Assembly (NCBI GenBank): GCA_963815115.1
Contig: CAWFFN010000009.1
Span: 1,344,001 to 1,408,000 of the forward strand
DNA from: an uncultured delta proteobacterium
GTDB lineage: Bacteria > Desulfobacterota > Binatia > DP-6
DNA: 64,000 nucleotides
Direction of reading: 5' to 3'
A program made the position numbers and the translations under genes. Shown here in pieces: positions 1 to 64,000 of the stretch (within the stretch, counting starts at the first letter, position 1; the number at the start of each line of letters is the position of its first letter). The notes below the pieces were generated by a model that saw only the letters and a list, made by a program, of their open reading frames with translations, was not told the origin of the DNA and made no database searches.

Positions 1-2
1 TG

Positions 3-176
3 GCCGCGGCCTCTGGCCCGGGCGCGCCGCTCTTCCTCACCCCGCTGACGGTGGCGGACGGGGTTTCGCTCCAGATCGGCGCGGCCGTGCTCGAACGGCT
101 CCATGCGCTGGCGAGCCGCCATCATCCCGACGTCCGGGTCCTGCCACAGCTTCACAAAATCCTTGGCATCGCGTGA
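3..176 (+). CDS. queE: 3' end of probable 7-carboxy-7-deazaguanine synthase (partial, runs off window)
   Basis: Manual translation from nt 3: ...PLFLTPLT...LERLHALASRHHPDVRVLPQLHKILGIA*; the VRVxPQxHK C-terminus is typical of QueE. Confidence 0.65.
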   Translation, partial: AAASGPGAPLFLTPLTVADGVSLQIGAAVLERLHALASRHHPDVRVLPQLHKILGIA

Positions 177-242
177 GTTGACGGGTCGGAAGCGGTTTGA
201 CGCGCCGTGACAAAACGCACCGTGTCGGGTAGAATCGATGAC

Positions 243-1898
243 GTGAAGGGTCCTGCCTGGCGACAGCTCGCGCTCGACGCCCTCGCACGAGAGCGCTTCG
301 ACCTGCTGGTCATCGGAGGAGGAATCAACGGCGCGGGCATCGCGCGCGACGCCGCGCTCCGCGGCCTCCGGGTCGCCCTGGTCGAGCAGTCCGATTTCGC
401 CTCCGGTACGTCGAGCCGCTCCTCGAAGCTGATCCACGGCGGGCTGCGTTACCTCGAGCAGGGCGAGGTGCGGCTCGTGCTCGAGTCGACCCGGGAGCGC
501 GAGCGGTTGCGTCGCCTGGCGCCGCACCTGGTGCGCCCGATGCGCTTCGTCTACCCGATCTACACCGGCGCCCCGGTGAGCCGCTGGAAGCTCGCGGCCG
601 GGCTATGGGCCTACGATCTGCTGGCGGGCCTGCGCAGCGTCCGCCGCCACCGCATGTTGAGCGCCGAGCGCGTCCGCGGTACCGAGCCCGCGTTACGGAG
701 CGAGGAGCTCCTGGGCGCGGGGGAGTACTGGGACTGCTGGACCGACGATGCCCGGCTCGTGCTGGAGACCATGCTCTCGGCGCGCAGCGAGGGCGCCATC
801 GTCGTCTCGTACGCCCGTGTCGTCGGGATCACCAAGGAAGCCGGGCACGTGACCGGGGCGCGCGTGGCCGACTGCCTCGGCGGCGGCGAGCTCACCGTGC
901 GTGCGCGTGCCGTGGTCAACGCGGCGGGACCGTGGATGGACGCGGTGAGCGACCTCGACGAGCCCGCCCCGCCGCGGCTCCGCCCCACCAAGGGCGTGCA
1001 TGTCGTCGTGCCGCGCCACCGGATCGGGCACGAAGCCGCGGTCGTGCTGCACGCGGTGCAGGATGGAAGGGTGATGTTCGTCATCCCGTGGGACGAGTGC
1101 TCGCTGGTCGGGACCACCGATACCGACCATCCCGGCGGCGCCGCGGTCCCTCCCACCGTGGAGCGCGAGGACGTGGCGTACCTGCTCGACACCGTGAATC
1201 ACTACTTCCCGGCGGCCCGGCTGACCTCGGCCGACGTGGTGAGCGCGTTCGCCGGTCTTCGACCGCTGGTCGCTCCCCCTCCCGGAAAGGAAGAGTCGCC
1301 CTCCGACGTGTCGCGCGAGGAGGAGATCTTCGTCTCCCGCGCGGGGCTGATCTCGGTCGCGGGCGGGAAGCTCACCACCTACCGGCTGATCTCCGCCGAG
1401 GTGGTCGATCACGTCCGCGACCGCCTCGTGCGAACCGTCGACGGTCGCGAGATCGGCCGCTCGCGAACCGCGGATCTGCCGCTGCCCGGCGGATCGACGC
1501 CGCCCGAGACCCTGGCCGCCGTCGCGGCTTCGCGCGACGGCCACGGCGTGGCCCGCGACGTGATCGATCACCTGGCCGGGCGCTACGGCAGCCGCCTGGC
1601 GACGGTGCTCGGAATGGTGGCCAGCGACCGCACGCTCGGGGCGCCCGTGCTGCCCGCGCAGCCCGACCCGCGCGCCGAGGTCGTGGCCGCGGTCGAGGGG
1701 GAGCTCGCCCTCACCCTCGAGGACGTGCTGCGCCGCCGCACCCAGCTGGCGCTGTTCGATTCCTCCGGCGGCTCGGCGGCTGCCGACGAGGTGGCAGGGC
1801 TGATGGCCGAGCGGCTCGGATGGAGCCCGGATGACGCCCGTGCCGCCGCGAGTGCCTACGTCGAGGCGGTCCGCGAGGACCAGCGCCGGTGGCGCTGA
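243..1898 (+). CDS. glpD: FAD-dependent glycerol-3-phosphate dehydrogenase/oxidase
   Basis: IGGGINGAGIARDAA, DFASGTSSRSSKLIHGGLRYLE, GGKLTTYR, LEDVLRRRT motifs; GTG 243 preferred because GTGACA-N17-TAGAAT promoter-like element lies at 207-235. Confidence 0.9.
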   Translation: MKGPAWRQLALDALARERFDLLVIGGGINGAGIARDAALRGLRVALVEQSDFASGTSSRSSKLIHGGLRYLEQGEVRLVLESTRERERLRRLAPHLVRPMRFVYPIYTGAPVSRWKLAAGLWAYDLLAGLRSVRRHRMLSAERVRGTEPALRSEELLGAGEYWDCWTDDARLVLETMLSARSEGAIVVSYARVVGITKEAGHVTGARVADCLGGGELTVRARAVVNAAGPWMDAVSDLDEPAPPRLRPTKGVHVVVPRHRIGHEAAVVLHAVQDGRVMFVIPWDECSLVGTTDTDHPGGAAVPPTVEREDVAYLLDTVNHYFPAARLTSADVVSAFAGLRPLVAPPPGKEESPSDVSREEEIFVSRAGLISVAGGKLTTYRLISAEVVDHVRDRLVRTVDGREIGRSRTADLPLPGGSTPPETLAAVAASRDGHGVARDVIDHLAGRYGSRLATVLGMVASDRTLGAPVLPAQPDPRAEVVAAVEGELALTLEDVLRRRTQLALFDSSGGSAAADEVAGLMAERLGWSPDDARAAASAYVEAVREDQRRWR

Positions 1899-2557
1899 AC
1901 GTCGCGCGCGAGACCAAGGCAGCCCGAAAGATCCGGGCCCGGGTGATCGCCCGGGGGCTCGCCCGTGCCTATCCGGACGCCTGGTGCGAGCTCGACTATC
2001 GCAATGCCTGGGAGCTGGTCGTCGCCACCATCCTGTCGGCGCAGTGCACCGACAAGATGGTCAACCGGGTGACTCCGGCCCTGTTCGCCGCGTTTCCCAA
2101 GCCTGCCGCCCTGGCCGCGGCCGATCCGGCTCGTGTCGAGGCGCTCATCAAGCCGACGGGCTTCTTCCGCCAGAAGACCCGCGCCATCCAGAGGGTCGCG
2201 CGCGCCATAGCGGAGGAGCATGGCAACAAGGTCCCGAACACCATGGAGGCCCTGGTGGCCCTGCCCGGGATCGGGCGGAAGACGGCCAACGTCGTCCTCG
2301 GCACGGCATTCGGGCAGCCCGCCCTCTTCGTGGACACGCACGTGAGACGGCTGGCGAACCGCCTCGGCCTGACCGTGCAGGACGATCCCGATCGGATCGA
2401 GCGCGATCTCCAGGAGCTCCTTCCGCCGAAGGACTGGACCCTGTTCGCCCACCGGCTGATCCACCACGGCCGGCGCGTGTGCGCAGCGCGCACGCCACGC
2501 TGTGGCGAGTGCCAGGTGGCGCGCTGGTGTCCCCGGATCGGCGTCGACCGGGCCTAG
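1889..2557 (+). CDS. nth: Endonuclease III
   Basis: LSAQCTD, HhH LPGIGRKTANVV, VDTHV, C-terminal CX6CX2CX5C. Confidence 0.95.
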   Translation: MALNVARETKAARKIRARVIARGLARAYPDAWCELDYRNAWELVVATILSAQCTDKMVNRVTPALFAAFPKPAALAAADPARVEALIKPTGFFRQKTRAIQRVARAIAEEHGNKVPNTMEALVALPGIGRKTANVVLGTAFGQPALFVDTHVRRLANRLGLTVQDDPDRIERDLQELLPPKDWTLFAHRLIHHGRRVCAARTPRCGECQVARWCPRIGVDRA

Positions 2558-2738
2558 CCACTCCGCGACACGCCCCCCCGTTCCGATCCGTCCATTCACT
2601 ACCCAGGATCCGCGCCGGAAGGCGTTGGGGCGAACGACCGTTTGGATTTTTCTTGACAACCGTTCGCAGTTGACGTTACGGTGCCTAGCCCGATTTGAAC
2701 GAAATTCCAGCAGGTTACGCAGAAGAAGCGGAGAAACG

Positions 2739-3779
2739 ATGGCCGTCTACACGCAACTCAAAAAATCCGAGCTCGCCGATATCGTGGAGGACTACGGACT
2801 CGTGAAGCTCGTTGCCGCGTCGGGAATCCCGACCGGCTCAGTCAACACGAACTACTGCCTCGAGACCGCCCGCGGCCGCCATCTGCTCCGCATCGACGAG
2901 GTCAAGGGCGAGCTCGACGTGAAACGCGAACTCGACTTCCTGGTCTATCTCCGCAAGCACGGCTTCCCCTGCCCGCAGCCGATCGCCGATCGCAAGGGAC
3001 GCTGGTACCGGGAGAGCGCCGGCAAGTGTCTGTCCCTCTACCGCTGGCTCGACGGCCAGCTCGTGCCCGCCGACCGTCTCGGCGCCCCGCGCCTCGAGAC
3101 CGTCGGGCGCGCGCTCGCCGACCTGCATCTCATCGGCAAGAGCTACAAGAAGGGCATCGAGAACCGCTTCACGTACGAGCGCGTGTCCCAGCTCTACGCC
3201 GAGGTGCGCGAGCGCCTGCCTCCCTACTTTCACAAGATGGTGCGAACCCTCGACGACGAGGTCGCCTACCTCCAGCACTACCTCGAGAACAAGCTGCCGA
3301 GGGGGGTCATCCACGGCGACCTGTTCCACGACAACCTGCTCTTCAAGGGCGAGAAGCTCGTCGCCATCCTGGACTTCGAGGCTGCGTGTCGCGGGAAGTT
3401 CATCTTCGACCTCGCGACGGCGGTGAATGCGCTCTGTTTCGACGGCGAGCGCTACGTCCTCAAGCGCTTCGAGCCGCTCATCACCGGCTACGAATCGCTG
3501 CGCCCGCTCTCGCTCGCCGAGTGGGATGCGTTCCCGAACGAGCTCCGGCTGTCCGCCTTCCGGTTCACGGTCACCCGCCTGCGCGATTTCCTCCTCCGCC
3601 CGATGGACGCGAGCCTCCGGACCGACAAGGACTTCCGGGAGTTCTACGAGCGCCTGCGCATCCTGCGCCGTGAGCGCGACGGCGGCATGGATACGTTGCT
3701 CATGGCCATGGCGACCGGCTACGACTACCGGAAGTACCAGCGGGTGAAGGCGCTGGAGAAGAAGCGCTCATCCAGCTAA
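2739..3779 (+). CDS. thrB: Homoserine kinase type II (APH-like fold)
   Basis: MAVYT start, G..NTNY, GVIHGDLFHDN, LDFE motifs; ATG at 2739 after GGAG. Confidence 0.85.
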   Translation: MAVYTQLKKSELADIVEDYGLVKLVAASGIPTGSVNTNYCLETARGRHLLRIDEVKGELDVKRELDFLVYLRKHGFPCPQPIADRKGRWYRESAGKCLSLYRWLDGQLVPADRLGAPRLETVGRALADLHLIGKSYKKGIENRFTYERVSQLYAEVRERLPPYFHKMVRTLDDEVAYLQHYLENKLPRGVIHGDLFHDNLLFKGEKLVAILDFEAACRGKFIFDLATAVNALCFDGERYVLKRFEPLITGYESLRPLSLAEWDAFPNELRLSAFRFTVTRLRDFLLRPMDASLRTDKDFREFYERLRILRRERDGGMDTLLMAMATGYDYRKYQRVKALEKKRSSS

Positions 3780-3788
3780 AGCGACCGC

Positions 3789-4664
3789 GTGCAGATCAAG
3801 GAGCTGTTCGGCCGGGGACGCCCCATCGTCTCGTTCGAGTTCTTCCCGCCGCGCACCCCCGAGGGCGAAGCGGCGCTGTTGCGCACCCTAGAGGCGCTGC
3901 GGCCCCTGGCTCCCTCCTTCGTCTCCGTGACGCGCACCGGCGGCAAGCCACGCGAAGCGCCGGTCGAGATCGTCGAGCGCATCAAGCGGCTCGGCATCGA
4001 GGGCGCGGTGCACGTCACCGCGATCGAGGCCACCCGCGAGGAGATCGCGCGCCACTGCGAGCTGGTCGTGTCGCGCGGGATCGAGAACCTGGTCACCATC
4101 CGTGGCGACGTCCCGGCGGATACGTCCTTCCGGGCCCCGGCCGACGGGTTCCGCTACGGCGTCGACCTCGTCCGCTTCATCCGCGAGCGCGGGTATCCGC
4201 TCTGCCTCATCGGCGGCGGCCATCCCGAGGGTCATCCGGAGTGCCGCGACCTGGACCTCAGCATCCAGCATCTCAAGATGAAGGTCGACGCGGGACTCGA
4301 CGTCGTCATCACCCAGCTGTTCTACGACAACGAGTTCTACTTCCGCTTCGCCGAGCGGGCGCGGCGCGCCGGCATCACCGTGCCCCTCGTCGCCGGTATC
4401 ATGCCGATCACCAACGCCCGACAGATCCAGCGCATCACGCAGCTGTCGGGCAACGCGGTGCCGCCCGGGCTCGCGGCCGCCCTCGAGCGTGCGGGCGACG
4501 ATGCGAAGGCCGGGCTGGCGCTCGGCGTCGAGTACGGCACGCGCCAGTGCGCGGAGCTCCTGCGGGCCGGTGCGCCCGGCATCCACTTCTACACGCTCAA
4601 CCAATCGCCGGCGACGCGCGCGATCTTCGAGAACCTGCGACGGGATCGACTGGTGGGTAGCTGA
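3789..4664 (+). CDS. metF: 5,10-methylenetetrahydrofolate reductase
   Basis: [35 protein letters not shown] motifs. Confidence 0.95.
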
Positions 4665-4711
4665 GGGCGGTCGCCTTGCCCCGGAAAACCCCATCCGTTA
4701 GAGCCCCGGAC

Positions 4712-5272
4712 ATGGCGCACGACGATCTCGAGACGCACGTGTCGGCGATCCTGCGCGCCATCGACCCCGAGCCCGGGCGCGAAGGCCTCGAGCGTACGCC
4801 CGAGCGGGTGGCACGCGCGCTCACCTACCTGACACGCGGCTACCAGGAGGACCCGCGCAGCGTCATCAACGGGGCGCTCTTCACCGAGCCCTACTCGGAG
4901 ATGATCGTGGTGAGCGACATCGACTTCTTCTCGCTCTGCGAGCATCACATCCTCCCCTTCTTCGGCAAGGCGCACGTCGCCTACATCCCGCGCGAGCGCA
5001 TCGTGGGCATCAGCAAGCTCGCCCGCCTGGTCGAGGTGTTTGCCCGGCGGCTTCAGGTCCAGGAGCGCATGACGACGCAGATCGCGACGACCGTCCAGGA
5101 TCAGCTCGATCCGCTCGGCGTCGCCGTGGTCCTCGAGGCCGAGCACCTCTGCATGCGCATGCGGGGTGTCGAGAAGCAGAACTCCCGCGTCACCACGAGT
5201 GCGATGCTCGGTAGCTTCCAGACGAACCAGAAGACGCGCGAGGAGTTCATGACGCTGATCACGCGGCGGTGA
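4712..5272 (+). CDS. folE: GTP cyclohydrolase I
   Basis: [46 protein letters not shown]. Confidence 0.95.
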
Positions 5273-5760
5273 CGCGCACGCTGGCGGCCCGCTCGCTCGA
5301 GCTGCTCGGTCCGGTCGAGGGTCGCGTCGCCGTGCTCGGATCCCGCCCGCGGCGGCTGGCGGCGGCGCTCGAGGAACGCGTGGCGCTCGCCGGCGTCGAC
5401 GAGGCGGCCGCCGCGGCGGTGGTCACCTTCCTCGGTGCGAGCGCCGTCCCCGCCGAGCGGCAAGCGCTGCTGGCGTCGCTCGCAGGCCAGCTCCCGGGCG
5501 GGGCGCCGGTGGTGCTGCTCGATCACAACCAGCCGCGGACCTGGTGGCGCCGCGCGCTCGGCGTCGCGACGCTCGCGCTGCGCGGACTCGGGCCGGCACG
5601 GGCACGCTACCCGGCCGCCCGCGAGCTGGCGGTGCTGGGGCTGGAGGTCGAGCGCCTCCGGCTCGCGCGCGGCGAACGAGTCCAGCTCGTGGCGGCGCGA
5701 TGGCGGCCGCGGACGCGTCCGGACGGCGCCGAGCTTGTGGTCCCCCCGGGGAGTCAGTAG
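5269..5760 (+). CDS. Hypothetical protein, possibly degenerate class I methyltransferase fold
   Basis: GTGA overlap with folE; [12 protein letters not shown] resembles methyltransferase motif III region but no clear SAM-binding GxGxG. Confidence 0.5.
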
Positions 5761-5779
5761 AAGGCGCGGAGCGCGGAAG

Positions 5780-6949
5780 ATGGCGGTGCGGAGTTCCGGC
5801 GAGCGGCGGGCCCAGGCCGCGAAGGGTGACCGGCTGGCGGTCGCGCGCGGGCCCGACGGGGCGCTGATCGTCCGGCTCGCGGGTGCCTGGTCGCTGGAGC
5901 ACGGCCTCCCCGATACCGCGCCGGTGGAGGAGGCGCTGGCCGCCGACCCGCCGCCGCGCACCGTCAGGTTCGACACCGAGGGGCTCGACCGCTGGGACTC
6001 CGGGGTGCTGGCGATCATCGCCAAGCTGGACGACCTCGCCCACCGCCGCAAGGTGGACGTCGATCGCAACGGCTTGCCGCCCGGCCTGCAGCGCCTGCTC
6101 ACCCTCGCCGGCACCGTGTCGGAGAAGCAGGGGGCGCAGCAGCCCCCCGGGCACGTCTCGCGGCTCGCCCGGCTCGGTGCCGGCGCGCTGGCCGCCTGGG
6201 CGGCGACGCTGAGCGCGCTGGCGTTTCTCGGGGAGGCGACCCTCTCCTTCGGGCGGCTGGTGACGCGCCGGGCGCGCTTCCGCTGGCGCGATCTCGGCGT
6301 GATCGTCCAGGAGTGCGGCGCGCAGGCCCTGCCCATCGTCACCCTGATCAACTTCCTGGTCGGCATGATCATCGCGTTCGTCGGCGCCGTGCAGCTCAAG
6401 AAGTTCGGCGCCAGCATCTACATCGCCGATCTGGTGGCGATCGCGACGGCGCGCGAGCTCGGCTGCCTCATGACCGCGGTCATCATGTCCGGGCGCACCG
6501 GCTCGGGGTTCGCCGCCCAGCTGGGCACCATGCAGGTGAACCAGGAGATCGAGGCGCTCGAGACCATGGGCGTGTCGCCGATGGACTTCCTGGTGCTGCC
6601 CCGCATCCTGGCGCTGGTGCTGATGATGCCGCTGCTCTGCATCTACGCCGACGTCGTCGGGATGCTCGGGGGCGCGTTCGTCGCCGTCGGCATGCTCGAC
6701 ATCACCGCGACGCAGTTCTGGCTCGAAGGCAAACGCGCGATCACGCTCACCGACCTCGGCCTGGGCGTCAGCAAGAGCCTCGTCTTCGGCGTCATCATCG
6801 CGATCGCCGGCTGCATGCAGGGGATGCACGCGGGCCGCAACGCCGCGGCCGTGGGTCAGGCCGCCACCTCGGCGGTCGTCCTCAGCATCGTGTGGATCGT
6901 CGTGGCGGACGGTCTCTTCGCGGTCCTGTGCAACGCACTCGGGATCTGA
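5780..6949 (+). CDS. mlaE: MlaE-family ABC permease with N-terminal STAS-like domain
   Basis: WDSG STAS-like segment; RELGCLMTAVIMSGRTGSGFAAQLGTMQVNQEIEAL; VGQAATSAVV. Confidence 0.9.
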   Translation: MAVRSSGERRAQAAKGDRLAVARGPDGALIVRLAGAWSLEHGLPDTAPVEEALAADPPPRTVRFDTEGLDRWDSGVLAIIAKLDDLAHRRKVDVDRNGLPPGLQRLLTLAGTVSEKQGAQQPPGHVSRLARLGAGALAAWAATLSALAFLGEATLSFGRLVTRRARFRWRDLGVIVQECGAQALPIVTLINFLVGMIIAFVGAVQLKKFGASIYIADLVAIATARELGCLMTAVIMSGRTGSGFAAQLGTMQVNQEIEALETMGVSPMDFLVLPRILALVLMMPLLCIYADVVGMLGGAFVAVGMLDITATQFWLEGKRAITLTDLGLGVSKSLVFGVIIAIAGCMQGMHAGRNAAAVGQAATSAVVLSIVWIVVADGLFAVLCNALGI

Positions 6950-6950
6950 G

Positions 6951-7736
6951 ATGGCGGAGGAGGCCAAGGAAGACCGGATCACGGTGCGCGATCTCACGAT
7001 GGCCTTCGGCGACTTCGTCGTGATGCGCGACCTCGACTTCACCGTGAAGCGGGGCAGCATCTTCTTCATCATGGGTGGCAGCGGCTGCGGCAAGAGCACG
7101 CTGCTGCGGCACATGATCGGGTTGAACGAGCCGGCGAAAGGCGAGGTCCTCTACGACGACGTGAACTTCACCCAGGCGTCGCCGGAGGAGCGCGAGCAGA
7201 TGCGCCGGCGCTTCGGCGTGCTGTATCAGAGCGGGGCGCTGTGGAGCTCCATGACGCTGGCGGAGAACATCGGCCTGCCGCTGGGAGAGTTCACCGAGCT
7301 GTCGCCGGCGGAGATCGACGAGGTCGCCGCGCTGAAGCTCGCGCTCGTGGGCCTGCGCGGCTTCGAGGACTACTTTCCGTCCGAGATCAGCGGCGGCATG
7401 CAAAAGCGGGCCGGCCTGGCGCGCGCCATGGCGCTCGACCCCGACATCCTCTTCCTCGACGAGCCCTCCGCCGGCCTGGACCCCATCACCTCGCGGCTCC
7501 TCGACGAGCTCATCGTCGGGCTGCGTGACAGCCTCGGGGCCACGATCGTGGTCGTCTCGCACGAGCTCGCGAGCATCCTGTCGATCGGCGACGACTCCAT
7601 CTTCCTCGACACCGAGACGCGCACGATGGGGGCGCGCGGCAAGCCGAGCGAGCTGCTCGAGCACTCCGACAATCCCAACGTGCGGCGCTTCCTCACGCGC
7701 AGCGCCGAAGAGTCGTCGGGAGGCAAGGCGGCGTGA
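6951..7736 (+). CDS. mlaF: MlaF-family ABC ATPase
   Basis: Walker A GGSGCGKS, ISGGMQKRAGLARA, LDEPSAGLDP. Confidence 0.92.
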   Translation: MAEEAKEDRITVRDLTMAFGDFVVMRDLDFTVKRGSIFFIMGGSGCGKSTLLRHMIGLNEPAKGEVLYDDVNFTQASPEEREQMRRRFGVLYQSGALWSSMTLAENIGLPLGEFTELSPAEIDEVAALKLALVGLRGFEDYFPSEISGGMQKRAGLARAMALDPDILFLDEPSAGLDPITSRLLDELIVGLRDSLGATIVVVSHELASILSIGDDSIFLDTETRTMGARGKPSELLEHSDNPNVRRFLTRSAEESSGGKAA

Positions 7737-8707
7737 GCAGGAGCAAGCGCGCCAGTCCGACCCTGGTCGGGGCCTTCGTCCTCGGCGCGATCGCGATCGC
7801 GCTGGCCGGCCTCGCCGTCTTCGGCTCGGGCAAGCTCTTCCGGCGGACGTCGCAGTTCGTGATGGTGTTCGGCGGCTCGGTGAACGGCCTCAGCATCGGG
7901 GCGCCGGTCAAGTTCCGCGGCGTCCAGGTCGGGTCCGTCACCCAGATCCTGCTCTCGCTCCCCGGCATGACGCTGCCCGACCTGCGCATTCCCGTCTTCA
8001 TCGAGATCGACCAGGATCTGGTGTCGAAGCTCGGCGGCATGATCAACCCGGCGGAGCCGACCAGCTTCGCCGCGCTCATCGACCAGGGCCTGCGGGCGCA
8101 GCTCCAGCTCGAGAGCATCGTCACCGGCGTGCTGTTCGTCGAGCTCGACCTGTTTCCGGACTCCCAGGTGAACCTCTTCTTGCCCAAGGAGAGCGGCTAC
8201 CTCGAGATCCCGACGCAGCCGACGCTGCTGCAAGAGGCCAGCCAGACGGGTGCCGATCTGATCGCGAAGCTGCGCGACGTCGACTTCGACGGCCTGGTCA
8301 CCTCCATCCGGGACGCCGCGCGCAGCGTCGGCGAGCTGGCGGGTTCGCCCGAGCTGCGCCAGACGCTGACCGCTGCGCGCGAGGCCATGGTGTCGGCTCG
8401 CGACACGCTGGGCGAGATCAGACCGCGCATCCCGCAGTTCGCGACCGGCGTCGACTCGGCGTCGAACCGGCTGCAGGGCTCGCTCAAGCGCTTCGACACG
8501 ACTCTCGGCTCCCTCGACACGGCGCTGGGTTCCCTCGACGCAACGCTGGGCTCGGTGAACCGACTGGTCGATCCGCGCGCGCCCCTGGTGTACCAGCTCA
8601 CCACCACGCTGGGAGACCTGGGCGCGGCGGCGAAGTCGGTGCGCGAGCTGGCGGACTACCTGGACCGCAATCCGAGCGCCATCATCACCGGCCGCTCGCC
8701 GCGCTGA
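7733..8707 (+). CDS. MlaD/PqiB-family MCE protein
   Basis: N-terminal TM, SVNGLSIGAPVKFRGVQVGSV MCE motif, helical C-terminus ending LADYLDRNPSAIITG. Confidence 0.9.
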   Translation: MSRSKRASPTLVGAFVLGAIAIALAGLAVFGSGKLFRRTSQFVMVFGGSVNGLSIGAPVKFRGVQVGSVTQILLSLPGMTLPDLRIPVFIEIDQDLVSKLGGMINPAEPTSFAALIDQGLRAQLQLESIVTGVLFVELDLFPDSQVNLFLPKESGYLEIPTQPTLLQEASQTGADLIAKLRDVDFDGLVTSIRDAARSVGELAGSPELRQTLTAAREAMVSARDTLGEIRPRIPQFATGVDSASNRLQGSLKRFDTTLGSLDTALGSLDATLGSVNRLVDPRAPLVYQLTTTLGDLGAAAKSVRELADYLDRNPSAIITGRSPR

Positions 8708-8717
8708 GGAGCTCCGG

Positions 8718-9332
8718 ATGCTCGCCCGTCGCCTGCCCCGCCGCGCTCTTCCGGCCGTGGTCGCCTTCGCAGCGATCGCGGGATGCGGCCTCCTGGCGTC
8801 GCCCAAGCCCGACAAGACGCGCTTCTACACCCTCGCCACGCCGGCGCCCGAAGGAGGACGCGGCGGGAGCAGCTCCCTGGCCGTCGGGCTGGGGCCGAAC
8901 ACCTGGCCCGGATATCTCGACCGGCCGCAGCTGGTGATCCGCCTCGACGAGGAGCGCATCGTGCTGGCGCCATCGGAGCGGTGGGCCGAGCCGCTGCGCA
9001 CCCAGTTCGAGCGCGGCCTCTCGTACCACCTGATGAACGTGCTCGGCACCGACGACGTGGTCGTCTTCCCCTGGTGGCCGGCACGCCGCGTCGACGTGAT
9101 CGTCGAGGTCAACGTGCGCGCCTTCGAGGCTGCCTCGGACGGCTTCGCCCACCTCGACGCGCTCTGGACGGTGAAGGAAGCGCACCGCGACAACGCGCTC
9201 CAGACCGGGCAGCGCAGCGTCCGGGAGCCCATCAGCCCGGGCGGTACGGAGCAAGCCGTGGCGGCGCTGGGTCGTGCGCTGGGACAGCTCGGCGACGCCA
9301 TCGCCGACGACGTCCGGCGCGAGTCGCGCTAG
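8718..9332 (+). CDS. PqiC-like ABC transport auxiliary lipoprotein
   Basis: Lipobox IAGC, PGYLDRPQLV, ERWAEPL. Confidence 0.85.
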   Translation: MLARRLPRRALPAVVAFAAIAGCGLLASPKPDKTRFYTLATPAPEGGRGGSSSLAVGLGPNTWPGYLDRPQLVIRLDEERIVLAPSERWAEPLRTQFERGLSYHLMNVLGTDDVVVFPWWPARRVDVIVEVNVRAFEAASDGFAHLDALWTVKEAHRDNALQTGQRSVREPISPGGTEQAVAALGRALGQLGDAIADDVRRESR

Positions 9333-9434
9333 GCACCCGCGTCCCGCTCCGGTCCGTCATTCGCCGCCGGATGGCCGTTGGACTTGTAGAGCGGCCAGGA
9401 ACGAAGCTACAGGATCGGCTTCGGAGCTAGCGAG

Positions 9435-12400
9435 ATGTCCTGGAAATCGTCCCGCACGCTGCTGGCCCTGCCCGCCATCGTGCTCGTCATCGTGGCGGTG
9501 CTGGTCGTGCTGCACCGGCGCGAGACGGAGGCCCACGAGCGCTACGTGCTCGACAGTAACGTCCGCGCCCTGTCGGTGCTGGGACGTCAGATCGAGCAGG
9601 TCGTCGGGGGCTTGAACGACGCGGTGACCCGGGCCCTCGACGCGAAGGCCTGCCGCGAGGCGATCAAGGCCGGCACCCACACGGACGTCTGCCTAGGCTT
9701 CCTGTCGTATCCGCTGCATTTCGAGGGGGCGGCCTGCGCGCCGGCGACTCAGGGCGCCGCCCCCACCGTGCTGATGGCTCCGCGCCCCGAGCCCGTCGAG
9801 ACCAACGCCTTCGGCGAGGACGCCAGCGGCCGCTCGCTGCGAGGATTGCGGCGGCGCGGCGCCCGCATCTGCGTTCCGAGCCTGTGGGGCGTGATCCCGC
9901 TCGTCGATGTGCTCGAGCCCCTCGTGGCCGGTAGCACGTTCGACGACGCCGACGTGCTGGTGATGGCGGACGATGGCTCCGTGGTCTTCGAGCGCGGTCG
10001 CTCCGGGATCACCATCCAGGGCTTCGGCGGCACGGACGGCAAGCAGCCGGCCGCGGCCACCGCGAGCAGCGGAGACCAGGGTAGGCCGCGCAACGAGCCG
10101 AGCCCGGCGGCCGACCGCGATCTGCTGGTCGCGCACCTGCCCCGATTCGACGAGGTGAGTCGTACCACCACCGTCTCCCGGGTCGTGCTCGGCGGCAAGG
10201 AGTACCTGCTCCTCACCCAGCCCATCGCCATGCCGCCGGGTCGCGAGACGCCGGAGGGCGCCGTCTCGGCGCTCGCGTCCCACGACCACGCGCCCCCGCG
10301 CTGGGTCGTCGCCGCGCTCGTGCCGGCGCACCATGCCCGCGGCGTGCTGGGCGAGGGGGCGCTGGGTCTCGCGCGCGCCCTCACCGTGCTCGTGCTGTTC
10401 GCGATCCTCGTGCTCCCCTGGCTCAAGCTCGCGACCATGAGCGGTCGCGATCGCCTGAAGCCCCGAGACCTGCATCTCCTCGGCGCCTCCACCGCGCTCA
10501 TCACGGTGCTCGGCTCGCTGGTGGCGATGAGCTGGTACGGAGCCGGCATCATGAGCCAGCAGCTCGACACCCAGATGCACCGGCTCGCCGTCGGGATGCA
10601 GTCGAGCTTCCGCCAGGAAATGCAGACCATCTGCCGGCAGCTCTACGCCATCCGTGATGGCTTGCCGTCGATGAAGTCGGACGAGATCCAATTCATCGAC
10701 CACGCCGTCGCGCGGCATCCCTCGATCCGCAAGCTCGTGGGTGCCTATCCCTTCTTCGAATCCGTGGTGGTCACCGACGGAGAGGGCTTGCAGGTCGCCA
10801 AATGGGCGACGGGCTACGCGACTCCCCAGATCAAGATCGATCGGCAGCTGTCGTTCCGGGATGCCACGGCAGACCACCTCCCCGACTGGGGCAATCCGGG
10901 CGCGCCGGGCGAGCCCGACGGCCCGTCGTCGCACCTGCGCTGCGCGCTCACCGTGCAGGTCTCTCCCAACACCACCAAGACCATCGTGGTGGCCTCGGTC
11001 CCGCGCTCTTCCCCGCCCGACAACGCCTCGGGCGTGGTCGCGATGGTGGCACGCCTGATGTCGCTCGTGGAGCCGGTCATTCCCCCGGGGCTCGCCTTCG
11101 CCGTCGTCCAGGGGGATGGTCAGGTGCTGTTTCACTCGGTGGGTCGCCGGCGCCTGTTCGAGAACTTCTTCGACGAGCTGGATCGCAAGCGCGACATGGA
11201 GGCGGCGGTGCTCGGACGGCACGCCGGCTTCCTCGACTTCTCGTATCATGGCCGGTCGCAGCGCGCGTGGCTCGAGCCCCTGGCGGACACCAGCTGGACC
11301 CTCGTCGTGCTGCGCGACCGGGAAGAGCTGAGCGGCATCGTTCTCGACGCCAGCATGACCACCCTGCTCGTGCTGCTGGGATACGCGGTGCTGTATGTGC
11401 TCGCGGTCGTCGCGCTGCGAGTCACGTTCCCCGAGGAGCACGGGGATTGGATATGGGCCAATGGTGCGAAGCCGGGAGCGTATCTGGGGACGCTCGGCGC
11501 GCTGGCGCTGCTCGCCGGCTGGGGCGCCCGCTCCCTCTGGGGCTCGGCCGGCGATGGCGCCCACCCGGTGGTGCTCGCCCTGGCGCTCCCACCGTTCGCG
11601 TTCGCGCTGGTGTACGTGGCGCTGACCCCGCGCCGAGACGAGCGCGGCTGGTGGTGGGGGCTCTGTCTCGGCGTGGTACTGCTGGGAAGCGCGGCGGCCG
11701 CGGTTGCGGCCGGGGGCATCGGGGCAGCGGCGGCCGTCGTGGGCGCCATCGTCTGCGTCGTCGCTGGCGATGCGCTGGGCCGCCGCCCGCTTCCGCACGC
11801 CGCGCGACTGACGGAGATCGGATACGTCGGCACGCTCTTCCTGGGACTCGTGATCGCGGCCGTGCTGCCGACCTGGGCCGTCTTCAGCGATGCCTTCGCG
11901 TTCGAGACGGAAGCCTGGCTGCACGCCCGCCAGGTTGGGTTCGCGGACGCGTTCGCCCGCAGGGCAGCGCTGGTGAACTCGCTGCAGGCCGACCGCTGGA
12001 TGCGTGACCTGCGAGAGCAGGCCGAGTGGGATCGGCCCGCCGCGAAATGGGCGCGCGAGGATCCGAAAGCGTGCAGGCCCGCCGGCGGGGATGCGGCAGA
12101 GGGACCCCCTGGCGACGCCGTCGCCTGGGTGCTCAAGCGGGTCGGGTCGGTCTTCGACCTCGGAGGCGACGACAAGGAGGAGTCGGCCCGCGCCTTGTGT
12201 GCGGTGGTGGTGCGGCATCCGACCTCGCTCGTACCGCTGGTCGCGACCCCCGCGCTGAGCGACGAGATCGCCCGGGTCCGCGGGATGAGCTACTTCGAAG
12301 CCAGCGACGGCAAGTGGCAGCTGCCGAGGGGCAAGGGGACGCTGATCCTCCGAGATCCCCGGTTCTTCCGGGACGCCGAGACGCGGCGCTGTAGCGAGGC

Positions 12401-13628
12401 GCGCGGCTTCAGGATGCCGCGGCCGCCCCGCTTCCACCTGCCGGGGGCTACCGCGGGTGGCCTCGCCGGCTGGAGCGTGGTCGGCCTCGTGGTCGTCGGG
12501 CTGCTCTTGCTGCTGCGCTACCTCGCGCGCTGGGTGTTTGGGCTCGGCTTCGACGAGCCCGACGCCCGGGCGTCGGGTGGCGCGGCCGCCCCCTGGCGCG
12601 GCCGCTACGTCCTGCGCCCGACAGGCGCGGAGGAGGCGGCACTCGCCGCGGCGGGTTCGCACCCCATCGACCTGCGCACGCTCACGGCACCCGGCGGCTG
12701 GCGCCGGCAGCTGCCGGACGATCCCACGACGAACGTCTTCGTCCTGCATCTCGGGCACCGTGTCCACGAGCCGGAATGGAACCGTGCCAAGCTGGCGCTG
12801 CTCGAACGGCTCGTCTTCGAGCGTCAGGGCACGATCGACGTGACGACCGACGTCGACCTCCTGCCGTACTTCACGAGGAGGCTGCAGTCGCCGGGCGATC
12901 CCGCGTCGGAACAGACCTTCTGCAGCGCCGCCGAGCTGGTCCGCTGGGCGCGGGTGCTCGAACCGCTGCGACGCGAGCGCTCCGATCTCGCCACGGGCTC
13001 GACGTCGAATGCGGGCTGGCGTGCCCTGGTCGAGCGCGAGTGCCTCTGGACCGAGCGTCTGTTCGCGATCCGCGACTACCTGCTGGCCAATGCAACCCTG
13101 TGCCAGACGCTGTCGGACAGCGAGCTGGTGCGCTACATCACCGATCTCGCCGACGCCCACTACCGCCTGCTGTGGAGCAGCAGCACGGACGGAGAGCGGC
13201 TGGTCATGATCCACCTGGCCAAGTACGGCTTCGTGAGTCCCCCCACCTGGGGCGTCGTCCGCCGGCTCGTTCGTCGCGGGCTGATCCGGACGGAGCAGGG
13301 CGTCGACGCGCGGGCCGGGCAGACGTCGGCCGACGCGGAGCGATGGTTCCGTCCGAAGCTCATGAACCGCAGCTTCGAGCACTTCGTGCTCGGTGCCGAG
13401 AGCGAAGACCGGATCGTCGGCTGGGAGCACGCGGCGGGTGCCAGCAGCTGGCACCGCCTGCGCCTCTACCTGCTGATCTTCGGGCTCGCCGCGGGTGGGT
13501 TCCTCTTCGTGACGCAGCCAGACACGCTGTCGCAGAGCGTCGGCTTCCTGGGCTCGCTCGCCGCCGGCCTGGGCGCCCTGATGCAGATCCTGGGCCTGTA
13601 CCGAGGAGCCGAGGCTCGCACGAGCTGA
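9435..13628 (+). CDS. Large polytopic membrane protein with two Cache-like extracytoplasmic domains and a cytoplasmic winged-helix-like C-terminal region
   Basis: 1397-aa ORF with GC3-biased codons; DVLVMADDGSVVF and FAVVQGDGQVLFHS/WTLVVL Cache-like motifs; many hydrophobic segments. Confidence 0.75.
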   Translation: MSWKSSRTLLALPAIVLVIVAVLVVLHRRETEAHERYVLDSNVRALSVLGRQIEQVVGGLNDAVTRALDAKACREAIKAGTHTDVCLGFLSYPLHFEGAACAPATQGAAPTVLMAPRPEPVETNAFGEDASGRSLRGLRRRGARICVPSLWGVIPLVDVLEPLVAGSTFDDADVLVMADDGSVVFERGRSGITIQGFGGTDGKQPAAATASSGDQGRPRNEPSPAADRDLLVAHLPRFDEVSRTTTVSRVVLGGKEYLLLTQPIAMPPGRETPEGAVSALASHDHAPPRWVVAALVPAHHARGVLGEGALGLARALTVLVLFAILVLPWLKLATMSGRDRLKPRDLHLLGASTALITVLGSLVAMSWYGAGIMSQQLDTQMHRLAVGMQSSFRQEMQTICRQLYAIRDGLPSMKSDEIQFIDHAVARHPSIRKLVGAYPFFESVVVTDGEGLQVAKWATGYATPQIKIDRQLSFRDATADHLPDWGNPGAPGEPDGPSSHLRCALTVQVSPNTTKTIVVASVPRSSPPDNASGVVAMVARLMSLVEPVIPPGLAFAVVQGDGQVLFHSVGRRRLFENFFDELDRKRDMEAAVLGRHAGFLDFSYHGRSQRAWLEPLADTSWTLVVLRDREELSGIVLDASMTTLLVLLGYAVLYVLAVVALRVTFPEEHGDWIWANGAKPGAYLGTLGALALLAGWGARSLWGSAGDGAHPVVLALALPPFAFALVYVALTPRRDERGWWWGLCLGVVLLGSAAAAVAAGGIGAAAAVVGAIVCVVAGDALGRRPLPHAARLTEIGYVGTLFLGLVIAAVLPTWAVFSDAFAFETEAWLHARQVGFADAFARRAALVNSLQADRWMRDLREQAEWDRPAAKWAREDPKACRPAGGDAAEGPPGDAVAWVLKRVGSVFDLGGDDKEESARALCAVVVRHPTSLVPLVATPALSDEIARVRGMSYFEASDGKWQLPRGKGTLILRDPRFFRDAETRRCSEARGFRMPRPPRFHLPGATAGGLAGWSVVGLVVVGLLLLLRYLARWVFGLGFDEPDARASGGAAAPWRGRYVLRPTGAEEAALAAAGSHPIDLRTLTAPGGWRRQLPDDPTTNVFVLHLGHRVHEPEWNRAKLALLERLVFERQGTIDVTTDVDLLPYFTRRLQSPGDPASEQTFCSAAELVRWARVLEPLRRERSDLATGSTSNAGWRALVERECLWTERLFAIRDYLLANATLCQTLSDSELVRYITDLADAHYRLLWSSSTDGERLVMIHLAKYGFVSPPTWGVVRRLVRRGLIRTEQGVDARAGQTSADAERWFRPKLMNRSFEHFVLGAESEDRIVGWEHAAGASSWHRLRLYLLIFGLAAGGFLFVTQPDTLSQSVGFLGSLAAGLGALMQILGLYRGAEARTS

Positions 13629-13641
13629 CGATCCCCGAACG

Positions 13642-14331
13642 CTACGACCGGCCGCGCAGCGCGGCGATCGCTCGCACCTGGACGTCGGCGGGGCTGCCGG
13701 TCGCATCGACCACCCGCAGCAGACCCGCGGCACGATAGGCCGCGAGCAACGGCTCGGTCTGCCGGCGGTAGACCGCGAGCCGCTGCGCAATCACCTCCGG
13801 CCGGTCATCGTCCCGCTGCTCCAGCGTGCCGCCCTGCGCCCGGCAGCGTGCGACCGCCGCCGCGTCGTCGAGGTGCAGCGTCCACGGTTCGCCGGCGCCC
13901 GTGCAGAGCCGGCGTCCACCGAGACGGTGGAGGATCGCCTCGTCGGGCAGCTCGAGCGCCAGCGCCACGTTCAACGGACGGTCCAGGTCGGCGAGCACGG
14001 TGTCGAGGGTGCGCGCCTGGTCCAGGCTGCGCGGGTAGCCGTCGAGCAGGATGCCGTACCCCGGCCTGGTGGCGGCGAGACACGAGCGCAGCAGCTGCTC
14101 GATCAGCGCGTCCGGCACCAGGTCGCCGCGCTCGACGTAGGCGGCCGACGTCCGGCCGAGCTCGGTGCCCGCGGCGATCTCGGCACGCAGGCGCTCGCCG
14201 GTGGCGATGCGGTCGAGCGAGAAGGCCTGGACGAGCGCGGGCACGAGGGTGCTCTTGCCCGCGCCGGGCGGTCCGATCAGCACGACCCGGAGTGGTGGGG
14301 AAGGGGAGGCGCCGCGTGCGTCCTCCGGCAT
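13642..14331 (-). CDS. adk: Adenylate kinase
   Basis: GPPGAGKST, GDLVPD, LLDGYPR, QRDDD; LID lacks the canonical four-Cys set. Confidence 0.85.
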   Translation of the reverse strand: MPEDARGASPSPPLRVVLIGPPGAGKSTLVPALVQAFSLDRIATGERLRAEIAAGTELGRTSAAYVERGDLVPDALIEQLLRSCLAATRPGYGILLDGYPRSLDQARTLDTVLADLDRPLNVALALELPDEAILHRLGGRRLCTGAGEPWTLHLDDAAAVARCRAQGGTLEQRDDDRPEVIAQRLAVYRRQTEPLLAAYRAAGLLRVVDATGSPADVQVRAIAALRGRS

Positions 14332-14396
14332 TGCACGCCGAGTCTACACGAGCACGGTCGTGCGCGACCAGCGCGGCCGCTCCCCACGCGCCTGCC

Positions 14397-14426
14397 TTGA
14401 CAATGCGCGGAGCGGGTGGCTACAGA
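14397..14426 (+). promoter_or_regulatory. Sigma70-like promoter
   Basis: TTGACA (14397-14402), 18-nt spacer, TACAGA, directly upstream of the riboswitch. Confidence 0.55.
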
Positions 14427-14436
14427 GGGCTTCAAC

Positions 14437-14513
14437 CTCGTCGCACGACTGGCGTTCGCGTGGAATCAACCACGGGGGAGTGCTGAGCGACCGGCGGGCC
14501 GTACGCCTGGGCC
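14437..14513 (+). ncRNA. ZMP/ZTP (pfl) riboswitch
   Basis: GCAC-GACTGGCG ... CGTGG-aatcaa-CCACG-GGGGAG-TGC ... GCC-gtaCGCCTG-GGC: P1, P2, P3 and GGCG/CGCC pseudoknot as in the pfl consensus; sits in a 5' leader. Confidence 0.85.
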
Positions 14514-14551
14514 CGGGCTTCCGGTGAAGACCACCGAGGTCGCATCGAGCC

Positions 14552-15703
14552 GTGATCAAGTCGTATCTTCTCGCCCCCGGACCCACGCCGGTCCCGCCCG
14601 AGGTGCTGGCAGCGATGTCGCTGCCCCTCATCCACCATCGCACGCCGCAGTTCGCCGCCGTGCTGGGGGAGGTCCAGGAGGGGCTGCGGGAGCTCTTCGG
14701 CACCAAGGAGGACGTGCTCATCCTCGCGGCATCCGGCACGGGTGCCATGGAAAGCGCGATCACCAACCTGTGCTCCCCCGGCGACGAGGTCATCTTCGTC
14801 AACGGCGGCAAGTTCGGCGAGCGCTGGGGAAAGCTCGCGAAGACGTTCGGGGTGGTGGCCCACGAGATCCCCGTCGAGTGGGGACGTGCGGTGCGGCCGG
14901 AGGCCGTCGCCGCGGCGCTCGAGGCGCACCCGAAGACGCGCGCCGTCTACGTGCAGGCGAGCGAGACGTCGACCTGCGTCCTGCACCCCGTGCCGGCGAT
15001 CGCGGAGATCACCCGCGATCGCGACGTGCTCCTGGTGGTCGACGGCATCACCGCCGTGGGCGCGGTCGACCTGCCGATGGACCGCCTCGGCATCGACGCG
15101 CTGGTCACCGGCTCGCAGAAGGGCCTCATGCTGCCGCCCGGTCTCGCCTTCATCGCACTCTCGGCGCGGGCATGGGCGGCGGCGCAGCGTGCGACGCTGC
15201 CGCGCTTCTACTTCGACCTCGCGCGCGAGCGGAAGGGCGTCGCGGAGCGCTCCACGGCATGGACGCCGGCGATCTCGCTCATCCAGGGGCTGCGCGTCGC
15301 GCTCGACATGATGCGCAGCGAGGGCCTGCCGAACGTCTATGCGCGGCACGACCGCCTGGCCCGCGCCACACGCGCCGGCGCGGCTGCGATCGGCCTCCGG
15401 CTGCTGGCGCCGGACGCGCCCAGCCCGGCGGGGACCGCGGTCTGCCTGCCCGACGGCGTCGACGGCAGCGGCATGTTCCGTTACCTGCGCGACCGGATGC
15501 GGGTCACCTTCGCCGGCGGTCAGGATCAGCTGAAGGGCAAGATCATCCGGGTCGCCCACCTGGGCTACGTCGGCAGCTTCGACATCGTCACCGGGCTCGC
15601 GGCGCTCGAGCTGGCGCTGCGTCAGTTCGGTGCGGCGGTCGAGCTCGGCCGGGGCGTCGGGGCCGCCGAGGCGATTCTCGGCGAGGGTCTCCCGCCCCGC
15701 TAG
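14552..15703 (+). CDS. Class V PLP aminotransferase (alanine-glyoxylate/serine-pyruvate family; likely SerC function given serA linkage)
   Basis: PGPTPVP, SGTGAMES, ETST, VDGI, TGSQKGLMLPPG; GTG start. Confidence 0.88.
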   Translation: MIKSYLLAPGPTPVPPEVLAAMSLPLIHHRTPQFAAVLGEVQEGLRELFGTKEDVLILAASGTGAMESAITNLCSPGDEVIFVNGGKFGERWGKLAKTFGVVAHEIPVEWGRAVRPEAVAAALEAHPKTRAVYVQASETSTCVLHPVPAIAEITRDRDVLLVVDGITAVGAVDLPMDRLGIDALVTGSQKGLMLPPGLAFIALSARAWAAAQRATLPRFYFDLARERKGVAERSTAWTPAISLIQGLRVALDMMRSEGLPNVYARHDRLARATRAGAAAIGLRLLAPDAPSPAGTAVCLPDGVDGSGMFRYLRDRMRVTFAGGQDQLKGKIIRVAHLGYVGSFDIVTGLAALELALRQFGAAVELGRGVGAAEAILGEGLPPR

Positions 15704-15715
15704 GGCCGCGACGCC

Positions 15716-17317
15716 ATGGCCTATCGCGTCCTACTGAGCGACTCGCTCGGTCCCGAGGGGCTTGCGCGGCTGCGTGAGCGGTCCGACCTGGAGGTCGATG
15801 CCCGGCCGGGGCTCTCGCCGGCGGAGCTGTGCGAGGTCATCGGCGGCTATCACGCCCTCATCGTCCGCAGCGCCACCAAGGTCACGGCCGACGTCCTGGC
15901 GCGGGCGGACCAGCTGCGCGTGATCGGGCGCGCCGGCATCGGCGTCGACAACATCGACGTCGATGCCGCCACCACGCGCGGCATCGTGGTGATGAACACG
16001 CCCGGAGGCAGCAACGTCACCACCGCCGAGCACGCCATCGCCATGCTGCTCGCGCTGGCGCGCAACATCCCGCAGGCCGCCGCCGCGGTGCGCGCGGGCG
16101 AGTGGCCGCGCAGCACGTGGATCGGAACCGAGGTCTGCAACAAGGTGCTCGGCATCGTCGGCCTCGGCAACATCGGCCGCATCGTGGCCGAGCGCGCCGT
16201 GGGGCTGCGCATGAAGGTGATCGCCTACGATCCCTTCGTCACCGCGGAGGCCGCGGCCCGGCTGCGAGTGGAGCTGGTCTCCCTCGACGACCTCTTCCCG
16301 CGCGCCGACTTCATCACCATCCACACACCGCTCACGGCGGAGACGCGGGGCCTGGTCGGGGCCGGGTCCATCGCCCGCATGAAGCGAGGGGTGCGCATCA
16401 TCAACTGTGCCCGCGGCGGCATCGTCGACGAGAAGGCCCTGGCCGACGCCATTCGCTCGGGTCAGGTCGCCGGCGCCGCGCTCGACGTGTTCGAGCAGGA
16501 GCCGCCGCCGCCCGATCATCCCCTGCGGGCGCTCGACCACGTCATCGCGACCCCGCATCTGGGTGCCTCGACCGCCGAGGCGCAGGTCAACGTCGCCGTC
16601 GCGATCGCGCAGCAGGTGGCGGAGTTTCTCAGCAAGGGGACGATCAACAACGCGGTCAACGCGCCCTCGCTGTCGCCCGAGGTGCTGCAGGTCCTGCGTC
16701 CGTACCTGCGGCTGGCGGAGAAGCTCGGTGCGCTCGCCGCCCAGCTCGCGCCCGGCGTGCCCGAGGAGATCACGGTGCATACCACCGGCGAGGTCGCGGA
16801 GCGCGAGTTGACGGCGCTCTCCACCGCCGTGCTGCGCGGCCTGCTCGATCAGCTGATCGATCTCGACGTGAACTACAGCGTGAACTACGTGAATGCGCCG
16901 GCGATCGCCCGCGGGCGCGGCATCCGCGTCATCGAGTCTCGCGCCACGACGAGCAGCGGCTACGCCAACGCCATCGCGGTGGAGGCCAAGCGCGCGAGCG
17001 GCATGACCCGGGTCCAGGGCGCCGTCTTCGGCACCGACACCGTGCGGCTCACGCGCATCGACGACTTCCGGATGGAAGCCGTCCCGGAGGGTTACATCCT
17101 CATGCTGCACAATCGCGACGTGCCCGGCGTCGTCGGCCGCGTCGGCACGTTGCTCGGGGAGAGCCAGATCAACATCGCGGGCCTGGAGCTGGGCCGGGAG
17201 CGCATCGGGGGCATGGCGTTGTCGCTGTTCCACGTCGACGATCCCGTACCGGCCGAGGTGCTCGCCAAGGTGCGCACGCTGCCGCAGATCGTGGCGGCCG
17301 AGCTGCTCCGTCTCTGA
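15716..17317 (+). CDS. serA: D-3-phosphoglycerate dehydrogenase (long form with ASB/ACT)
   Basis: GRAGIGVDNID, GLGNIG, NCARGG, TPHLGAST, C-terminal ACT NRDVPGVVG. Confidence 0.95.
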   Translation: MAYRVLLSDSLGPEGLARLRERSDLEVDARPGLSPAELCEVIGGYHALIVRSATKVTADVLARADQLRVIGRAGIGVDNIDVDAATTRGIVVMNTPGGSNVTTAEHAIAMLLALARNIPQAAAAVRAGEWPRSTWIGTEVCNKVLGIVGLGNIGRIVAERAVGLRMKVIAYDPFVTAEAAARLRVELVSLDDLFPRADFITIHTPLTAETRGLVGAGSIARMKRGVRIINCARGGIVDEKALADAIRSGQVAGAALDVFEQEPPPPDHPLRALDHVIATPHLGASTAEAQVNVAVAIAQQVAEFLSKGTINNAVNAPSLSPEVLQVLRPYLRLAEKLGALAAQLAPGVPEEITVHTTGEVAERELTALSTAVLRGLLDQLIDLDVNYSVNYVNAPAIARGRGIRVIESRATTSSGYANAIAVEAKRASGMTRVQGAVFGTDTVRLTRIDDFRMEAVPEGYILMLHNRDVPGVVGRVGTLLGESQINIAGLELGRERIGGMALSLFHVDDPVPAEVLAKVRTLPQIVAAELLRL

Positions 17318-17322
17318 TCGCC

Positions 17323-18612
17323 ATGGCTGCGACCGCCATCATGGGCACCCAGTGGGGTGACGAGGGCAAGGGAAAGGTCGTCGACCTGCTCGCCGCCCGC
17401 GCCGACATGGTCGTGCGCTACCACGGCGGCAACAACGCCGGACACACGCTGGTGGTGAACGGCGAGAAGACGGTCCTCAACCTGATCCCGTCGGGAGTGC
17501 TTCACCCCGGCAAGGTGTGCGTGCTGGGCGCCGGCATGGTGATCGACCCCGAGATCCTGGTGCGCGAGATCACCGGGCTGCGTGCCCGCGGCTACCTCGG
17601 CGAGGACCGCTGGCTGCGGGTGAGCGACCAGGCGCACCTCATCATGCCGTACCACCGGGCCATCGACCACGCCCGCGAGCGGCTGCGCGAGGCCGGTGCG
17701 ATCGGCACCACCGGGCGGGGCATCGGTCCCGCCTACGAGGACAAGATGGCCCGCACGGGCATCCGGGTGGGCGATCTCTTCGACGAGGACGGGTTCGCCG
17801 ACGCGCTGGCGCGCAACCTGCGCGAGAAGAACGGCTACCTGGAGGCCCTGCTGGGCGAGCCGCCCCTCGCCATCGAGGAGATCCTGGAGCAATACCGCGG
17901 CTATCGCGAGCAGCTGGCGCCCTTCATCGCCGACACCGGCGCCGAGGTACGCGCCGCGGTCGCGCGTGGTTCCCGCGTCCTCCTCGAGGGCGCGCAGGGG
18001 GCTCTCCTCGACGTCGATCACGGTACGTACCCGTTCGTCACCTCGTCGACCTGCGTGCCCGGCGGAGCCTCCGCGGGCGCCGGGCTGCCGCCGCGCATGA
18101 TCGGCCGCATCATCGGCATCGCCAAGGCGTACACGACGCGCGTCGGTGGCGGCCCGTTCCCCACCGAGCTGCGCGACGCACTCGGCCAGCGCCTGCGGGC
18201 CGACGGCGACGAGTACGGCGCGACCACCGGCCGGCCGCGGCGCTGCGGCTGGTTCGACGCCGTCGTCGTGCGGCACGCGGTGGCGCTCTCCGGGCTCGAC
18301 GCCCTCGCGCTCACCAAGCTCGACGTGCTCACCGGCATCGATCCCATCCGCATCTGCGTCGGGTACGAGATCGAGGGCAAACGCGTCGACCGCCCGCCGG
18401 CGACCCAGCGCGCCTGGGCGCTGGCGAAGCCGATCTACGAGGACGTCGCGGGCTGGCAGGACGATCTCGGGCACGCGCGCACGCTCGACGAGCTGCCGGC
18501 GGCGGCGCGGCGCTACATCGATCGGCTCTCGGCGGCGGTCGAGGCGCCGGTCGCGCTGGTGTCGGTCGGCGCGGCGCGCGAGGAGACGATCCGCCTCGGG
18601 GAGGTCTTCTGA
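17323..18612 (+). CDS. purA: Adenylosuccinate synthetase
   Basis: GTQWGDEGKGK, GGNNAGHT, IGTTGRGIGPAY, EGAQG, GATTGRPRRCGWFD; true ATG at 17323 inside ORF 15829..18612. Confidence 0.97.
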   Translation: MAATAIMGTQWGDEGKGKVVDLLAARADMVVRYHGGNNAGHTLVVNGEKTVLNLIPSGVLHPGKVCVLGAGMVIDPEILVREITGLRARGYLGEDRWLRVSDQAHLIMPYHRAIDHARERLREAGAIGTTGRGIGPAYEDKMARTGIRVGDLFDEDGFADALARNLREKNGYLEALLGEPPLAIEEILEQYRGYREQLAPFIADTGAEVRAAVARGSRVLLEGAQGALLDVDHGTYPFVTSSTCVPGGASAGAGLPPRMIGRIIGIAKAYTTRVGGGPFPTELRDALGQRLRADGDEYGATTGRPRRCGWFDAVVVRHAVALSGLDALALTKLDVLTGIDPIRICVGYEIEGKRVDRPPATQRAWALAKPIYEDVAGWQDDLGHARTLDELPAAARRYIDRLSAAVEAPVALVSVGAAREETIRLGEVF

Positions 18613-18616
18613 GCCG

Positions 18617-19870
18617 TCACGCGCCGTCGTCCGGACCGGACCGCATCCCGGTGTAGACGGCGCGCAGGCGAAGCGGCGACGGGCGCTCGTACTCCTCGAG
18701 CGCGTGCGCGATCCATCCGGCGATACGGGCGAGTGCGAAGAGCAGCTCGCCCGTGCCGCGCGGCAGCTCGAGGACGTGGCCGAGCGCCGCGATCGCGAGA
18801 TCGACGTTGGGCTGGGGGAAGCGGCGCGCCCGGACGGCGGCGAGCAGGGCCTCGACGGCACGCAGGCGGGTCACGCGGGGCGCCGCCCGGCGCAGCAAGC
18901 GGAGCAGCAGCGCGGCGCGCGGATCGCCGTCGGGATAGAGCGGGTGGCCGAAACCGGGCAGGCGCTCGCCGCCACGCAGGGCGCGCTCGATGACCGGCGC
19001 GGGATCGTCGTGCTCGGCGACCTCGGCCAGCAGCGCCTCGGACGCGAGCGAGGCGGCTCCGTGCCACGCGCCTCCGAGGACGCCGAAGCCGGCGCCGAGC
19101 GCACCGTAGGGATCCGCCCGGTAGGCGGCGGCGATGCGAACGGCGAGGGTGGAGCCAGCGAGCTCGTGATCGGCGAGCAGCACGAGGGCAGCGTCGAGGA
19201 GGGCGACCTGCGCCGGCGCGGGCGGACGCGCGGTGAGGCGGCTCCAGAGGCGTGCGGCGAGAGTGTCCGTCGGCGGCCGGCGCCCGGAGGCCTCGCGGCG
19301 CGCCGGCAGGACCTCCACCAGCGTCACCAGGAGGCTCCGGGCCGCCCGCGCGACGGCGTCCCGGCGCAGGTCGTGGCGGAACGGGTCGGCGCTGGCGAGC
19401 GCGGCGGTGACCAGGCGGATTCGGTCGAAGGGGAGGGCGCGGCTCGGCAGCGCCCGCGCGACGGCGCGACCGAGCGCCACCTGCGCGGGATCGACCGGCC
19501 AGGACGGCTCGCCGTCGGGCAGCGTGCCCGTCCACAGCAGCTCGGCCACGCGCTCGAAGCTCGCGGTGCGCGCCAGCTCGCCCGCGGCGTGACCACGATA
19601 GGTATGGCCGCCGGGCTCGATCGACGTCACGGCGGACTCGATGCGCAGCTCCGGGCGCGACTGGCCGCTCGCACCACGTCCGCGCGACGCGAGCCGGTCG
19701 ACCGCGGCGGGGTCGAACCAGCTGCCGCGATGCCCGGGACGCTGCTGGCGCACGAGCCGGCCACGGCTGACGTAGGCATACAGGGTCGCCGGCTTCACGC
19801 CGAGCGCGGCCGCCGTCTCCCGCGCGTTCAGCAGCCGGCGCTGCTCGTCGTCACGCCGGGCTGCCTTCAT
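18617..19870 (-). CDS. Citrate synthase-like protein with N-terminal HTH (MerR/excisionase-like)
   Basis: LNARETAAALGVKPATLYAYVSRG HTH; ADHEL, WHGAA, PGFGHPLY, PNVD, ARIAGWIAHALEE. Confidence 0.88.
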   Translation of the reverse strand: MKAARRDDEQRRLLNARETAAALGVKPATLYAYVSRGRLVRQQRPGHRGSWFDPAAVDRLASRGRGASGQSRPELRIESAVTSIEPGGHTYRGHAAGELARTASFERVAELLWTGTLPDGEPSWPVDPAQVALGRAVARALPSRALPFDRIRLVTAALASADPFRHDLRRDAVARAARSLLVTLVEVLPARREASGRRPPTDTLAARLWSRLTARPPAPAQVALLDAALVLLADHELAGSTLAVRIAAAYRADPYGALGAGFGVLGGAWHGAASLASEALLAEVAEHDDPAPVIERALRGGERLPGFGHPLYPDGDPRAALLLRLLRRAAPRVTRLRAVEALLAAVRARRFPQPNVDLAIAALGHVLELPRGTGELLFALARIAGWIAHALEEYERPSPLRLRAVYTGMRSGPDDGA

Positions 19871-19916
19871 ATTGATTGCCACTCAATCTTGATCAACCTC
19901 ACGATCTGATCAATAT
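19869..19916. promoter_or_regulatory. Palindrome-rich operator region between divergent citrate synthase genes
   Basis: ATATTGAT...ATCAATAT outer inverted repeat, ATTGA-N7-TCAAT, TTGATCAA and TGATCA palindromes in an AT-rich 48 bp. Confidence 0.65.
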
Positions 19917-19941
19917 CAGGAGCGACAGGAGGACGACAACC

Positions 19942-21441
19942 ATGGAGCTGCACCTGGCGGACCTGATGAATCCCACCCCTCTCACGGCGGCGCCGGCCGA
20001 CTCGCTCGCCGCGGCCGCGCACGCGATGCGGGCGCGGGACGTGAGCTCGGCGATCGTCGTGCGGGAGGGTGCCGTGGTCGGCATCCTGACCGAGCGCGAC
20101 CTCGCCCGTGCCTGCGCCGCCGGTGCGCCGGCCGCCGAGGCGCCGGTGGCGACCTGGATGACGCCAGAGCCGGTCACCATGGAGCCCGGCTGCGAGATCA
20201 CGGTCGCCCTCGAGCGCATGCTGGAGCGCAACGTGCGCCACCTGCCGGTATGCGAGAACGGCCGGCTCGCGGGCACCGTCTCGCTCCGCCAGCTCGTGCG
20301 GGCCGCCAGCCTGCGCCGGGTCGACCCGTGGACGCCCGGGACCGCTCGCGGGCTCGAGAACGTCACCGTCGCCGAGACCCGCCTGTCGCTCATCGACGCC
20401 ACCGGCGGACACCTGATCTACGCCGGCCACGACGCCGTGCGGCTCGCGGGCGAGCGCTCGTTCGAGGACGTCTGGCACCTGCTGCTGCACGACGAGCTGC
20501 CGGCCGACGACGGCTTCGCCAGCCGCCTGTGCACGCTGCGCGAGCTGCCCCTGCCCGCGTCCACCCTGCGCGCGCTCGCGAGCGCCGACGGTGCCATGAT
20601 GTCGAAGCTCGAGGCCGCGATGGCGGCCACGGGCGCCGCGCGGGGGCTCGGACCCTGGTACGAGCGCGAGCCGTCCCAGATCGAGGAGGAGGCGGTGCGC
20701 CTCGCGGCCGTCGTGCCGTCGCTGGTGGCTGCGCTCTGGCGCCTGGGTCGGGGCCTCGACCCGGTGCCGTCCGATCCATCCCTCGGTCACGTCGCGAACT
20801 ACCTCTGGATGCTGAACGGCCGCCGGCCGAGCCCGGCGCAGGTCACCGCGGCGCAGCGCTACCTGATCCTCACCGCCGAGCACGGCATGAACGCGTCCAC
20901 CTTCACGGCCCGCGTCATCGCCTCGACGGGGGCCGATGTCGCGGCCGCGCTCGTCGGCGCCGCGGGCGCGCTCTCCGGCCCGCTCCACGGCGGCTCCCCG
21001 TCGCTCGTCCTGGACATGCTGGACGAGATCGGCACGGCGGAGCGTGCCCGCCCGTGGATCGCGGATGCCATCCGCCGCCGCCGGCGCCTGATGGGATTCG
21101 GCCATCGCGTCTACCGCACGGAGGACCCGCGCGCGGCGTGTCTGCGAGCGACGGCGGAGGAGGTGGGAGCGAGCCGGCTCGCCCTCGCGCGTGCGGTCGA
21201 GACGGAGGCACTCGAGCAGCTGCGGGTGGCCAAGCCGGACCGTGTGCTGGCGACCAACGTCGAGTTCTGGGCTGCGGTGACGCTCGAGGCGGCCGGGCTG
21301 CCCCGCGAGCTGTTCACCCCGACGTTCGCGATCGCGCGCACCGCCGGCTGGACGGCGCACCTCCTCGAGCAGGTCCGCGACAACCGCCTGATCCGGCCGG
21401 CCGCGGCCTACGTGGGGCGGACGGAGCGGCCGGCGCCGTAG
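19942..21441 (+). CDS. CBS-pair / citrate synthase (CitA-type) fusion
   Basis: Two CBS repeats (GILTERDL, RHLPV) then GLENV, AEHGMNASTF, PLHGG, MGFGHRVY, NVEFW, RLIRP; AGGAGG RBS. Confidence 0.88.
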   Translation: MELHLADLMNPTPLTAAPADSLAAAAHAMRARDVSSAIVVREGAVVGILTERDLARACAAGAPAAEAPVATWMTPEPVTMEPGCEITVALERMLERNVRHLPVCENGRLAGTVSLRQLVRAASLRRVDPWTPGTARGLENVTVAETRLSLIDATGGHLIYAGHDAVRLAGERSFEDVWHLLLHDELPADDGFASRLCTLRELPLPASTLRALASADGAMMSKLEAAMAATGAARGLGPWYEREPSQIEEEAVRLAAVVPSLVAALWRLGRGLDPVPSDPSLGHVANYLWMLNGRRPSPAQVTAAQRYLILTAEHGMNASTFTARVIASTGADVAAALVGAAGALSGPLHGGSPSLVLDMLDEIGTAERARPWIADAIRRRRRLMGFGHRVYRTEDPRAACLRATAEEVGASRLALARAVETEALEQLRVAKPDRVLATNVEFWAAVTLEAAGLPRELFTPTFAIARTAGWTAHLLEQVRDNRLIRPAAAYVGRTERPAP

Positions 21442-21496
21442 TCGGGTGCCCGGGAGCACGCGGAGCGATCTGCCCTTCGCCATCGCGCCGAGCGGC

Positions 21497-22150
21497 CTAG
21501 GTGAGTCGCTGGTGGCGCGGGTCGCCGGCGGGGGTGCGCCTTGCGATGTCGCGCGCATCCCACGCACGTCCGATCTGGCGCATGAGCGCCGGGTAGACGA
21601 TGAGGTGCCGGAAGGGCTCGATGAGCTTCAGGTAAGCGTCGCCAAGCCAGCCGCGGGGCTTCACGTAGACGCCCATCTGCGCACGATAACGGCCATCGCC
21701 GTCCTCGACCCATCCGAGGTGAAGAACGCCATGCACGGTGTCGTTTGAGATCTCGGCAGCCCACTCGTCGTCGGTCCGGTACAGGGGAACAAAGCCGCCG
21801 GCGGCTCGCCGCATCGTCCTGCCGATGAGGGGACCGTTCGCGCTACCTCGAAGGCGATCGGAAAGGCGTGCGGCGAGCGTCGTCTCGCTGCACCCCGGGA
21901 TCGGACGCTGCTTCGTCGCATCGTCCCACCCGAGCCAGTCTCCCAGGCGAAGTCGCACCCAGAAGAGCGCGCTGCTCACCGTTGACCCTGCGTCGGCGGG
22001 ATCGATGGAGGCCATCGCCTCGAGGAAGGAGTGGAAGTCGTGCAGGCCCCCTTGGACCGGCAGCGCCCAGACGTCGAGCAGCTTGAAGTCGGGGGCGATC
22101 TCGCGGATCACCCAGGGACGCGCTTCGTGGGCGGAGTTTGGCAGCCTCAT
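21497..22150 (-). CDS. DUF2867-like protein
   Basis: MRLPNSAHEARPWVIREIAPDFKLLDVW, EISNDTVHGVLHLGW, VYVKPRGWLG..Y...IEPFRH. Confidence 0.7.
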   Translation of the reverse strand: MRLPNSAHEARPWVIREIAPDFKLLDVWALPVQGGLHDFHSFLEAMASIDPADAGSTVSSALFWVRLRLGDWLGWDDATKQRPIPGCSETTLAARLSDRLRGSANGPLIGRTMRRAAGGFVPLYRTDDEWAAEISNDTVHGVLHLGWVEDGDGRYRAQMGVYVKPRGWLGDAYLKLIEPFRHLIVYPALMRQIGRAWDARDIARRTPAGDPRHQRLT

Positions 22151-22626
22151 GCGGCAATACCCTTCGCAGAGATGACCTTCGCCGCGTGGCGCAACAGACC
22201 GGGCATCGCCTGGCGATGGCCGACGGACAGCGGTGGCCAGACGAGTGCCGCCACCGGCCGGTCGTACCGGATGAACGTGGCGACGGAGACCTGCTCGTCG
22301 CCGACCTGGAAGGCGATCTGGGCGGTCAGGAACCACGAGGCGGCCTCGAGCACGATCCAGCTGCCGCCGCGATCGACGATCTTCCACCCGGCCACGTGGT
22401 CCCGCGAAGGCCGCCGCTCGAGACGCAAGCCGAGGAGCACGCGCCAGACGAACTGTCCCGCGAGCCCGGCGGCGTCATCGACCCCAGCACGGGCCCACTC
22501 CTCCGGTGACTTGTCTGCGGCAGCACCCGGCGTGAGCGTGAAGAGGTCGGCGTAGTCCTGTTTCGCCAGGGTGCTGAGGGAGCGAATCGTCTCCGGGACG
22601 TAGCCCTGCTCGAGAACCGTCGTCAT
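22147..22626 (-). CDS. DUF2867-related hypothetical protein
   Basis: DYADLF, SPEEWAR, VATFIRY, VWPPLSVGHR; ATGA overlap with downstream gene. Confidence 0.65.
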   Translation of the reverse strand: MTTVLEQGYVPETIRSLSTLAKQDYADLFTLTPGAAADKSPEEWARAGVDDAAGLAGQFVWRVLLGLRLERRPSRDHVAGWKIVDRGGSWIVLEAASWFLTAQIAFQVGDEQVSVATFIRYDRPVAALVWPPLSVGHRQAMPGLLRHAAKVISAKGIAA

Positions 22627-23076
22627 GCGTGGCCTCCTTGGCTGTACATCACGAAGATTCAGGATATACTGAACACTCAGAATTGTCCAGGAGGCGGCAG
22701 GGGATGGGATCGGGCATCCTGACCCGGCACGCCGCGTCACGAGGGGAGCGGTTCGGGGCGCTCCGCGAGGGACGGGGCCACGCGAGGCATCGACCGAGAG
22801 CGAATGGGTCGCGCGGGCGCTGGAAGCGCTCTAGTGCCTCCGGGCGCGACATGCAGCTTCGTGGTAGACCAGCCGCAACGATGTGAGATCCCGCCCGTTG
22901 GCAGCTGGCCGCGCATCCAGGTTCGCAGCATAGTGCGCTGACGTTGCAAGAAGCCGACCTGCAAGACCTCTTACTTGACACAAGCGTCGCCTCGGCCCGT
23001 ACTCGGCCATGCCGGAGGAACAGCCGCTCCAGCGGCCAGCGCCGGCAACGTGGGACAGGAGGCGCCCGTGCAGTCG

Positions 23077-25683
23077 ATGCGGTCGATGCAGGGGGATGGT
23101 GTCCGTCGCGTCAGGGTGGCGCTTCTTTCTGCGGCGTTGCTCGGGAGCCGCCTGGCCGCGGCCCAGCCCCTCTGGATGCCGCCGCCCGAACCCGTGGTCC
23201 CGCCACAGATTCCGGCGACCAGCGAGCGCGACCGCGACGGGAACAGGATCGACGATGCGCTGGACGGAGAGCTGTCCGATCTGCATGCGGCACTCGGGAC
23301 CGCCACCGCCCCCGCGGTGGTCGCCGAGCTCGGTGCCCGGCTCACGGCGCCGGTCCGCATCGAGCTCGTGTTCTCCGGCCAGATCACCCAGCAGCAGATC
23401 GACAGCTTCCTCGCGCTCGGAGGCGAGATCGACCACGTCTACCTGGCGGTCAGCTACGGGTGGACGGGCCGTCTGGCGCGGTCCGCGCTGGAGTCGCTCC
23501 CCGGCGCGATGGGTTCGTCTCTGGTGCTGGTGGTCGGGGACCGGCCGGCGCGGCTCCACCTCGACGAGGCCACGCGCACCGGGCGCGCGCGGCCGGTATG
23601 GGCGAGCGGTTTCGCCGGCAGCGCGTCGGGCTTCTCCGGCAGCAGCGACGTCACGATCGCCGTCCTCGACACGGGGGTCGACGACTCCCATGCCGACCTC
23701 GCGGGGAGAATGGAGTTCTGGAAGGACTACACGGTGGACCTCGAGCCCGCGCCGCGTGACATCCTGCAGCACGGCTCGCACGTGACCGGCATCGCGCTCG
23801 GGACCGGAGCGAGCTTCGGGCTCGGCCCGGGCCCGTTGACCTACACCGACAGCGGCGACCTGACGGGCATCCCGGCGGGCTACTTCCTTCCCAGCCTGGT
23901 CCACCTCCCCGCGGCGTCACTCACCTTCACGGAGAACGCGACCTGGCTGGGCGGGGGCTCGACGAACCTGTTCGGGGCGTTCCGGGCCAACGGAGGCGGC
24001 TCGGTCTTCTCCCTCTCACCGCCGACGTTCGGCTCGTCGGGCATCACCGAATCCAACACCTTCACTCCCTCCACCACCAATGGCTACACGACCGGCCTGG
24101 TGCAGAACGCGGGCTCCACCATCTCGCGCTACGCCATCGTCAACACCGTGACCAACTATCCGGCGGTCGGCGACGGGTTCGACGTGCTCCGCGGCGTGGC
24201 GCCCGGCTCGCGGTGGGCGGGGGCCAAGGTGTTCACGAACGCGGGCGGGGGATCGAATCTCGACGTCGGCGCCGCGATGGACGACATGGTGACGCAGCGT
24301 ATCGCCCACAACATCAAGGTCGCGAACATGAGCCTGGGCACCATCGGCGACCCGGGTCTCGACACGACCGAACGTGCGAAGGCCAACACCATGGTCGAGA
24401 ACGGGATCGTGCTCGTGGTGTCGGCCGGAAACGACGGTCCTGGCACGGCGGAAGACAACGTGGTCGACGATCCCGGGCGCGCGGCGCTCGTCGTCACCGT
24501 CGCCGCCAGCAATGACGTCAACGAGCTGACCAGCTACACCAGCAGCGGCTTCCTCTCGCCGGGCCCGGACGAGGATGACAAGCCCGACGTGATGGCGCCG
24601 GGAGGATCGAGCTTCTACTCGGCGATTCTCTCCGTCGACAGCAACGATGCCGACGCGGCGATGGCCGGTTTCGCCGACCGGGTGCCGAACGACTACTCCA
24701 GCATCATGGGGACCTCGATGGCGGCGCCGTTCGTCGCCGGCTCGGCGAGCCTGCTGATCGACGCGCTGGAACGGGCAGGGCTGACATGGAGCTTCACGTC
24801 GAGCGCGCACCCCTTGCTCGTCAAGATGCTGCTCTGTGCCTCCGCGACCGAGTCGAACGCGAACCGCGAAGCGGGAAGCGGCAGCGACCCCACCCTGGGC
24901 CGCGCCGCTGTCCCGAAGGACCGCTTCGAGGGCTACGGGCTCATCAACCCCGATGCCGCCATCGAAGCGGTGACCCTCACGTACGCCGGCGGTGTCCTGA
25001 GCGATTCCACCTCGGGAGGTCGATTCGACCGCCGTGCCTGGGGACGAAGGATGGCGCTGGCGGCGGGGGTGCCCGTCAGCCTCGTCCTGACCGTGTCGGC
25101 GACGGCCGACTACGACCTCTACCTCTATGGCGGCGTCCCGGAGAGCAAGGGCAACCCCGTCATCCTGGCGTCGAGCACGAGCGCGGGCCTCGACGTGGAC
25201 GAGACGATCGGCTTCACGCCCAGCGCGACCGGGACGGCGTACCTCTTCATCAAACGGGTTTCGGGAAGCGGCAGCTGGTCGCTGTCGAGCTCCGGCGTTG
25301 CGCCGACCTCCACCACGACGACCCCCGTCACGATGACCTCCACCACCACGACGCCCATCGCCACCACGACCACCACCACGGTTCCCTGCCTCACGCCACG
25401 CTGCCGCATGGCTGCGGCGTTCGAGGGACCTTCCTGCGCGGGTGAGCCGATTCCGCGGGAAATCCGCACCGGCGTCGATCGCGCGCTCGAGCAGGCCCAA
25501 GAAGCAAGCACGAGCCGGCCGAAGCGGGCGAGAAGCCTGGTGCGGAGGGCGCGTCGCGTGCTGGAGGAGGCAGCCACTGCCGCCAAGCGGGCCGCGAAGG
25601 GCAAGCGGCCGAAGCTGTCGCCCACCTGCGCGAGCGTGCTCGCCGCCGCGGCCAGGGAGGTGCGCGGCGAGCTTACGCCCTGA
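23077..25683 (+). CDS. Secreted S8 (subtilisin-family) serine peptidase with Thr-rich linker and Cys-containing C-terminal domain
   Basis: Signal peptide; triad AVLDTG, HGSHVTG, GTSMAAP; SAGN oxyanion; start codon uncertain. Confidence 0.88.
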   Translation: MRSMQGDGVRRVRVALLSAALLGSRLAAAQPLWMPPPEPVVPPQIPATSERDRDGNRIDDALDGELSDLHAALGTATAPAVVAELGARLTAPVRIELVFSGQITQQQIDSFLALGGEIDHVYLAVSYGWTGRLARSALESLPGAMGSSLVLVVGDRPARLHLDEATRTGRARPVWASGFAGSASGFSGSSDVTIAVLDTGVDDSHADLAGRMEFWKDYTVDLEPAPRDILQHGSHVTGIALGTGASFGLGPGPLTYTDSGDLTGIPAGYFLPSLVHLPAASLTFTENATWLGGGSTNLFGAFRANGGGSVFSLSPPTFGSSGITESNTFTPSTTNGYTTGLVQNAGSTISRYAIVNTVTNYPAVGDGFDVLRGVAPGSRWAGAKVFTNAGGGSNLDVGAAMDDMVTQRIAHNIKVANMSLGTIGDPGLDTTERAKANTMVENGIVLVVSAGNDGPGTAEDNVVDDPGRAALVVTVAASNDVNELTSYTSSGFLSPGPDEDDKPDVMAPGGSSFYSAILSVDSNDADAAMAGFADRVPNDYSSIMGTSMAAPFVAGSASLLIDALERAGLTWSFTSSAHPLLVKMLLCASATESNANREAGSGSDPTLGRAAVPKDRFEGYGLINPDAAIEAVTLTYAGGVLSDSTSGGRFDRRAWGRRMALAAGVPVSLVLTVSATADYDLYLYGGVPESKGNPVILASSTSAGLDVDETIGFTPSATGTAYLFIKRVSGSGSWSLSSSGVAPTSTTTTPVTMTSTTTTPIATTTTTTVPCLTPRCRMAAAFEGPSCAGEPIPREIRTGVDRALEQAQEASTSRPKRARSLVRRARRVLEEAATAAKRAAKGKRPKLSPTCASVLAAAAREVRGELTP

Positions 25684-25879
25684 GCGCGGCGGCCGGCCGC
25701 CAGCGTCGGCCAGACGCCGAGGCGGGTGGTCCCGACGCCGTTCGGGCGCTCGATCGCCGTCCTGGTCCGAACGGCTTGGCGGCCTCCCCTTTTCTTGCGA
25801 TCGACGAACGACCGGCACACGGGGTGTATGCTCATGATGTGCGCTTCCCGGGCGGAATCTCCACCCGAGGGACTCACCG

Positions 25880-28360
25880 ATGCAGGTTTCGCGCGCGATC
25901 GTGGTGGTGATGAGCGTGCTCCTCCTGACGGCGGGAGGGTCGCGGAGCGGCCGGCCGCGAGCAGGACGCTGCCAGGACGGTCGTTTCGAGGTCGCAGCGA
26001 GTGACGCGCAGCGTATCGCCGACCTGGTCGGTGAGGCGCCGGTCGCCGCCGAGCTGAGCGGGCGGCGGCTCACGCTGGGAAGCTGCGCGGCGGTCCCGGC
26101 CCGAGTGAAATCCCACCGGCGCTTCACGGCGGTCCGCGCTCGTTGGCCGCGGTGCCTCGGCACTCGAGGCCTCCGGTTCATCGGCCGAATTCCGGCACCG
26201 GCGTGCGACGAGCTGTCGGCGGTGCTCCGCGGGCGTTTTCCCGGGCGGCGGCACTTCACCGCGATCCGCGCGCCGCGACCGCCGTCGCAAGCATTGATCG
26301 CGACCGCGTTGCGCGATGGCGTCATCGACTACCCGACGTCGCTCGTCTATCGCACCTGGGCGCTCTTCCACGATCCGCGACTGCCCGAGGCGTTCGACGG
26401 CTCGGGCCCGGCCGGTGACGACGGATTGCTCTTCGCCGAGGTGCGCGTGATGGCGGCTGCCCTGCCGCCGCCTGCCCGGGCGGAGATCGAGGCGTACCTG
26501 CTCAGACCGGACGATCCTCGCAGCCCCTTCGGCCCGTCCGTCGCCGCCCGCGACGGCCGCGCGGCGAGCGCCGAGCGCGGCGCAGACGTCGCCACGGGTT
26601 GCACCAGCCATTGGAGCGGCGTCGTGACGCCCCGCGGCCATTTCAAGATCTGGCTCTGCGCCACCGCGGACTCGGCAGCGGACGAGAGCGTACGCAGCTA
26701 CGTAGCCGCGCTGGCCGACGATTTCTGGGACGCGATGACGCCGGCCATGGGGCCACCACGGCCCGACGCCGACGGCGGCGACGATCGAGTCGACGTCTAC
26801 GTGCTCGGTCCGAACCAATGTCGAGTGCGTGAGGGCGAGTGCCTGCCCATCCCAGGCAGCGCCGTCGCCGCAGCCTATCCGGTGGCGCCGTTCGCCTCGA
26901 ACGGCCGCGGCGGGCAGGTCGCGAGCGGCGTCATCGTGGTCGATCGGACGCGCATTGCCGACCTTGCCGCGGACCTCGCACACGAGTTCTTCCACGTCCT
27001 GCAGTTCGCGCACAACGAGGCGGCGCGGCTCATCGACACCGGCCAGCGCCTCGGCGACGTCCCGGTGCTCGACGGAAGCTGGTTCGTCGAGGCCTCTGCC
27101 ACCTGGGCCGAGTGGTGGTGGGCGCCGGCGACCCGCCGCACCCTGCACCAGGCGAACTTTGTCGGCCGGTTCCAGGGCGCCGTCGCGTCCTTGCTGACGA
27201 CCGACCCGCCGCTCCACCCCTACGGCGCGTACATCTGGCCGTATTTCGTGCACCAGGAGCGCGGCGCCGCTGCCGTCGTCCAGGCATGGTTCGACGCGGA
27301 GCCGGCGACGACGCCGGTCGGGATCGACGACGCGGTGGATGCCCAGCTGCCGTTCACCACGGCGTTCCGGGACTTCGCCGTCCGCAACCTGAACGTCGAC
27401 CTCCCCGGCAACCCGCTGGGCACCCGCTACGTCGCACAGGATCCCGACAACTTCCCCGACGACGTCCCGCCCCGGCAGGTGACCGACGACGGCAGCCCGC
27501 TCGTCGTGTTGCCGGAGACGAGTCTCAGCCAGCCGGTCGGCGTCGAGCCGTTGGCGGCGCAGTATGATCGCCTGCTGGTCGACCCGGGCGTCGAGGGGCT
27601 CGAGATCGACTTCGGCGGTGTCACGCCGGCGGCCACACTCGACGTCGACGCGATCGTCGAGGTCGGCGGGACGTGGCGCCGTGTGCGGGCGTCGGGTGGC
27701 CGCCTGGCGTTCTGCCGCCTGCGGCCCGAGGAGGCGGTCGATCAGCTCTACCTCGTCCTGGCCAACCATGACCGGACCCGTGCGGCGCGCGGAGGACCAG
27801 GGCCTGCGGTGGCGGGAACCTACGACGTCACGACCGGACCGTGCGCCGTCACGACCACGACGACGACGTCCCCGACGAGCACGTCGCTCGCGCCCGGGTG
27901 CTCGGATCGCGATCGCTGGCACGCACGGCTCGAGATCGACGAGAGCGGCGTCCGTCCCACCCACGTCGTCCGAACGGTGAGGGAGGTCGACGGGCACGGC
28001 GGCGCGCGGGGGAGCTACACGGTCCACGAGACATCGGAGCTCGACGACGGCGGTACCATCGAGCGCGACTACTCGGGCGCGGGCTTCTACATCGGCGGGG
28101 GGCAGGTCCGCGCCTGTGGCGACGACGGGACCCTCCTGTGGGCCGACGACGCCGCCGAGGTCACCTTTTCCATCAGCTGTGCGCCCGGGAGCGACCCGAC
28201 GCAGCTCGAGACGGCGCGAACCCGGCTGGTGTGCGACAACTGCCTCTGCGTCGTCTTCGCGGAGGACCACCACGGCGGCTGGCTCTGTTGTCCGGCGGTC
28301 CCCGATCCGCTCGTGTGCCAGGGGGCCTGGCGGCTGACGACCGGCGGCGTGTGCCCGTGA
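25880..28360 (+). CDS. Secreted putative zinc metallopeptidase (HEXXH) with modular N- and C-terminal domains
   Basis: Signal peptide; AHEFFHVLQF followed by WFVEASATWAE (gluzincin-like third ligand); Thr-rich linker; Cys-rich tail. Confidence 0.7.
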   Translation: MQVSRAIVVVMSVLLLTAGGSRSGRPRAGRCQDGRFEVAASDAQRIADLVGEAPVAAELSGRRLTLGSCAAVPARVKSHRRFTAVRARWPRCLGTRGLRFIGRIPAPACDELSAVLRGRFPGRRHFTAIRAPRPPSQALIATALRDGVIDYPTSLVYRTWALFHDPRLPEAFDGSGPAGDDGLLFAEVRVMAAALPPPARAEIEAYLLRPDDPRSPFGPSVAARDGRAASAERGADVATGCTSHWSGVVTPRGHFKIWLCATADSAADESVRSYVAALADDFWDAMTPAMGPPRPDADGGDDRVDVYVLGPNQCRVREGECLPIPGSAVAAAYPVAPFASNGRGGQVASGVIVVDRTRIADLAADLAHEFFHVLQFAHNEAARLIDTGQRLGDVPVLDGSWFVEASATWAEWWWAPATRRTLHQANFVGRFQGAVASLLTTDPPLHPYGAYIWPYFVHQERGAAAVVQAWFDAEPATTPVGIDDAVDAQLPFTTAFRDFAVRNLNVDLPGNPLGTRYVAQDPDNFPDDVPPRQVTDDGSPLVVLPETSLSQPVGVEPLAAQYDRLLVDPGVEGLEIDFGGVTPAATLDVDAIVEVGGTWRRVRASGGRLAFCRLRPEEAVDQLYLVLANHDRTRAARGGPGPAVAGTYDVTTGPCAVTTTTTTSPTSTSLAPGCSDRDRWHARLEIDESGVRPTHVVRTVREVDGHGGARGSYTVHETSELDDGGTIERDYSGAGFYIGGGQVRACGDDGTLLWADDAAEVTFSISCAPGSDPTQLETARTRLVCDNCLCVVFAEDHHGGWLCCPAVPDPLVCQGAWRLTTGGVCP

Positions 28361-28439
28361 GTCTGGCCCCGCCTCGGCCCTGTCTCCCTCCACCCTGCCA
28401 GCTCTGGGCCAGCTCTGGCGGCCCCCAGCCGCGCTGCGC

Positions 28440-28619
28440 TCAGTGATTGTTCGCGTCGACCTCGACGATCGTACCGCAGATCACCGCGCGGAGGAGCAGC
28501 TCGCCGCGGTCCCCCGGGACGTCCCGGATGAAGGCGAGGGGGTCCGGGCTCGCATGCCCTTGCACGTCGCCGCGGTCGTCCATGTAGACGCTCAGGTAGG
28601 TATGGCGGCACTCGGCCAT
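28440..28619 (-). CDS. Small hypothetical protein (59 aa)
   Basis: Manual translation MAECRHTYLSVYMDDRGDVQ...IVEVDANNH*; GC3-biased codons; below ORF-track cut-off. Confidence 0.35.
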   Translation of the reverse strand: MAECRHTYLSVYMDDRGDVQGHASPDPLAFIRDVPGDRGELLLRAVICGTIVEVDANNH

Positions 28620-28932
28620 GCGATCCCGCTCGCCGGCTTATCAGGGCCGGCCCGGGTCGAGCGGGCGGAGCTGCGTCCCGTGGCCGGCGCCTGGGTCGAC
28701 GGTGCCGCGGGGCCTGGTCGTCACGGTCGGTATGGTCTGCTTCATCGGTCATTCACTGCTTCGCGTTGATGGGTGCGTCGGAAGGGCCTTCGGTTCGACC
28801 CACCGCGCTTCACGGACACCGCCATGGGGAGGCGAATGACGTGCTGGCGCTCGCGCAATGCTCTACCCACCTCTGCTGACGATTCACAAGTACACGAAGG
28901 TGGAAAAATGCAGTCGGACTAGATCAGTGCGG

Positions 28933-29670
28933 CTAGAGCGGCCTAGTCAGCCCGTGCCGCGCGGCGTAGAGGGCGACCGCGACGCGGTCCCGAACACCGA
29001 GCTTGCGAAACACGGACTGCAGCCGTTTCTTGATCGCGTCCTCGGTGACGAAGAGCTTGCGTGCAATATCGCCGTTGCGCAGTCCCGCCCCGACGAGCGT
29101 GACGACCTCCAGCTCGCGCGGTGACAACGCATGCTGGTCCGCGGCCAGCGCCGCCGCCGCGCGCGCCGCGAATCCCGTCGGTCGAACCGCCACCTCCATG
29201 ACGAGGCCGTCGACGCGTGACGGCTCGACCGGCTCCCTGGGCGTATCCACCAACCCCGGCGCCGGTCCGGGTCGTACGGCGAAGTGCCTCTCGAGGTCAG
29301 CGGGTGCCGGTTCGCGATCGTCGGGCAACACCACGCCGACGTTGTAGAGCGGCAGCCGCTGGTCCGTCGGGACAGGGAAGCGACGGATCGCGACGCGTGC
29401 CGGGACGACTCGGCCGCCTCTTCCTCGCAGGCGGTAACAGGCGATTCGGACGTCGCGCACCGAGAGGACGGACTCCACGTCCGCGAAGAGGGCCCGGTTC
29501 AGCGGGCGGGCCCACCTGGCATCGGCGGGGTGCGTGAAGTCGAGGAGGTCGGCGCGGCACAGGTCGTCCACGTCGGTCTCGAGGACAGCGGAGAAAGCCG
29601 CGTTGACCCCCAAGAGCGCCGCCCCGCGTCCCACGATGGCCAGGGGCAGGTCTTCTCCTTCTCGGCCCAT
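28933..29670 (-). CDS. PAS-like sensor + LuxR-type HTH regulator
   Basis: VNAAF...DFTHPAD PAS signature; LSPRELEVVTLVGAGLRNGDIARKLFVTEDAIK...KLGV. Confidence 0.8.
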   Translation of the reverse strand: MGREGEDLPLAIVGRGAALLGVNAAFSAVLETDVDDLCRADLLDFTHPADARWARPLNRALFADVESVLSVRDVRIACYRLRGRGGRVVPARVAIRRFPVPTDQRLPLYNVGVVLPDDREPAPADLERHFAVRPGPAPGLVDTPREPVEPSRVDGLVMEVAVRPTGFAARAAAALAADQHALSPRELEVVTLVGAGLRNGDIARKLFVTEDAIKKRLQSVFRKLGVRDRVAVALYAARHGLTRPL

Positions 29671-29810
29671 GCGATGTGAGGTACCTCGACGGACGCGACC
29701 CTCTCATTGTGTCGCTCGTTCACAACACGCCTCGAGCATCGGACATGGCAAGCGCCCGAGCTTCCCCCCGGTACGACGATACGTTGAAGCTCCGTAACGG
29801 GCGCGTCGCC

Positions 29811-30590
29811 TCAGATCAGTCCCGCGTACGAGCCGCCGTCGAGCTGCAGGTTCTGACCCGAGACGAATCCGGCCTGCGCGCTGCACAGGTACAGGCACGC
29901 CGCGGCGAGCTCCTCGGGCGTGCCGAGACGATTCGCCGCGATCGACGCGGCGATGTCGCGGTACGCCTCCTCGACCGAGACGCCGCGCGCGGCCGCCTGC
30001 AGGCCGGCCATGAAGCGCTGGCGATCCGTGTCGATGCGTTCGGGGAGGAGGTTGTTGATGGTGACGTTGTCGCGCGCCACCTCGCGCGACAGCCCCTTGC
30101 AGACGGCGGTGAGCGCGCTGCGCGCCGCCGTCGAGAGGCCCATCAGCGGATGCGGCGACTTCACCATCGCCGAGGTGATGTTGACGATGCGGCCGAAGCG
30201 CCGCGCCCGCATGCCCTCGATCACGGCGCGGATCACGAGGACCGGCGCCAGGAGGTTCTGCTCGAGGGCCGCCAGCCAGGCCGCGTGATCCCAGTCCTCG
30301 AAGCGACCCGGCATGGGGCCGCCGTTGTTGGTGATCAGGATGTCGGGCTCTGCGCAGGCGGCGACCAGGCGATCGCGTCCCTCCTCGGTGCAGAGGTCGG
30401 CGACGACCGGTGTGACCCGGACGCCCGTCTCGTCACGTATCGCCGCGGCCGTGGCCTCGACCCGCTCGACGTCGCGCCCGTTGACCACCACCGCGACGCC
30501 TTCGCGCGCCAGAGCCATGGCGCAGGCCCGGCCCAGCCCGCGGCTCGAGGCACACACGATTGCCTGCCGTCCTTCGAGTCCGAGATCCAT
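29811..30590 (-). CDS. Short-chain dehydrogenase/reductase
   Basis: MDLGLEGRQAIVCASSRGLG, NNGGP, GRIVNITS, SGQNLQLDGG; 3' part of ORF 29811..32315. Confidence 0.9.
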   Translation of the reverse strand: MDLGLEGRQAIVCASSRGLGRACAMALAREGVAVVVNGRDVERVEATAAAIRDETGVRVTPVVADLCTEEGRDRLVAACAEPDILITNNGGPMPGRFEDWDHAAWLAALEQNLLAPVLVIRAVIEGMRARRFGRIVNITSAMVKSPHPLMGLSTAARSALTAVCKGLSREVARDNVTINNLLPERIDTDRQRFMAGLQAAARGVSVEEAYRDIAASIAANRLGTPEELAAACLYLCSAQAGFVSGQNLQLDGGSYAGLI

Positions 30591-30610
30591 CGCTTGCGCT
30601 CCGTTCGCCG

Positions 30611-32249
<1,639 letters not shown>

Positions 32250-32260
32250 CGCGGAGGCGG

Positions 32261-32875
32261 CTAGCGCAGCACGGCCTGGTCGTCGGCGATGCGGCGCGCG
32301 ATCTCTGCACGCCACCCCTCGTACGGCTGGCAGTCACCGGTGGCGCGGCAGAGGTCCTCGGTGCGGCGGAGGATCTCGGCGTCGTCGAGCGAGAGATCGA
32401 GGAACTCGCCGCACGGCTGGTGTACGTACCACGGGCTGTCGACGACGAACTCGAGGCCGTTGCCCTCGGGGTCGCGCGTGTAGAGCGACCACGAGTTGCC
32501 GTGATTGATGGGGATGAAGTTCGTGTTTCCCTCGGCGGCGAGGCGCTCCTGCACGCGGCGCAGCGTGGCCAGATCGGCGAGCCGGAAGGTGAGCTGGAAG
32601 ATGGCCGAGCCGAAGCTGCCGCCGAGCACCGGTCCGGCGAGGATCTCGCCCTCCGTCCGCCCCGACGCCAATACGAGTTGATGGTGCTCGGACGGATCGG
32701 TGGTGAGGAAGACGAGGCGCGCCATCCCGCCCGGCACCTCGCCGCGATCGCTCACCGTCATGCCGAGGACGCGCGTGTAGAAGTCCTCCAGCCGGTCGAG
32801 GTCGAAGCAGCTGAGTCCGACGTGGCTCAACGTGAGCTTCCTGCCGTCGACGTGTGCATCGGTTGCAGTCGTCAT
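32261..32875 (-). CDS. VOC/glyoxalase-family protein
   Basis: LSHVGL, FYTRVLG, EHHQLVL, NHGNSWSLYTRDPEGNGLE. Confidence 0.85.
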   Translation of the reverse strand: MTTATDAHVDGRKLTLSHVGLSCFDLDRLEDFYTRVLGMTVSDRGEVPGGMARLVFLTTDPSEHHQLVLASGRTEGEILAGPVLGGSFGSAIFQLTFRLADLATLRRVQERLAAEGNTNFIPINHGNSWSLYTRDPEGNGLEFVVDSPWYVHQPCGEFLDLSLDDAEILRRTEDLCRATGDCQPYEGWRAEIARRIADDQAVLR

Positions 32876-32932
32876 CGCATCTCTCCCGAGTCTCGCCACC
32901 GGCTGTCAGCGCGGCGCAGCATGAGTTACTCG

Positions 32933-32947
32933 GCCGTATAATACGGC
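32933..32947. promoter_or_regulatory. Probable TetR operator overlapping -10-like elements
   Basis: Perfect inverted repeat GCCGTAT-A-ATACGGC in the AT-rich divergent spacer between VOC operon and TetR. Confidence 0.5.
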
Positions 32948-32985
32948 TTGCACGAATTAGTCAAGGGAGTAAATAGGGTTGTCGG

Positions 32986-33678
32986 ATGGCAGGGGCTCGG
33001 CAAACCGGCGATCGGGTCGAGGACGGCGCACGCGAACGCATCCTGGCCGCGGCGCTCGAGGTCTTCGCCGAGCGCGGCTTCGACGGCGCGCGCACGCGGG
33101 AGATCGCCGACCGGGCCGGCGCCAACCTGGGCCTGATCAAGTACTACTTCGATGGCAAGGAGCGCCTGTGGAGGGCTGCGGTGACACGCGCGTTCGCCGA
33201 GCTGCAAGCGGAGCTCGCGGAGGGCGCCCGGTCGAGCGATGACGACGATCCGCTCGCCTGGCTGGACCGCGTGGTCCGGCGGTTCGTCCACTTCGTCGCA
33301 CGGCATCCCGAGTTCATGCGGCTCATGAACGACGAGGGAAAGCGCGACGGCCGCCGCATGCGCTGGCTCGCGGATCGCTTCGTGCGGCCGATGAGCCAGG
33401 TGGTGAGCGCGCACCTCGATCGCGCGCAGGCGGAGGGCCTGGTGCCTCCGATCCCGTCGGTGACCCTGCGCTACATCGTGCTGGGCGCCGCGGGCCTGAT
33501 CTTCAGCCAGGCGCCCGAGTGCAAGTACGTCACCGGCGTCGATCCGACCGATCCGCAGTTCGCCGAGCGACACGCGGATGCGGTGCTCCAGCTGCTGACG
33601 GGCAGGGGAGGGCAGCCGCAATCGCCGAGAGCGGTGCGGAAGAGAGCGGCTTCGAAACGGCCTCGGTCGCGTGCGTGA
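32986..33678 (+). CDS. TetR/AcrR-family regulator
   Basis: RERILAAALEVFAERGFDGARTREIADRAGANLGLIKYYFDGKERL. Confidence 0.92.
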   Translation: MAGARQTGDRVEDGARERILAAALEVFAERGFDGARTREIADRAGANLGLIKYYFDGKERLWRAAVTRAFAELQAELAEGARSSDDDDPLAWLDRVVRRFVHFVARHPEFMRLMNDEGKRDGRRMRWLADRFVRPMSQVVSAHLDRAQAEGLVPPIPSVTLRYIVLGAAGLIFSQAPECKYVTGVDPTDPQFAERHADAVLQLLTGRGGQPQSPRAVRKRAASKRPRSRA

Positions 33679-33732
33679 GCCGCCGGGCCCCGGCCCCATG
33701 CGGCGGTTGGCTGGAGATGGAGCGGACCATGC

Positions 33733-35181
33733 TCAGTGCGCCGCGACCTTTTCGACGTCGGGAAGCACCCAGGTCTTCTCGAACAGGGCCTTGGTGGGCG
33801 CATAGGCGCGGAACATGAGCTCGAACTTGCGCGCCGGGTCGGTCGGAACCCAGTTGCTGTCATTGCCCGCCGGCGCCGTCGGGCCGAAATAGAGGTCGAT
33901 CGAGCCGTCCGCGTTCTTCTGCAGCTCGGGAATCTGCGACGAACGGCTCGCGCGCGGCATGTTGCGGATCAGCGCATGGGTCTGGCGGTCGTAGGCGGTC
34001 ACGGACCAGTACTGCTCGACCGGTGCGTTGGGCGGCACGCTCAGGCGATAGGTCTTGCTGCCGTCGAACGCCTCGCCGGCCTTGTCTCTGATCGAGATCA
34101 AGTACATCTGTCCGACGCCCAGATGCTTGAGGCCGATGAACGCATAGCTGTAGGCGAGCCCGCGGCTGTCGACCGGATAGGTGTTCGGGTCGGCATACCC
34201 ATCCTGCGCCGCCTTGACGAGGTCGGGAGGGGCCGGGAACGTCCACCGGCTGTTCGCGGAGAAGTACGGCGGAAGGCCGGCATCGTACTTCTGCTCGAGC
34301 CATGCGCCGGCGTCGCGCGCTGCTGACGTCAGCCGCGCCTTGGTCGCATCGTCGGGTTGGAACGGCTTGCCCTTCTCGATGCCGAGCGACTTGAGCTGGT
34401 CGATCATCGCGCGGTCGCGTTGCAGCCAGGGCTCGTTCTGCACGATCCGGTCGAGGTGCTCGAAGAAGCTCGCGTCGTAGCGGATCGTGGAGTCGAAGGT
34501 GACGTCCTTCACGTCGGTGAAGACGGTTGCGGGCGGATTGGCCGCCTGCGCGAGCGGATAGACCTTGACCTTCCTGCCGTACGCGATCGACTTCGCGACA
34601 TCCGCATCGCCGTGGCTGGCGAGGTTCGAGCGGATCAGGGCATAGCCGCCGAACGTGTCGGATTGCAGCGGGATGTATCCCTTGGGCGGCATGCCCTTGT
34701 AGCCCGGCGGGAGAATCAGAAACTTGCCGCCCCTGCCCTTGTCCACACCGAGCAAGCCCGCGTCTTCGAGCGGCATCTGCCACACGGTGACGATGTTGCC
34801 GTTGAACGATCCGTTCTTGTCCCCGGGCGGCAGGTCGAGCACGCTCGGCCCGTCCTTCGTGTCGAAGAACGTCATGAAGTAGAGCGCGTCGGGATTGGGT
34901 GTGAGCGTCTGGTTGTTCGAGTCGAGCGGACGACCCCAGTAGATGACCTGCCCGACCTTGCCCGCCGCCTTGGTGAGCATCTCCTGAAGCATCAGATCGT
35001 AGTTGACCGCGGGCATGCCCCAGATGACCGCCTCGACGGCACGCCGCTGCAGCGCGCGCTCGGCCAGCTCCGCCGAACTGAAATGCGAATCGGATGGCTG
35101 CTCCTGGGCACCGGCGGCGTTCGTCAGCCCGGTGAACAGGACGCCGGTGAGCAGCGCTGCGGTGGCCAGAGTCGTTCGCAT
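33733..35181 (-). CDS. Exported DUF1254/DUF1214 protein
   Basis: Signal peptide; LTPNPDALY, WQMPLED.G, YWSVTAYD, NADGSIDLYFGP, RAYAP. Confidence 0.85.
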   Translation of the reverse strand: MRTTLATAALLTGVLFTGLTNAAGAQEQPSDSHFSSAELAERALQRRAVEAVIWGMPAVNYDLMLQEMLTKAAGKVGQVIYWGRPLDSNNQTLTPNPDALYFMTFFDTKDGPSVLDLPPGDKNGSFNGNIVTVWQMPLEDAGLLGVDKGRGGKFLILPPGYKGMPPKGYIPLQSDTFGGYALIRSNLASHGDADVAKSIAYGRKVKVYPLAQAANPPATVFTDVKDVTFDSTIRYDASFFEHLDRIVQNEPWLQRDRAMIDQLKSLGIEKGKPFQPDDATKARLTSAARDAGAWLEQKYDAGLPPYFSANSRWTFPAPPDLVKAAQDGYADPNTYPVDSRGLAYSYAFIGLKHLGVGQMYLISIRDKAGEAFDGSKTYRLSVPPNAPVEQYWSVTAYDRQTHALIRNMPRASRSSQIPELQKNADGSIDLYFGPTAPAGNDSNWVPTDPARKFELMFRAYAPTKALFEKTWVLPDVEKVAAH

Positions 35182-35333
35182 GGTGTTCCCTTCTTTGCCC
35201 CGTGACGTGGCGACCGGTGGTTCGAGAGGCAGATACTACCGATGGTCGAGGACGGAATCACGGTGCCGGTGGACCACCTCTCGAGTGCGGCTGCGCGGTT
35301 GACAGCCGCCGAGGCCCCTCCGATGCTTTGCTC

Positions 35334-36287
35334 GTGCTGACGCTCGGGGTCCAGACCTGGGGCACGGACGTCGCGTCCCTTCAACGATATTGGGCGGCTG
35401 CCGAAGCGCTCGGCTACGATCGTGTCGTCTACGGCGACGGGCTCTGGCCGTGGACGTGTGACGGGTGGACGATGCTGGGCGCACTGGCCGTGCAGACGCG
35501 GAGGGTGCGCATCGGTCCCGCCGTGACGTACGCCATCGATCCGTCGTCGCACCACCCGTCATGGCTGGCGAAGCGCGCGACCACCGTCGATCAGCTCTCG
35601 AACGGCCGACTCGATCTGCGGCTGGGCATCGGAGCAGACGACGACGCGACCATGGACCTGTGGGAGAGTCATGGCGTTCCATATCCGCCGCGGGCCGAGC
35701 GCGTGGTCCGTCTCGCGGAAGCGGTCGAGATCATTCGCGCGCTCTGGCAGGGCGGCCCCGTCGATCGACGCGGGCGGTTCGGCGACCTCGTCGGCGCGGT
35801 CGGGGGACCGCCCCCGGTGCAGCGTCCTGGGCCGCCAGTATGGATCGCGGCCATGAGTGAACAGGCGCTGGCGCTGGTGGCCCGACTGGCCGATGGCTGG
35901 GAGGCGTCCTATCTGTCTCCCGCCGGGTTCGCACGGTGCTGGCGGGAGCTTCGCCGCCTCCTCGCGGCCGAGCGCCGCCGTCCCGAGAGCGTGCGCCGCT
36001 CGATCGAGGTCGACGTCGTGCTCGGCCAGTCCATGGCTGACGCCACGCTCGCTCTCGGGCGGTTTTGCGCTGCGCGCGGTATCGATCGGTACCATCGCCT
36101 CGTGGCCACGCTACTCGCCGGGGACGCGACGGCGGTGCAGCAGGCCGCGAGGGCCTACGAAGCGGCAGGTGCGACCGACCTGCTGCTCGGCTTTGCCGAC
36201 TTTCCTGCGACCGACATGTTGGAGGCGTTCGCGGCGACGGTGGTCCCCGCCCTGCGTGCCCAGGCAGCCGAGGCGAGCGTTCGGTGA
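35334..36287 (+). CDS. LLM-class flavin-dependent oxidoreductase
   Basis: AAEALGYD, TRRVRIG, TVDQLSNGRLDLRLGIG, PVQRPGPPVWIA, ARLADGW; start uncertain. Confidence 0.82.
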   Translation: MLTLGVQTWGTDVASLQRYWAAAEALGYDRVVYGDGLWPWTCDGWTMLGALAVQTRRVRIGPAVTYAIDPSSHHPSWLAKRATTVDQLSNGRLDLRLGIGADDDATMDLWESHGVPYPPRAERVVRLAEAVEIIRALWQGGPVDRRGRFGDLVGAVGGPPPVQRPGPPVWIAAMSEQALALVARLADGWEASYLSPAGFARCWRELRRLLAAERRRPESVRRSIEVDVVLGQSMADATLALGRFCAARGIDRYHRLVATLLAGDATAVQQAARAYEAAGATDLLLGFADFPATDMLEAFAATVVPALRAQAAEASVR

Positions 36288-36344
36288 CCCCCCAGATTCG
36301 GATCACGCACCTGTTTCGTCCCCGGCTACATGGCACCAGGGGTT

Positions 36345-36480
36345 GCCCCGGCCACGAACCGGACAGCGAGTGGCCGCAGGCCCCCGGCGGGGACGAGAAG
36401 CTGACGACCGCACTGCTCGAGCGGATCGCGCACCAGGGCGACGCTCGTCACCACACACGCGGCGCAGTTTCCGGCCCAGG
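36345..36480 (+). mobile_element. istB: Degenerate IS21-family istB 3' remnant
   Basis: SEWPQAPGGDEKLTTALLERIAHQ then frameshifted ATLVTT/RSFR, resembling the IstB C-terminus (EW..vFggDekltTAlLDRl.H....i...G.SfR). Confidence 0.6.
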
Positions 36481-36888
36481 CACCGTGACGGCAGACCCCA
36501 CGACGTTCCTCCGCCCTCGCTGGAGGCCGCCTACCTGTCGCGATGTGGCGGACTGCTTGCGACGGGAGCCGGTGTTCAACGACGCAGCCGGTCCAAGGGT
36601 GCACGGGAAGCGCGAACATGGCCCCGAGCCACTCCACCAGGCCACCCGCCACCGCGCTGCTGCCCCGGTGAACGATGGGGCGCGCGGCCGCCTCGCAAAA
36701 GAACGGGTACGGAGCCAGAGCACCCCCAAAAACACCAGCCGCCAGCCATCTGCACTTGCCGCGGTCAAATGCCTCGCACTATGGTGCACCCCGTTCCGCT
36801 ACTCCTGGCCAGGAGACACCGCCGCGTCGGCTTCTGGTTATCATAGTAAGCTAGCTGACCTCCGGCGCTCTTGGGGAGACGCACATCG

Positions 36889-37905
36889 ATGAACTCGAAG
36901 CTCAAGGTCCTTGCCGTATTGCTTCTCGCGCCCGCACTGATGGGAGGCTGTCCCTATGGGATGAATGCCTCCTACTCGGGGTACCCCTTCACGAACGACT
37001 ATCACCTCTCGATAGCGAGCTCGTACCTGATCCCATCGATTCGCATCACCGTGCGCTGGGACGTCGTCCAACCATACTCAGCAGCGGATTTCGACATCTC
37101 ATCGCTAACACCTCTGGTCGATGCCGCGGTCGCCAGGCACATGCAAATTCTCATGGTCTTCCAGCAGGCCACCACCCCAGGGTGGGCTCGAGGCAGCAAG
37201 AACCGCAACTGCTCGAACAACAAGCCCGAAGCGTATCCTCCGAAGAACGACACTGATTTCGGGACTTTCGCCGGCAGGATCGCCCTCGCATTCAAGGGCA
37301 AGATCGAAGCCTAGGAGATCATGGCCGAGGTCAACCGCTGCTTTGGTTGGCAAGGTACACAAGGCGGGTTTGTCAGTAAGGTTCTCACACCTGCGTTCGA
37401 CGCGATTCGGGCACAGGACCCGGCCGCAAAGATCGTCGCCCCTGGCTTGCACAATGCTACGAACTTCAACGACTGGATAGCCTATGAGAAGAATCACAAG
37501 CACTACCTCTGGAGAGCGTTCGACTTTATCGCCATCCATGCGTACGGCGAGGTCGGCGCCAACAAGGGCTGGATCGACCAGGCGGCTCAGTACAACGTGT
37601 GCACCGAGGATGGTCATTGCCCGGCGGGCTTCTGGATCACGGAGTACGGCAACTTCAAGGACGATGACTCCTTCTCAAACCCGAATTGCAAGAACCGCGA
37701 ACGCTCGCCGGACCCGGGTGGCGAGGCGCTGGCCACGCTTCAGCACTGCTTAGACACCCCGAAGTGCAAAAAGGCCTTCTACTGGAATCTCAACGAGAAG
37801 GACGATTTCTGCGGTCTTGGAGTCATCGATGGAGCAGGCGCAGTAAGACCAGAATACCAAGGGTTCTTGAACTTCATGAAGGCCAATCCCGTCGACAGGC
37901 CTTGA
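36889..37905 (+). pseudogene. GH-A clan (GH5/GH39-like) lipoprotein interrupted by in-frame TAG at 37312-37314
   Basis: Lipobox MGGC, RITVRWDVVQP, TPGWA, IEA*EIMAEVN, AIRAQDPAAKIVAPG, FDFIAIHAY, WITEYG; both ORFs in same frame; lower GC than flanks. Confidence 0.7.
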
Positions 37906-38470
37906 GAAAGACCCGCCTGCGAAGCATCTTGGTCGTCCCGTCCTCACGGGGATGGTCCGCTCGCTGTTGAACGCGCCAGAGCGGCGGCTCGGATGCTGGG
38001 CGCTACGCGACCTCCTTTCGGCTGTCCAGAGTCTGGCGATCGAGCGCGCGGATGAATGCGGGGAGCTCGGTGATCTGCCGGCCTCGCCAACGTACACGTG
38101 CGAGTCGTACAGCCGGCCTTTCTCGACGGGCCCTACGAGCAGCTTCCGGAGGTGTCGATGATCAAACAGAAGGCCGCAGTGGTAGCGGCGGGGGTAGCCA
38201 GTGCCGACGAGGACGACACGGCACATGCTGAGTTGCTGGCGTTCAGCGCCGACGGCACCACTCTCGTCGCGGCACCGAGGATGATCCAAGCCTGGGCTCG
38301 GTCCGTAGGGCCTCACATGCCGCACGGGCCGTCGCGACTCAGCGCATGGCGGGTGGCGCACGCGGCTCTCCCGACGTGCTTGCGTTCCAGTCCGTTTCCG
38401 GGCGACAAGAACCGGCCGTGCTCCCGGTCGGCTCCCTCCGGGCGCGCGACATCTTTCCCGGGAAGGACGC

Positions 38471-39871
38471 ATGACGCTCAAGAAGGTGCTCATCACTGTC
38501 GCGAAGACGGTCGTCACCGTCGCCATCTTCGTGTCGCTGTTCGTGGAGATCGGGGGTGGGACGGTCGCGGTGTCTCGCACGGGCTTTGCAGACGGCTCGA
38601 TCTTCTACCGCGCGAATCCCGCCGCACCGGGCATCGTCGGACGCCTGAAGGCGCGCCTCACGGGCGCGGCGCTGCCCGATCCCTACACGCCCCTCCCGGG
38701 CGACCAGGTCTGCACGCTCGCGGTCGAGGGCGCCCCGGTGTTCGTTCGCACCGAGACGGGGGCGATCGTGAAGCTCCGCGCCCTGCACCATTGCGTGGAC
38801 GGACACCTCGGGCTCGTCCTCGCCGGCCCTCGCGACGAGCGCAAGGTCCCGCTGGCGGACGCCACCGGCGCGACGGTCTGGGTGGAAAAGCAAGGCGTGC
38901 AGCGGGTGCCCATGACCGTCGGCGACCTCTGGGCCGAGGTGCGCGGGCTCGACCTCTCGGTCTTCCTGCCGTGGCTGCTGTTCGCCACCTTCATCAAGTT
39001 CCTCGGCATCATGGCCAACATCGTGCGCTGGCAGGTGCTGCTCGCGGGACAGGATCTCCACTTCGGGTTCGGGTGGCTCACCGCGAGCTACTTCGTCGGT
39101 CGCTTCTTCGGCATCGTCATGCCCTCCACGCTCGGCCTCGACGGCTGGCGGCTCTACGACACGATTCGCATCTCGCGGAAGCCGGTCGAGTGCACCACGG
39201 TGCTCGCCGTCGAGCGCGTGACGGGCCTCGTCGGGCTCCTGGCGTCCATCCTGCTCTTCATGCCATTCGCCGACCTGCAGGGTCGGGGCATCGCCGACGT
39301 CCTGCAGTCGATGGCGGTCCCCCTCGGCGCCGTGGTCCTGTTCGGGTTCCTGCTGCTGCTGCGGCCCGAGCTGTTCGCGCCGCTCATCAGGCTGGTGCCG
39401 ATTGCCAGGCTGCGCCGTTTCCTCGAGAGCGCCATCCGCAGCGCGACGGCCTACTCGAGCAAACGCAGTGCGCTCGTCATCGCGCTGCTGTGCGCGGTCA
39501 TCGGCCAGGTCACCACGATGACCATGTACTTCGGGAATGCCATGGCGCTGCAGGTCGAAGGGGTCACCATGCTGCAGGTCTTCTACGCCGCAGCGGTCAT
39601 GACGCTCTTCACCTTCATCATCCCGACCGCCGCGGGGGAAGGCGTGCGCGAGTTCATGTTCGTCGATCTGCTCGGCGGCCGCATTCCTACCGCCAAGGCG
39701 TTCCTCATCGGGCACGTCGGCTTCTGGATCGAGAAGCTCCTCCTCTCCTTCCAGGGCGGCATCTTCCTCCTCTGGGCGCCCAAGTCGTATCAGCGCGTCA
39801 CGCGGGAGGACCTCGAACGCCTGAAGGAGGAAACGGCGAGCGAGCAGGCGGCCCGCGTCACCGCCGCGTGA
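38471..39871 (+). CDS. Lysylphosphatidylglycerol synthase TM / flippase-like (UPF0104) protein with large soluble insertion
   Basis: RWQVLL, YFVGRFFGIVMPSTLGLDGWR, VERVTGL, PTAAGEGVRE. Confidence 0.8.
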   Translation: MTLKKVLITVAKTVVTVAIFVSLFVEIGGGTVAVSRTGFADGSIFYRANPAAPGIVGRLKARLTGAALPDPYTPLPGDQVCTLAVEGAPVFVRTETGAIVKLRALHHCVDGHLGLVLAGPRDERKVPLADATGATVWVEKQGVQRVPMTVGDLWAEVRGLDLSVFLPWLLFATFIKFLGIMANIVRWQVLLAGQDLHFGFGWLTASYFVGRFFGIVMPSTLGLDGWRLYDTIRISRKPVECTTVLAVERVTGLVGLLASILLFMPFADLQGRGIADVLQSMAVPLGAVVLFGFLLLLRPELFAPLIRLVPIARLRRFLESAIRSATAYSSKRSALVIALLCAVIGQVTTMTMYFGNAMALQVEGVTMLQVFYAAAVMTLFTFIIPTAAGEGVREFMFVDLLGGRIPTAKAFLIGHVGFWIEKLLLSFQGGIFLLWAPKSYQRVTREDLERLKEETASEQAARVTAA

Positions 39872-39877
39872 CCGGGG

Positions 39878-40020
39878 CAGCGCGGCGCCGCGCCAAAACG
39901 GAAGGCGTGAAGGCGTGGATCGATCCAGAGGGATACCGGCGTTTCATCGCCGGGAAGCGACGCGCTTTCGAAGACGAGGTCGACAAGGAACTTGGAGCCC
40001 CGACGAGTGCGGCGAAGTGA
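39878..40020 (+). pseudogene. 3' remnant of subclass B3 metallo-beta-lactamase
   Basis: RRRAKTEGVKAWIDPEGYRRFIAGKRRAFEDEVDKELG* resembles B3 MBL C-terminus; no start or N-terminal part. Confidence 0.55.
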
Positions 40021-40184
40021 ACTGCCCCCGAGCCGGCCCACGTGCCCCTCGGGGAAGTTCGGGCCGTGCTGGAAACGGTCGTGCAGCCAGTGCGCGATCA
40101 ATGCACGATAGACGTCCGTTTCAGCCTCATCCCTTCGCCCTTCTGCCAGGAGCCGCGCCTTCGAGCTCATGTGCGCACGGGCGA

Positions 40185-40390
40185 AGAGCTCTGGGGCGCC
40201 CGCATGCTGCACGACGTCATCGACCGCCCCAATACAGGTGCACGGCGCCCGCGGCGTGACGGGCGGTACGCCGCTCGAGTTCATGTACCGCGAAGCGCGC
40301 GACGCCGTCTCTACGACGGCCCGACGAGGTGCACCGCATGGTCGTCGCCCGCCGCCTGCCGAAGGACCCGGTCGCCGGCACGCCCTGGGC
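40185..40390 (+). pseudogene. 3' remnant of acyl-CoA dehydrogenase
   Basis: Across frames: GARMLHDVIDR / IQVHGARGVTGGTPLEFMYREAR / RLYDGPDEVHRMVVARR. Confidence 0.7.
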
Positions 40391-40406
40391 GCGACGTGGG
40401 CGCCGG

Positions 40407-41180
40407 TCAGGGGGGCGGGGGCTGCGCTTGCTCGGCGCGCAGGCGATCGAGCAGCGCCACGTAGGACTGCGGGCCGAGCGTGAGGGCGCCACGAAACGGC
40501 GTCTGCGTCTCGTGAATCAGGATCAGCGTCGAGCAGATGGTGGCCGCGAGCGCGCCCGCGATCACCCGGTGCGTGCGGACGCTCTCCATCCCGAACAGGT
40601 AGGTGAAGGCGACCGTGACGATGCCGAACACCACCAGGTAGCCCCACACGATGGCGGGAACGTTCCGGTTGGCGAACAGCACGCGCTCGCGTCGCGCCGT
40701 GCTGAGCGCATCCATCTGCTCGACGGTCGTCTGCCAGAGGGAGGTCTGCTTGTCGCCGTGCAGCTCGATGCCGAGCACGGCCGTCCACAGCCGGGCGTAC
40801 TCGTCCCAGCCTTCCGAGCTGGCCTCGGCGCGCTCCATCGCCGGCCACTCGTCCTGGATCACGATGCGCAGGTAGTCGGCGAGAGCCGTGCGCAGGCGGG
40901 CGGCGTCCGCCGGCGAGAAGCCCTGCGCGTGCCGGCTCAGGTTGCCGGCGGCATCGACCTCCATCTCGAGGGTGTGCCTGACGTTCTCGAACTGCTCCCA
41001 CGAGTCCACCAGCACGAACGCGAGGATGACGCCGTACAGCGTCGCCAGCACGGCGTAGGCGATCCCGGCGACCTCGTGCTGCTTGCGCAGGGCGTCCAGC
41101 GACACGCGACGTTCCACCACCACCAGGCCGAGGACGGCGAGCGTCACTGCCAGAACCAGGACGACGAGTTCGGTCAGCAC
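40407..41180 (-). CDS. DUF4239 (bestrophin-like) membrane protein
   Basis: LYGVILAFVLVDSWE, DYLRIVIQDEWPAM, ARRER, PFRG. Confidence 0.8.
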   Translation of the reverse strand: MLTELVVLVLAVTLAVLGLVVVERRVSLDALRKQHEVAGIAYAVLATLYGVILAFVLVDSWEQFENVRHTLEMEVDAAGNLSRHAQGFSPADAARLRTALADYLRIVIQDEWPAMERAEASSEGWDEYARLWTAVLGIELHGDKQTSLWQTTVEQMDALSTARRERVLFANRNVPAIVWGYLVVFGIVTVAFTYLFGMESVRTHRVIAGALAATICSTLILIHETQTPFRGALTLGPQSYVALLDRLRAEQAQPPPP

Positions 41181-41428
41181 GATTCCCTACCGCTCTTATT
41201 CACCCATTCCACGACGCTCGATAGCATCGCGGCTGCGAAAGGACGACGTGGGCGATCACGAATCGACGACGGGTGAGCGCGATCCGGCACGGAATGGGCC
41301 TGCCGTTCCAGGGGAGCCCGTGGCGGTCCCCGCGAGAGTGGGGTAGTCACGGGGCGCGACGCACTCGGAGGCGCGCCGGGTCTCCAGCACGCTTTGGGCG
41401 GGCCGCTTCACGGGTGCAGAGCAGGGAG

Positions 41429-42467
41429 ATGACGAGGTCGAGTCTGGCGCTGGACCGCGGCGGGGTCCTCTGGGGCGCAGTGGCCGTTGCGCTCGCCCTC
41501 GCGCTCGGAGCGCTCGGCAGCGGTGGTCTGCGGTGGTTCGACGCGGCACTCGCCGGCTATCTGCTCGGGACGCTGTTCGCCATCTTCGGGACCGTTTACC
41601 GCTACCGCGTGTGGTTGCGGCGCCCGCCCACCGCACTGCTCAACCGCCGGGGATGGGAAGCGTTCCGGCGCGGGGGCGTGGGGAACGTCGCGCGTCTGCT
41701 CGGGCTGGTATCGACCAACCTCGTCGGGCAGGCGTTCATACGCCACCGCTCCACCTCGCGCTGGATCGCGCACCAGCTCGTCTTCTGGGGCTGCGTCCTG
41801 GCCGCGCTCGTGACCTTCCCACTCGTCTTCGGCTGGCTCCACTTCGAGTCGGTCGGCCAGGACGCCGTCACGGTATCGCGCCTTCGTCGCGAACGTCGCC
41901 GTTCTCGGCTTCGATTCCCACGGCATCGTCGGCTGGCTGATGTTCCACGCGCTCGACGTCGCCGCTGTCCTCGTCCTGGCGGGCGTCTTCCTGTTTCTCG
42001 GCCGCCGCGTTCGCGACCCCGGGGCGCTCGCGGTCGAGCGCGCCAACGACTTCCTCGCCCTCGCCGGCCTGTTCGCCGTGTCCGTGACCGGTTTGATGCT
42101 CACGGCCTCGGCGCTCTGGATGGGCGGCCGCTTCTACACGTTCCTGACCACCGTGCACGCCCTGACCGTGATCATGGGGCTGATGTACCTCCCGTTCGGC
42201 AAGCTCTTCCACATCTTCCAGCGACCCGCGAATCTCGGCGTGCAGTTCTACCGGCAGGCCGGCGCCGACGGGCCGCCGCAGCACTGCTGCGAGTGCGGCG
42301 CCGCGTTCGCCTCCGCGCTGCAGGTCGGGGATCTCAAGGACGTCCTGCCGCAGGTCGGATTCGACTACGCGCTGGCGGGCGGCGGTCACTATCAGGACGT
42401 CTGCCCGGCCTGCCGCCGGCGCCTGGTGGCGCTCGCGCAGACGCGACGCGTCGCGGGGTTCGGCTGA
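41429..42467 (+). CDS. NarI-like polytopic membrane protein with C-terminal Cys4 ribbon; +1 frameshift near 41868
   Basis: YRYRVWLRRPPT, RWIAHQLVFWG, MFHALD, VHALTV, LPFGKLFHIFQRPA, CCECG...CPAC; halves join on removing one base. Confidence 0.72.
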
Positions 42468-44705
42468 TGGCCACGCCCCCCGCTGAGCGACGCGGAGCTG
42501 ATCGCGCGCTACGGACCGCACCTCAACGAGGCGCCCCCGGGCGGATGGAACCAGGGCCTGGACGTCGACCGCGAGGTGAAGACGCATTGCTGCTTCTGCG
42601 GCCAGCAGTGCGGCATCATCCTCAAGGTGAAGGACGAGCGGGTGGTCGGGTTCGAACCCTGGTACGAGTTCCCCTTCAACGAAGGCAAGCTCTGCCCGAA
42701 GGGCGTCAAGCGGTACCTGCAGGGCGAACCATCCCGATCGCCTGCTCGAGCCACTCGAGCGTGCGCCGGACGCGCCGGGCGGCTTCCGGCCGATCGGCTG
42801 GGACGCCGCCCTCGATCGCGTGGTGGCCGAGATCCGGCGCATCCAGGGCGCCCACGGTCCCGATGCGTTCGCGATGCTCTCGGGCGTCTCGCTGACGAAC
42901 GAGAAGTCCTACCTGGTCGGCAAGTTCGCCCGCCTGGCGCTGGGCACGGCCAATCTCGACTACAACGGCCGGCTCTGCATGGTCTCGGCCGGCGCCGCGA
43001 ACAAGAAGGCGCTCGGCATCGACCGGGCGAGCAACCCGTGGAGCGACATCCGCCTGGCCGACGTGGTGTTCGTCGCCGGGGCGAACGTCGCCGAGTGCGC
43101 TCCCGATCACCACCAGCTACATCTGGCAGGCGCGCGACCGGGGCGCGACGCTGATCGTCGCCGATCCCCGCGTCACCCCGCTGGCGCGCACCGCCGACGT
43201 GTTTCTCGGCCTGCGTCCGGGCACCGATTCGGCGCTCATGGGCACGATCCTGCACGTGCTCATCGTGCGCGACTGGCTCGATCACGACTTCATCGATCAG
43301 CACACCGAGGGCTTCGCGGAAGCGGCCGAGGCCGTGCGCGACTACACGCCGGCCTGGGGCGCCCGCGTGACCGGCGTCCCGGCGGCGCGCATCGAGCGCG
43401 CCGCCGAGCTCTGGGGAACCGCGAGGACGGGTATGCTTGCTGCACGCGCGCGGGATCGAGCACCACACCAAGGGCGTCGAGAACGTCCTGTCGTGCATCA
43501 ATCTCGGGCTGGCGACCGGCAAGTACGGCAAGCCCGGGTGCGGCGTGACGACGATCACGGGCCAGGGCAACGGCCAGGGCGGCCGCGAGCAGGGACACAA
43601 GTGCGACCAGCTGCCGGGCAATCGCGACATCACGAATCCCGAGCACCGCGCCTACGTCGCCTCCGTGTGGGGCTGCGACGTCGCCGAGATCCCGGGCAAG
43701 GGCAAGACCGCACAGGAGATCATGGACGCGATCCATGCCGGCGAGATCAAGGGCCTGCTCTCGATCTGCTTCAATCCCGCGGTCTCGCTGCCCGACACCA
43801 CCTTCACCGCCGCGGCGCTGGACCGCCTCGAGTTCTATGCCGTCATCGACTTCTTCCTCTCGGAGTCCGCGCGACACGCCGACGTCGTCCTGCCGGGATC
43901 GCTGCACGAGGAGGACGAGGGCACCTCGACGACGGTGGAGGGACGCGTCGTCAAGATCAATGCCGCCATCCGCCCGCCCGGCAAGGCCCGGCGCGATTGG
44001 CAGATCCTCGTCGACCTGGCGCACCGGCTCGGGAAGGGCCGGTACTTCCCCTACGGCAGCACGCGGCAGATCTTCGACGAGCTGCGCGTCGCCTCGCACG
44101 GCGGGACCGCCGACTACACCGGGATCACCTGGCAACGCGTCGAGGACGAGCTCGGCGTCTTCTGGCCGTGCCCGGCGGAGGGCCATCCCGGCACGCCGCG
44201 CCTGTTCGAAGGCGGGCGCTTCTACACCGACACCGGCCGAGCCAGGTTCCACCCCGTCCGCCATCGCCCGCCCGCCGAGGTCGTCGACGACGAGTTCCCG
44301 GTCTGGCTGACCACCGGTCGCGTCGTGAGCCAGTACCTGTCGGGGACCCAGACCCGCCGCATCGCGCCGCTGGTCGCGCAGTATCCGGAGCCACTGTGCG
44401 AGATGCATCCGCTCCTCGCCGCGCGCCACGGCATCCAGGACGGGGACGTGGTCCGGGTGACGTCGCGCCGCGGCGCCATGACCCTGCCGGCGGCGGTCGT
44501 CGAGACCATCCGGCCCGACACGGTCTTCATCCCCTATCACTGGGCCGGACGGCAGGCCGCCAATCAGCTCACCCATCGCGACCTCGACCCGATCTCGAAG
44601 ATCCCGGAGTACAAGGTGTCGGCGGTCCGTATCGAGCGCGTGGGTCCGGGCGGTGCGGTGCGAGATGCGCGCGACCTGTCGCTGCGCACGGGGAGCGCGT
44701 CGTGA
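42467..44705 (+). CDS. Molybdopterin oxidoreductase catalytic subunit (NasA/NarB-like); four +1 frameshifts (about 42480, 42726, 43102, 43437)
   Basis: Reconstructed [19 protein letters not shown]..., [66 protein letters not shown]. Confidence 0.85.
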
Positions 44706-45331
44706 CCCGTCTCGCGGGCGTCGGGGAGAAGATCTTCGTCATCGATCAGAGCCGCTGCATCGGCTGCCAGTCGTGCGTCCAGGCCTGCGGCGAGTGCGGC
44801 ACCCATCGCGGGCACTCGATGATCCATCTGGACTTCGTCGACCGCGGCGCCAGCACGCAGACGGCTCCGATGGTGTGCATGCATTGCGAGGACCCGACGT
44901 GCGCCGAGGTGTGTCCCGCCGACGCCATCAAGCAGAACGAGGACGGCATCGTGCAGTCGGCGCTGAAGCCGCGATGCATCGCCTGCGCCAACTGCGTCCT
45001 GGCCTGCCCCTTCGGGGTCCCGAAGCTCCTGGTCGAGCTCAACCAGATGATGAAGTGCGACATGTGCTACGACCGCACCTCGCAGGACCTCGCCCCGATG
45101 TGCGCCTCGGTCTGTCCGAGCCAGGCGTTGTGGTTCGGGACGCGCGAGCAGTTCGCCGCCGGCCGCGCCGGCGTGCTCGTGAACGACTTCGTGTTCGGGC
45201 GCCAGGCCGTGCGCACCAAGGTCTACACGGTCGCGCGCGAGGCCGGACCGCTCGACGTGCTGGCGGGGCGGCAGGCACGAGCGTGGCAGGACGATCCCTT
45301 CGGCCTCGACGAGGAGGGCGCGCATGGCTGA
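44702..45331 (+). CDS. 4Fe-4S dicluster electron-transfer subunit (DmsB/NrfC-like)
   Basis: [42 protein letters not shown]...CASVCP; GTGA overlap. Confidence 0.9.
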
Positions 45332-45822
45332 CGCGGACACCCCGAAGTGGCGGGTCGATTTCCCGTTCACGGCCGCCGGCGAGGACGACGTGACGCGCCG
45401 GGAATTCGCGCGCTATCTGGTGCTCGCGTCGGGGACGTTCGCCGCCGGCAGCGTCGGCGTCGCCCTGCTGACGACCCTGCGCCCGGTCAAGCGCGGCGCG
45501 CCGCGGGCGATCGTCGCCTCGCACGCGCTGCCTCCGGGCGCGACGTACCTGTTCCGTTACCCCACGGAGTTCGACCCGGCCATGCTGGTGCGCTTTCGCG
45601 GCGGTGATCTGCGCGCCTATAGCCAGAAGTGCACGCACCTCGGCTGTGTCGTCACCTGGGATCCGGCGAGCGAGCAGATGCTCTGTCCCTGTCACGAGGG
45701 CGTGTTCGACGCGCGCAGCGGGCTGGTCGTCGCCGGGCCGCCGCAGCGTCCGCTCGGGCGCATCGAGGTCGAGGAGCGGGCCGACGGCATGGTGTGGGCG
45801 CTCGGGGCGGGAGGTCGACTGA
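45324..45822 (+). CDS. Rieske [2Fe-2S] protein with Tat-like N-terminal anchor (reads through into next gene as assembled)
   Basis: [11 protein letters not shown] + [24 protein letters not shown]; removing one G near 45805 gives WALGREVD* with TGATG overlap. Confidence 0.82.
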
Positions 45823-46013
45823 TGGCCCGGGCGCGCCAGGTGTCCTCCGCGATCGGGATATTCGTCGGCGTGCTGCTCGCGCTGCAGGTCTTCCTGCTCT
45901 CGGTCGGGCTCGACGCCCTGCACGCGCACGACGAGCGGCTCGCGTGGACCGCGGCAGCGCTCTCGGTCGTGCTCGCCGCCGGGTCGGGCGCCTTCTACCG
46001 GTATCTGCGCTGA
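45822..46013 (+). CDS. Small two-TM protein (DUF6755-like)
   Basis: [33 protein letters not shown]...WTAAALSVVLAAG; TGATG coupling on both sides. Confidence 0.6.
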   Translation: MARARQVSSAIGIFVGVLLALQVFLLSVGLDALHAHDERLAWTAAALSVVLAAGSGAFYRYLR

Positions 46014-46695
46014 TGGCGGGCGAGCCGGGTCGCGTCCCGCCCGCACCACCCGGGTCCGATCGGCGGCGACATGGCGGCGGTCCTGTGGGGCATCGCGCGC
46101 CGGCTCCAGCTGCCGGCCCTCGAGGCCCGTCATTCCCAGATCGGCGTCCTCGGTCTGTTCGCCCTGGTGAACGGCGTCATCTCCATCGGGCTGATGGCGA
46201 TGGCAGCCTTGCTGACGGGCGCTCCGTTCATCTTCCCGTCGCTGGGACCCACCGCGTTTCTGCTCTTCTACACGCCGACCCTCCCCGCGGCGTCGCCGCG
46301 CAACACGCTCGGCGGGCATCTGATCGGCGCCCTCGCCGGCTATCTGGCGCTGGTCGTCTTCGGCCTCACGGAACGCGGCCCGGCGCTGGCCTCCGGGGTG
46401 GAGTGGGCGAACGTCGGCGCGGCCGCGCTGTCGCTCGGTCTGACCAGCGGCGCCATGGTCTGGCTGCAAGGTTCCGCACCCGCCGGCAGGCGCGACCACC
46501 CTCATCGTCTCGCTCGGCATCCTGCACCGGCCCTGGCAGCTCGCCGTGCTGATGCTCGCCGTCGCCCTCCTGCTCGTCCAGGGCTTCGTGATCAACCGCC
46601 TGGCGGGCATCGACTATCCGGTCTGGGCGCCGCGGCCGGGTCCGGCACCAGGCGCGCCGCCCGCGCGCGTCCCCGATCGGACGAGCGTCACCTGA
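46013..46695 (+). CDS. HPP-family membrane protein; +1 frameshifts near 46050-46070 and 46468
   Basis: PSLGPTAFLLF, ASPRNTLGGH, and after correction KVPHPPAGATTL. Confidence 0.78.
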
Positions 46696-47004
46696 GGCTC
46701 GTGCGGCCGCTCCGTGAGCGTGCCGCGATGCGGTCGACGCCGATCAGTCGAATCCTTTGTGCGACGATGGCGAGCACCTTCACTTCAGCGTATGTGGGAA
46801 CGTTTCTCTCGTCGCGCTGCCGACACCGCGATCGGCCAATCGCGGGCGCGACGAGCGATATCCCGAGCGTGGGCTCGCAGCCTACCGAGCATCCGGCTCG
46901 TGTGGTGGCCGGAGCAGGAACAGGACCCTGCCTAGCGTGACGTGAGGAAGATGCTCCCACTGGAGGCGGTTGGGCGGTTTGCGCGCGCTGCGTCGTTTGA
47001 CGTC

Positions 47005-47880
47005 TCACTCCGGCGCGCCGAAGTTGTTGGGCTCGAGAGCCTGGCGGGGGGTGAGCCCGAAGCCGATGTGGGTGCCGAAGACCGCCATTGCGAGCGCCTG
47101 GAATGCGGGCGGAGGTGTGATCGCGTTGGGCTGCTTCGTGGACACCACTTCGATCGTCGTCCGGCGGGCGGGCGAGTACATCGCGATCGACTCGTAGCCG
47201 GCGAAGCTGCCGGTTCCACCGATGAAGCCACCGGTCTTGACGAAGCCCAGTCCGTACTTCCATCGCCCCGGTCCGTTGTAGCCCCCTGCGAACTCGAACG
47301 GCACCGCATCCTTGTTCGCCGCCTTCCACACTGCCCGTTTGAGCAGCGCACCGGTCGCCAATGCCCGGGCCCACACGCGCATGTCAGCGAGTGTGGAGAC
47401 CATGCCCCCGTGCGCCCACAGGCACGACGCCGGCAAGGGCGTGGCGTCATCCGAGGCCGTCGGCGCCTGCGTCGGGAAGGTCTCTCCGGTCCCGTACCCG
47501 TGGGTGAACGGCGCGCTCAGGCCGTTGCCCGAGGTTGGAAGGAGGGTTCGACGGAGACCCAGCGGCGTGGCGATGCGTTGCTGAAGCGCCGTGCTGAGAT
47601 CCTGGCCGGTGACCAGCTCCACAACCCGGCCGAGCAGGTTGTAGCCGTAGTTGCTGTAAGACCATTTCGTACCCGGTGCCGCGATCGGAGGAGCCGTCGC
47701 CTCGATCGTGAGCAGCTCGTCGACGGTACAGCCGGTGGCGAGCTTCGCCTGGATGGCCGGGAGGGAGAAGCCATCCCCGAGACCGCTGGTGTGATTGAGC
47801 AGCTGTCGGATCGTGACCTGATCTCCGTTGGGGACAGCAGCGATCCACTTGGAGATGTGGTCATCGAGAGAGACCGTGCG
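47005..47880 (-). pseudogene. 5'-truncated serine hydrolase (beta-lactamase family)
   Basis: VSLDDHISKW, VTIRQLLNHTSG, WSYSNYGYNLLG, KYGLG; in-frame TGA just upstream, SxxK motif and start missing. Confidence 0.75.
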
Positions 47881-48311
47881 CTCAGCCCCCGTTCGGACCC
47901 GCTCGGGTCAGTCGTCCTCACTGCCGTGCCCGTGAGGAAGCCAGGCGTCGACTCGCACTCCTGCTGGCCCCGGTCAAGCCAGCGTCCGCGAACGCCGAGC
48001 CGCTGCTGTCGCAACCGGCGCCGCCGTCGCCGCGCTTCCGCGTCTTCGCCGGTCGACCAGCTGGGAACGATAAACGCCCGTTTCGGCGAACGCTGACCGA
48101 ATGCCCCGTTCTCAGACGTTCCTCTGGACACATCCGCCGTCTATTGCCACTGCTCGCGGTGTCGCACGCGAGTGGCGCCGCTTTCGGGGCGAATGCCGAC
48201 GTCCGGCGGAAGCACTGGACGCTGGCCTCGGGCGAGGATCTCCTCCGTGAGTTCGATTCTCCTCTGTTTCTCGGTCCCTCGGCATCGTCAGCTGCGACGC
48301 GTCGGATTCGC

Positions 48312-48680
48312 CTACGGCGCCGGATAGACTGCTTCGATCATCGAGCTGCTCGACAGCACTTCGACCGACGCGCGGATGGAGCTCCTGCCACCGTCAACGG
48401 TGATCTCGCAGAAGCGATCGCCTGACGCGCCGTGGCCTGGCGCAGCTCGCGTTTCAAGCGGCGGGATGGTGAACCCCACGTGCCCGGTCGTTCCCCCGTT
48501 CAGATCGAAGACGTCGATCCTGGCGACGACGGTCTTGAGGCTCACGTTCGTCACCAGACAGAAGAAGGTCCCGTCGTCGTCTGGGATCACTGGTGGGGTG
48601 AAGATGGTCGTCGCGTGCGCTGCCGCGGCCAGGATCACGGGAAGCACGCTGGCAAGCACAAGTCTTGGGAAGAAGTTCAT
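48312..48680 (-). CDS. Small secreted beta-rich hypothetical protein
   Basis: MNFFPRLVLASVLPVILAAAAHA signal peptide; CLVTNVS and FCEITV Cys pair; AAAGGA RBS. Confidence 0.7.
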   Translation of the reverse strand: MNFFPRLVLASVLPVILAAAAHATTIFTPPVIPDDDGTFFCLVTNVSLKTVVARIDVFDLNGGTTGHVGFTIPPLETRAAPGHGASGDRFCEITVDGGRSSIRASVEVLSSSSMIEAVYPAP

Positions 48681-48880
48681 CAGACACATCCTTTCGGGCG
48701 CGCGGCGCCCGGCTTTGGTCTTGGTCCGCTGATCGTTCACGGAACCGTCTGGAGCTTGGAGAGCATCAGCACCACGGAAGGGCGCTCCCTTTCGGGGTAG
48801 CGGCTGCGAACGGAACCGCCGAGACGGTATCGGTCCGACGGGAGACATGGCGGCCCGTAGCAGCGCTGAGCCGACTGCGG

Positions 48881-50311
48881 TCAGGGTATGCCCCTACCGG
48901 CCGGTCCACCTTCGGGATCTATCGCGCCGTTCCCAGGAGAGCTCGTGGTCGTGGTCGAGGTGGCTACTGCGCTGAACCGGTCCTGCTGGACGTTGAAGCG
49001 CACGCCATCGGACTGCAGCCACACGGCGATCGCGTTGCCGTTCGCGTCCGCGCCGACGGCCGGATTGAAGGCGCTGCCGGCGTCGTCGGATTCGAGCAGC
49101 TGCGCCGCGGCGCCCCACCCGGAGCCCGGACCGGAACCTTGCGCGTAGCGGTTTGCGTAGATACTCCAATTCGTCCCGGAGCCAGTGTTCTGCACCCACA
49201 CGGCAATTGCATTGCCGCTCGGGTCCATGGTGATCGCAGGAGCGACCGCTTCCCCGACATTGGACTCGACCAGCTGCGCACCGCCCCAGTAGTTCGAATC
49301 CAAGGTGTATCGGTTCGCCCGGATGTGTCCTGACTCAGCCCATACGGCCGTGGCATTGCCGGCGGGGTCGACGGCGACCTTGGCCGAAGTGATGGAGAGG
49401 GACAACCCATCGGATATCTGCAGCGGCGTACTCCACGAACCGAAATTATCGAAATAGTGGGCTGCCCAGACGCTCAGGAGCCCACCGAGACCGAGACCGT
49501 ATTGCTGCCGCCACACCGCGATCGGGATGCCCGACTGGTCTGCCGCAATCTCGACATCGAAGGCTTCGACCCCCTCGGGCTGCGAGACCAAGACAGGTGG
49601 ATCCCAGGTACCGAACAAGGACTGAAAACGGGTCGAGTACACGCCGAAGTGTTGGCCGTCGTACTGGGTCCATACAGCGAGCGCGTTGATATTGAGGGGG
49701 TCGATGACGACCTTCGGCAGGCTCGCGTCGCCGGGCCTGTGCTCGAGGAGTATCGGTGCACCCCACACGTCATTGAAGGAGTGCGCGGCGTAGATGCTGT
49801 AGCTGTTGCTCTCGATATCCTGCTGCGCCCACACGGCCCAGGCCGAGCCCTCCGGGTCGACCGCGATCCGGGGCGCTTGCGTATCCGTGAGCACGGACTG
49901 GAGGTATTTCGGCGCACTCCATCCAGAACCCGGAACAAAGCGGCTCGCCCGGATTCTCGGCGTCGTGCCGTCATGCTGCAGCCAGATGGCGTGCGCGATG
50001 CCATTTGGAGCGATGGCGACTCGGGGATACTGCGCATCGCCCGAGGCGATGGTTTCGATCAGCTGGAGCGTGCCCAAGCCAGAACCCGTTGTGTAGTTTC
50101 GCGCCCAAATGTTCGTGCGCGGCCCATCGGTCTGCACCCACACGGCGACGGCGTTGCCGTTCGCTGCAACGGCGATGTCGGCGCCCGTCGCGTTGCCCGG
50201 ATCGTTCTCGATCGGTTCCGACGTGCCCCAGCCTTGACCATACGCATTCAGCGAGACCAGAACCCCCAGCGTTGCAATCCACCTGATGACGATTGCCAGC
50301 GCGCGCGTCAT
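48881..50311 (-). CDS. Secreted beta-propeller-like repeat protein
   Basis: Signal peptide; about eight repeats of P.ia.D..GNA.AVW.Q.DG...IyA.Ry..g.gW; Thr-rich tail. Confidence 0.8.
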   Translation of the reverse strand: MTRALAIVIRWIATLGVLVSLNAYGQGWGTSEPIENDPGNATGADIAVAANGNAVAVWVQTDGPRTNIWARNYTTGSGLGTLQLIETIASGDAQYPRVAIAPNGIAHAIWLQHDGTTPRIRASRFVPGSGWSAPKYLQSVLTDTQAPRIAVDPEGSAWAVWAQQDIESNSYSIYAAHSFNDVWGAPILLEHRPGDASLPKVVIDPLNINALAVWTQYDGQHFGVYSTRFQSLFGTWDPPVLVSQPEGVEAFDVEIAADQSGIPIAVWRQQYGLGLGGLLSVWAAHYFDNFGSWSTPLQISDGLSLSITSAKVAVDPAGNATAVWAESGHIRANRYTLDSNYWGGAQLVESNVGEAVAPAITMDPSGNAIAVWVQNTGSGTNWSIYANRYAQGSGPGSGWGAAAQLLESDDAGSAFNPAVGADANGNAIAVWLQSDGVRFNVQQDRFSAVATSTTTTSSPGNGAIDPEGGPAGRGIP

Positions 50312-51378
50312 GACGAACCTCCCATTCTCCGTTCGCACCTCGTGTGCGGTCGTGGGACGCCGCTCCGGGCGCTCCCATGGGTCTCGCTCGCGCGTCTTCG
50401 AGTGGGGGCCGTCGTGCTCCGCGCGCGAGCTAGTGACGTGTCCGGACGCGGACGACCCGCGGCGGGATGCGCGCCGCGTGCACGGGTCGGCGGGCACACG
50501 GATGGTTCCACCCCCACCGCGTCACGCGGGGGACCGGACCAGTCAGCAGCCTGATAGACTGGTAGCGTGCATCCAGGCCGACGCGTATCGGTCTGCGCGG
50601 CCCCGTTCAGCAACGCTCCCTGTCGCCGCGCGGTACGCATCCTGGTGCTCATGCGCTACCCTTCGGGTAGCGGCCCGCTACCCGGTCGTCGTTCGTGCAA
50701 CGCGCGGCGCGGTGCGCCGGCGAACCGAAGATCCGGTCGCTGCGACTACACCCGTACGAACGCCCGCAGCTTGCGAGCAGTGTCGCTGGCACCGAGCCGA
50801 TGCCACACTCACCGTACGCGAGGCGGTGCGCGCGAGAGAGCATCGCTTCACTCGCCGACGCGCACCGCGGCGACGCCTGATGCCGGCCAGCCGTTCTCGG
50901 CGAGAGAATCCGGGGGGCGCACGGACCGATGCGCTCCTGACGATCTCGGCGACGTCGGGAACCGCAGCCTCTTCACGAAGTGCTCGTAGTGGTCTTGCGT
51001 CGAAGCGAGCCCCGCGGAGGCGCGCGAGCAGGACGAGGCGCCGGTGGCGGCGCGCAGAAGCCGCAGGCGGAGAGGGACGTCGTCTTCGATGTGCTCCTTT
51101 CGGCTGTCGGGTGAATCGGGACCCGAGTGGCCGATGTGCCACCCGGCGTCATATCCCCTACGCACGACACCGGATGGCGGATCACCCGCCGCCCCAAAAT
51201 GCCCCCCGAGCGACTCGACGGTGCGGGTGCGCTCCGGCGCGATCGCGCCGGGATACGTGGGCCCGTCCATGGGCCGCGTACGAGAGCCTGGCCGAAAAAC
51301 CGATGGTAACGTTCGCCGAAGGCGAAAATGGGCCGCGGGCGTTGACGCCAGCGGGAGGGAGGCAGTAGTCAGGGCCCC

Positions 51379-53016
51379 ATGCCAGAGTACTCCGTCAACC
51401 CCGCCGGCGAGCGCTTTCCTCTTCCGGAGAAGAGCGAGTATGCGACCGAGCTCGCCCGGCTCGAGCAGCTCGCGAAGGCGGCCCGCGCAGAAGGCAAGGA
51501 AGTCGTGGTGGTCATGGGCGTCGGCTTCGTCGGCGCCGTCATGGCCGCGATCGTCGCCGACACGGTCGGCCCTGACGGGAAGCCGAGCAAGTTCGTGATC
51601 GGCTGCCAGCGCCCGAGCACGCGCAGCTACTGGAAGATCCCGATGCTGAACCGGGGTCTGTCACCGGTGAAGGCCGAGGACCCCGAAGTCGATCCGATGA
51701 TCCGGCGCTGCGTCCTCGAGAAGAAGACGCTGACCGCCACCTTCAACCCCGACTGCCTCCAGCTCGCCGATTGCGTCGTGGTCGACGTCCAGTGCGACTA
51801 CTCGAAGCGGAACCTCGGCAACATGCGCACCGGCGAGGTCGAGATGGGCGCGCTCGAGGCCACGCTGCGCACGATCGGCGACAAGATCGGGCCCGACTGC
51901 CTGACGCTCATCGAGACCACGGTCGCGCCGGGCACGACGGAGTTCGTCGCCTGGCCGATCCTGCAGCGCGCGTTCGCCGCGCGCGGCATCTCGTCGATGC
52001 CGGTGCTCGCGCACAGCTACGAGCGCGTGATGCCCGGCCGGGAGTACGTCGCCAGCATTCGCGACTTCTGGCGCGTGTGCAGCGGCTGCGACAAACCCGC
52101 GCGCGAGCGCGTGGTCAAGTTCCTCACCGAGGTGCTCAACACGAAGAAGTTCCCGCTCACCGTCCTCGACCGGCCGATCGAGTCGGAGACGGCGAAGATC
52201 GTCGAGAACTCGTACCGCGCCACCACGCTCGCGTTCCTGAACGAGTGGAGCCTCTTCTCCGAGCGCAACGGCGTGGACCTCACGAAGGTGATCAAGGCCA
52301 TCAAGGTCCGGCCCACGCACAGCAACATGATCTTCCCGGGCCCCGGCATCGGCGGCTACTGCCTGCCGAAGGACGGCGGGCTCGGCTACTGGGCCTACAA
52401 GCACATCCTGGGATTCGACGACGGCGACCAAGTGTTCAAGATGAGCACCACCGCCATCGACGTGAACGACACGCGCGGGCTGCACGTCGCCACGCTGACG
52501 CGCGACGCGCTCCGCAACATGGGGCGCTACATCGCCGGCGCCGAGGTGCTGATCTGCGGCGCCAGCTATCGGCAGGACGTCGGCGACACGCGGTACAGCG
52601 GCTCCGAGGTGGTCGTGCGTCGACTCACCGAGATGGGCGCCGACATGCGGGTGCACGACCCCTACGTCGAGCACTGGTTCGAGTTCGAGGAGCAGGACAC
52701 GTACCCGTCGCCGGGCCATTCGCTCGCGCGCTTCTTCCGCAACCAGGCGAACCTGACCGAGCTGCGCGTGCAGTCCGACCTGAAGGCGGCGCTCCACGGC
52801 GTCGAGGCGGTCATCCTCGCCGTGCCGCACGAGCCCTACCTGGCGCTGACGCCGGAAGAGGTCGTCGAGATGGCGGGCGGCCCCCTGGCCGTGATCGACT
52901 GCTTCGGCATCCTCGACGACGACAAGATCCGCCGGTTCTTCGAGCTCGGCTGCGAGGTGAAGGGCCTGGGTCGCGGGCACATCCAGCGCCTCAAGCAGGA
53001 AGTGCACGAACGGTAG
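51379..53016 (+). CDS. UDP-glucose/GDP-mannose dehydrogenase family protein
   Basis: GVGFVG, ETTVAPGTT, ERVMPG, KIVENSYR, PGPGIGGYCLPKD, SYRQDVGDTR. Confidence 0.9.
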   Translation: MPEYSVNPAGERFPLPEKSEYATELARLEQLAKAARAEGKEVVVVMGVGFVGAVMAAIVADTVGPDGKPSKFVIGCQRPSTRSYWKIPMLNRGLSPVKAEDPEVDPMIRRCVLEKKTLTATFNPDCLQLADCVVVDVQCDYSKRNLGNMRTGEVEMGALEATLRTIGDKIGPDCLTLIETTVAPGTTEFVAWPILQRAFAARGISSMPVLAHSYERVMPGREYVASIRDFWRVCSGCDKPARERVVKFLTEVLNTKKFPLTVLDRPIESETAKIVENSYRATTLAFLNEWSLFSERNGVDLTKVIKAIKVRPTHSNMIFPGPGIGGYCLPKDGGLGYWAYKHILGFDDGDQVFKMSTTAIDVNDTRGLHVATLTRDALRNMGRYIAGAEVLICGASYRQDVGDTRYSGSEVVVRRLTEMGADMRVHDPYVEHWFEFEEQDTYPSPGHSLARFFRNQANLTELRVQSDLKAALHGVEAVILAVPHEPYLALTPEEVVEMAGGPLAVIDCFGILDDDKIRRFFELGCEVKGLGRGHIQRLKQEVHER

Positions 53017-53089
53017 GTCGGCCGCCCGCACGCCTGCATCTCGACCCCCGGGCCTGACACCGCGCCCCACCGCGTGCTACGAGCCTCGC

Positions 53090-53899
53090 ATGCCGGAGCC
53101 CGTGCTGCTGATCGACCGCGCCGACGGGGTCGCGACCCTGACGCTCAATCGCCCGCAGGCGCTGAACGCCCTCTCCCGCGAGCTGCGCCGGAATCTGCGC
53201 GACGCCTTCGCCGACCTGCCGCGCGCGGGCGACGTCGACGTGCTCATCCTCACCGGCGCTGGCCGGGCCTTCTGCGCCGGGCTCGATCTGAAGGAGCTGG
53301 GCGGAGAGACCTCGAGCCAGGGCGAGATCGCGTCCGCCATCGGCGGCGAGGACAGCCTGCTCGACGTCATGGGGCGCTGCCCGATTCCCATCATCGGCGC
53401 GATCAACGGCTTCGCGATCACGGGCGGCTTCGAGCTGGCGCTCGGTTGCGACGTGCTGATCGCGTCCACCGAGGCACGCTTCGCCGACACGCACGCGCGC
53501 GTCGGCATCATGCCGGGCTGGGGACTCAGCCAGAAGCTCTCCCGAGCGATCGGCATCTCTCGCGCCAAGGAGCTGTCGCTCACCGGCAACTACCTGCTGG
53601 CCGAGCAGGCGGCGGCGTGGGGCCTGGTGAACCGGGTGGTCGCCCCGGCCGAGCTGCTTCCCGCGTGCCGCGCGCTGGCGCAGGACATGCGCTCGTGCGC
53701 GCCGGAGGTGGTGCGGGCGTACAAGCGCGTCATCGACGAGGGCTTCGCGACCACCTTCGCCGACGGCCTCCGCATCGAGGCGGTCGCCAACCGGGAGCAC
53801 GCGCGCGCCCTCACGCCGGACGCCATCGCGGCGCGGCGCGCGAGCGTGCAGGCCCGCGGGCGCGATCAGTCGAAGAAGGTCACGCCGCCAGGGGCTTGA
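53090..53899 (+). CDS. Enoyl-CoA hydratase/isomerase
   Basis: LNRPQALNAL, AFCAGLDL, GAINGFAITGGFELALGCD. Confidence 0.9.
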   Translation: MPEPVLLIDRADGVATLTLNRPQALNALSRELRRNLRDAFADLPRAGDVDVLILTGAGRAFCAGLDLKELGGETSSQGEIASAIGGEDSLLDVMGRCPIPIIGAINGFAITGGFELALGCDVLIASTEARFADTHARVGIMPGWGLSQKLSRAIGISRAKELSLTGNYLLAEQAAAWGLVNRVVAPAELLPACRALAQDMRSCAPEVVRAYKRVIDEGFATTFADGLRIEAVANREHARALTPDAIAARRASVQARGRDQSKKVTPPGA

Positions 53900-53952
53900 G
53901 CGGCAGCACCGGCAGGCGCTGCAGCGTCTGGGTCACCGGATCGGGCGCGCTC

Positions 53953-55599
53953 CTAGCGCACGACGACCGCCCCGCCGTCCTTGCGCGGATCGCCGACGGC
54001 CCGCGGCGTGCCGTCGGCGCCGAGCGCGACGGCGGAGATCGCGCCGAGGTTGGGGTACACGCGCACGGGATGGCAGTAGCGGGCCAGCTCGTCGCGCGTC
54101 GCCTCCGGCACGCCCGGCTCGGCGAGGAGCACGGCGGGCGTTCCCTGATCGTGGATGCGCGGAGCCGTCACGGCGGTCTCGACGTCGTGCCCGAACGCCA
54201 CGACGCCGAGCAGCACCTGGAGCACGCCCGAGATGATGAAGGGACCGCCCGAGCCGCCGACCACCAGCTCCGGGCGTTCGCCGTCGAGGACGATGGTCGG
54301 CGACAGGCTCGACAGCGGGCGCTTGCCCGGCGCGATGCTGTTGGCGGCGGAGCCGACGAGACCGTAGACGTTCGCCACGCCGGGTGCGACGGCGAAGTCG
54401 TCCATCTCGTTGTTCAGCACGATGCCGGTGCCGCCGGCCATGATGCCGGCGCCGAAGCCGGTGTTGATGGTGGTCGTCAGGGCGACCGCGTTGCCCTCGC
54501 CGTCGACCACGGACACGTTCGCGGTGCCGGCGTCACGGGCGAGCGTGGTCTCCGCCTCGGGACACTGGCGCGCGCTCATCTCGGCGCGCAGGCGGGCAAG
54601 CCGTGCCGGCGCCAGGAGCGCGGCGACCGGAACGGAGGTGAATTCGGGATCGCCGTACCAGCGCGCGCGGTCGGCGAACGACTGCACCATCACGTCGGCG
54701 AGGAGATGCAACCACCTCGCCGGCTCCGCGGCCAGGGCGGCGGGATCGTCGCCGGCGAGCAGGCCGAGCGCCTCGAGCACGATGCCGCCCGAGGCGGGCG
54801 GCGGAAAGGCGATCACCGAGCGGCCGCGGTAGCGCGCGACCAGCGGCTTCCGCCAGCGCACGCGGTAGTCCGAGAGGTCGCGGGCGGTCAGCACACCGCC
54901 GCGACCCTGCACCGTCGCGACGATCGCCGATGCGACGGGGCCGGCATAGAAGGATCCGGCGCCGTGGGCGCCGATCGCCTCCAGCGTGCGGGCGAGGTCG
55001 GCCTGGACGACGCGGAAGCCCGGTCCGGGCACCTGGCCGTCCGGCTGCAGGAACACCGCGCGCAGGCCGGGGTCACCCTGGAGCAGCGCACGCGAGCGCT
55101 CGATCTGCTGGCGGAGGTGCGGCGCCTGGTCGAGCGCGAAGCCGTCGCGTGCCAGCCGGATCGCCGGCGCCAGCACGGTGGCGAGCGGCAGGCGGCCGAA
55201 GCGGGCGTGCAGGGCCTCCCAGCCCGCCACCTCTCCGGGGACCGCGACGGCGAGCCCGCCCCGTTGCAGGCGCTCGGGGTGCGGCACGCCGCTCTCGAGA
55301 TAGCGGTCCTGCGTGGCGCCTGCCGGCGCGCGCTCGCGAAAATCGAGTGCGAACGACGTGCCGCCGGCGAGACGGCCGAGCGCGAAGCCGCCGCCACCGA
55401 CGCCGCACGACGACGCGTGCACGATGCAGCCCGCCGCCGCCGCGGCGACGGCCGCGTCCACGGCACTCCCGCCGAGCCGCAGCACTTCCGCGCCGGCCTC
55501 GGCGGCGAGGCGGTGCTCGGCGGCGACGGCGCCCACGCGGGCGTCGGCGGCCAGCGGGCACGCGAGCAGCAGAGCCAGCCAGATGGCGAGACGAAGCAC
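53953..55599 (-). CDS. ggt: Gamma-glutamyltransferase
   Basis: GGSAVDAAVA, DFRERAP, VPGEVAG, TANVSVVD, LNNEMDDF, PGKRPLSSLSP, GSGG, DPRKDG; signal peptide. Confidence 0.92.
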   Translation of the reverse strand: MLRLAIWLALLLACPLAADARVGAVAAEHRLAAEAGAEVLRLGGSAVDAAVAAAAAGCIVHASSCGVGGGGFALGRLAGGTSFALDFRERAPAGATQDRYLESGVPHPERLQRGGLAVAVPGEVAGWEALHARFGRLPLATVLAPAIRLARDGFALDQAPHLRQQIERSRALLQGDPGLRAVFLQPDGQVPGPGFRVVQADLARTLEAIGAHGAGSFYAGPVASAIVATVQGRGGVLTARDLSDYRVRWRKPLVARYRGRSVIAFPPPASGGIVLEALGLLAGDDPAALAAEPARWLHLLADVMVQSFADRARWYGDPEFTSVPVAALLAPARLARLRAEMSARQCPEAETTLARDAGTANVSVVDGEGNAVALTTTINTGFGAGIMAGGTGIVLNNEMDDFAVAPGVANVYGLVGSAANSIAPGKRPLSSLSPTIVLDGERPELVVGGSGGPFIISGVLQVLLGVVAFGHDVETAVTAPRIHDQGTPAVLLAEPGVPEATRDELARYCHPVRVYPNLGAISAVALGADGTPRAVGDPRKDGGAVVVR

Positions 55600-55678
55600 C
55601 CTCGGGCTGGTATATCGCCGGTCCAGCAGCGGCAAACGCTTGCCGCTTCGGCCGCGTGTGCTAAGGGGGCGTCGAGCG

Positions 55679-56923
55679 ATGGCGAAGCCGCCCCGGAGGC
55701 GACAGGGCGCCCAGCCCTACGGGGAGAAGGAATTCTACCTCGAGGAGTTTCGCGGGCGCAGCGTGCTCATCGCCGTCGCGCCGGCGACGGTGGCGAGCCG
55801 GGCGTCGCTCAAGTCACTGGGCGCGGCGGTGGCGGCGCTGGTGCGCAACGACACCCTCGTCGTTCTCTGGTGGCCGCACGTGGTTCCACACTCCGAGCGG
55901 CGTCTCCTCGCCGCGCTCGGCCGGGGACCCCGCAAGGTTGCGCGCGGATACCGCAAGCGTCGGCGCGTGCGCCGGCGCCGCCTGCCGTCGCCGGTGCTGC
56001 GCGTGGGGAACGGTGCGCTCGACCTGCCGCGTAACGCCGCCGACCTGCGCAGCGCCATGTGGTCCCGGCTGCGGACGGGCGGGCTGTGCGTGCTCGCCGT
56101 GAGCGGCCTCGCCGTCTTCCCGCGGCATCCGCTCGAGCTCGCGGTCGCGCTGCGCGTGCCCAAGGCGGTGCTGGTCGACCCCCGGGGCGGGCTCGACGCG
56201 GAGGGCGGCCGCCTCTCCTTCGTCGACGAGAACGTGCTCGAGACCGTGCTCCTCCAGGGTCAGGCCGAGTGGACCGGGCTCGGGGACCGCCGCGCCCTCC
56301 TGGTCGCCGTGCGGGAGGCGCTCGAGAGCGGCGTCGAGCAGGTGAACCTCTGCCCGCCCGATGGCGTGACCGAGGAGCTGTTCAGCTACACCGGCTCGGG
56401 GACGCTGTTCACCGAGGGGGACTACACGCGCGTCGGCCCGCTCGCGCTCGACGAGTACGAGCAGGCGGAGCGCCTGCTCGAGCGCGGCGCGCGCGAGGGC
56501 GTGCTCAAGCTCCGCTCCACCGACGAGGTCGCCCGGGTGCTGGGCGCCGGCTTCGGCGTCACGGTGTGCGGGCGCCACCTGGCGGGAGTGGCCGGCCTGC
56601 TCACGGCGCCGTACGCCGAGGAGCACGCGGGCGAGATCGTGGGCCTCTACACCATCAACCGCTTCAAGGGAGAAGGGCTGGGCGACCGACTGGTGGCCCG
56701 CATCGTGCAGGAAGGGGAGGCCCTCGGCCTCGACTTCGTGTTCGCCTGCACCGTGGACGAGCACGCGCAGCAGTTCTTCGAGCGCCAGGGCTTCGTCCGC
56801 GTCGGTGCCGACGACGTGCCACGGAGCAAGTGGGTGGGCTACGACGCGCGGCGCCGGCAACGCGTGGCGGTCCTGCGCGCGACGCTGCCCGCCCGTGTCT
56901 CGGCGGCGGATCGCGCCTCGTGA
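55679..56923 (+). CDS. ArgA-like amino-acid N-acetyltransferase (degenerate AAK domain + GNAT)
   Basis: ALESGVEQVNL, EELFSYTGSGTLF, GVLKLRS, LYTINRFKGEGLG. Confidence 0.7.
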   Translation: MAKPPRRRQGAQPYGEKEFYLEEFRGRSVLIAVAPATVASRASLKSLGAAVAALVRNDTLVVLWWPHVVPHSERRLLAALGRGPRKVARGYRKRRRVRRRRLPSPVLRVGNGALDLPRNAADLRSAMWSRLRTGGLCVLAVSGLAVFPRHPLELAVALRVPKAVLVDPRGGLDAEGGRLSFVDENVLETVLLQGQAEWTGLGDRRALLVAVREALESGVEQVNLCPPDGVTEELFSYTGSGTLFTEGDYTRVGPLALDEYEQAERLLERGAREGVLKLRSTDEVARVLGAGFGVTVCGRHLAGVAGLLTAPYAEEHAGEIVGLYTINRFKGEGLGDRLVARIVQEGEALGLDFVFACTVDEHAQQFFERQGFVRVGADDVPRSKWVGYDARRRQRVAVLRATLPARVSAADRAS

Positions 56924-57204
56924 GCGCCTGGCTGCGCGCCCTGGGGGCGCTCGTGCTCGGGCTCGGGCTCGGGACCGCGGCGGTCGCGGGCTGGCACTTC
57001 ACGCGCGACACCCAGTTCGCGGAGATCCTGGCGGCGTACGAGCGTCACCCGGAGCACGCCCTTTTCCAGGCCGATTACTGGATCGCCGCCGCGCGCCACT
57101 ACGGCCTGCTGGCGCTCGTCGTGGGCTCGTTCCTCTTCGGCCTCACGGCGGGCAGCGTGCTCCTCGGACTGGGCGAGGTGCTGCGCCGCGTGCCCCGTCG
57201 CTGA
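56920..57204 (+). CDS. Small two-TM hypothetical protein
   Basis: GTGA overlap with upstream gene; two hydrophobic segments. Confidence 0.6.
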   Translation: MSAWLRALGALVLGLGLGTAAVAGWHFTRDTQFAEILAAYERHPEHALFQADYWIAAARHYGLLALVVGSFLFGLTAGSVLLGLGEVLRRVPRR

Positions 57205-57215
57205 TCGGGAGCGGC

Positions 57216-57253
57216 AAAAGAAAAGGCCGGATGGACCCGGGGTCCATCCGGCC
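57216..57253 (-). terminator. Rho-independent terminator of the SCP2 gene
   Basis: 13-bp stem GGCCGGATGGACC/GGTCCATCCGGCC followed on minus strand by TTTTCTTTT. Confidence 0.85.
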
Positions 57254-57275
57254 GATGGGCACGATACGGAACGCG

Positions 57276-57599
57276 TCAGGCCGGGCGCTTGAACAGGGTC
57301 TGCATCTTCATCGCCAGACCCATGTCGCCGGAGATCTTGAGCTTGCCGCTCATGAACGCCATCTGCCCGTTCAGCTTGCCCGTGGTCATGTCGACATAGT
57401 CCTGCGCGGACATCGACATGGTCATGTTCGCCGACGGCGCGGTCCCCTCGTGGACCTCGGCCTTGCCGTCCTTGATGTTCACGTACCACTGACCGCCGTT
57501 GTCGCCGCTCAGGTTGAACTGGATGGTCGAGTTCATGCCCTTGGCGGCGTTCGCGTCGAGCTGGTTCGGCATCTCTGCGAAAATATCCTTGGGGGTCAT
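57276..57599 (-). CDS. Stand-alone SCP2 sterol/lipid-binding domain protein
   Basis: IQFNLSGDNGGQW, GKLNGQMAFMSGKLKISGDMGLAMK; AGGAGG RBS and TTGACA upstream. Confidence 0.9.
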   Translation of the reverse strand: MTPKDIFAEMPNQLDANAAKGMNSTIQFNLSGDNGGQWYVNIKDGKAEVHEGTAPSANMTMSMSAQDYVDMTTGKLNGQMAFMSGKLKISGDMGLAMKMQTLFKRPA

Positions 57600-57675
57600 T
57601 CCGAAACTCCTCCTCTCAATGGGTGGTGGGGGCTGACCGGCTTAGGTAGGCTAGGAGGGCGGAGCTTGTCAAGGT

Positions 57676-58446
57676 ATGGAGCCGTTGCTCGAGAGGCTGC
57701 GGGCGCGCCTCGCGCCGCACGGTCTGAATCTCGTCGGCATGGCCGAGATTGCGGCATACGACGCCGTCGCTCCGCCCGCCTGGGCGGTGGGCCCGCGGAT
57801 CCGCGATGCCCGCACGGCGGTGGTGATTGGCAGCGGCGGTGGTGCGTTCTGGGCCGCGTTCCAGCGCCACCTCGACGACGACCCAGCGGCCGCTCGCCAG
57901 CCCGATCCACTCGATGCCTTCACCCGGCACGTGGTCACCCAGGCCATCGCGCCGTTGCGGGACCAGCTCGGCACCGGCGCGCGCCTCGTCTACCCGTTCG
58001 AGTGCCACGTGGTGCCGGTGTCGTTCATGCACCTCGCGGAATGCGCCGGCCTGGGTCGGGCAAGCCTCCTCGGCGTGCTCGTGCATCCCGACTACGGGCC
58101 GTGGATGGCGCTGCGGGCGGCGATCCTGCTGCCCTTCGCGCTGACGGCTCCGCGACCGGCCGACGGGTTCGATCCGTGCCCCACGTGCGTCGAGCGTCCA
58201 TGCATCGCGGCGTGCCCGGTCGGTGCCGTGGGGCCTGCCGGCTGGGACGTGCCGCGGTGCATCGCGCATCGCGTCTCTCCGGCCGACGGCTGCGGCACCG
58301 GCTGCCACGCGCGGCTCGCCTGCGTCTACGGCCGTGAGCACCACTACCCGCCCGACGCGCTCGCCTTCCACCAAGGCTACGCCCGGGGGGCGATCGGAGC
58401 CGCGCCCGGGCCCCCCAACGAATCTCCTGAAACCCCCGCTCGCTAG
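57676..58446 (+). CDS. QueG/MMACHC-related Fe-S protein
   Basis: DPLDAFT, AGLG, GVLVHPDYGPWMALRAA, CPTCVERPCIAACP, CHARLAC. Confidence 0.7.
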   Translation: MEPLLERLRARLAPHGLNLVGMAEIAAYDAVAPPAWAVGPRIRDARTAVVIGSGGGAFWAAFQRHLDDDPAAARQPDPLDAFTRHVVTQAIAPLRDQLGTGARLVYPFECHVVPVSFMHLAECAGLGRASLLGVLVHPDYGPWMALRAAILLPFALTAPRPADGFDPCPTCVERPCIAACPVGAVGPAGWDVPRCIAHRVSPADGCGTGCHARLACVYGREHHYPPDALAFHQGYARGAIGAAPGPPNESPETPAR

Positions 58447-58518
58447 GTGTCCTGTCCGACCCACCCGAGGGTCGGCTCGATCGCCCTACGTCGGCCCACC
58501 GACCCGCCGGGCGAAGCG

Positions 58519-59862
58519 TCAGTCGACGAATGCTCCCGATGGTGAGCCCTTGATCCGTGCACGCAGCTCGAGCGGACCGTTCAGGCGCGCCTCCCGGAAG
58601 GCGGCCTCCCAACAACTGCCCTCCGAGCTCTGCAGCTGCACCAGGACTGGCAGCTCCGCCGGAAGCGGCGCGAGACCGACGCTCGGCCCCTTCGCGAGGA
58701 TCGACAGCTCGGCCCTCTTGCGGTCGCCCGCCTCGAGATCCACCGAACGAACACCGTCGGACGCGCCAGACCGGTCGGTATAGCGATAGCCGTTGCGCTT
58801 GGGGATCCAGCAGGGCTTGCCGCCGCACGAGCCGCCAGCCGGGACTTCGAGACCGGCCAGGAGGCTGAGCCCGAAGAACGGTTCGGTCTCGAACACGCAC
58901 AGCTGGTAGGAGGTGTCCGAGCGCGGATCGCCGAGCTCGCCAATCGCGATGCCGGTTTCGGGCGCCAGTTGCCAGGCGACCACGTCCTTCTTGTCGTGCG
59001 GATCGTCACGCAGGCGAAGGGTGGAGCGCCCGGAGCCGAGCGAGGAGCAGGAGAATGCCGGCCGCGCGACGCAGCCCTCGAAGAAGTCGCACTGCGAGCA
59101 GGGTCCGCACTCGACGGGGGTCGCCCCGAAGCAGAATCCGTCGTCGCAAGCGTCACCGGTCGTGCATTGGTTGAAGTCGTCGCAGCTGGTCCCGTCGGCC
59201 ACGACCTCGCCCCGACAGAAGCCGTCGACGCACGTGTCATCCGTCGTGCATTGGTTGAAGTCGTCGCACGGACCATCGATCGGGACGGTCTGGCAGCTGC
59301 CACTCCCGTTGCATGTCGCCGACGTACAGGGCCCTGAGAAGCCGCAGGGCGTGCCCTCGGGAGCGACCGAGTCGCAGCTGGCCGAACAGCAGTCGAAGTC
59401 GAACTGGTTCCCGTCGTCGCACACCTCACCAGGGTCAAGCGCGCCGTTTCCGCAGCGACTGCCTGTGACATTGATCGGATACGGGAACGTGGAAATCCCG
59501 CATTGGGCCACGGCGGTGAAGGCGCGCCCATCCGGAGCGACAGTTCCGGACAGGGTCACTGCGCTTCCGCAGAATGACTGGTCGGAGCCGCTCATCGTGA
59601 ACGCACCGCTGGTCGAATCGATCGTGCCGGCCAGCTGGAGTGACAACACGGAGCAGGGAGGGGACGACGTGGCGAGCATCGAACCCGTCTGCGTCAGGCC
59701 GAGCGTGCAGCTGACGACGATCGGCGGCGACAGGGTGCTGAGGGTGGTGAACCAGAGCCCGCTCGCGTTGATGGTGGCATTCGCCGGCGGCGCCATAATC
59801 CCCAGGAGCAGCGTGACGGCAATTCCAGCTAGCGGCTTCGTGCGGTCCGTTCGCTCGTCCAT
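58519..59862 (-). CDS. Secreted Cys-rich repeat protein with conserved-looking C-terminal domain
   Basis: Signal peptide; CGNGALDPGEVCDDGN (Myxococcus Cys-rich/DUF4215-type) and two CDDFNQCTT.D.C repeats; ends GSPSGAFVD. Confidence 0.8.
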   Translation of the reverse strand: MDERTDRTKPLAGIAVTLLLGIMAPPANATINASGLWFTTLSTLSPPIVVSCTLGLTQTGSMLATSSPPCSVLSLQLAGTIDSTSGAFTMSGSDQSFCGSAVTLSGTVAPDGRAFTAVAQCGISTFPYPINVTGSRCGNGALDPGEVCDDGNQFDFDCCSASCDSVAPEGTPCGFSGPCTSATCNGSGSCQTVPIDGPCDDFNQCTTDDTCVDGFCRGEVVADGTSCDDFNQCTTGDACDDGFCFGATPVECGPCSQCDFFEGCVARPAFSCSSLGSGRSTLRLRDDPHDKKDVVAWQLAPETGIAIGELGDPRSDTSYQLCVFETEPFFGLSLLAGLEVPAGGSCGGKPCWIPKRNGYRYTDRSGASDGVRSVDLEAGDRKRAELSILAKGPSVGLAPLPAELPVLVQLQSSEGSCWEAAFREARLNGPLELRARIKGSPSGAFVD

Positions 59863-60131
59863 GACGCCTCCGTTGATCGGGTCCCAGTGCCAGGAGATCG
59901 ACCCCGCTCGCCGCGAGTACACCAGTACAGGAGTATCCTCATATAGCACTCGCGCATCAATATCAACGGTCTAGCATATTATTTGGACAGTCGCAATCTC
60001 AGATTGGCCCTGCAATGGCTTCTTTCGTGCAGAGGGTGTGGCGACCTGTCGATGGATCGCTCGCGCCGCGGTGGATGCATCTTTGATTGGTGCTCCGACG
60101 CCGCGCGGGGCGCCGGACACCGCAGCAGCAG

Positions 60132-60845
60132 CTATCCCAGCGCCTCCACGAACCCCCGCGCCAGTGCCGGTGCCCGTCCCTCGTCGTGCTTCAGGAAGAC
60201 GTACACCCGTCCCCATCCCTCCACCGCACGCAACCGCGCCGCCCAGTCGGTCAGCTCTGCGGGCTCGTAGTCGCGCCGGAGCCGGACGTAGCCGAAGGGC
60301 GCCGTACGCACGAGCGGCGTGTCGAGGTCGTCGGTCTGGGCGATGCAGAGGGCGGCGCCGTGCGCTCGCAGCAGCGACCAGGTCGCGTCCTGGAACCATG
60401 ACTCGTGCCGGAACTCGAACGCCGGCTCGGTGCCGGGGGGCAGCGCGATGAGGAAGGTCTCGAGCCGGGGCAGATCGGCCTTCAAATTGGGTGGGAGCTG
60501 GAAGAGCAGGGGGCCGCGCTTGTGCTCCAGCGCCTCGCTGCGCCGCACGAACTCGCGCGCCGGCTCGGCGGCTTCCTTCAGACGCAGCCGGTGCGTGATC
60601 TGCTGCGGTGCCTTGAGCGCGAAGCGGAAGTGCGCCGGCGTCTGCGCCGTCCAGGAGGAGAGCAGCGCCGGGGCGGGCATGCGGTAGAAGGTGTTGTTGA
60701 TCTCGACGGTGGGGAAGACGCCGGCGTAGAAGCCCAGCATGCCGGCGGCAGGGAGCTTCTCGGGATAGAACGGCCCGCGCCAGGCCGGGTAGCTGAAGCC
60801 GGACGTCCCGACGAGGAACTCGGTCGGCTGGGTGCTGTTCGCCAC
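60132..60845 (-). CDS. DUF72 (YecE-family) protein
   Basis: GTSGFSYPAWRGPFYP, VEINNTFY, LFQLPP, EFRHESW, YVRL. Confidence 0.92.
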   Translation of the reverse strand: MANSTQPTEFLVGTSGFSYPAWRGPFYPEKLPAAGMLGFYAGVFPTVEINNTFYRMPAPALLSSWTAQTPAHFRFALKAPQQITHRLRLKEAAEPAREFVRRSEALEHKRGPLLFQLPPNLKADLPRLETFLIALPPGTEPAFEFRHESWFQDATWSLLRAHGAALCIAQTDDLDTPLVRTAPFGYVRLRRDYEPAELTDWAARLRAVEGWGRVYVFLKHDEGRAPALARGFVEALG

Positions 60846-60855
60846 GGCGCCTCGC

Positions 60856-61716
60856 TCACGGCTGCTCGCGCCCCAGGCGGCGATAGATCGCGAGATGGCG
60901 GATGGCCTCGTGGCGGCGTCCGGCGCGCTCGTAGAGCAGGCTCAGGTTCCAGTGCGCGTCGGCCAACGTCTCGTCCGCCTGCACCGCGGCTTCGTAGCAC
61001 GGCAGTGCCTCGCCGGCACGCTCCGCGTCCTCGAGCACGACGCCCAGGTCGTACCAGGCGAGCGCGCAGTGGGGTTCGTGCCGCAGGGCCTCGCGGAAGT
61101 GGGACTCGGCTCCGATCAGGTTGCCCGCGCCGTGCAGCAGCCGCCCGAGGTTGATGCGGGCGACCACGTGGGCGGGATCGAGGTCGAGCGCGTGATGGTA
61201 GGCCGCGCGTGCCTCCAGCGGCGAGGCGTCCTCGATGTCCATGGCGAGGTCGCACCACTGCTCCGCGCTGAGGTTCGGCAGCTCGGCTGCACGTGCCGGC
61301 TCGCGCAGCTGGGCGAGCCGGCCCGCCGGTGGCTCGAGGCGGTCGGCGTCGAAGTTGAAGAGGAACTGGCCCGACTCGGGACTCCAGCGTCGCGTCCCGT
61401 CGCACGCGACGACCCGGTCGCCGTCCCGGAAGACGCTGAGGCGGGTGAGCGGACGATCGCCGAGCTGGCGGCGCAACGAGCGCAGGGCGCGGCCGATGCG
61501 ACCCAGCGGCACGTGCTGGTCGAGCAGCGCGCGTGTCGTGCGCAGGAGCACCAGGTCGAGGAAGTCGAAGCAGAGTCGCCCGCGGCGATCCCGCTCGGGT
61601 GCGACCAGCCCCGCCCGTACACACTGCCGCAGGCGGCCGGGGGGCAGACCAACGATGCGCGCGGCCTGCGCGGTGTCGAAGCGTGCCTGCGCTGCCGCCC
61701 GTCCCCGCCCCGCCAC
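60856..61716 (-). CDS. MerR-like HTH + TPR protein
   Basis: FDTAQAARIVGL...GLVAPER...FDFLDLVLLR HTH; SGQFLFNF; four TPRs (ARINLG, AWYDLG, AHWNLS). Confidence 0.85.
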   Translation of the reverse strand: MAGRGRAAAQARFDTAQAARIVGLPPGRLRQCVRAGLVAPERDRRGRLCFDFLDLVLLRTTRALLDQHVPLGRIGRALRSLRRQLGDRPLTRLSVFRDGDRVVACDGTRRWSPESGQFLFNFDADRLEPPAGRLAQLREPARAAELPNLSAEQWCDLAMDIEDASPLEARAAYHHALDLDPAHVVARINLGRLLHGAGNLIGAESHFREALRHEPHCALAWYDLGVVLEDAERAGEALPCYEAAVQADETLADAHWNLSLLYERAGRRHEAIRHLAIYRRLGREQP

Positions 61717-61717
61717 G

Positions 61718-62593
61718 CTACTTCTTCTTGCCGCCCGACCGCGCCGCCCTGGGCGCCTCCTCGCCGGCCGCCCGCCGCCGTCCCTCGACCGCCTGCACCG
61801 GCCGCGGCGTGGAACGACCGCCCTCGCGGCTCAAGCTCTGCTTCAGCGCCTCCATCAGATCGATGACCTTGGCCTGCGCGGGCTGGACCGCCGGCACCGC
61901 CACCTCCTCGCCGGCGACCTTCCTGTCGACCGCCTCCTGCAGGCGCTCGCGCCAGTGGTCGTGATACTGCTGCGGCGCGAACCCGTCGGCGGCGAGCTGC
62001 TCGATCAGCTTGCGAGCGAGGTTGGTCTCCGCCGGCTTCACCGTCGCCTTCGGCCCGCGCTCGATCTCGTCGAAGGCGCGCACCTCGTCGGCGTAGTAGA
62101 GCGTGTGCAGCGCGAGGCCCTCGTCGAAGGGTCGGATCAGGACCAGGCGCTCCTTCCCCCGCGAGACGTGCTGCGCCAGCGCCACCATGCCGGTGTCGCG
62201 CATGGCCTCGGCGAGCAGCTGGTACGCCTTGTCGCCGGCCTTGTCCGGCCCGAGGTAGTGCGTGTCCTGGAAGTAGACGGGATCGACGCCGGCCAGCGGT
62301 ACGAACTCCTGGATGTCGATCGCCTGGCTCGCCGCCGCCTCCAGCGCTTTCAGCTCTTCGTCCGTGAAGAGCACGAACTGGTCCTTCGCCACCTCGCGGC
62401 CCTTCACCAGTTCGCTGCGCTCGACGACGCGTTCGCAGCGCGGGCACCAGGTCTGCTGCTTGATGCGAGACTTGCATACCCCGTGAATGAGGTTGAACGA
62501 CGGTTGCTCGGAATGGGTGGCGACGTAGAGACGTACGGGAATGGACACCAGCCCGAAGCTCACCGTCGCCGACCCGATCGCGCGTGCTGGCAT
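61718..62593 (-). CDS. ku: Prokaryotic Ku (NHEJ DNA end-binding protein)
   Basis: SFGLVSIPVRLY, IDIQEFV, YL.P, LYYADEVR, VIDLMEALKQSL, basic tail; HxxC/CxxC ribbon. Confidence 0.95.
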   Translation of the reverse strand: MPARAIGSATVSFGLVSIPVRLYVATHSEQPSFNLIHGVCKSRIKQQTWCPRCERVVERSELVKGREVAKDQFVLFTDEELKALEAAASQAIDIQEFVPLAGVDPVYFQDTHYLGPDKAGDKAYQLLAEAMRDTGMVALAQHVSRGKERLVLIRPFDEGLALHTLYYADEVRAFDEIERGPKATVKPAETNLARKLIEQLAADGFAPQQYHDHWRERLQEAVDRKVAGEEVAVPAVQPAQAKVIDLMEALKQSLSREGGRSTPRPVQAVEGRRRAAGEEAPRAARSGGKKK

Positions 62594-62626
62594 GGCAGCC
62601 AGGAAAAGCCCAGCAGGCTGGGGTTG

Positions 62627-62887
62627 TCAAACCTCGATCGTGATGCGCCAGCACGGTGCCTCGACGGCGACCGCGGAGACGTGATGCCCCACGGCCTCGG
62701 CCGCACGCGGGATGTCGCGCGCGGCCTGCGCGTCGTCGACCAGCAGCTCGAGCTCCTCGCCGCGGGGCAGGGTCTCCAGCACGACGCGTGCTTTCGCCCA
62801 CGAGAGCGGGCAGCGGACGCCGCGCAGATCGAGCGTTCGTCGTGTGGGCCGGGGGTCGTCAGCGCCGCGTGGGCCATGCGCCGCCAT
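62627..62887 (-). CDS. TusA/SirA-family sulfur carrier
   Basis: LDLRGVRCPLSW, GEELELLVDD, DIPR. Confidence 0.82.
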   Translation of the reverse strand: MAAHGPRGADDPRPTRRTLDLRGVRCPLSWAKARVVLETLPRGEELELLVDDAQAARDIPRAAEAVGHHVSAVAVEAPCWRITIEV

Positions 62888-62968
62888 GACGGTCCAACTA
62901 CTCCCCGCGTGGGACGAGGACAATGGTCGCGCCGCTGGACCGGCCGCGACGGTCCTCTCCCGGACGGG

Positions 62969-63625
62969 ATGAAGCCGCGCGAGCCGAGCACGGCAATGCC
63001 GGTCCTGCTCGCCGGACTCTTCCTCCTGGCCGCAGCCTGCAGCGGACCTTCTCCCCGGCCGTCGTCCCCGGATCTCGTGAACCTGGCGGCGGTCGACCCC
63101 ACCATCCAGCTCGATCTGCGCTACGCCACGACCGACAACTTCACCGGCGTCGCTCTCTATCCGGTCGCGCGCTGCCTGCTCCGCCGCGATGCCGCCGACC
63201 GCCTCGCCCGCGTGCAGCGTCGCCTGCGCGCCGACGGATTCGGCCTCCTCGTCTGGGATTGCTACCGGCCCCTGTCGGTCCAGGAGCGCCTCTGGGCGCT
63301 GGTGCCCGACGAGCGCTACGTCGCGCGGCCGGAGCGTCGCGACGGCCGGCCCCTCGCCGGATCGAAGCACAACCGGGGCGCGGCCGTGGATGTGACGCTG
63401 GTGGACGCGACGGGCAAGAAGCTCGAGATGCCCACCGGCTTCGACGACTTCGGCGAGCGCGCCCACCGCGGAGCGTCCGCGGTGCCGGCGGTCGCGCGCG
63501 CGAACGCCGCACGGCTCGAGTCCGCCATGACGGCCGAGGGCTTCGAGCCGCTGGCCACCGAGTGGTGGCACTTCGACGCGCCGGGTTGGCAGGTCTACCA
63601 GCTCCTCGACGTGCCGCTGCAGTAG
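62969..63625 (+). CDS. ddpX: D-alanyl-D-alanine dipeptidase (M15D, VanX/DdpX-like), lipoprotein
   Basis: LAAAC lipobox, DLRYATTDNFTG, DCYRP, SKHNRGAAVDVTL, EWWHF. Confidence 0.9.
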   Translation: MKPREPSTAMPVLLAGLFLLAAACSGPSPRPSSPDLVNLAAVDPTIQLDLRYATTDNFTGVALYPVARCLLRRDAADRLARVQRRLRADGFGLLVWDCYRPLSVQERLWALVPDERYVARPERRDGRPLAGSKHNRGAAVDVTLVDATGKKLEMPTGFDDFGERAHRGASAVPAVARANAARLESAMTAEGFEPLATEWWHFDAPGWQVYQLLDVPLQ

Positions 63626-63695
63626 ACCGGCGCCCGCGCATTTCATTGCCTCGGCTCGCAGATCCAGTGCATGACACGGTGCGCAGGAGGTCGTC

Positions 63696-64000
63696 GTGTC
63701 GAAACCGCTCTCACCCGCAATGATCCTCGAACTCGCGCGCGCCTTCATGGGCTCGAAGGTGCTCCTCGTCGCCGCGAAGCTCCATCTCTTCGACGAGCTG
63801 CGCGACGGCCTGCTCACCGGGAGCCAGATCCGCGAGCGCCTCGAGCTCCATCCCCGCGCCATCCCCGACTTCCTCGACGCCCTGGTCGCGCTCGGCATGC
63901 TCGCTCGGGAGGGCGACGGTGCCGCAGCGCGCTACGCGAACACGCCCGAGGCGGCGCGCTTCCTCGTCCGGACGAGCGAGGACTACATGGGCGGGGCGCT
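63696..64000 (+). CDS. O-methyltransferase N-terminal dimerisation domain (partial)
   Basis: Manual translation MSKPLSPAMILELARAFMGSKVLLVAAKLHLFDEL...DFLDALVALGML...YANT. Confidence 0.8.
   Translation, partial: MSKPLSPAMILELARAFMGSKVLLVAAKLHLFDELRDGLLTGSQIRERLELHPRAIPDFLDALVALGMLAREGDGAAARYANTPEAARFLVRTSEDYMGGA

Follow-up and report, generated by a model that had tools for sequence, protein, structure and literature searches.

A putative membrane-bound, quinol-dependent nitrate reductase of undescribed subunit design with a Rieske protein

What does a molybdoenzyme do that is encoded together with a NarI-like cytochrome b and a Rieske protein, and is the operon that encodes it intact? These questions are raised by six genes at positions 41429-46695 of the window, by which we mean the whole 64,000-nucleotide stretch of DNA that was analysed. 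A preliminary description had read them as a membrane-bound molybdoenzyme module. The module is real: Pfam matches and pieces of open reading frame place all six genes on one strand (Table 1), and every sequence motif quoted in that description was found, including the membrane helix of the Rieske protein and a CxxC...CPxC tail. We computed gene content, conservation, family resemblances and predicted docking geometry. Our preferred reading, to which we give a probability of about 0.6, is that the operon encodes a membrane-bound, quinol-dependent, cytoplasm-facing dissimilatory nitrate reductase of undescribed subunit design, and that the breaks in its reading frames are assembly errors. A literature search found no description of this enzyme, in agreement with the earlier statement that no characterised example was known.

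Table 1. Genes of the module and their coordinates in the window
Gene product	Coordinates	Strand	Length and Pfam matches
NarI-like di-haem cytochrome b membrane subunit	41429..42467	+	~345 aa; Nitrate_red_gam
NasC-like Mo-bisPGD catalytic subunit	42467..44705	+	Molybdop_Fe4S4, Molybdopterin, Molydop_binding
Four-cluster [4Fe-4S] electron-transfer (FeS) subunit, DmsB/FdnH/HybA type	44702..45331	+	Fer4_11
Rieske [2Fe-2S] protein, bc1/b6f/Aio type	45324..45822	+	Rieske
Small DUF6755-like membrane protein	45822..46013	+	~63 aa; DUF6755 (weak)
HPP-family membrane protein	46013..46695	+	TM_HPP

In the window the module genes are interrupted by single extra bases, seven to nine in all. As a reference for the frames we used L020, the closest intact relative (81% nucleotide identity), in which each gene occupies a single frame. 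The membrane-subunit gene has a single +1 shift, near 41859-41923, and the window matches the profile of this subunit in two pieces (41444-41869 and 41859-42458). The catalytic gene carries four +1 shifts (near 42475 and at about 42722-42726, 43100-43104 and 43437-43438), the first of which was added by its N-terminal extension, and the HPP gene two (near 46040 and 46466). The frame rises by one per break, from 2 to 0 in the membrane-subunit gene, through 0, 1, 2 and 0 in the catalytic gene and from 0 to 1 in the HPP gene, and extra bases that are unpaired in the comparison with L020 lie near 41868-41923, 42726, 43104, 43438, 46040 and 46466.

It could be that these extra bases are real mutations and that the operon is a dead remnant in the source organism, a possibility already raised in the preliminary description. 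The module was not found in four genomes of the same genus, the window copy clusters in the tree with copies from another family and could therefore be a decaying recent acquisition, and most break sites are without outside read support. However, all the shifts are single extra bases, with no in-frame stop and no deletion, and amino-acid identity to L020 is 72-96% across all pieces of the window genes. Nor is the pattern peculiar to the module, for a genome-wide scan gave 382 frameshift candidates, 123 of them in 27 clusters and mostly +1, and one cluster splits pyrC, carA and carB mid-domain. Outside contigs, which reach 3 of the about eight break sites at low depth each, are missing the extra base at all three: in run X1, which may share the source sample of the window, at 42475 (depth 2.7 of 2.7) and 46467 (depth 3.3 of 8.45), and in run X3 (~94% identical) at 42722 (depth 2.84 of 18.2). 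With 27 similar patches in the genome, the breaks in the window copy are, as these sequence comparisons indicate, most likely assembly errors, and we consider a dead operon quite improbable.

The arrangement of the operon is not a matter of chance, to judge from comparative gene order, because that order recurs in the loci of relatives and in those of a species collection. The four core genes stand together in every one of the 10 loci from relatives and in 74 of the 80 loci from the species collection, which span about ten phyla; in the six exceptional loci a contig end cuts where the missing gene would fall. The linkage of NarI-like, Nas-type, FeS and Tat-Rieske genes, central to the preliminary description, is thus conserved across phyla, namely Actinomycetota, Bacteroidota, Acidobacteriota, Verrucomicrobiota, Armatimonadota, Deinococcota, Chloroflexota, Myxococcota, Planctomycetota and Pseudomonadota. 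The membrane subunit occurs in 67 of 301 genomes of Acidimicrobiia and in 6 of 301 of Bacteroidota, a count that includes the seed genome. Clustering of the neighbours in 90 loci gave NarK-family MFS transporters (33), SLAC1/TDT-type carriers (18), the FeS-repair protein RIC (12) and the Moco proteins MoeA (8), MobA (7) and MoaA (7); nitrite reductase was not among the conserved neighbours. No NarJ gene was seen in the operon.

The catalytic gene starts at ATG 42467, which overlaps the stop of the membrane-subunit gene (TGATG) and refines the earlier gene model. Its conserved N-terminal extension of ~36 residues has neither a twin arginine nor a hydrophobic stretch; the corrected N-terminus is without a signal peptide, as the absence of a Tat signal noted before had implied. 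The closest curated model is that of NasC (NF047855; 783-852 bits, 788 for the L020 ortholog, cut-off 1100). The Fdh-alpha model gives the L020 ortholog 608 bits against a cut-off of 666 and the narG model gives 53 against 1084, and the catalytic subunits score under the NasC, Fdh, NapA and NarG cut-offs of NCBIfam. In a tree the module-linked subunits form a separate clade on a long stem, nearest to Bacillus-type NasC. Since they do not nest in the characterised Nas group and all scores fall below the cut-offs, their proposed position outside Nar, Nap and Nas stands. The assignment of a substrate draws on resemblance and on neighbouring genes, which together suggest nitrate.

A subunit under all curated cut-offs might also act on chlorate, selenate, iodate, arsenite or formate, or run in the oxidising direction. 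Its closest solved structures are formate dehydrogenases, and to our knowledge no Mo-bisPGD enzymes other than AioAB and IdrAB, an arsenite oxidase and an iodate reductase, have a Rieske subunit. We regard such activities as very improbable: Cys-Met replaces the Cys/Sec-His found in PDB formate dehydrogenases, NarK-family proteins are neighbours, and the AioA model reaches only 148.7 bits against a cut-off of 359. Aio is also without a four-cluster subunit or cytochrome b, whereas the module has both. The module's FS0 motif has four Cys, with a further Cys at the Mo-ligand position, whereas AioA appears with a 3Fe-4S cluster and without a protein ligand to Mo in a table in the accessible part of Wells et al. 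2020. In the portion of a preprint on Apibacter that was available, this organism is positive for nitrate reduction and has a Rieske-containing 'NAR' cluster, a candidate module, beside narK and Moco genes.

Two further subunits would link the catalytic site to the membrane. The FeS subunit, whose unbroken gene starts with a GTG that overlaps the catalytic stop (GTGA), matches Fer4_11 with 71.8 bits and has 16 conserved Cys in four motifs; its NCBIfam matches (FDH-beta, DmsB, HybA) are all under the cut-off, and the NarH model gives it 38 bits against 524. The membrane subunit, with six predicted helices and a cytoplasmic C-terminal tail, exceeds the Nitrate_red_gam cut-off (24.1 against 22.9 bits); its L020 ortholog weakly matches TmcC, QmoC and HmcE (22-33 bits, cut-offs 240-300). 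The best folds for its AF2 model (pLDDT 93) are EtfD (9ojn_A, Z 11.4) and then NarI (1q16_C, Z 10.8, 179 of 224 residues aligned), Z values that chance alone can give for helical bundles; Foldseek found no match with E <= 0.001.

Of the four membrane-subunit His singled out in the preliminary description, three (H118, H246 and H264) are invariant, as is K261, but the fourth alternates between two positions: H141 occurs in 67 of 82 sequences and H176 in 69, while 80 have at least one of them and 2 have neither. A fourth haem ligand that is not invariant counts against our preferred reading. The Cys4 tail is present in the window protein but is lineage-specific, with C289 alone invariant.

The Rieske protein consists of an N-terminal tail, the twin-arginine motif TRREF and one membrane helix, the last two as described before, followed by a domain that matches Pfam Rieske with 38.7 bits. 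Its nearest NCBIfam models, PetC, QcrA and AioB, all score under their cut-offs. R25, R26 and the residues of box I (C103, H105, C108) and box II (C121-P-C123-H124) reach 98% conservation or more, and neither the twin arginine nor either disulfide cysteine varies. In a model of the complex the Rieske chain reaches an ipSAE of 0.81 (best control 0.13), a mark that 58 of 80 solved complexes reach, as do 2 of 110 mismatched pairs; this calibration holds only roughly because our own alignments were used. Contacts agree between runs to at least 82%, and partner pLDDT is at least 79. In this model Rieske residues 7-24 contact FeS residues 65-85 and a Lys/Arg-rich loop of cytochrome b (61-69), helix 27-42 packs against the membrane helices, and the cluster loops 101-112, 122-126 and 137-142 contact the opposite-face loops 135-175 and 227-243. 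Only the Rieske chain was scored, and the side of the FeS subunit follows from the contacts and the positive-inside rule. The modelled geometry would thus put the head of the Rieske protein on the outer (P) face of cytochrome b, with the N-terminal tail touching the FeS subunit on the inner face. The cytochrome b/Rieske pairing proposed earlier is supported by this docking, but with the head away from the catalytic subunit rather than beside it. A head on the outer face is without an obvious task if both electrons go through the haems, which speaks against our preferred reading.

The invariant twin arginine could equally well serve export of the whole soluble part. The signal-less catalytic and FeS subunits would then hitchhike on the Rieske Tat signal, as the arsenite oxidase large subunit AioA does on AioB, and nitrate would be reduced outside the cytoplasmic membrane. 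AioB is indeed among the nearest Rieske families, the boxes are of the bc1/Aio type with both disulfide cysteines kept, and the accessible text of Wells et al. 2020 places AioA within the Nas lineage. We nevertheless find a periplasm-facing enzyme fairly unlikely, as in the model the membrane lies between the Rieske head and the FeS subunit, which is contacted by the N-terminal tail of the Rieske protein alone. NarK, SLAC1 or HPP carriers adjoin the module in many loci, and they would be purposeless for an outward-facing enzyme in genomes that lack nitrite reductase. RIC, another neighbour, is cytoplasmic, and in all cases known to us NarI-type cytochromes b dock their partners at the inner face. 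The absence of a signal peptide, the transporter and RIC neighbours and the model of the complex therefore fit the cytoplasm-facing active site proposed from the start.

None of the known systems closest to the module combines all these parts. NarGHI with NarK (E. coli, PDB 1Q16) shares with the module a NarI-fold cytochrome b, a four-cluster FeS subunit, a Mo-bisPGD subunit facing the cytoplasm (predicted here) and an adjacent nitrate/nitrite carrier. However, the catalytic subunit of the module is ~740 aa long, NasC-like and Cys-ligated (NarG, 1,200 aa), its membrane subunit has six helices and a cytoplasmic tail unlike NarI, and the module adds a very small membrane protein and a Rieske subunit of the Tat type. 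Haloarchaeal Nar clusters do include a Rieske protein and a cytochrome b, with NarG/NarH outside the membrane, so the earlier statement that Nar uses NarI without a Rieske protein fails for them. The available part of the Apibacter preprint agrees, mentioning both features. The module resembles bc1/b6f in its Tat-anchored Rieske protein with bc-type boxes and disulfide cysteines, whose tip, in the model, lies against the outside of a di-haem cytochrome b, but this cytochrome has the NarI/HdrE/TmcC fold, cytochromes c1 and f are absent and the electron sink would be a cytoplasmic Mo enzyme. In Tmc, Hmc, Qmo and DsrMK-type complexes, too, a NarI-like cytochrome b connects a redox protein in the periplasm with an FeS protein in the cytoplasm; there the partners, in sulfate reducers, are CCG-domain proteins and cytochromes c, whereas those of the module are the Rieske protein and the Mo enzyme.

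Bacillus-type NasC and cyanobacterial NarB are of similar size to the catalytic subunit, with a four-Cys FS0 motif and no signal peptide, and assimilatory NasC is the closest curated family. The module might accordingly be an assimilatory nitrate reductase that takes its electrons from quinones rather than from NAD(P)H or ferredoxin, with nitrite passed to a siroheme nitrite reductase. The source genome has one NIR_SIR protein, which could reduce nitrite, and no other nitrate reductase, so that the module may be assimilatory in this organism, and in Paracoccus, according to the accessible part of PMC3475470, Nas works with a Rieske ferredoxin, NasG. Yet the Rieske protein of the module is membrane-anchored and bc-type, not of the NirD/NasG type, and the partners of the catalytic subunit are membrane proteins, whereas those of NasC/NarB are NasB/NirB or ferredoxin; the Nas clade is described as not associated with four-cluster or membrane-anchor subunits in the available text of Wells et al. 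2020. Moreover, the module is not clustered with nitrite reductase genes, which are not among the conserved neighbours in the 90 loci, and classical nas clusters occur elsewhere in some of the genomes that carry it. Flavobacterium chungangense, Chitinophaga arvensicola and an Opitutus MAG, three of the five named genomes, each have a separate Nas-like gene within ~15 kb of NIR_SIR and far from the module, and in the other two no NIR_SIR gene was found: a Geothrix MAG, where narG lies ~11 kb from the module and points, as does RIC, to a respiratory context, and Deinococcus rhizophilus, where NarG and NapA were not found either. In the source genome, NarG, NapA, NirK and NirB were not found. We therefore regard an assimilatory role as unlikely.

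For the dissimilatory nitrate reductase that we prefer, we infer what the substrate and the electron donor are, which way the electrons flow and how energy is conserved as follows. Menaquinol would be oxidised at the outer face of the di-haem cytochrome b, where the cluster-bearing tip of the Tat-inserted Rieske protein would dock. The two haems would carry electrons across the membrane into the four-cluster FeS subunit on the cytoplasmic face, from which they would pass to the FS0 cluster and Mo-bisPGD centre of the NasC-like subunit and reduce nitrate to nitrite in the cytoplasm. Protons would be released outside and consumed inside, in a Nar-like redox loop, and the enzyme would serve respiration or redox balancing. 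An adjacent carrier would bring nitrate in and nitrite out, HPP here and NarK-type or SLAC1/TDT-type proteins in other lineages.

The HPP protein (TM_HPP 60.4 bits, cut-off 27.2), whose ATG overlaps the stop of the preceding gene, is accordingly a candidate nitrite carrier, as suggested before, but orthologs occur in 10 of the 90 loci only, the other transporters taking its place elsewhere. The small membrane protein has orthologs in 23 of the 90 loci (tblastn). Its start codon, ATG, shares bases with a TGA of the +1 frame (TGATG), and the weak DUF6755 match (21.3 bits, cut-off 27) falls in the same window open reading frame as the Rieske protein, which reads in frame into the small protein (45324-46013); in L020 the two are overlapping genes.

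The six genes that the preliminary description placed on the forward strand are all present, as confirmed by Pfam matches and by a reading of the gene junctions, and every motif that it quoted was found in the window. The junction reading shows that the module genes are tightly coupled, with each start overlapping the end of the gene before it or lying inside a TGATG overlap. The HPP protein scores above the TM_HPP cut-off; for the small DUF6755-like protein of L020, the module locus of the closest intact relative (genome G038), NCBIfam gave zero matches, and our literature search found no paper on DUF6755.

Genes and features of the module operon (positions in the window; bit scores are followed by the cut-off of the model)
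Feature	Position	Strand	Profile matches	Junction
Whole operon	41429-46695	+		
Membrane protein		+	Pfam Nitrate_red_gam, 24.1 (22.9)	
Molybdopterin oxidoreductase, in four frame pieces	ATG 42467	+	Pfam Molybdop_Fe4S4, Molybdopterin, Molydop_binding	overlaps stop of membrane gene
Conserved N-terminal extension of the catalytic subunit	42467-42575	+		
Four-cluster protein	GTG 44702	+	Pfam Fer4_11	overlaps stop of catalytic gene
Rieske protein	ATG 45324	+	Pfam Rieske; weak DUF6755 match on the same ORF	overlaps end of FeS gene
Small DUF6755-like membrane protein	ATG 45822	+	PF20540, 21.3 (27), window ORF	inside TGATG overlap
HPP protein	ATG 46013; match at 46071-46499	+	TM_HPP, 60.4 (27.2)	inside TGATG overlap

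The core of the module, consisting of the genes for the NarI-like cytochrome b, the catalytic subunit, the four-cluster FeS protein and the Tat-Rieske protein, was found in the same order in all ten loci from nine genomes of the same class. A one-genome-per-species scan gave at least 597 relatives. All four core genes are present in 74 of the best 80 of these, and in the remaining six loci a contig end falls where the absent gene would sit. The linkage between Rieske and NarI-like genes is therefore conserved; four loci of Armatimonadota type have the FeS and Rieske genes upstream rather than downstream. The small membrane protein (23 of 90 loci) and the HPP protein (10 of 90) belong to the Acidimicrobiia-type branch; HPP, although part of the module in the window, is thus lineage-specific.

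The catalytic subunit falls outside Nar, Nap and Nas, as had been proposed. Its best-scoring family is NasC (model NF047855), with 788, 852 and 783 bits for the copies at L020 and at two further loci, L069 and L056, against a cut-off of 1100; the second-best is formate dehydrogenase alpha (TIGR01591), with 597-624 bits against 666.25. The NapA model (TIGR01706) gave 256 bits against 930.55, the AioA model (TIGR02693) 148.7 against 359, and the narG model (TIGR01580) 53 against 1084 for the L020 ortholog. Bacillus-type NasC is thus the closest catalytic family, but the module subunits stay below its equivalog cut-off, and NasC is a soluble enzyme with NAD(P)H or ferredoxin partners and nitrite reductase genes, whereas the partners in the module are a cytochrome b, a four-cluster FeS protein and a Rieske protein. 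NarGHI has a NarG-type subunit of about 1,200 aa, whose model the module subunit fails. From AioA, the large subunit of Aio, it differs in its score and its four-Cys FS0 motif. The nearest solved structures are formate dehydrogenases; however, an alignment with five of these from the PDB places Cys/Sec-His at the Mo-ligand position, where the module has Cys-Met, which we take to be the Nap/Nas pattern.

A FastTree phylogeny unites the 91 module-linked catalytic sequences in a single clade (SH-like support 100, stem length 0.75), which excludes both the formate dehydrogenase paralogs and a NirB-linked paralog of Nas type; the outgroups of this tree are paralogs from the genomes examined only, and long branches meet at its root. 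Paralogs of 36-40% identity in relatives occur without any of the partner genes; two of these are formate dehydrogenases scoring over the cut-off, and one adjoins a NirB-type gene. A 34% paralog on contig C5 of G000, the genome that carries the window, was considered as a second Nas and rejected, as it is an FdsA-type formate dehydrogenase adjoining FdhD.

Ahead of the FS0 Cys motif, the catalytic subunit carries a conserved N-terminal extension of about 36 residues, which starts with Met-Ala and has conserved GPH and GG(W/F) motifs in most of the 90 loci. Neither a twin arginine nor a hydrophobic stretch was found in this extension across the 90 loci, and the absence of a Tat signal, reported before, therefore holds for the correct N-terminus (ATG 42467). 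NapA, in contrast, has such a signal. One possibility is that the extension serves as a chaperone-docking or subunit-docking peptide.

The membrane subunit is marginally recognisable as a NarI-type di-haem cytochrome b. The Pfam Nitrate_red_gam match sits on its C-terminal half, and its structural model (pLDDT 93) aligns with E. coli NarI (1q16_C) at a VIA Z of 10.8 and an rmsd of 5.2 over 179 of 224 residues. M. smegmatis EtfD ranks above NarI (Z 11.4), the third match reaches 8.1, and Foldseek gave zero matches for this subunit at E <= 0.001. Its family matches are NarI, TmcC, QmoC and HmcE, and its fold matches EtfD and NarI, not cytochrome b/b6; it is in this NarI-like character that the module differs from bc1 and b6f, which have a bc-type cytochrome b. 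Six helices are predicted, and Lys/Arg counts give both the loop 61-119 and the C-terminal tail a cytoplasmic position. H118, H246, H264 and K261 are invariant, with H246 and H264 lying 18 residues apart on the same helix. Of the four His residues noted earlier, three are thus invariant; the fourth occupies alternative positions, H141 (67 of 82 sequences) or H176 (69 of 82), one or the other being present in 80 of the 82. The Cys4 tail is present in the window type, yet it is lineage-specific, being confined to Acidimicrobiia, Deinococcus, Acidobacteriota and Chloroflexota types, whereas Bacteroidota and others have C289 only. The names that public records give to the partner proteins are too general or mistaken; in RefSeq and UniRef, for example, the module cytochrome b (loci L069, L108 and L060; Flavobacterium and Chitinophaga) is named "MFS transporter" or "hypothetical protein".

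The FeS subunit has 16 conserved Cys in four motifs. It scores 38.2 bits with the NarH model (TIGR01660; cut-off 524) and thus differs from the NarH-type FeS subunit of NarGHI; FDH-beta, DmsB and HybA models score higher, all below their own cut-offs. In the Rieske protein the twin arginine (R25, R26) is invariant or 98% conserved, and box I (C103, H105, C108) and box II (C121-P-C123-H124) are invariant, including both bc1-type disulfide cysteines. Its nearest families are PetC, QcrA and AioB. It resembles the Tat-type Rieske small subunit of Aio and Idr in its twin arginine and bc/Aio-type boxes, and lies below the AioB cut-off (37.9 bits against 95.65).

The invariant Tat motif of the Rieske protein raises the question of which side of the membrane the soluble subunits occupy, since it could export the whole soluble part in the fashion of arsenite oxidase, rather than a lone outer Rieske head. 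We modelled cytochrome b, FeS and Rieske chains together, with a 40-row alignment each, and scored the Rieske chain. The score was 0.81 against 0.13 for the best control; of 80 solved complexes 58 reach the mark that we used, as do 2 of 110 mismatched pairs, a calibration that is only rough here because the alignments were our own and three chains were modelled. Repeat runs agreed in at least 82% of contacts, with a partner pLDDT of 79 or more. A solved structure that pairs a Rieske protein with a NarI-type cytochrome is not known to us, which makes it unlikely that the model passed by way of a memorised structure. In the model, Rieske residues 7-24 contact FeS residues 65-85 and the cytochrome b loop 61-69, helix 27-42 packs against the membrane helices, and the cluster loops 101-112, 122-126 and 137-142 contact cytochrome b loops 135-175 and 227-243 on the opposite face. 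These modelled contacts place the Rieske head on the outer side of the membrane and the FeS subunit on the inner side, which revises the Rieske placement of the preliminary description and speaks against joint export. Such an arrangement fits the catalytic subunit, which has no signal peptide, and the carriers that adjoin the module; both point to an active site that faces the cytoplasm in the proposed quinol-linked nitrate reductase.

We also considered that the Rieske protein and the NarI-type cytochrome b might jointly form a Qo-like quinol-oxidising site with split electron paths, which we regard as unlikely. One electron would then pass via the haems to cytoplasmic nitrate, and the other via the Rieske cluster to a periplasmic acceptor or back to the haem chain. 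If true, this would add a third kind to the known Rieske/cytochrome b complexes, and the module would be what survives of a connection between soluble Nas enzymes on one side and arsenite oxidases and iodate reductases, with their Rieske subunits, on the other.

The gene neighbourhood and the genomes carrying the module bear on its role. Clustering of neighbours across the 90 loci gave NarK-family MFS carriers in 33, SLAC1/TDT-type anion carriers in 18, and the FeS-repair protein RIC, over the NCBIfam cut-off, in 12, as well as MoeA (8), MobA (7), MoaA (7), a TauE-type protein (6) and an Alginate_exp-type porin (7). Nitrite reductase, including NIR_SIR, is absent from the conserved neighbours of these loci. 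Five named genomes with the module were compared, and in three of these (Flavobacterium chungangense, Chitinophaga arvensicola and an Opitutus MAG) a further Nas-like gene lies about 15 kb or less from NIR_SIR and far from the module. In a Geothrix MAG (G303, contig C9:43774-60806) a full narG lies about 11 kb from the module, and NapA is present too, without NIR_SIR; Nar, Nap and the module thus occur together in one MAG. Deinococcus rhizophilus has the module, and NIR_SIR, NarG and NapA were not found in it. A search of G000 found no NarG over the cut-off and no NapA, NirK or NirB. Its sole NIR_SIR protein (556 aa; C7:201500-207500) adjoins NuoF-like and truncated NuoG-like genes, which may represent an NADH-linked sulfite or nitrite reductase arrangement.

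Together, the neighbours, the five named genomes and the gene content of G000 speak for the module as a second nitrate reductase with a non-assimilatory role. The predicted enzyme works like Nar, yet it is a member of none of Nar, Nas and Nap; with NarGHI it shares, marginally, the NarI-type di-haem cytochrome b. Some HPP proteins transport nitrite, and in G000 nitrite is probably exported via HPP. The evidence supports the earlier interpretation, with corrections to the face of the Rieske protein, the Cys4 tail, HPP and the frameshifts.

Textbook prokaryotic nitrate reductases are of three kinds, Nar, Nap and Nas, and environmental surveys use narG and napA to mark respiration and nasA/narB to mark assimilation. 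The module, if our reading is true, would be a fourth design, one in which a Rieske protein and a NarI-type cytochrome b are paired in a new way and whose catalytic gene gets scored as assimilatory. It occurs in about one-fifth of sampled Acidimicrobiia and in cultured bacteria, which makes it directly testable at the bench.

In a full-text literature search we found no description of the module complex. The nearest is a preprint on Apibacter, which describes a "NAR" cluster with a Rieske protein replacing NarI and with three narK copies and Moco genes adjacent, in a host without nitrite detoxification; Apibacter adventoris is positive for nitrate reduction. Judged from this description, the cluster is probably the module. 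Wells et al. (2020) state that members of the Nas/Aio/Nap/cytoplasmic-Fdh clade never occur with four-cluster or membrane-anchor subunits, and the module contradicts this generalisation. In the survey of Wells et al. (2023), NasC/NasA make up 18.6% of the superfamily.

The window copy of the module is broken by single extra bases, and these were borne out by comparison with L020 (81% nucleotide identity), in which each gene is in a single frame. Unpaired extra bases were found near 41868-41923, 42726, 43104, 43438, 46040 and 46466, a further one near 42475 within a run of C, and two more bases differ at the junction of the Rieske and small-protein genes. A GC3-based frame model placed its four strongest switches at 41874, 42723, 43098 and 43437; the sole other candidate of this model in the 64-kb window lies near 31569 on the minus strand. 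Real decay of the operon is unlikely. Across G000 the model gave 382 frameshift candidates, or some 7 per 100 kb of coding sequence; 123 of them, mostly +1 shifts, fall in 27 clusters, and every gene call in this genome needs a patch check. As a control outside the window we took the cluster at 137.5-141.5 kb of contig C7 (137490-141480), in which the housekeeping genes for dihydroorotase (pyrC), CarA and CarB are broken mid-Pfam-domain into successive frames; the completeness of G000 is rated at 100%.

Contigs from public soil metagenome runs cover three of the break sites, at low depth, and each is one base shorter than the window: at 42475 (run X1, about 99% identical, depth 2.7/2.7), at 46467 (X1, depth 3.3/8.45) and at 42722 (run X3, about 94% identical, depth 2.84/18.2). 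The X1 contigs, which may come from the source sample itself, leave out the sites at about 41870, 43100 and 43437. Given the cluster in housekeeping genes and the contigs that lack the extra base, we consider the extra bases in the window module very probably to be assembly errors. Runs X2 and X3 contain next to no window words, and their matches to the window are mostly fragments of relatives on conserved parts; no conclusion on habitat or abundance is therefore drawn from them. In another Acidimicrobiia genome (G168:C14:5493-6471) the membrane-subunit gene is in two frames, split at about profile position 157, nearly as in G000.

Among the matches listed, carriers of the module span about ten phyla, and the cultured ones include Flavobacterium, Chitinophaga, Algoriphagus, Chryseobacterium, Mucilaginibacter, Pontibacter, Pelagicoccus and Deinococcus species. 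With a membrane-subunit profile (E <= 1e-30) we found this subunit in 67 of 301 sampled Acidimicrobiia genomes (48 of the 226 of high quality; 38 of 119 genera) and in 6 of 301 sampled Bacteroidota genomes, seed genome counted. None of the four same-genus genomes of G000 matched this profile, and the G000 copy clusters with those of other families (84% amino-acid identity to G038), apart from its own family, whose copies branch more deeply and share 64-69% identity with it. This grouping, together with the absence from the same-genus genomes, suggests that G000 acquired the module laterally within the class.
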